Of a stretch of DNA of 64,000 nt, positions 1 to 64,000 are shown piece after piece. Position 1 is the first letter of the stretch, and each line of letters opens with the position of its first letter. Source of the stretch: Felis catus (lineage: Eukaryota); NCBI RefSeq assembly GCF_018350175.1, contig NC_058382.1:14632001-14696000 (forward strand). The letters run 5' to 3'. The position numbers and the translations under genes were made by a program. Under the pieces are notes generated by a model, which saw only the letters and a list, made by a program, of their open reading frames with translations, was not told where the DNA came from and searched no databases.

Positions 1-954
1 GCTTCTAGAGAGGAGGGAAAGCCCACCCCACTCCCAAAAAGGGAGCATAGGGGAGCACGCTGAGCTCCCCCTGCCACTCACTCAATCCTCTTCTCACAGC
101 ACTCAAGTGCTGAGTTTGGTGGAGGCCCAAACAAGCTCTACAGGCCGGGTCAGGGCGCTCAGTAAAAGGAGGTCCAGTCAAGTGGACAGCAGTGGGATAA
201 GTGGGTCCAATCTAGGCATGTGAAGTATTAGCCAAGTCCTGGGATGCAGCTCAAAAGGAGTTCTGTAATCCCCCTTTAACAGAACTGAAAACAGGCTGGC
301 GGCTCACAGTGGGTTCCAGAACAGGACCAGTGGCAAAGGGTCACTGCACCTCTTGTTTCTTCCCCTCCTCTCCTGCCTTTCCCATCAGGAGCCCTCTGGC
401 TAGCCCTGAAATACTGGGGTCACTGGGCAGAGCTCCAGAGCTCCCTCCAGCTGGGGAGGGCGAGGGACACATCCTAATGGGAAGGGCTCTGTACTCCCAC
501 CTCAGGTGCCCAGGCACCAGAAGATCAGTGAAAGAGACCTTGTAAGGCCCGACATGTCGAGAACTCCCATTTCAGCGTGTGATACCACTAATCACACTTA
601 CTAGGAGTCAAGTGCTATTCTGGGTCCACACGCTTATTAAGTCATTTGATTCTCCCTACAGTCCCAGGGCAGGTGTTGTTCTTTACAGCACAGGAAACAG
701 AGGTCCAGGCATGTTAAGTAACTTGGCTGAGGCACTGCTGGCAGGCTAACCACTCATAAAGTAGACCATGGATGGGTCGGGGGACCCACTCCTATGGGAG
801 GAACTTGCAGAAGGCACTCTNNNNNNNNNNNNNNNNNNNNNNNNNNNNNNNNNNNNNNNNNNNNNNNNNNNNNNNNNNNNNNNNNNNNNNNNNNNNNNNN
901 NNNNNNNNNNNNNNNNNNNNNNNNNNNNNNNNNNNNNNNNNNNNNNNNNNNNGG

Positions 955-14987
<14,033 letters not shown>

Positions 14988-15888
14988 CTTCTGCTCTTGC
15001 AGGAAAAGACGGCCTCAGTGCGTCCCCCAAACAGCAACCCCACCCCTGCCTCGGTTTCCCCGCCGGTTCCCGGAGAGAAAAAAAAAATCCCTCAGCGCAC
15101 TTCCGGCAGCCTGGTTCTGGCAAGGGTGAACCCGAAAGGCTACCCCTTAAGCTATCTGCTACACCTTCCGTGTCCCGGAATCCGGTCTCTAAAGCCTCCC
15201 TATGCCCCGGCGACCCCCGGTCCTGCCACCACGGCGTCCTACCCACCCCTCACCGCTCCGGTTCCACCTCAACCTTCGGTACCAGCAGCTGTTCACACGA
15301 CGCCTGGCTGGGACTGATGTGCCCTCTCGCGAGAACCTACGCGTCGACCTCGCTTAACGCGAGATTTCCGGGGCTAGTCCCCGGCGACGCACTTCCAGGA
15401 CGCCATCTTGAAAGTGGCAGATCCGGCTCAATGTAGAGCATGGAGCCGACATCTTGGGAGGGTCAAAGAGGAAGGATGGTTACTCCCCTTCTGGACGCCA
15501 CTTCCAACCGGGAATTCGTGTTTGAATTTAATAGTGTGGTGTGCCAAGCTGTGAAGAGGCAGGGAATGACCAAATAACAATGAGTTAGCAAATAAATCAG
15601 ACTTTATCTCCTACCTCCAAAACATTCCTCGGAGGTAAGTACCCCCATTTTGCTGACAAGGAAACTGAAGCTCAGAAAATAAACTGGACAGGGGCAGACC
15701 TAAGACTCCTTCCCCCAAGTTTGAGTGACTCTTAAAACTCTTGTTTTCCTTTACAAATCCCGAAGTTTAAATCAATGTGAATTTACATATTAGTAATTAT
15801 TTGTCAGACAGATGACAAAGAGGACCAGGCATGATGAGATAAGGATAAGAAAAATTCACTCGATGAAGAGGGAAAAAATGAGAAACTT

Positions 15889-16090
15889 TTTAAAAAGTGT
15901 TTTTATTTTTGACAGAGAGAGCGCGCGCGCGAGCATGAGTCGGGGAGGGAGAGGGAGACACAAAATGTGAAGCAGGCTCCACGCTCTGAGCTGTTAGCAC
16001 AGAGCCGGATGCAGGGCTCGAACTCACCGACCAGGAGATCATGACCTGAGCCAAAGTTGGACGCTCAACCGACTGAGCCACCCAGGCACC
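15889..16090 (-). mobile_element. CAN-SINE
   Basis: Reverse-oriented head at about 16090 and tail at about 15889-15910; flanked by AGAAACTTTTAAAA-like repeats. Confidence 0.85.
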
Positions 16091-16699
16091 GCGCCCCCCC
16101 CCCCCAAATCAGAAACTTTTAAAACACATTGCTAAAATTTCTTGCATAAGCATTGAGACACCTGGATTCAGTTTACAGAAATTTAATATGCACCTGGTTA
16201 CAGAGTAAGATGGTGTGGTCAGGCCAACAGTGGGCTCACAAGACACTATCAGGGAATGAATACACCACAGGTGTGTCTGTGTGAGCACACACTCCTTGAT
16301 CCAACAATCTCAGCCTGAACCCAAGACAGACTGGGGAGGGGCTGGTCATTCTATGAAAATGTTTTCCCTTCTATGAGCTTGGTCCCCACATGTTTATACA
16401 TATTTAATAATTAGGCTTCATGCGTCTAGTGGAGCCCAATGCAGGGCTTGAACTCGTGATCCTGAGATCAACAGTTGGACATGCAACTGACTGAGCCACC
16501 CAGGTGCCCCCAAGTTTGATTCTTTTAAACACCAGCTCTTTAAAATAGGATCCCACATGTAAAATGCCTATTGACACTGCTGCAGAAAGCTATTTACTCC
16601 AGGAAAGTGAGGGAGCAGTAATTTTCTCCTCGTAGAAGGTTCTTCCTTGGTGTCTCAGTGGTTCTCAACCCTACCACTATGTAAGAATATGTAAGAAGA

Positions 16700-17135
16700 T
16701 AGAAGAGAGATGTGCGATAGCCCCAAAGTGGAAACAACCCAATGTCCACCATGAGGAGAATGGATAAACCAATTCGGGTGCATTCATACCATGGAATAGT
16801 AACAAACTGCTGATATGCACGTGAGTGAATCTCAAAAACATCATGCTGAGTGAAAGAAGCCAGACACTAGAATATGTATAGTATGATTCCGTTCATATGA
16901 ATCTCTAGAGGAGGCAAAGCTAATTCTATACAGACAGGAAGCAGATTAATGGATGTCTACGACTGGACGTGAAGACTGGGAAGGGGCATAAAGGATGATG
17001 CTTTGGGGTGATGGAAATGTGGCTGTGTGTATATATTTGTCAGAACTCATTGAAATGCACGTTTAAAACGTATGCTTTTTACTGTATACAAATTACACAT
17101 CAATAAAGTTGTATTTTCAATAAAGTTGATTTTCA
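16700..17135 (+). mobile_element. Old LINE-1 3' end fragment, apparently interrupting a MER5-like hAT DNA-transposon relic (about 16655-16695 and 17145-17250)
   Basis: L1M 3'UTR hallmarks (CCCCAAAGTGGAAACAACCCAATGTCC, ATGGATAAAC, CATGCTGAGTGAAAGAAGCCAGAC, CAATAAAGTT); flanks resemble MER5 (CAGTGGTTCTCAAC...). Confidence 0.65.
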
Positions 17136-17587
17136 AACTATAGCTGTTCAGGATGCACCAGAGACCAATTATCAACATCTAGCCTAGCCATCAGTGTCAC
17201 CCGAAAGCTCTCCAGATGGTAATTATTTGCAGCCACGGACATGAGGCACAAGACTCTCCCTGTCCTGTAGGGGTGGGGTGAGGTTGGAAGACACCTGTGC
17301 AATGCTTTGTCCCTTCCTGAAAGAGGAGAGAGGAGGGAGTACCTCAGATGGAGAAGAGGGGCAGGTGGGGGCCAATTTACCTCACCCCCTACCCCTGTAG
17401 GTCAGAGACTTCAGGCTTCAGATTTTCCTCCTTCTCTCTTCCCCTTGGTTCCATGGGCTCCAGATGGGGGCCTCTGGCCCAGAAGGAGAAGGCTTTGGAT
17501 TGGCAGCTGGGACTGGAGACCAAGTGCCCTCTGTCTCACACCTCCCGGGCCCTCCAGCAGTACTAGGGAGTCTGTGTCCTCCCAGGC

Positions 17588-17842
17588 TCATGCTGAGGGC
17601 AGGTGCCTAGCACAAGCCCCCTGTAATAACTCCAAGAGCTTGGCCAGAAAGAGGGGCACGGGTCTCTGGGGATGTCCTTCACAGGGTGGACAAGGACCCT
17701 GGCCGGTCACCCACAGCCGGGACCCCAATGCATCCAGCAAACGCTGTAGCCGGAACACAGCAATCCCCATGGATCGGCCCTCTTCGAACTGGATCACAGA
17801 AAGCTCCAGCCGGAAGCATCCCAGAGTCTCAGCAGGACAAAC
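17588..17842 (-). CDS. IL15L: IL15L coding exon 3 (helices B, C, D)
   Basis: Acceptor ccccacAG|GTT; 84 codons plus TGA; equals the C-terminal part of track ORF 17588..18052(-). Confidence 0.9.
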   Translation of the reverse strand, partial: VCPAETLGCFRLELSVIQFEEGRSMGIAVFRLQRLLDALGSRLWVTGQGPCPPCEGHPQRPVPLFLAKLLELLQGACARHLPSA

Positions 17843-19023
17843 CTGTGGGGACAGAGTGACTTGGTGTCTCTGGGCAAGGGTCTGATCCCAAATCCCCAAA
17901 CCTAGGGTTTCTGAATTATGTCCTGGCATAAGCCCCTTCACCTCTTTGGGCCTCAGTTTCCTCATCTGTAAAACAGAACTCTGAATAATCCCTATCTTCA
18001 GGGATGATGCTAGCCTATACTGTCTGTGCCTGTGTAAGTTAGAAAATGACACTTCTTGGGGCGCATGGGTGGCTCAGTCGGTTAAGCATTCAACTTCGGC
18101 TCAGGTCCATGACCTTGTGGTCCGTGAGTTCGAGCCCCGCCTTAGGCTCTATGCTGACTGCTCAGAGCCTGGAGCCTGCTTCAGATTCTGTGTTTCTCTT
18201 TCTCTGCCCCTCTCTCAAGAAAGAATAAACGTTAAAAAAAATTAAAAACAATAAACTTTTAAAAAATAAAACAGTACTCCTTAAAACACTTCCAAGTGCT
18301 GATTTTGTCGGAACAAGATATTTCATTGCCATCTACCGGAAATTGACAAAAATATCCAGGATGTGGATGCTGACCTTGCTGTGGGATTCTTGTGCAGCGT
18401 CCATCCTTCACATCCATACACGGTGGCCCTATCTACCTCATAGGGTCAGTGTGAAGACTAAGTAAGCTAATATAGTTAAAGCGTTTAGACCAGTACCTGG
18501 CAGGGTGAGCACTATTAAAAATGTCGCTATCATCATCAGTATCTGTTGTTAGGTGCCAGATGCTGTTCTTGGCGTGGGAGACAGCAGCGAACGAAATGTA
18601 TTTGTGATGGCTGGGAGCTGGGTCAGCAGCTGGACAGCCAGAACACCAGCCTGCTGCCTCCTGCCCCAAACATACATGTGTTCTCAGCCTAGTGGAATTT
18701 CCCTAAATTTCCAACTCCAAGTAAAAAGCTAATGAAATACTCACCGAGAGATCATCAGGGGTGTAGAGAGTGCCATCATTTTTGTTTCCCTACAATTGGG
18801 GGCAGGGAACAGAATCAGATCTTGGAAGGGAGAGCCTGACCTTTCCTCGAACGTGCCCCACACCCTACCGCCTCCCTGCCTGTCTGCTGGCTCTCCCCTC
18901 CATCTTCCTCACCAGCATCTTCATGATGGCAACAAGGAAGTAGAAAGGCTCCCGAGGGCAGAGGGGTGATCCTAGGCCTCCCAAGGGCCGTACCAGCAGA
19001 AGGATGGTCCAGAGAGGCCACAT
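17588..19023 (-). CDS. IL15L: Interleukin-15-like cytokine (IL-2/IL-15/IL-15L family), intact 136-aa ORF in three coding exons
   Basis: Exons 19023-18913 (MWPLWTILLLVRPLGGLGSPLCPREPFYFLVAIMKML), 18789-18745 (GNKNDGTLYTPDDLS), 17842-17588 (VCPAETLGCFRLELSVIQFEEGRSMGIAVFRLQRLLDALGSRLWVTGQGPCPPCEGHPQRPVPLFLAKLLELLQGACARHLPSA*). Both introns are phase 0 with GT..AG ends. The DxTLYT, C-x6-CFxxEL and CxxCE motifs align with IL-15. The position between RPS16/PLEKHG2 and SUPT5H matches the IL15L locus as I recall it. Confidence 0.9.
18058..18270 (+). mobile_element. CAN-SINE in the intron between IL15L coding exons 2 and 3
   Basis: Head GGGGCGCATGGGTGGCTCAG and A-rich tail. Confidence 0.85.
18745..18789 (-). 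CDS. IL15L: IL15L coding exon 2 (AB loop, LYTP motif)
   Basis: 45 nt, tAG|GGA...TCG|GTGAGT, encodes GNKNDGTLYTPDDLS. Confidence 0.88.
18913..19023 (-). CDS. IL15L: IL15L coding exon 1 (signal peptide and helix A)
   Basis: ATG at 19023; 37 codons; donor CTG|GTGAGG; hydrophobic leader WPLWTILLLV. An upstream acceptor (cttcttgcttccAG|G) puts the exon start at 19071. Confidence 0.88.
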
Positions 19024-19090
19024 GGGCACCCTGCCCACCCCCCAGGCCTTTTCTGGTCCCAGCCCAGGGTCCTGGAAGCAAGAAGTACAG

Positions 19091-19305
19091 GAACACTTGA
19101 GTGGCTCTGTCGGTTAAGTGTCCGGCTCTTGGTTTTGGCTCAGGTCATGATCTCACAGTTCACGGAACAGAGCCAGTGTTGGGTTTGTACGCTGACAAGC
19201 TCGGAACCTGCTTGGGATTCTCTCTCTCCCTCTCCCTCTGCCCCTCCCCCACCACGCACGTGCGCACAGGCAGTCTCTCTCAAAATAAGTAAGCAACAAC
19301 AAAAA
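19091..19305 (+). mobile_element. CAN-SINE directly upstream of the IL15L first coding exon acceptor
   Basis: TSD AAGAAGTACAG at 19080-19090 and 19306-19316. Confidence 0.85.
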
Positions 19306-19719
19306 AAGAAGTACAGAGAGATAAAGCAAGCTGGAAGACTGAAGTGTCCTGTCCCCTTCCTGTCCATCTCCACTCAACCCACAGATACTCAGGGAATGTT
19401 CTTCAAGAGGCCAGGGAAGATGGTGACCCTAGAGTAGGCCCCAGGTCACAGGCCTCCCTGACACCTCTCCCCCACTCCCCACAGGAAGATATAAGACTGA
19501 GCAAGGGTGAGAGGATCAGGCTAGAGAGATTGGAGGGTTGGGAAGTCCCGTCCCCACCCTCCCCACCGCCCCAAGAGATCTATCAGGCAGTACAGCATGT
19601 GAGTGCGTGTGAATCCTGTGGCCTATCTTCTCAGTGGGAAACACCTATGCTAGGCTTTAGACATATTTGCAGGTGTATATTTGGGGGGGGAGTCCTTGCT
19701 CTCTTTTCTACTTCTAGTT

Positions 19720-19936
19720 CTTTTTTCTTTTTTCAATAAATGTTTATTCATTTTTGGGAGAGAGAGGAGAGAGAATGAGAGGGGGAGGGGCAGAGAGAAA
19801 GAGAGGGGGACAGAGAACCTGAAGCGGGTTCTGTGCTGACAGCCACAAGCCTGATGGAGGGCTCGAACGCAGGAACCGTGAGATCATGACCTGAGCTGCA
19901 GTCAGACACTCAACCAACTGAGCCACCCAGTGCCCC
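19720..19936 (-). mobile_element. CAN-SINE
   Basis: Reverse head at about 19936; TSD about TCTACTTCTA. Confidence 0.85.
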
Positions 19937-21269
19937 TCTACTTCTATTTCTGTATCAAGTACTGTATTTCTGTATTTCAAACATCTTGAAATCTCCATGC
20001 TTGTCTGTACCTGTCTGTCTTCTTTCTCTGAGGGCTGGTCTCTCTGCCTCCGAATCGCCGTCACTTGTGTTTTCTGGGTCCATCTGTAATTGATCTTCTG
20101 TCTACCTTCTTTCTCCTCTTCTCTATCGGCCCCTTCTTTGTCTTTCTCCTTCATGTGTGTCCGTCCCTCTCTTGTGCTGTGTATCTGCGTGTGTGTCCTC
20201 CCAGGTCAGCCTCTGGATGCTCCCTTCCTTCACCTCTCCCCTCTCCCAGCCTTTTGGAGCTGGACTCTGGGCTGGAGGATCCTCCCTCCTGCCACAGACC
20301 CACCTACCAATCTCCACCCTGTCTCCATTTTCCAGGCACCAGGTAAGCGACCCTTTGAACCTTGAACCTCGGATTCTGCTGCCAGGGAAACTTTAGAAAC
20401 TGTGGGCCCTCTGCAGCCCTGATAAAGAACCCTTTTGACTGGGAAAGGAGTATCCTGTGTGTGGAGGGGGGGAGCCAAGGGGAACCCAATCCTGAGATTC
20501 CTCAGATGGGATTGGGGGGACTGGGGATGGAGAATACTATGGGGAAGGAGCCTGGAGAGTTGGGTGATTTGGGGGAGTGAAGAGATGATTTGAAGGACCC
20601 CAGAGAAAGAGGGATTTTAGGGTAGAGACCTTGAAGAGGCGGAATCTGGAGGGAGGGTCTCTAAGAAGTGGAGAATTCTGGGAGAGGGAAATTCCAGGGG
20701 AGGCAGTTGCTGGTTAGAGGACGCGCTGAAGGAAACGGAATTCTTAGGAAAGGTAGATTCTGAAGGAGGGGGGTCTGAAAGGGAGAGAAAACTTGTGAAA
20801 GGAGATTCTGGCGGGGACGTTCTGGGAAAAGTGGACTGCGGGCAGTGGGAGATTCTGGGGCCCTTGAGTGGAGGAAGATTCAGAGAAAGAGGGGGGGGTC
20901 TGGTTGAGGGCTCTGAAGAGGAGAGTTCTGGGGGGGGGGAGGCGGAAACTTAAAACGGAAGGAAATTCTGGTGAAAGGTAGATTCTGGGGGAAGGGCTCT
21001 AAAAGGATTAAAAACATTCTGGGAGAGAATTCTCGAAGGAGGTGGGTTCTGAATCCTGAATCTGGGAATCCTGGCTGATTTCCTGCTGTGGGTTCCGTAG
21101 GTGAGATTCCGATGGAGGAGGATTTGGGGAGAAGAGTGTCTAGAGGGCAGGGTGGAGTGTACAGGGGAGGATGATTGCTAGACATGGGGGGCTAAGAAGG
21201 GCCCTTTCCAGAGGGTGAAAAGCGACATTTTGGGTGGAAGAAGTGGAGGGAGAGTATTAAAGAGCCGAA

Positions 21270-24351
<3,082 letters not shown>

Positions 24352-24382
24352 ACCAATTGTGAGGATTAGGGTTCACCTTTAT

Positions 24383-24388
24383 AATAAA
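24383..24388 (+). terminator. RPS16 polyadenylation signal AATAAA
   Basis: AATAAA about 30 nt after the stop codon, followed by a GT-rich element at about 24420-24450. Confidence 0.85.
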
Positions 24389-26628
24389 CAATTGTCACGG
24401 GACTTCAGGTTTCAAGGACTGTGCTGTGGTCGTTTTGTGGTGGGTCTTTGACTAAAAGAAATGCGAGAAACAGCCCGGCTCACTGCCGGTCTGGATTGTA
24501 AGGCTTTCCAGTGTTTTCAGAAGACACCACGCCTGGGTTAGTGTGGGTGGGTGGGGAGGCGGCGGGGGGGGGGGGGGGCGCCAAGCTTGAGACCCAGTCT
24601 CCCCGCGCTTGTAGTAGAGTCCAGCGTGCGGGCACCGTGGAGGCGGGGTGGTTCTAGGCCATTGGTTGTGTGGGGTGTCCTCATGAGTTGTTTTTTTTAG
24701 TCCTTTTGCTGCTATTGTGGTGGCGTGTCAGGGAGTAGCGGGGGAAATGTGTAAGATCAGTAAACATTAATAGAAACTTGGGTGCAGCCTGAAGTCGACT
24801 AGTAGGGCCGTGATTGGATTGGGAAGGGATCTTTCCTAATGCCAGTCTGTAGGTAGGTAGACTCGAGATGTGGGAGGGGTGGGATCCTTCTGACTGGCTT
24901 CATCAGGATGTCAATGCTACCTCCCGGGGAAGGGCCCCCCGTGGCCTCTTGAAAGCAGGTCCCGATGACACTCATTGCAGCAACTGCCTTTACTGGGCTC
25001 AGAATGTGGGTCTGAGGACTTGTTCATCTGTTGCGCCTGCCACGTAGTAAGAGCCAACATATTGTAGGCTCTCCATTGCTACCACTGGGCTACACGGTAT
25101 TTCCGTTGTCGAAAGTTCTGTGGACAGCACTGGTGTATGTTTAAGGAAGCAAAATGTTGCTCGTGGATTCAGTTACTTTTGGTTTTCCCTCCCCATTTTT
25201 ACAGTGAAGCTAATGAGCTTCATTGGGTGGGAAGGGCATCTCTGCCCCATCAGCCCTTGCAGCCAGCCTGGACACCTCAGCCATCTGTCCCCAGGCAGGG
25301 TCCCGCGTGCTCCCCCTGCTGGGGGTACTGGCGAGAACAGCGTACGGCATCTGGACGTTGATGGAGAGGGGAAAATTTTAACAATTTTTTCATGAAAGAA
25401 GGAACTTGAAACGTATTGACCAGTTGTCTTTTCGGTACGTGCCCCACGCCATCTAGTAGTCACGTGCAGCTGGCAAACTGGGCAGCGCAGATGAGAGAAC
25501 GCTGCTGCCGTCGAGGAAAATTGGACTGGACGCGGCACCGATGTGTGGGGAGCGTATGCAAATAGCGTTTCTTACAGATGGACGGTGGGGTTGATTGGTA
25601 CCAACCAAGCGCCAGGCTAAGCATTGTTAGGTATACTTGACGACGTCCTCGTGAGGTGGCTGACAGGCTGGTGTCTAAATGTTAGGTAAGAAGATTAGCC
25701 TAGTGGCCATGTAACTGCAGCTCATCAAGTGTAAATTGCAGCCGTAGTTAACGGGTTTGGATGGCATTAACCGAAATGTCCTGGAGAGGGCAGGAGGCCA
25801 CCACCCTTGCACTTTGAGCCTGATCGGTAGCTCTAAAGACGCCTGGGCTTACAGTGGACGAGCAACGAAGGTGTTCCTGAGGAGGTGTCGGAGCTGGGGC
25901 TGTGAAGCAGGTAGGAGGCAGGCAGGTGGGAGTAATGGAGGGGGGCGGTCAGGGGTCAGGTGGGGCTTAAGCAAGCCTGGTGTCCCTGGTTTCCTACAGG
26001 GTTCAGAGACCCCCTTACAAGACTCCTGGCTCCCTGCCAGAGGCACAGCTGGGATGCATCTTGCATCTGGAAATGCTAAGGGGGCTCGCCTCTCTTTCCC
26101 CACTTCAGGCTTTGGAGGAGACGGCCCCTTTCTCCCTCCCTGCCGCCTCCTCAAATACCGGGAATTCCGGCGCCACTGGGAGCCCAGGCCAGGCTGAGAA
26201 CTTTCCTTCAGCTGGGAATGTGCAGCTGGGGGTGGAGGAGGGGAGGGCCAGAGTCCTGACCCTGGCGAGGCTGCGGTGCAGTAGGCCCAGGCCACTCAGC
26301 CCAGGCCCTAGTGTATGGCCCAGTAACCAATAAATAAATACCAGAAGCCAGCAGCTAATACTGAGCCAGGCTCTGGGATACTTTACTCCGCCAAGAATCA
26401 CCTGGAGCCCCTGGTGCACTAGGCTGCAAGCCCTGTTCTGGTAGGGAAGGGTTTTCTTGAACCAGGCCTGGCACAGGATAGACACTCAACAGCTCAGAGC
26501 ATGGACTCAGGCTACGTGGCGTGGATCTGAGTTCCAACTCTGTCCCTTAGCAATGCGACTGAGCAAATCCCTTATTCTCTATGCCTCTGTTTCCTCATCT
26601 CCACAGTGAGGATCAGAAACCATCCTGT

Positions 26629-26800
26629 GGCACACGGGCGGCTCACTTGGTTAAGCATGTGACTCTTGATCTCAGCTCAGGTCATGACCTGGTTCGTCGG
26701 TTCGAGCCCTGCGTCGGGGTCCACATTGACAGTGCGGAACCGGCTTGGGACACTGACTTCCTCTGCTCTCTCTCAAAAAAAATATATAAAAACTTAAAGA
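26629..26800 (+). mobile_element. CAN-SINE inside a MIR-like relic
   Basis: TSD AGAAACCATCCT; flanks contain the MIR core (CTCTGTTTCCTCATCT). Confidence 0.7.
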
Positions 26801-28448
26801 AACCATCCTCATGTGCCTTTTAGAGATGAGGATTCAGAGTGAATGAGTTCACATAAAGTGACTAATGCCTGAGCTATGCAGTTAGCACTCCATAAATTTC
26901 CACTTTTTTTGTTAGCTGATTGTTAAAACTTCCGATTCCTAGGCTCCTGCCCTGGAGGTTCTGATTCCATAGGTTGGGACTATTGGGGGATCTGTTAATT
27001 TGAACAATGCCCCGATGAGTCAGGCTCAGATACATTTGGGAAATGAGGATATGCTCACTGTATCTTTCCAATGATCTTACAAGGCAGGTACTGTTGTCCT
27101 CGTACAATTGAGAAAAGCCAGACTCCCAAGGGAGGTTATACACCAACTGGAAAAGTCAGGACTTGGAACTCAGCTAGGACACTGAAGCCGTAGGGAATTC
27201 CAGGAAAAAATAAATAAGACAATGTGCAAAAGCACAAGAGGTTTAGCATTCAATGAACAAAGCTAGTATTCCAAAGAAACTGCTTAACTTAGGCAGCTCG
27301 CTGGGCATGCCATTGCTGGGAGGGGGCAGAAGGATTCTAACATAAAAGTCTTTGTCTCTGACCTGAATTTCTTTTTTGGGGGGTGTGGGGGCACGCCGAG
27401 GCACTCTAGAGGCCCCAAACTAGAGCGAGGGGGTGAAGAGATCCAGTGTGTGTAGGTGGGCACAAGAATTGGAACATTCATGACGTTGGGGAGTGGTTGT
27501 CCAGAGAACTCAGATGTGGAACAGACTTCCAGAATCCCAAACACATTCATTCTGGTGTCCGCATGGACTGGTCTCTGAAATTCTGTAGTCCCAAGACCCA
27601 GTATGATCTAAGGAGGGATGGGATGGCGATAGAGAACGTTGGATGGTTGCCCTGCTGGATTAGATGGTTGGGTGAATGAGACGTAGGAGCGGCTGGAGGT
27701 GACACTGTGAAGGGACAGGTGGATGGAGAGGGCTGGTTGGAGAAAACAGGTGGGATAATGGAGGAATGGATTGGTGTTAGAAAGGATACTAGATGGGGTA
27801 GGGGTAGGGTGATGATGGATGAATAGGATAGAGACGGTTAAATAAAGCATGCTGTATGGATTGGGAGATGGACAGGCAGACGGGAGGAGAGAGCTGGGGA
27901 GACAACCGGATGGATAGACCCAGGGATAGCTGAGCAGAAGAGAGGACAGAACACATGAACTGGATAAATCGCGGAGGGAACGGACTTCTACGTCCGCCTG
28001 GGACAGAGCTGCTTAACTTGGCTTTCCTGGATGGCATCAAGCCGTCCATAAACTCTCTGAAACAGCACACACCAAACTCTCATGGGTGGTTGTCAGCAAC
28101 GCTCAAAGAAGTTTGAGATTCCCCCCGACCCCGTACTGAGCCACGGATTCGTGCTGTGTCAGACCTTCCCATTTGTTGTCTGGTCCTCCCCCCACTGCCT
28201 CCGGAATGGGAAAAGATACAGAACTTCAAAATAGGAATGAACAAAATATTAATGACAGCCCCTTCCCCCATCCCTGTTGAGTTAATCAAGGTAAGTAAGG
28301 AGAGCCATTTGCCAAAGCAGATCCCAGTTGCTGGAAAGCTGCGGCAATTTTTACACCTTTGTTCAGTGTCTGGACATCTGGGTGAAGTTCTGAGGGTCTG
28401 TGGCATCTGGTTGAAGTCCTTGCTTTTCAAGAAGTCTGATATCCTGGC

Positions 28449-37302
<8,854 letters not shown>

Positions 37303-37599
37303 GGCTGAGTGGCTCAGCGGCTTCTGCGGAAAGACCCCCTGCTCGGATATCAGGACCCCATCGGCTTCCCCGCCGCCCACGCTCACAGATTAGGCCAGAG
37401 AATTAGGAGTGTGATCTAAGTCCAGGAGGGACCGGAGAGTAAATAATGGGGCAGACAGAGGCATAGTGATAGAAAGAGGGGCACCGGGAGAGAGAACACA
37501 GAGAAAAAGATGGAAAGGTTGAGACAAAGAGGAGTGAAGCTAGGAGTCTGGTCTGTCTGGGGCCGGAGGCTCAGGGATCCTGGGAACGTTTGGGCTCTG

Positions 37600-39140
37600 G
37601 CTGGAGCCGAGGGCGAGGGGCAGGGCTGGGAAAAGCCGTGGGCGGGAGGCCGGGAGGTCCCTGGGGAGGGCGGAGGAGGCTGGGGGACCGGATGCCAGGG
37701 TCCTGCAGACGGCTCCCTCCCCCGCCCAGGGCTGCGAGTTGGGGCGCTGGCCCTGAGCCCTCGACCCACTCCCCTCTCCAGCCAGTCCCTCCGCGATCCG
37801 CTTACTGTCCCCACCGCCTCAGCGAGGGTCCCCAGCGCCTTCCCACACCCTTTCAGACCCAAACTCCCGCCGGCGCCTCCGCTCGCCCCCCGCCGGCACG
37901 CCCCCTCATTGTTCAGCGGCAGCGGCGCCGCCCCCTCCCCCAGCCCGTCGGGGCCCCTCGCCTCCCCCCTCACCTCCCAGGGAGTCTCCAGCCCCGAGCC
38001 GAGGCTGCCGGATTCCTATTCAACCCTAGCACGGTCCCCGGGGAGACGCAAAGCCGGACTCCTGGGTCTCTGCAAGTCAGGGGCGTGAACTTCGGGCTCT
38101 CAGCCTCCAGGAACCAGAATCCGAGGTCTCTCGGAGAGTGGGATGCAGCGGTCCGAATTTCCTGGTCCTCTCAATGGGGGATGCTGGGAGTCTCGACTCT
38201 TGGGTCTCAGATGGGGTGCTGGGGACCCAAGTTCCTGAGTCTTCTAGATAGGGCCGTGGGGCGACCGGATTCCTGAGTTCCCCTAACTCTAGGAGCAGGG
38301 ATTAAACCATCTCCAGGCGGGAGCGCAGGGGAGTCCCCAGTTCCTGGGTCCCCTGGAAGGAGTGGGGGTTTCAGCACCAAACAGACTGGCCGGGGTGCTG
38401 GGAGTCCGTTTGCCAAGTTCGGATGCTGGGCTCGGATATCTGGGAACCGTTGGAGGTAATCACCGATCTGGGATCCTAAGTTCTTTAAAACGGGGTGCAG
38501 AAAGCTCGGCCTCCAGGAACGCGCGGGGCTGACGTCCCGGACTCCCGGCTCCTCCAGGAGGGGGCGCTGGGCACCTGGATATCTGGGGTCCTTTAGCCTG
38601 GACGCGGGGTCCCGGGCTTCGGGGTCTCTCAGGGAGCGGTGCACAGACTCGCGACGCCAGAGTCCACGACTTTGGACCCTTCGGGTTCTGGGATGAGTAC
38701 CACGGGGCTCCGGCGGCGGCAGCGCCACATCTGTGGCGGGAGAGTCCGGTCCCAGCTGTGAGGCGGGGGGCGGTCGCCTAGGGCTTCCCCTCCCCCCCGA
38801 GCCGCCCCGGCGCACATCCTGTTCCCGCCCGCGGGGGGGAGGGGCTGCCTTCCGGCCAGCCAGTCGGTAAAGGGTTAAGACCCCTCCCCCCCTGATTCTG
38901 AATATTCATAAGAAGGCGAGTCCCAGAAAGGCTACACCCCCACATTCCAAAAGCTTCTGACTTTTCCCTTTTACAGCAAGGGCCTTCAGGGCGTGAGAAT
39001 CCGGAACTGGTAACGCGCTTTCTCCCATTGGTCAACCGAACAATTATTATTTGCATATGCAGTAAAGGCGGAGCTGTCCAGCGGGGAGGGTCACGTGTCC
39101 AAAAGCGACTGAAGGACCTCGCGGCGCGAGGGTGCGGCCG
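37600..39140. promoter_or_regulatory. PLEKHG2 CpG island/promoter abutting the tRNA gene
   Basis: CpG-rich; reverse CCAAT (ATTGG 39027-39031), octamer ATTTGCAT 39049-39056, E-box GTCACGTG 39090-39097. Confidence 0.6.
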
Positions 39141-39142
39141 GA

Positions 39143-39235
39143 GCTCCAGTGGCGCAATCGGTTAGCGCGCGGTACTTATACGACAGTGCGAGCGGAGCGA
39201 TGCCGAGGTTGTGAGTTCGATCCTCACCTGGAGCA
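39143..39235 (+). tRNA. tRNA-Ile(TAT) with 19-nt intron (39181-39199)
   Basis: Acceptor stem GCTCCAG/CTGGAGC+A; A box TGGCGCAATCGG; anticodon stem CGGTA/TGCCG with CT-TAT-A (anticodon 39177-39179); intron one base 3' of the anticodon; B box AGTTCGATCC; Pol III terminator T7 at 39238-39244. Confidence 0.97.
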
Positions 39236-39416
39236 CCTTTTTTTCTGTTACCAGCATTTTACAAATGTACACGTCTTGTAAGTGAACTAAAACATCTACA
39301 TCACCACTGAGGGGAGCGAGCATTCGATCTTCGGAGTTTTTGGGTTAGAAAGACTCCTGGAACTAAGGCAGCTGCCCGGGAGTGTTCTGTACTGTGGGGA
39401 GGCGCCCTTTCCATCC

Positions 39417-39435
39417 TGGCCGCCAGAGGGTGGTA
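39417..39435 (+). promoter_or_regulatory. Candidate CTCF site
   Basis: TGGCCGCCAGAGGGTGGTA is close to the CTCF consensus TGGCCACCAGGGGGCGCTA. Confidence 0.55.
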
Positions 39436-39759
39436 TCGCCTCTTATATGCCTGCGAATTCAATTGGGTCTGCAAATCTCAGTTTAAGATTTCTGTGTATG
39501 TGTCGGGTTCTCCGCAAACTGTCCAAGGCATTGCTTTTTTTTCTCCATCTTCTCCCTCTCTCCCTCTTTTTTTTCCAGTTTCATTGAGATATAATTGCCA
39601 TATAACATTGTATTAGTCCAAAGTGTACATGATTCGATACATGTATAAATTGAGAAAAAGTTTAGTTGACATCAGTCACGTCACATATTTTTTTTCTCCT
39701 GTGTCTTGGATTTTTCACTTTCCCTTTTCCTCCCTCTTTCTGAGTTGGTTTGTTCCTTT

Positions 39760-40490
39760 CAACAAATACTAAACGTGCACTATGTGACTGACTCCTGTTT
39801 AGGGTTTAGGTGTGAGTGATAGAGCAGTGAACAAGACAAAGTCCCTGCCGTTGAGGATTTGACATTCTTAGCTGGAGAGACAAGTTTCTATAAACATGAA
39901 AACTAAGTATATTTTATATGTTAGGTGGTGGTGAATGTCGTGGAGAAAGTAGAGCAAATGAGAAAGAGGATGAGGTGTTGGAGGTTCGGTGTGGGCTGCA
40001 GTAATAGTAGTCAAACACCATCTCACTCAGAAGGCATTTGAGCAGGAACCTAATGGAGGGGAGTAAGCCATAGGGATAACTGGGGAATATTTCAGGTAGC
40101 TATAGTAGCCTGTGCAAAGGCCCTGTGGCTGAAGCAGGTCAGGTATAATGGTGGAGCAGCTAGGAAGCCAGTGTGACTAGAGCAAGAGCAGCCAAAGGTA
40201 AGGCCACGTAGGCTGGTGAGGTCTTAGGACTTTGCCTTTTATGTGATGGGACTCTGACTCAGGTGTCAGGACAAGTTCCCTGTGGTTGTTTTGTTGGGGA
40301 GTGGGGAGAGACTGAGGGCAGGTCCTGGGCCAGGAAAGCAGGAAGGGACTGCTATGAAGGTTCAGGTGGGAGATGATGCTGGATAGGACCACGGTGGGGG
40401 CCACAGGAGGAGACAGGTAGATATATTTAGAAGGTGAATCAGACAGAATTGCTGTTGGACTGGGGTGTGAGTTTGACAACAAAGAGTCAA
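39760..40490 (-). mobile_element. Ancient L2-like fragments
   Basis: Degenerate L2 3' motifs (TTCAACAAATAC, AGCAGTGAACAAGACAAAGTCCCTGCC, TGCAAAGGCCCTG). Confidence 0.55.
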
Positions 40491-42179
40491 GGGGAGGTAG
40501 CTGCTGGTAGGGACCATTTTCTCAAATGAGGTTCGCTTTTGTTTTTACCAGCAGAGGCTGTTTTTGCTAAGGCAGGGGCCAGAGATGTCAGTTTCTTGTA
40601 CCTCAAGTGTCTGTAAATGTCTCCTCATGGCTTGTTCTTGCTCTCTGCCTCCCCACTGTCTTTGGGTCTCCGCATTTCTATATATTTTTTTCCAACCCTC
40701 TTCTAAATTTGGGGATCTGAGCCCTTTCCCAAAACTGAGGCGGGGGGGGGGGCAGCTTCCTGGAAGAGGAGATCAATGGTCAGGGCCTGCTCGGTGTGCA
40801 AGGAGAGCGAGCCAAAGAGGAGGGCAAGAGGAGGGGAGGGGAGAAGGCAGAGGAGGGGAAGCGTCTGGAGAGGGAGAACCCCGACAGGAGACAGCAGAGG
40901 GGTGGGGAGGATAGGTGGAACCGAGGCGACAAGGAGTGAGAGGCAGGGGGGGAAAGGGTGGAGAGGGCAGGAAGAGGGGAGAAGGGAGAGGAAGAGAACT
41001 GAAGGAAAGAGAAAAGGGGGTAAAGGGACAGGGGGGTGGGGGCTGGAAGGGGAACACAATAAAAAGGGGAGAGGAAGAGTCGGAGAGGGTGAGGGGGGAA
41101 GGGTGGCGCAGGAGGGTAAGGGAGGAGGAACTGACGGGGGGAGGGCGGGAGAGGAGAGGGAAGTGGGGATGGGGAGAGGAAAGCGGGGGGGGGGGGATGG
41201 GGTAGGGGGGGCGGAGGCGGCGGCGGAAGGGGGGCGGGGCGCCGGCGCTGACGCGGGGCGGCTTCCGGGCTCGGGGCGGCCGGCTCCCCCGCCCCAGGGT
41301 GGTTCCCGCCGCCTGTTGCCTTGTATGGTCCGAGGACGCCGCTGTCCTCGGGGCCCCGCCCGACGCGGCCGCGACCCACACTCTTGGCCCGGCGAGCCCG
41401 ACCCCCGGCTCGGCCCCGCCTGGAGCGCGGAACCTCGAGCTTCCGAGGACCCCCAAATGCCGAGATCCCGCAATGCCGAACTTTTCGGGCCCCGTCGGGC
41501 CAAGACTCTGCAATTCCGAGGACCTGGGGGCCCGGAAAGCCAGAATGCTGCATTCTGGGATCCCGGAAAGTTTTCTGAGACACCCAAGGGCCTCGAATTC
41601 TAAGTCGCCCAGACTACCTCTGAAATTCTGGAATCCTGAGGCTTTCAAGCTGCCTCCCCCAGGGGGTTCCGAAAGCCTGAGTCCCCCAGGCTCTCACGTC
41701 CTGGAACGCCGGGTAGTGGGATCCCAGGACGCCCCGACTTTCGGGACGCCCCCTCCCCCACTCGCCGCGCCCGGCCGCCCCCGTCCGCCCTGGGCTCGCG
41801 CCCCGGCACATTCCGTCCTCTCCGCCCCGCCCCGCCCTCCTCCCTCGGCCCCGTGGGGACGGAAACATGCCGTCCCCGCCCGCGCCCGGCCGAGAGCTGG
41901 GTCGAGGAGCCCGGCTAGACGGGAACGCCTGCACCCCCGCGCCCCGGGAACTGGCTCTCCGAGTTCTTGAGGTGACCTCACCTGGCCCCGCCCTCTCAGG
42001 TGGACGGCCGGGCCAGGTGACGTCACTTCCTGCCAGGTAAGCGCCGCTGGCTGCTCAGTCGGCCGGGGTTTCGGTTGACCCTGTCTATCCCTAAAAAAGG
42101 TGCCCCGCCACCCTCCCCGCCCCTCTTACTGCTTCGAGACCGCACAAAATCCAGGATTCAAGTTTACACACAGATTCCT

Positions 42180-42185
42180 TTTATT
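42180..42185 (-). terminator. ZFP36 polyadenylation signal AATAAA
   Basis: TTTATT on the plus strand at the end of the AT-rich 3'UTR. Confidence 0.8.
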
Positions 42186-42329
42186 TAAAAATTCCAAAAA
42201 ACACAAAAATAAACTTTTAACAATATATATTACTTAATATATTATTATAGTATACTTATAACAATAATTATTCCATCTTTTCCAATATTACAAAAATGAA
42301 GAAGAAAAACACAAGGGAAGCAGACGACC

Positions 42330-42387
42330 CAATATATATAAATACTATAAAATCTATTAGAATAAATAAAGTCGTCATAAATAAAGG
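42330..42387 (-). promoter_or_regulatory. AU-rich elements in the ZFP36 3'UTR
   Basis: Minus strand reads TTTATTTATGACGACTTTATTTATT...GTATTTATAT, giving three UAUUUAU cores. Confidence 0.85.
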
Positions 42388-42875
42388 GCCCAATGGCTGG
42401 GGGGATGGGGCAGGGTGGGTGTTTGGCAATGGCTTTGGCTACTTGCTTTTGGAGGGAAATTTTGAGCACCAGGATTCCCCCTCAGGGGGAGGCTCCAGTC
42501 GCCACCAGACACTGGAACCTCAGGGTCTAGGAGAAATGGGGAGGGGGGAGCAGTAGGAGCCTATTATTCACAGCATTGGGAAAGAGGGGCGGGTAGAGGG
42601 CTCACTGCCTTCCTCAAATCTGCTACATTTTTTTTTTTTTACAGGACCCAGAAAACACTCCTGCCCCCAACACCATGAACACCGAGCTTGCACACTGGGG
42701 ACCCGCCCCAGCGTGGGGTCAGGGGAGTGGGTTAATGCACTTTGGAAGTTGGGGGGGGGGAGGCTACTTGACTGAGTCCCCCAGTTCCCCACAGCCCCAG
42801 GGCCCCTGTGGAGCCCACAGCAAAACAGAAATGGCCCCCTTGAGATCCAGCTGATCTGTACCGGGCAGGCACTTA

Positions 42876-44684
42876 TCACTCAGAAACAGAGATTCGATTG
42901 AAGATGGGGAGGCGCCGGGGGGCTGCAGGTGGCTGAGGTGGCCCAAAAACCCCAGCCTCGAAGACGGGGGAGTCGGATCCCCCCAGGCTGCTGCCACTGC
43001 TGGCATATTCATCAGGATCAGATCCCAGGGAGTGTGCAGAGGGGCTCCGAGCCAGGCCACCCAAGGGCCCCCAGACGCTACCCGGCGTAGCCCTTCGGCA
43101 GGAGGGGCAACAGGCTGGGGTGGGGTCTCTTCGGGCCACAGGGGTCCCAGGGGCAGCAGAGAAAGCAGAGGGTGAAAGCGGAAGGTCCCCAGGTGGTGGC
43201 GGTGGGGAGCTGGAGGGAGAGAAGGAGCATGAGGACAGGGAGGGGCCTGCCAGGCCGGCTGGTGGCGGTGATGGTCTGCGGCCGGAGGGCAGGCCTGAGA
43301 AGCTGATGCTCTGGCGAAGCACATGGGGGTGGCCTGGGACAGCCAGATCCTCGCTGGGGTTGTGGATGAAGTGGCAGCGTGAGCCGTAGGGGCAGCGGCC
43401 CTGGAGGTAGAACTTGTGGCAGAGTTCTGTCTTGTACTTGGGGTGGCGACTGGCCTGGCGCAGCTCGCCCAGTCCGTGGGCAAACTGGCACTTAGCCCCG
43501 TAGCGGCAGCGCCCGCTCTCTGAGAAGGTCCGACATAGCTCAGTCTTGTAGCGGGATGAGGTGGTGGGGGTCGCAGTGGGTGAGGTGGGCGAGGGTGACA
43601 GTTCAGGGCCTGGGCGGGGCGCCAGGGGTGCGAAGCCTGGGGGTGGCGGGACCCAGCCACAGCTTCGACCCTCCACCAGGCTGGTGGAGCGGCCAGGCGG
43701 ACGGGCACCGACCCCAGCCGGGCTGTTGTCGGAAGAGCTGAGGCTCCAGAGCCCGGAGGAGGCCCAGCCTGGGCTGGACTCAGTCTCTCCGTGGTCAGAT
43801 GGCAGGTCAGGGCTCAGCGACAGGAGGCTCTGTGGGAACAGGGACCGGTTAAGACACCGAAAATGCTGGGTGACGCCCCACCACAGCTGCAGGGCACCTA
43901 AGAGCTTGCCAGTCCGGTTTGTGGGCTCCCGGCCCGAGCCCCACCTGCCCACGTTAAAACATGGGCTCCCGATTTGGAGGTTCTGCGTTTAATCGCGACG
44001 GAAGCCCCTGCCGAGGCACCCAGGCACTCCGGCTCCCCCCGCTGGATCAAGAGGAGACCCCAGCCTTCCCGAAGAGGACAGGCACGCCACTGTCCTCTCA
44101 GTTTTGAGCCTCTGGGCCTCTCGGGATCTGACCCCCGCGCCTCGGGTTCTCCAGTTTCACAACTGGAGGAGCAGGCAAACTTCACCCAGGCAGGGGCCGG
44201 GATCTCGTCGCTTTTCGAGTTCCCAGAGTTCCCCGCTGGGTCAAGGGGTGGAGAGACAGAGAAGTCGGCTTCCCCTCACCCCGAGACTCCAGCCCCAGAA
44301 ACGCCTCCGCGCAAAACCGCGCCCTCAGCAACTACTAAGGGGGTAAAACCAGGTGTGGGGCCATTTCCGCCTCCAGACAGCCCTAGTCTGAGAAAAGTCT
44401 TCCACTTTTCCACCTCCAAGGGCCACCCCACCAATGTCTGGGCCGAGACCCGAAAGTCGCAGGCTCCATTTCACCTCTAGAGGATCGCACAGGTCGGAGA
44501 AGGGAGGCAGGGCCCCCGGGCTGGAGTGTGAGGCTCTAAGGAGCTCCAGTTTGAGAAAGGAGCCGGAGGTCCCGGGCCAGAGTTTTCGGCGCTGGGAGCC
44601 CTAGCTTAAGAAGGGGGTCAGGCATGCGGACACCGGGGGTGCCGGTCGGCAGGGGCTCACCTCGTAGATGGCGGCGAGATCCAT
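42876..44684 (-). CDS. ZFP36: Tristetraprolin (CCCH tandem zinc-finger ARE-binding protein), 325 aa
   Basis: Exon 1 44684-44661 (MDLAAIYE), exon 2 43829-42876. Two YKTEL-C-x8-C-x5-C-x3-H fingers, PPPPG motifs and the C-terminal CNOT1-binding [13 protein letters not shown]. Confidence 0.98.
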
Positions 44685-44770
44685 GGCGGCGCGAACGGCC
44701 GATGGGCTGAGAAGTCGGCCAAAAGTGGGAGCGCTGAAGTCAGGCTGCGGTTGGCTGCTGGAGCCGGTGT

Positions 44771-44960
44771 TTTTATAGAGACGAAGTGAGGAGGCGGGGC
44801 CAGTGGGGCCCGCCCGGGTGGGTGGGGCCAGGAGGGGCGCTTCCCGGACGCGCGCCCCCAGCAAGGCCCGCCCGGCACCCCGCCGGGACGCGCGGGGAGG
44901 CGGGCCCACGACCGGGCGGGGAGTGCCCACGGTGGGGGGCGGGGGGAGGGGTGTCGGCCC
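44771..44960 (-). promoter_or_regulatory. ZFP36 proximal promoter with TATA box
   Basis: TATAAAA (minus) at 44771-44777, about 90 nt upstream of the ATG; several GC boxes (GGGCGG) and an ETS-like CTTCCCG. Confidence 0.8.
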
Positions 44961-47721
44961 AGTTTTCAAGGCTGGAGACTGAGGCGCGGAGAATCGAACT
45001 GAGCCGTGGTGGGGGCAGGGCTCCTGGGGGAATTGACCTGGGCAGGGGCCAAGAGGGCGTGCGCGGGAGAGACGGCCGGGGGGGGGGGGGGGGGGGGGGG
45101 GGCGGAGAGAGACGCAGAGCGAGAAAGAGACAGAAATGGAGAGACCCGGAGAGAAAAACATAGAGACAGGGAGGGAGAGACACACACTGGGAGACGTACA
45201 CTGACAGGGTGAGACAGGGCAGGGAGAGGAGGATAAGTTGGGAGACAGCAAAGACATGGTAGAGCGTCCCAAAGAGACAAACTTAAGGAGACAAGCCAGA
45301 GGGAGGGTCACAAGAAATAGAAAAAGAGGGAGAAAAACAAGCAGAAACAAACACCTACATACAGAAATCCGTAGGGAACGGAGAGGGGACCAACAGGCCA
45401 GGTGGGGGATTCTGAGACCTGCCCGCCTGGTTCGGTCTCCCTCCCAAACAGCCCAGATTCAGCGAGCTTGATCGCCGTCCCCTCCACCCCCACTCGCGGG
45501 GGCGAGGGTCCCGGATACCTGGCGAGGCAGGAAAGGAGCCTCTCCTGCTCACGCAGAGCACGGCACTTCCGATCGTTTCCTCTGGGCTAAGCACCGTTCT
45601 ATGAAAGTGCTTTACGGACGGCAACTCAAGGAGGTTATACACCCGTTTTGCACACGAGGAAACCCAGGCACAGAGAGGCCAAGTTACTGTCCCAAGTGCG
45701 TGTTAGTAAGTGGCAACAGTCTAACATCAGGGTCTGGAGTTATGTAAAGAGTGTGCCGCCTGAGAAGCCTCCAGATTGGAAAGGATGAGTGTGCCTTGAG
45801 AGCATTCTTAATTTGCGAGGATTCCTCCCCACATTGGCAAGTGTTTGATGGTCAGGAGGGTGCCCTGAGTGACAATCTGTTAAGACCTGGGAAGAAAACT
45901 TATTCTTAAAGGGGGTCTTGGTGAGCTGGCCGCCCTGAGTGAAAACAAGGGGGTAGAAATCATAGCCATAGCGTGCAGTCGTGAGGGTGGCAAACTCAGT
46001 GTTGCAGGCTGTGGCCGCGGGCTTGTGTTGAGGTGGGAAGAGTCTGCCAGGCACACCGACTTGCCTCGTCGGACCCAGCTCGGGGGAATCCCTGGTGCGG
46101 CGCTTTCTGGGGCTGAGGGGCCTTCCCGGCCGGTCCCGTGAGCTGGGCGGCTGCGGGCGGCTTTGGCACGGTTGCAGCCTCCCGCTTGCCCGTGACTCAC
46201 TCGCAAGGGGCGGGGGAGGGGGGCTTCCTGGAAGCCGTGACGAGGAGGCTCGACCCGGACGCCCGGGTTCCTCTCTCGTAACCAGGGCTTCTGTCGCCTG
46301 TAAACACAGCCTGGAGGACAACGGGGAAAAGGGAAAGGGGAGGTGCCTGGCACCCACCTCCCCGCTGGGCTCCAAATCCCAGTGCCGCTAGTAGGACGGA
46401 GGCGGCGGGAAAACGGGAGGTGGGGGATACCCTGGGGTCCCCGGAGTCTGGCTCGGCTCTGGCCGCGATCCTGGAGGAGTTTCGATTCCCTGGAGACAGG
46501 GAGCATTTCCCATCCCTGAGTCAGACGGACCCCCCCTCCGCTCCCCTATCTGCTGAGTCATCGGCCCCGAGAGCCAGGACGCTAGGGATTGGAAGACGCT
46601 CAAAGAGGCTGGAGAGGGGGCTTTGCGCGGGGAAGGGCCGACCATCCACCGAAAAAACGGACGGGTGGGAGCCAAGGGCTCGGGCCTCGGCCCCTCCTTT
46701 TTCAGATTTAGGGGTCCGGGTCTCCGAACCACCTCTTCGCTCAGATCCAGACCAGGTCCCCCAGGCCCTCCTACAACAGACCCACAAGTTCGGGCGCCTA
46801 GCCCTCCGTTCTCTCAAGCCTGAGTCTGAGCCCCCAGCCCCTCCTTCCTCCGATTTGGGAGTCTGGCTCCCATCCCCCTTTCCACCCCGTCCAGGCCCCA
46901 GTCGCCCCAGATGCCCCAGCCCGGGAGGAAGTTCAGGGCAGGCCTCCTCCCCGCTCCCCACGTAGCCAACGGGAAAACCCGTGGCCCCAGCGGCGGCCGG
47001 GAATCCCCTCTGGAATGACGGTGGGGAAGGGGATGGCCGGGGTCCCCCGCGGGGTGCAGGGGGGCAGGTCCTGGGCGGGCAGAGGGAGGAGGGAAGGGGC
47101 GGAAACCAGCGAGGCTAAAAATACGGCGAGCACTTCCGGCCTAGGGGGAGGGGAACGGAGAGCAGAGTTTCCAGAAAAACAAGCGGGGACGGGAAACGCG
47201 GGGGTGTGAGAGCCGGTGCGAGTGCGCGGGCGAGCAGGGGTGCGTGTACCCGCGGCACGTGTGCGCGCCTGGTGTGACTGGGCGTGAGCGGGGCGGCCGT
47301 GCGTGCAAGTGCGCGGGCCAGCGGGTGGGCGGACCGTGGCCGTCGCAGCGTGACGGTGTGTGCACTGCGGGCGCGAACGTGCGTTCCCTGATGTGCCCGG
47401 GGACGCAATTAGAAGTAGGTGTGGGACACGAGAGTGTGCGCCCCGTTTCCTATGTGAGGGCTGTGTACTTACGGCCCCGCCTGCCACGGCTGTGTGTATA
47501 AAGGTGCGAAACCACCCGTGCCTTTGTGGTCGACGACGCGGTTGACTTTAACGGCCTCTGGCTCTAGGGAGTGTGTACTACGCTGTGGCCGTCCTCGAGG
47601 TGTATTCGCAAGAACGTGTGACCCACACACCCACCTGCACATCTGTATGTCGTCACTCTGAACCACAGCGGGGTCTGGAGTCACCAAGGGTGTGTAACTC
47701 CTTGAGGAGTGCACTTGAAAG

Positions 47722-47723
<2 letters not shown>

Positions 47724-47769
<46 letters not shown>
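47724..47769 (+). repeat. (GT)23 microsatellite
   Basis: Direct read. Confidence 0.95.
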
Positions 47770-47772
<3 letters not shown>

Positions 47773-48051
47773 GCCACCTGTGTGTCACCGTAGGTGGCCG
47801 TGGCTGTGTGCCAGCTCCCTGTAGCTCTTTTGTGTAGTGGATGGTGTTCCCAGGTGTCCGTGTCCTTTTTTGGGGGTGAGGCTGAGAACAGGGGAGGCTA
47901 GAATCTGGATGAGGTTCCTCTGAGGCCCAGTCACAAGGTAGTGGCACTGGTGAACTTTGGTTCCTGACGTCTGTATCGCACATCATGGGGAGGGTGGCTG
48001 GTCACTGTTTGCCACATCCGGGGGCACAGCAGGCAGACAGACAGACAGACA

Positions 48052-48052
<1 letters not shown>

Positions 48053-48104
<52 letters not shown>
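48053..48104 (+). repeat. (AC)26 microsatellite preceded by (CAGA)n
   Basis: Direct read. Confidence 0.95.
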
Positions 48105-48108
<4 letters not shown>

Positions 48109-50363
48109 CTCTACCTGAGAAGCATGATCTATCCCCAGCTAAGGCTGCTTTTGATAATATTGAGCTGAGTGTAGGGCTGACTCAGCCTGTGATGGGCAAA
48201 GTCTGCGATGGGGTGAAAGATAGTGGGTTAAGTGGTGATTAGAGAGTTGTTTATATATTCATGTGGTTGGATTGTTCCTTTAGAGTGTGTTTGTGGGACT
48301 GTCACTGGGTCGGAGAGCCTGGGGACACTATGATTGTAGGATGGTGGGTTATGCTGTTCTCTGCTCCGGAGGAGGGGTGTCATGTGCGCCCGTGTCCCCA
48401 TGGGCTGTTTTGCTCTATGTGGCTGTGCATCTCACGTACACCCTTCCCTGGAGTTGTGGTTGTGCACCAGCCTCTATAATCTCCCTTTGGGTCTAATAAT
48501 CTGGTAAAAATCTCCATGAAGGTCCTTCGTGACCTGCCTCAACTTCTGTCCGTGCCCTGTGGTCAAGGCCTCCACATTGTTCCATAAACACATCAGCACA
48601 TTCCTGCCTCGTGGCCTTTGCACTTGCCGTTCTTCTCCCGGCGCTGCTCTCTCTCCAAATGCCCACGTGCCTATTCCCTCTCCTTCAAGTCCGCTCCAAT
48701 ACCACCTTCTCAGTGAGGCCTTCGTGAGCTCTGTCAAGGACTTTTTAAGTAAGTCTTATCATCTATTTAACAAATAATACATATAACATCTATTTATAGG
48801 CTATAATAATAATGAGTACCCATGACCCACCACCCAATCTAAGCTCTAATGTCTTACTAATGTCTTTTAGTAAAGTAACATAATTCTCCATATGCAAATC
48901 TTGCATTTGTGTTAGATTTATTCCTGTAGATAGCATCATCAACTAGTGCCCGAGACCTCCACTGCCCTTCCTGAGGGTCAGCCCGACATGCCAGGCACTT
49001 CAAGAAAGGAACTTTCTAGGATGTGTTCACACACACACACACAGGGCTGGCCATTTCCCAGGACTCTAGTGTGGGGACTTGGGCTCTGGGTGAATCACAG
49101 GTCTTCACAGTCCCAGGGTTTCCTTACAGATGTGGGGTCTAGGACACATCTGGGCAGTGACACAAGAACCAGGGCACAAAAGGTGTTGGGTGGGGCAGTC
49201 CCACAACCCGGCTGACTCACTTGAGCCTTTCACACCCCAACAGCTGAGCTTGGGCTTGCCCAGGCCTGAAAGCCATGGCTGAGCTCTGGAAGCTCTCGTT
49301 CTTGGGGAAGTGGAGAGCCTGGTGGGCTCCTCCCTCCCTGAAGCCCCCTCCCCAAGGCCTGTTTCCCGGAGCTGGGGCCCAGGCGCCTGGGTTCTTCCCC
49401 AGGACTGATGATTCACCCCTACTGGGCCCTTTTCACTTCTCCTTTGGGGCTAAAAATACAGGGACCCAGGCATCCAGCTGGACCAGGCTTCACCACGGAT
49501 TGCACAACGCCCCTAGTTTGAGTGCTGCTGACGCAGGCTCCAGGTTCGGGTGGGGGAGTGAGTTGCTCCCAGACCAGGCATGCTGAGGTCAGGGCCTAGA
49601 ACCCTTTCACTTCCCCTTTCCTTGGCTGAGGACCCTGGGGGCTGGGTTGACATTGGAAGTGTTGGGGATCCCTGGACTTGGTTGTGGCCCCTGGAAATGA
49701 AACTGCTTCCCCTAGCCCCAGTTAACCTAGGGCTCCCAGAATCTGGCCTCCTTCATAATAGACAGAGTTCCAGTTAGGAATTGGGGGCAGAAGACAGCAA
49801 AAGGGGGCTANNNNNNNNNNNNNNNNNNNNNNNNNNNNNNNNNNNNNNNNNNNNNNNNNNNNNNNNNNNNNNNNNNNNNNNNNNNNNNNNNNNNNNNNNN
49901 NNNNNNNNNNNNNNNNNNNNNNNNNNNNNNNNNNNNNNNNNNNNNNNNNNNNNNNNNNNNNNNNNNNNNNNNNNNNNNNNNNNNNNNNNNNNNNNNNNNN
50001 NNCAGGACAGCTAGAAAAGGGAACAAAATCAGAGAGACCACCCCCAAACTGGGACAGAAGCAGGAAGGATTGAAGGAGAGGGAGAGGTCAGGGATCCTCG
50101 CCCAGGCCAGGCTGGGGAGAGCCCCTGGAAGAGGTCATCAACAAGCAGTCCAAAGTGCATCCTGGGCTAGGGAGGACAGCAGGCCCCTGGGCGAGCAAGG
50201 CCCCGCCCTGCAAGCTCCCTGCTAGCCTCTGCTGCCCCCTGCTGGCTGTGGCCACAGTGCTCCGGCGGGAAGAAAAGTCAAAGACAAGGCGGCTTTGAAG
50301 TCACTCTTCATTCCCTCCCGGTCCCCTTCCCCTACGGCCTGCCCCACTCCCAGCCCTGCCAGC

Positions 50364-53300
50364 TCACAGGGTGCCCCCAGGGCCTGTAGGTGGTGCAGGT
50401 GTCTTGCCCGTGACCTTGTTGGCACAGTCCAGCAGAGCGGTGTGAATGTCCTTGGCACAGGCAATCTGGGCTTTGATGACTGCCAGGTACTGCGGGTAGG
50501 GCAGGCTGTCAGGCTGCACAGCGTCCGGTTTGGTGGCTGTGGGCACCAGCGTTGGAGAGTGCTTGGCGCTGTCGCAACTCTGGGACAGGCACTCATGTGC
50601 CAGGCGCTGTGGGCAGGTGGGCAAGGTACGGCATCAGTGTCGCTCGCCCTGCCTACTCCCAACCCCACCCCAAGGGCCAGCCTGGGGTAGCTTGCTCAGC
50701 CTCTGGACTCCCAGGGTCTTGGGGTCAGAGCCTGGCCCCCCTGCCAATCACTTGCTGGGTGACTTCCGGTGTGCAGCCTGCTCCTCTCGGAGCCTGTTTC
50801 CTTCGCTACCTCATCAGGCAAGGACGAGAACGCGTGTGAACAGAGAACACGAGAACAGTGTGAGGGCCACGGGCACTAGCACGTCACCTTAAGTGCTAAC
50901 TGATGAATGTCGGCCAGCTATTACTGTGACTGTCCTAACTGCAGCCTTTGGCACTGGCAGTGACTTCTCCGATGACACCTGCTCCTGGGTTTCCTCTTTC
51001 TTCTCTGGCTGCTCTCTCTAGACACTTCTTAGTCTACACAAGCCTTAAATGGGGGTAATTCCCAGGTCCCGTCTCCTCTCCCACCCTCAGGCACCACTCA
51101 GTTCCCACCTCTGCGCTGACACCACATCTGTGTCCCCGGCCTCCCCTGGAATTCCAGAGCTCTCATACCCTCCCCACCAAAACGTTCCTCTTCCTGGGTC
51201 CCTGTCTCAGGAGCCTGTCTTGGTGCGGCCTAGCCCCCTTGAGTCCTGCCATGGTTGCCTCCTGGGGCTCCCAGCCTCCACTCTTGGCTCCTCGAACCCA
51301 TCCTTCGTTGGGCAGCCAGAGGCATATTCCTAAAGAAGCCGGCAAGCAGGTCCACGGTCTTCTCTGCTTAAAACCCTCCATGGCTCCCCAGCGCCCACAG
51401 GGCTATATTCAAAACCCAACAAGCCCTAATGCCTCCTACACCTCAGTAGCAAAACTGAGTTTCATGACATTCCTAAAGGAGAGTTCAAGCAACAGCCTGT
51501 TCCTTCTGGCTGGATCACCTTTCTACCACCACCAGGCTTCTCAAATTCTGGTTTTTCTTTCAAAACCTAGTTCAAAATGATGATGACGACACTACAGGAA
51601 ACATTTGCCACGTGCTTAGTACCACGTTCAGCTTTTTACGTATGTGACCTTGCTGTCTTTCCCCAAAGTTAATTTCTCAAAGGAGAAACCCAAGGCTCAC
51701 AGGTGGCAATTGGTGGTCCATCTGATTCCAGAGGCTGTGCTCTTAGCCACCCCCTCTCCCCAAAACTCCTATGCCTCTTCCATTTATGTCTCAGCCTCAG
51801 CTCAGATGTGCTTTCCATCAGTAGCCCTCTCTGAGCCCCCTCTCCTTACCCTACCTTAGGCAGAGTCAGGTTCCTTCCCTGGCCTTCTACACTCCCCTGA
51901 GCTTCCACCGCTTTACTTTTTTGTTTTTTCTCTCATTTTAATCCTGACACCTCCCCTATCATATCAGGCTATGTGCCTCCCCCATCATAGCCCTGACTTG
52001 TGTGGGCTGGGCTTTTCCTATCACAGACCTGACCACCCTGAGCTGTCACTGTTTGAGGACATATGTCACCCCAGTGAACTGGAGGCTTTGTGAAGGCAAG
52101 GATCAGGACAACACTGTGTCCCCAGCATCAGCTGATGTACACATCTGGCCCACAGGAGGTGCTCAGTGTGTGTGGGTTGACTGACTGAATGAGGGTTCCT
52201 GACGACCTGGGGACTGAGGCAGGATTGTGGTGCCCCAGTGTCTAGAAGGCCCCTTACCAGGCAGAGCTCCAGCTGGTCACAGAGTGCGTAGAACTCCTCC
52301 AGACACTTGTCAAAGCGCTGTATAGGTCCGTCACTGCTCTTTCTGTAGTCCAGGAGAAGAAGGTGACTGGAGAATGGATTTCCAATCTCTGGGATGTCAG
52401 TGTCTACCCAACCAAGTATCCACCAGGAAACCAGTTTAGGCCCAGAAGCCCCAAGGCAGGGCCTAAGGGACTGTTTTAGAAGAAGCAAAAAGAGCAAGGC
52501 CAGACGCTAAGGAGTGGGGCTTGAAAATAGAAGGAAGGTGGGGGGAGGTGGATGGGAATCCGGGTATGAGTTTCTAAGACTAGGAAAAGGGGACTGTACT
52601 CACTGTCCGTTGTCAATGTTAGTGTTCTGAATCAAGTTCTGGGCTGCGACTTTCATCAAGGTCTAGTTTATAAAAAAATAAAAATGCACGAAATGGAGAA
52701 ACAGAGGGGGATGCTTTTGGTAGATCTACAGTCTTCCTTAAGATCTATTCAATTTCAAGCCTTCTCTTCACTTGGCACGTCTCCTCCTGTCAATCCAGAG
52801 TAGCACCTGTATTTTCCCAGAAGCCCGCTCTCATCCAGGGTTCTCGCCAGTAATCTCCCCGACAGATCTTAGATCCTCCTTCATCCACCAATCAAGGGCA
52901 GAATCTCTGTACAGGCTGGTCCCTTCCTCAGGCTTTAACAACCAGAGCCTTTTTGCCCCTTCAAACTCCCTCCCACTCGAGTTCTGGCCATTCCCAGGCC
53001 TAACATTCGCGCTTATCCCGCTCACACTGTAAATCAGCAGAGCTTCGCTTTGGCCTCACCAAAAGGGCCAACTCATATTCCCGTTCCCTGCCTAACGCTC
53101 CTTTGCTCTCTCCCACACTACAGAGTCCCTCTGCCCTCCCCTGTCCCCCTTGGAGTCAGAGAACCAAACCCCGCAATCTTCTCGCCGTTCCTAGCCAATC
53201 ACCTGCAGGCTCTCCTTCAACTGTGGGATGAGCATCTTATAACGCTGCACTGGATCGAAATCCTGTTGCTGTTGCTGCAAAAGCCCGCTCTGGGCAGGCC

Positions 53301-53418
53301 CCACTAGCTGTGCTGGTGGTTGCGGCTGCTGCTGGGGACCCGGGCCACCAGACGAACCCGGACCCGACACACCTGCAGCGGACGAAGCCGCAGCAGCCTG
53401 CTGCTGGGACGCAGCCAT
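50364..53418 (-). CDS. MED29: Mediator complex subunit 29 (intersex-like), 200 aa
   Basis: Exons 53418-53203 (MAASQQQAAAASSAAG...DFDPVQRYKMLIPQLKESLQ), 52662-52604, 52342-52258 (KSSDGPIQRFDKCLEEFYALCDQLELCL), 50606-50364. Confidence 0.96.
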
Positions 53419-53975
53419 CTTCCTCGCTTAGCGCGCCGGAAATACGCCACAGGCGTGTCTCTCCCGGTTTCTTTCTAGCTTCTGTGTTTCCAGGCCCTGT
53501 TTGCTCGTTAGCTCCTCCTCCCAAGCAAGTCAGCCAATGGGGGGAAAGAATGACTACCCGCACTTGACGCTCAAATAAAACGTCATACGGAGATACCGAT
53601 TCACCAATCACAAGAGGTTTTTCCTCCTTCGCTCCGCCCTTTACCCAGCTATTTACCAATCCGGGTGTGGGTCTAATACGGACTCTATTTCCCAGAAGGC
53701 CTCGCAGCTTGAGGCTACTTGTCGGGTCCTCAGCGTCTTGGCGGCAGTTGGTGGAGACGGAGCTGCGAGTCCGTCTTTGGCGCTGCCTGCGCGTTTACCT
53801 GAGTCTCTACAGGAGCTCTTCTCACCAGCCCACATCATTCCGACCCTGCTTCCTCAGAGAGCGGCGCCAACCCGAGCCTTCCCTCGGATTAGGCGTCCGC
53901 CGACGTCGGTACACCCTTCCGCCTCTCCCCGCGGCTCAGCAAGGACCCCGTCCGGGCTTCCTTCGCCTTGTCGCC
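53419..53975. promoter_or_regulatory. MED29/PAF1 bidirectional promoter
   Basis: Head-to-head ATGs about 560 bp apart; CpG island; CCAAT at 53534, 53604 and 53656; ETS CCGGAA; TTCCCAGAA at 53689-53697. Confidence 0.85.
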
Positions 53976-58483
<4,508 letters not shown>

Positions 58484-58484
58484 T

Positions 58485-58490
58485 AATAAA
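58485..58490 (+). terminator. PAF1 polyadenylation signal AATAAA
   Basis: AATAAA about 135 nt after the PAF1 stop. Confidence 0.8.
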
Positions 58491-61400
58491 GCCAGTGTCT
58501 TTCCCTTTACTCCCCCATCCAGCCCTATGGTCTCATTCGGCTTACACCTCGCCTTCCCCCCACCGCAGGAGCTCCAAGGCCTCAGGTCAAGGCCACTAGG
58601 TTTTCCATGAAATGTAGCATAACAAAGGNNNNNNNNNNNNNNNNNNNNNNNNNNNNNNNNNNNNNNNNNNNNNNNNNNNNNNNNNNNNNNNNNNNNNNNN
58701 NNNNNNNNNNNNNNNNNNNNNNNNNNNNNNNNNNNNNNNNNNNNNNNNNNNNNNNNNNNNNNNNNNNNNNNNNNNNNNNNNNNNNNNNNNNNNGAGGGAG
58801 GGTGAAATCATGGTGGTGGGGTGGGGGGGGGGGGCGTAGGGGCCTGGGGAGGGGCTGGAGCAGAAGAGGGTCAGGGTCCTGCCCGTCAGAGTGGGGCCGC
58901 CTGCGTCCTGCACACTCTGCTGTCAGGTGGGGGGGGGGGGGCAGCTCTTGCCTCCCGCTGGGTGTGGTGGGGGGTGTCCCTCACCACCTCCCAGTGCCAG
59001 GCAGAGCCTGCTCACCCTGATGGGTAGCAAAGAAGACAGGACTTGGCTGGGAGGCGGTGAGGGTCCTGTAAGAGGGACACCCTGCTGATTCCAAACGAGG
59101 TGGCCCCTGTCCATCCCACTTCCCGGGGCTATTGGGAGGGGGACTGGAGAAGCCCTGGGAGCTTGAGGGGAATGAGCAAAGGCACAGAAACATGGCGGGG
59201 CCGGGGTGGGGACTTGCATAGGTTGATGAGTGTGCAAGAGGTACATAAATAAACCTGACACCCCACCCAGCCCGGCACTGGGAGAGGAGGTGGGGACCTT
59301 AGCAGATCCCCAGGGCCACCCTCCCCCCTGGCTTCCTCCCCCTCCCTGGGCTCAGAGCTGAGGGAGGGCCAGACCNNNNNNNNNNNNNNNNNNNNNNNNN
59401 NNNNNNNNNNNNNNNNNNNNNNNNNNNNNNNNNNNNNNNNNNNNNNNNNNNNNNNNNNNNNNNNNNNNNNNNNNNNNNNNNNNNNNNNNNNNNNNNNNNN
59501 NNNNNNNNNNNNNNNNNNNNNNNNNNNNNNNNNNNNNNNNNNNNNNNNNNNNNNNNNNNNNNNNNNNNNNNNNNNNNNNNNNNNNNNNNNNNNNNNNNNN
59601 NNNNNNNNNNNNNNNNGGGTTGAGTAGGAAGAGGGGGTTGGAATAGGGGACCCTGGCTTCCCCACAGCCTGAACCCCCAAATCCCCTCCCTCCACCTGGG
59701 CCCCAGCACAACCCCTCAGCAGGAACAGAGACCAGAGGGTTTGTATGATTCCACGGCTGGGACAAATCTCTGGGTTATGATATAGTGTTTCACTTAAGTG
59801 AGGTCATGACAGAATGGGGGGTAGGGGAAGGATGAAAGAAAAAGCGGGGTGGGGAAAGAAACCAAAAACCAAACAATCCCCTTTCCCTTATTCCTTACCC
59901 CCAAGTCTTTAGCAACCAGACCCGGGAGTGGACAAGGGTGTGTTGGTTGCGGGAAGGGGATGTTAAGGCAACAGACTTCCTGACCTCACTCGCTGCCCTG
60001 GCTCCCGGCCTTCAACCACTGCATCTGGGGAGCCCGGGCTGGGGGGAAGTGGGGAAGGGCTAGGGGGTCTGGAGGAGGGGGCTCTGCCCTCTCCCCTTGT
60101 AAAATTCAGGCTCCCCCTGCCACTTTCTTGGCTCAGAGGCCTGGGGATTCTAAAAATGAGAGGGAATGATCAGAGAGAAAAACCGTTAAGAACTATATAA
60201 ATATGCATCTTAAATAGGCCTAAGAAATTAATTGTAGAGAACCTCTGATAAACAGGGCAAAAGGAAGTGAGGGAAAGGAGGGTGGCTCCTGTCCTTGCGA
60301 ATGACGAGAATGGGGAAGAAGGTGGAGAGGAGAGGAAAAGAGGCTCCTCCACTCATCCACCACCTTCACCTCAGCCCCTCCCAAATAACATCCAGGAGAG
60401 CAGGTTATGTACCCCACTTCTCTCTCCACAAATGTCAGATGGTTCTGAGCAGGCCCCACAAGATAGGGGGGAGCTGCTCCCCTGGGAGGGGCAGGGGGCC
60501 GGCAGTCTGGAGGAGGCAGGGGTGGGACGGGGCCGGGTGGGGGAACGAGGGAGGGAAGGAGGGGCAGTCGGGCTGGCCAGTCCCTGCCCCTTTATCCTGG
60601 CTGCCCCCTACCTCCCTGAGCCTCAGCAGAGACCCCTTGACGGGCCTGGGAGTGAGCAAGGCGTGTGCCAATGTTAAACAAAAGTTAAAAGGGTGAGAGA
60701 GTAGAAAAATACNNNNNNNNNNNNNNNNNNNNNNNNNNNNNNNNNNNNNNNNNNNNNNNNNNNNNNNNNNNNNNNNNNNNNNNNNNNNNNNNNNNNNNNN
60801 NNNNNNNNNNNNNNNNNNNNNNNNNNNNNNNNNNNNNNNNNNNNNNNNNNNNNNNNNNNNNNNNNNNNNNNNNNNNNNNNNNNNNNNNNNNNNNNNNNNN
60901 AGGCCCAAGAAAAGGCGCTCGGGTAGCCTGTCATCCCAGTCAGGCCCTCCCTGGAGGCTGGCCTCCCCTAGGGACCCCTCAGGTTGCTCTGAGTTGCTCA
61001 GTTCAGAGGTNNNNNNNNNNNNNNNNNNNNNNNNNNNNNNNNNNNNNNNNNNNNNNNNNNNNNNNNNNNNNNNNNNNNNNNNNNNNNNNNNNNNNNNNNN
61101 NNNNNNNNNNNNNNNNNNNNNNNNNNNNNNNNNNNNNNNNNNNNNNNNNNAGGGCGAGAGAGAAGGGAGGCGTGAGGACTGAACTGAGGTGGGAAGCAGA
61201 ACCCAGGAGACAAAGGACTGGATGGGCTGGCATGGGGGAGGGGCTGACAGGGATAAGAGGGAAAGGAGGGAGGGAGAGAGTGGCAAGAGACCGAAAAACT
61301 GCGTGAGACATGGCACACACCAGACGGAAAGTATGACCGGGCAGAGATGAAGGACACAGACGGGCCTGGGCGCGTCATGGCGCAGGCAGAGGCTTAGCAA

Positions 61401-62306
61401 TGCAGACAAAGCCTGATCAGCCGACCGAGGAAGTGACGTGAAGCTGAGGGAGCTTCCTGGAGGCCACGTGCTACATGTTGCCTTAGGCACAGTCTGGGCA
61501 TCTGCCCCAGTCACTGGGCAGCCCCGGGCTCCTGGACTCTGTATTTGGTGCAGAAGCTTCATTAGAACCCTTCCCATCCCCACTTGGACTTGCTTCTCTG
61601 GGCTGGATGTCATCTGGGCAGGCCCAGCAGGCGGGGCAAATCAGGACAGCAGCCATGGGGCTTGTCCTCAAACCACCTCTCAAAAGGGTCTCCGGTTCTG
61701 GTGAAACAACCCCCCTCCCTGAGCCGCCCTGACCCCACCCCGCAGTGCTTAAAACCCTTCCCTTGGCTCCTCACTGCTACAGGGAGGAAGCCTGAGCTTT
61801 CTGCCTGAGTTCAGAGGACCTGCTCCCCTCTCCAGCCTCACCTGTCACCACATTCCCAATGAACCCTGAGCTCAGACCATGTCAAGACACCTAATTGTCT
61901 CTCCTTAACAAAAAAATGTTTTGACCTTGGGCAAGTCACCTGAGTGTCAGATTCACGACTGATCTGATGGGAATGACACCAGCGCCCTCACGTGTGCAGC
62001 CGGGAGGCTCTGATTTGCCAGCGCAGGAGAGCTGCTGGACACACAGCGCAGCACAGAGCACGCCCGTAAAAAGAAGGGTTTCAATTTTTTGCTCGTGCAC
62101 TTCATCCATCCAGCCATTTAGCACCAGTTACAGAGGCCCACCACGTGCCAAGTCCTAGGCTAAGATGAACACAATGGCTGGGCCTCTGCCTGTGACAGAT
62201 GGCACTTCATGTAATCTCCTAAATTAAAAATCTCCACCGATTTGGCAGTTTATGACACAAAGAGCTTAGGGTCACCTGCAAATCTAATTAAAAAAATTTG
62301 GGGGGG

Positions 62307-62630
62307 GGGGCGCCTGGGTGGCTCAGTTGGTTAAGTGTCCGACTTCGGCTCAGGTCATAATCTCACAAACTCAAAGTTTGTGAGTTTGAGCCCCTAATCA
62401 GGCTCTGTGCCGACAGCTCAGAGCCTGGAGCCTGCTTCGGATTCTGTGTCTCCCTCTCTCTCTCTGCCCCTCCCCTGCTCATGCTCTCTCTCTCTCTGTC
62501 TCAAAAATAAATAAAACATTAAAAAAAATTTTTTTTTTTTTTGAGCAAACTCTACCTCCAATGTGGAGGGTCGAACTCACAACCACAACGTCAAGTGTTG
62601 CGTGCTCTACTGATGAGCCAGCCAGGCGCC
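62307..62630. mobile_element. Tail-to-tail CAN-SINE pair (+ about 62307-62528, - about 62529-62630)
   Basis: An A-tail meets a T-tail at about 62528, with SINE heads at both outer ends. Confidence 0.8.
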
Positions 62631-63341
62631 ACCCTCAGCCGCAAACGTGAGATCTCTCCAGAGGCAGCCCTTTCCAGACCAGCCGCATCTGCCTCTGCGG
62701 CCATCGAGGCCGGCAGCAGGCCCAGCACCGCCCAGGGCGGGGTCACCCCCACTTGACGAGCAAGGCAAGGTTAGCGTTCCTCTAACCTCCCTTTTGCCCA
62801 CTTCACCTCATTCTGCTCTCTCACCTCTAGGCTGGCCTGTGAACAGAGAGAAAACCGCTCTCTTACATCATCCTTTAGTGTAGACCTGATCCGAGAACTG
62901 ACTCTTGCCTGGTTCTTGCCTGAAAGAATTCCCACTGGTTCCCAGTGCACTGACAGGCAGGACTCCTCTCCATAGAGGCCTTGACGCTCTGTCTCATCCC
63001 CTCCACCCCTTCCAGACTGAGTATTTAATGAACTTCTAAAGAGATGGCGATAGAGACCAAGAAGGACCTTAAGATTGCAACACAGGGAGGGAGAGGTGAG
63101 GAGATGCAGGGCTGGGAGTAGGGGAGAGAAAGACTGAGAGAAAGCAGACAGGATCTGAGAAAGAAAATTGAAGTCGGATGGGGGAGGGTACAAGAAAACC
63201 CACGATGTGGGAAGATGGGTGCAGAGTGGCGGGAGGTATGAGGAGAGGTGAGCAGATGAGAAAGGACAGTGGGAATCGGATTGAGAGAAAGGCCACCTAG
63301 GGTGTCGCTGAGGCAGAGCCCCATGGGTAGGGGCAGTTTAC

Positions 63342-63855
63342 CTGGAGGGAACATGAGAATGGCCTGGGGCGACGAATGGACCGGGAGGGAGTGGGTGCGC
63401 TGCACAGAGCTGCGGCTCTGGCTGGGCATGCTGTTGCTGCCTCCGGGGTTGGCAAACCACAGGTTCTGCACGGGGCACGGGAAAAGAGAAAGTGGTGAGC
63501 TGAGAGGGAAGAGTCCCAGGCCCAGGTGCCATGGAGCTGGCAAAGGAGCCTCTCCCTTCCACGCCGGGCCCAGATGCAGAGATATGGACACACACAGCCC
63601 AGGCACCACCACCCCAAACCCAGAAGTGCCACGTCCTCTGCTTCCAACCGGCTCACCTGTCGGCCCTGGCCCCCAAGACTGGGGCTAGTGAGGGCATGTC
63701 GCGGGGAGATGCCCCCAATGCCCGAAGGGCTCAGAAGGCCCATCCTGCCGGGCGGGAGGGCCCGGGGAGGCATGGGGAACTGCCGCTGGGTCCGCCGGGC
63801 TACCCCCATCCCCACAGAGCCAGCTATGGGAAGCGAGTTGGAGCCGAACGCCCAG
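63342..63855 (-). CDS. SAMD4B: Smaug homolog 2, two visible near-terminal coding exons
   Basis: Exons 63855-63657 ([39 protein letters not shown]...QGRQ) and 63465-63342 ([41 protein letters not shown]). The remaining coding exons are probably inside N-gaps; the 3'UTR runs toward PAF1. Confidence 0.88.
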
Positions 63856-64000
63856 CTGTGAGACAGAAGGCAGGGTGTCAGTTTAGGTGGATGGGGATGG
63901 GGCCCCTCTGTCCGTCCCTTCCTCACCTCCCCCCACAATCCCCATGGGAAGGACAGAACACAGACCTGCTCCGCGCAAGGACTCCACGTCCAAGCCCTTG

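Follow-up and report, generated by a model that had tools for sequence, protein, structure and literature searches.

The window, a stretch of 64,000 nucleotides of Felis catus DNA, carries a real and intact interleukin-15-like gene, IL15L, whose product keeps the residues by which IL-15 contacts IL-15Ralpha and gamma-c, has lost the D8 and N65 contacts to IL-2Rbeta, and bears at this second site (site 2) a face that is remodelled, not blank. The structure of the gene, its orthology, the loss of D8 and N65 and the conservation of E25, R83, R86 and Q126 are directly established here, whereas the function of the protein has to be argued from its relatives. We tentatively favour, at somewhat less than an even chance for the whole chain of steps, the reading that cat IL-15L is a low-abundance, trans-presented agonist that would act via gamma-c and an acid-faced chain other than IL-2Rbeta. 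Earlier publications already contain the gene, the mapping of the residues and the idea of an alternative receptor.

The gene lies on the minus strand and consists of three coding exons with AG/GT borders, all in phase 0, which splice to an open reading frame of 136 aa. Its parts, and the codons discussed below, are the following.

19024..19072, minus strand: probable 5' untranslated portion of exon 1, 49 nt (motif scan)
18913..19023, minus strand: IL15L coding exon 1, 111 nt, residues 1-37
18951-18949, minus strand: E25 codon, exon 1, helix A
18939-18937, minus strand: F29 codon, exon 1, helix A, IL-15 D8 position
18745..18789, minus strand: IL15L coding exon 2, 45 nt, residues 38-52
17588..17842, minus strand: IL15L coding exon 3/4 (fused), 255 nt, residues 53-136 and TGA
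17752-17750, minus strand: R83 codon, exon 3/4, helix C, IL-15 N65 position
17743-17741, minus strand: R86 codon, exon 3/4, helix C
17623-17621, minus strand: Q126 codon, exon 3/4, helix D

The 111/45/255 nt plan is that of tetrapod IL-15L, with splice sites and exon sizes in agreement with cattle (exons 2 and 3/4 are of identical size). The ATG that opens exon 1 has a weak context, with C at -3 and T at +4, and the exon contains a predicted leader peptide, assigned from the layout of Fig. S6A of PMC3894449, followed by C22 and helix A (residues 25-37). Exon 2 carries D42, T44, L45 and Y46 (LYTP motif, in the IL-15Ralpha patch), and exon 3/4 encodes helix B with E65 and E72, then C103, C106, E107 and C129. 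Upstream of the start, a pyrimidine-rich acceptor ends near 19072 and no in-frame ATG is found within 19024..19072; the cattle counterpart of this 49-nt untranslated piece measures 47 nt (PMC3894449). The original prediction, which gave the span as 17588..18960, had located the gene and omitted its first 63 coding bases, that is most of the signal peptide.

Other gene models were rejected as artefacts lacking the leader or helix A: an upstream extension of exon 3/4 (161-aa open frame, 17588-18073), the database models P0001 and P0029, which use another exon 1, and P0010, P0012, P0014, P0016-P0018 and P0021, which enter intron sequence. Among 24 listed sequencing runs, 20 contain the stretch 17400-19200 or part of it, two of the listed rows being recorded as RNA; their word shares of 0.70-0.77 exceed the exonic part, and these word matches are silent on expression and splicing.

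The surroundings are those expected of an IL-15L locus, the gene being found between SUPT5H on one side and RPS16 and PLEKHG2 on the other, with RPS16 and IL15L head-to-head.

2358..2540, minus strand: SUPT5H, Spt5-NGN exon (domain match), synteny marker downstream of IL15L
21595..24351, plus strand: RPS16 (ribosomal S9/S16 family), ATG to TAA, upstream of IL15L (PF00380 match at 24211-24348; exons read)
33574..34765, minus strand: RhoGEF and PH exons, probably PLEKHG2, further upstream (Pfam matches, 2 of 53 ORFs scanned)

The name RPS16 is taken from Fig. S1/S4 of PMC3894449, and the published synteny in the same paper points to PLEKHG2 for the RhoGEF/PH exons.

By its sequence, the product is IL-15L. 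Each exon product is identical by eye to the cat IL-15L that Dijkstra et al. print in Fig. S6A (PMC3894449); they list cat among the species with an intact ORF, and the gene is the same as the published IL-15L of cat, cattle, pig and rabbit in printed cat product, exon sizes and locus. A query with exon 3/4 gave 25 matches out of 25 candidates, several of them named 'interleukin 15-like', with 93% identity to pig and 88% to rabbit IL-15L. The full product differs from the Panthera entry P0002 at residue 12 only. Six cysteines are invariant in 13 mammals: C54, C61, C103 and C106, predicted from sequence to form the family pairs, and C22 and C129, predicted to form an N-/C-terminal pair specific to IL-15L. 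The Pfam IL15 family (PF02372) is matched with 27.7 bits (E 3.2e-06), just below the curated cut-off of 28.5. Run on the whole genome, the same profile found three IL15 exons, which lie on another contig; that the IL15L locus is not in its list reflects a limit of sensitivity and not an absence of the locus.

An AlphaFold2 model (mean pLDDT 81.6) predicts with good confidence the four-helix IL-15 fold, its helices spanning residues 25-37, 55-73, 75-95 and 114-130. All nine Foldseek matches with E up to 0.001 were IL-15 chains. Structural Z scores were 15.3-17.3 for IL-15 chains, against 13.2 for grass carp IL-2, 11.9 for IL-21, 11.2 for IL-9 and 10.7 for IL-4, the best match being an IL-15 chain (Z 17.3, rmsd 1.7, 111 aligned). 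With IL-15 (4GS7, 2Z3Q; PF02372) the cat protein shares the predicted fold (4gs7_A, Z 16.7, rmsd 1.9), two putative disulfides, the residues of the alpha site and Q108, and it differs by an overall identity of only about 25%, the extra C22/C129 pair, the fused exon 3/4, another locus and a conventional short leader. The short-chain bundle, as predicted by the model, and the Gln in helix D, two features of gamma-c cytokines, are both present, the latter (Q126) in 13 of 13 mammals.

All six receptor contacts that had been mapped to human IL-15 hold. D22, Y26, E46, E53 and E89, which face IL-15Ralpha, correspond to D42, Y46, E65, E72 and E107, and Q108, which faces gamma-c, to Q126, as determined by phmmer against PDB sequences (E 2e-4) and by a profile search with 33 sequences (E 5.7e-16). 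Y46, E65, E72 and E107 were each found in 11 of 11 eutherians and D42 in 10. The residue pairs of the IL-15/IL-2Rbeta interface, and the full list of alpha-interface residues, are used here as general background. Three further acids of IL-15, E87, E90 and E93, which we take to be alpha contacts as well, correspond in the phmmer alignment to P105, G108 and Q111, and their loss may lower the affinity for IL-15Ralpha. The claim that cat IL-15L is a ligand of IL-15Ralpha is nevertheless supported, both by the key residues kept and by the bovine orthologue, whose surface display and secretion require IL-15Ralpha (PMC3894449, PMC7658486). Conservation of the gamma-c Gln in IL-15L is described as high (PMC3894449).

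The IL-2Rbeta contacts, on the other hand, are not conserved, as originally predicted. D8 is replaced by F29 in the profile alignment and N65 by R83 in both the phmmer and the profile alignments; among the other site-2 pairs, D61, E64 and I68 become I79, F82 and R86, L69 is kept as L87, and D89 is within one residue of N72 (phmmer alignment). An overlay of the model on 2xqb_A starts at the pair 22/1 and ends at 131/113, offsets which give F29 at D8 and Q126 at Q108. At the beta positions there is hence no acidic or Asn residue, but Phe at the first and, from the alignments, Arg at the second. For the fine register of helices A and C we depend on alignments, which Dijkstra et al. qualify as in places 'highly questionable' (PMC3894449). 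For the register only the IL-15 overlay pairs were used; those with IL-2, IL-4 and IL-21, whose termini aligned loosely, were set aside. A shift of helix A by four residues, which would bring E25 to the D8 position, was rejected, since F29 falls there both in the profile alignment and by the structural start pair. Asn was found at the N65 column in none of 33 aligned sequences. The IL-15 gene of the same genome retains D8, E64 and N65, and the loss is therefore specific to the IL-15L paralogue. That the D11+N65 motif (IL-15 D8/N65) for IL-2Rbeta 'is not found in IL-15L' was stated by Dijkstra et al. (PMC3894449; Immunogenetics 66:93).

The original prediction had gone further, describing the beta contacts as having 'no counterpart' and helix A as having no Asp. 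This is literally true, and the helix A and helix C strings it quoted are present in the sequence, but it is incomplete: the helix A string starts at F27, E25 stands two residues before it, and the invariant R83 and R86 form an Arg pair on the same face as E25. E25 precedes F29 by one helical turn. R86 aligns with R76 of IL-21 (chain position 77 of 2oqp_A) and R83 with K73, in a weak match (E 0.057), while for helix A the register relative to IL-4 and IL-21 is that of PMC3894449. The invariance of E25, R83 and R86 in all 13 mammals aligned, together with the match of R86 to IL-21 R76, makes this a remodelled face, basic and hydrophobic where that of IL-15 is acidic, with a site 2 (Y28/F29/F82) that is more hydrophobic in mammalian IL-15L than in the fish-like sequences aligned. 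Dijkstra et al. regarded an older E/Q7+R68 motif (E25+R86 in cat) as perhaps common to IL-15L, IL-21 and IL-4 (PMC3894449).

Partly similar faces exist in other cytokines. A basic helix C whose two basic residues have the spacing of R83/R86, three positions, occurs in IL-21 (K73/R76), IL-4 (R85/R88) and IL-9 (R91/K94), and a Glu in helix A comparable to E25 is found in IL-4 and IL-13. Only the IL-21 register was aligned here; the parallels with IL-4 and IL-9 rest on the spacing and on a published alignment. In IL-4, Glu9 and Arg88 account for about 80% of the binding energy, Arg85 standing three residues earlier (PMC1479839), and IL-9 grips IL-9Ralpha by a hydrophobic, positively charged face including Arg91 and Lys94 (bioRxiv 2022.12.30.522308). 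IL-21, IL-4, IL-13 and IL-9 differ from IL-15L in having more distant folds, the Z scores of IL-21, IL-9 and IL-4 given above being middling among helical bundles, and in binding no sushi-domain alpha chain.

Conservation was counted on an alignment of 33 hand-picked, full-length-looking sequences, drawn from 25 and 54 matches, in which the marsupial-, reptile- and fish-like groups were defined by resemblance, P0051 alone being tied to a published IL-15L (gar row). P0026, with a C-terminal extension and many odd changes, was excluded from the counts. In the 11 intact eutherians no change is seen at E25, Y28, F29, A32, R83 or R86, while F82 and L87 occur in 10 of 11 and position 79 is I or T. 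A test on nine site-2 positions, fixed beforehand, was not significant (6 of 9 invariant in the 11 eutherians, versus 54 of 108 overall; permutation P 0.11 against a polar background and 0.38 against all positions, Fisher 0.051). Adding a marsupial-like and a platypus sequence gives the set of 13 mammals, for which residues 38-53 were left out of the count, P0033 and P0023 being devoid of a correct exon 2. Across this set, 9 of 28 polar positions in exons 1 and 3/4 are invariant: E65, E72 and E107 for the alpha site, Q126 for gamma-c, E25, R83 and R86 for site 2, and also E57 and H109. Fisher values of 0.026 and 0.005 for the E25/R83/R86 trio are post hoc, come from related sequences and are partly circular, so that its excess of invariance is only suggestive.

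What is added here to the published picture is that an acid at the D8 position is retained in gar-type fish sequences and absent in the tetrapods aligned. Of 13 fish-like sequences, 6 have an acid in this column, the gar-type P0051 among them; all 11 eutherians have F, and each of the 19 tetrapod-like sequences counted has F, G, V or L, so the tetrapod line may have lost the Asp.

In the agonist reading that we favour, IL-15L would fold with IL-15Ralpha inside the producing cell, as its orthologues suggest, and the heterodimer would go to the surface or the medium, likely to be trans-presented. Contact with gamma-c would be made through Q126, and the rebuilt site 2, a surface of the IL-4/IL-21 type with E25, R83 and R86 around the hydrophobic Y28, F29 and F82, would grip an acid-faced chain, the candidates being, in order, IL-21R, then IL-9Ralpha and IL-4Ralpha. 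For orthologues, dependence on IL-15Ralpha is in print in cattle and trout, and STAT5/type-2 agonism in trout only; production of the cat protein, its signalling and the chain it uses are what we infer. That the protein uses a different beta chain, as had been suggested, is plausible, and it is not new: PMC3894449 proposed IL-21R.gamma-c, or IL-2Rbeta.gamma-c with a shift of one turn.

The agonist reading draws on the conserved polar residues of site 2, on the R83/R86 spacing, and on the orthologous trout IL-15La/b, which depend on IL-15Ralpha and conserve the helix A acid, the helix C Arg and the helix D Gln. Together with IL-15Ralpha, they induce pSTAT5 in double-negative thymocytes and raise IL-4/13 gene expression (Yamaguchi et al. 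2020, PMC7658486). From other fish it is reported that recombinant carp IL-15L was active on leukocytes (PMC11611867) and that T cell development is essentially normal in zebrafish il15l morphants (PMC6936713). Several points weigh against the agonist reading. Fish site 2 differs from the mammalian one at the D8 column, and the trout results may therefore not transfer. Given the STAT preferences of the receptors, the STAT5 activation seen in trout fits IL-2Rbeta or IL-9Ralpha at least as well as IL-21R or IL-4Ralpha. The pre-set site-2 test gave no significance, and the conservation of E25 and R86 could have a structural cause, a salt bridge within the molecule that holds helices A and C. No function was found for bovine IL-15L by Yamaguchi et al. 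(PMC7658486), and in eutherians the gene was lost repeatedly and independently (PMC3894449). In the open-access literature searched, no signalling receptor of IL-15L and no function in a mammal was found, nor, in the parts of PMC3894449 covered, any test of feline IL-15L protein or transcripts. A more far-reaching proposal is somewhat more doubtful: in cats and livestock, trans-presented IL-15L would link IL-15Ralpha with another signalling receptor in addition (IL-21R, IL-9Ralpha or IL-4Ralpha with gamma-c) and so give it two opposed outputs, type 1 via IL-15 and IL-2Rbeta and type 2 via IL-15L, with both ligands competing for the same chaperone.

It is rather unlikely, although it fares best among the alternatives, that cat IL-15L is an attenuated, strictly IL-15Ralpha-dependent agonist of IL-2Rbeta/gamma-c, with its helices shifted by one turn, in other words a natural beta-weakened mutein. 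Its predicted fold resembles that of IL-15 more than that of IL-21, IL-2Rbeta is compatible with an acid where E25 stands (the IL-15 of the same genome has D4), and D89 lies near N72, where the change N72D raises IL-2Rbeta binding in IL-15. We take N88 of IL-2 to be equivalent to N65 of IL-15, in part after PMC3894449. IL-2 N88R (BAY 50-4798), the same Asn-to-Arg change, still signals via the trimeric receptor, with a preference of about 3000-fold, and is thus an alpha-dependent agonist (PMC7885892). The pSTAT5 response and the full IL-15Ralpha dependence in trout (PMC7658486) would fit as well, and the option was listed by Dijkstra et al. (PMC3894449). However, both hot spots are changed together (D8 to F, N65 to R), along with D61 (I/T) and E64 (F). 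Felid IL-2Rbeta (P0075) keeps R42, Q70, H133 and Y134, and R83 would presumably oppose an Arg. NANTIL-15 (IL-15 L45D/N65K/L69R) binds IL-15Ralpha normally, has completely lost IL-2Rbeta binding and is silent even in trans (PMC9110858), and trout IL-15 and IL-15L induce opposite gene sets (PMC7658486). Like cat IL-15L, both engineered proteins have a basic residue in place of the IL-2Rbeta-anchoring Asn of helix C, and they keep alpha-chain binding, as predicted for IL-15L; they are, however, point mutants with opposite outcomes, antagonist for NANTIL-15 and alpha-dependent agonist for BAY 50-4798, whereas the face of IL-15L is wholly rebuilt.

Alternatively, the gene could be vestigial in cats, the ORF being intact with little or no protein made and the transcripts being by-products of the RPS16 promoter. 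The start context is weak, the gene stands head-to-head with the CpG-rich RPS16 promoter, and helix D is spliced out in P0022, the only cat entry found in the database. In other species, besides the repeated eutherian losses, dog and bear have a GUG start, most rabbit transcripts lack exon 3/4, a human EST begins near the RPS16 start, and endogenous protein is not reported in the parts of the paper covered (PMC3894449). We consider this unlikely, given that the average dS/dN among intact mammalian ORFs, cat included, is 5.3, above that of IL-15 or IL-2 (PMC3894449), that neither the six cysteines nor the receptor-site residues vary among 13 mammals, and that exon sizes and splice sites are as in cattle.

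The least probable reading is that of a non-signalling competitor, also raised by the original prediction, in which IL-15L would occupy IL-15Ralpha, for the most part in the ER or on cells that express it in cis, and lower the output of IL-15. The retained alpha site would allow it, the Arg at the N65 position resembles the N65K of NANTIL-15, which blocks trimeric-receptor signalling (PMC9110858), a short-signal-peptide isoform of IL-15 sets a precedent by competing for IL-15Ralpha (PMC10883678), the failure to find an agonist function for bovine IL-15L agrees with it, and low, ubiquitous transcripts in other mammals (PMC3894449) fit a housekeeping buffer. Against it stand the agonist activity of the trout orthologue and two further points: the site-2 polar residues, like Q126, are conserved in 13 of 13 mammals, needlessly for a pure decoy unless structural, and expression in other mammals is low where competition is stoichiometric, with a weak start context here; moreover, NANTIL-15 cannot displace trans-loaded IL-15 (PMC9110858), and the changes at E87, E90 and E93 may weaken binding. 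A decoy role is not stated in the text of PMC3894449 that was searched, 'decoy' and 'antagon' have no occurrence in its ten supplements, and 'antagonist' has none in the main text of PMC7658486. Were it true, IL-15L would be a natural counterpart of the engineered IL-15 antagonists.

If the agonist reading is right and IL-15L does not signal through IL-2Rbeta but through another chain, then in cats and farm animals one presenter, IL-15Ralpha, would serve both a type 1 and a type 2 cytokine, and the IL-15L route would have been lost in humans and mice.

The column equivalent to human IL-15 D8, an IL-2Rbeta contact (F29 in cat IL-15L), was inspected in an alignment of 33 hand-picked, full-length-looking sequences, grouped by resemblance. 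Asp or Glu was found there in six of the 13 fish-like sequences, one of which has a doubtful N-terminus, and in none of the 19 tetrapod-like ones. Database entries P0051 (a gar-type IL-15L), P0057 and P0063 are among the fish-like sequences carrying the acid. In the same alignment, the reptile-like P0038 and P0040 are devoid of two acids of the alpha site, with K/A in the E72 column and H/R in the E107 column. IL-15Ralpha binding may be lost in both proteins.

Position 61 of IL-15 encoded by the same cat genome is Q (D in human), and position 71 of felid IL-2Rbeta (P0075) is S (K in human). Since we take these two residues to be contact partners, the D to Q and K to S replacements may be paired changes.

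Gene models of IL15L and its RPS16-facing side involve four features of the window:

17715/17316, minus strand, junction of P0022 (donor within exon 3/4, acceptor further downstream)
19015-19035, minus strand, IL15L start codon region, weak context
19744-20205, minus strand, upstream open frame, source of the P0001 and P0029 N-termini
21200-21600, CpG-rich region on the RPS16-facing side of IL15L, two genes head-to-head

Comparison with the IL15L product revealed that P0022 (UniRef, Felis catus, 125 aa) has an unrelated tail in place of C103-C129, E107, helix D and Q126. Either the entry is annotated wrongly, or it represents a splice form without function, of the kind described in rabbit.

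The ATG context is weak (C at -3, T at +4), and the sequence 5' of the cat start does not contain the in-frame upstream ATG seen in pig and sheep models. In P0001 (Lynx pardinus) and P0029, residues drawn from the upstream open frame replace exon 1 or add to it; these N-termini are probably prediction artefacts of the 5' untranslated region.

The CpG-rich segment contains a minus-strand donor-like motif near 21385. A human EST of IL-15L-pseudogene/SUPT5H begins close to the start of RPS16, according to PMC3894449. A promoter common to IL15L and RPS16 could explain low ubiquitous expression.
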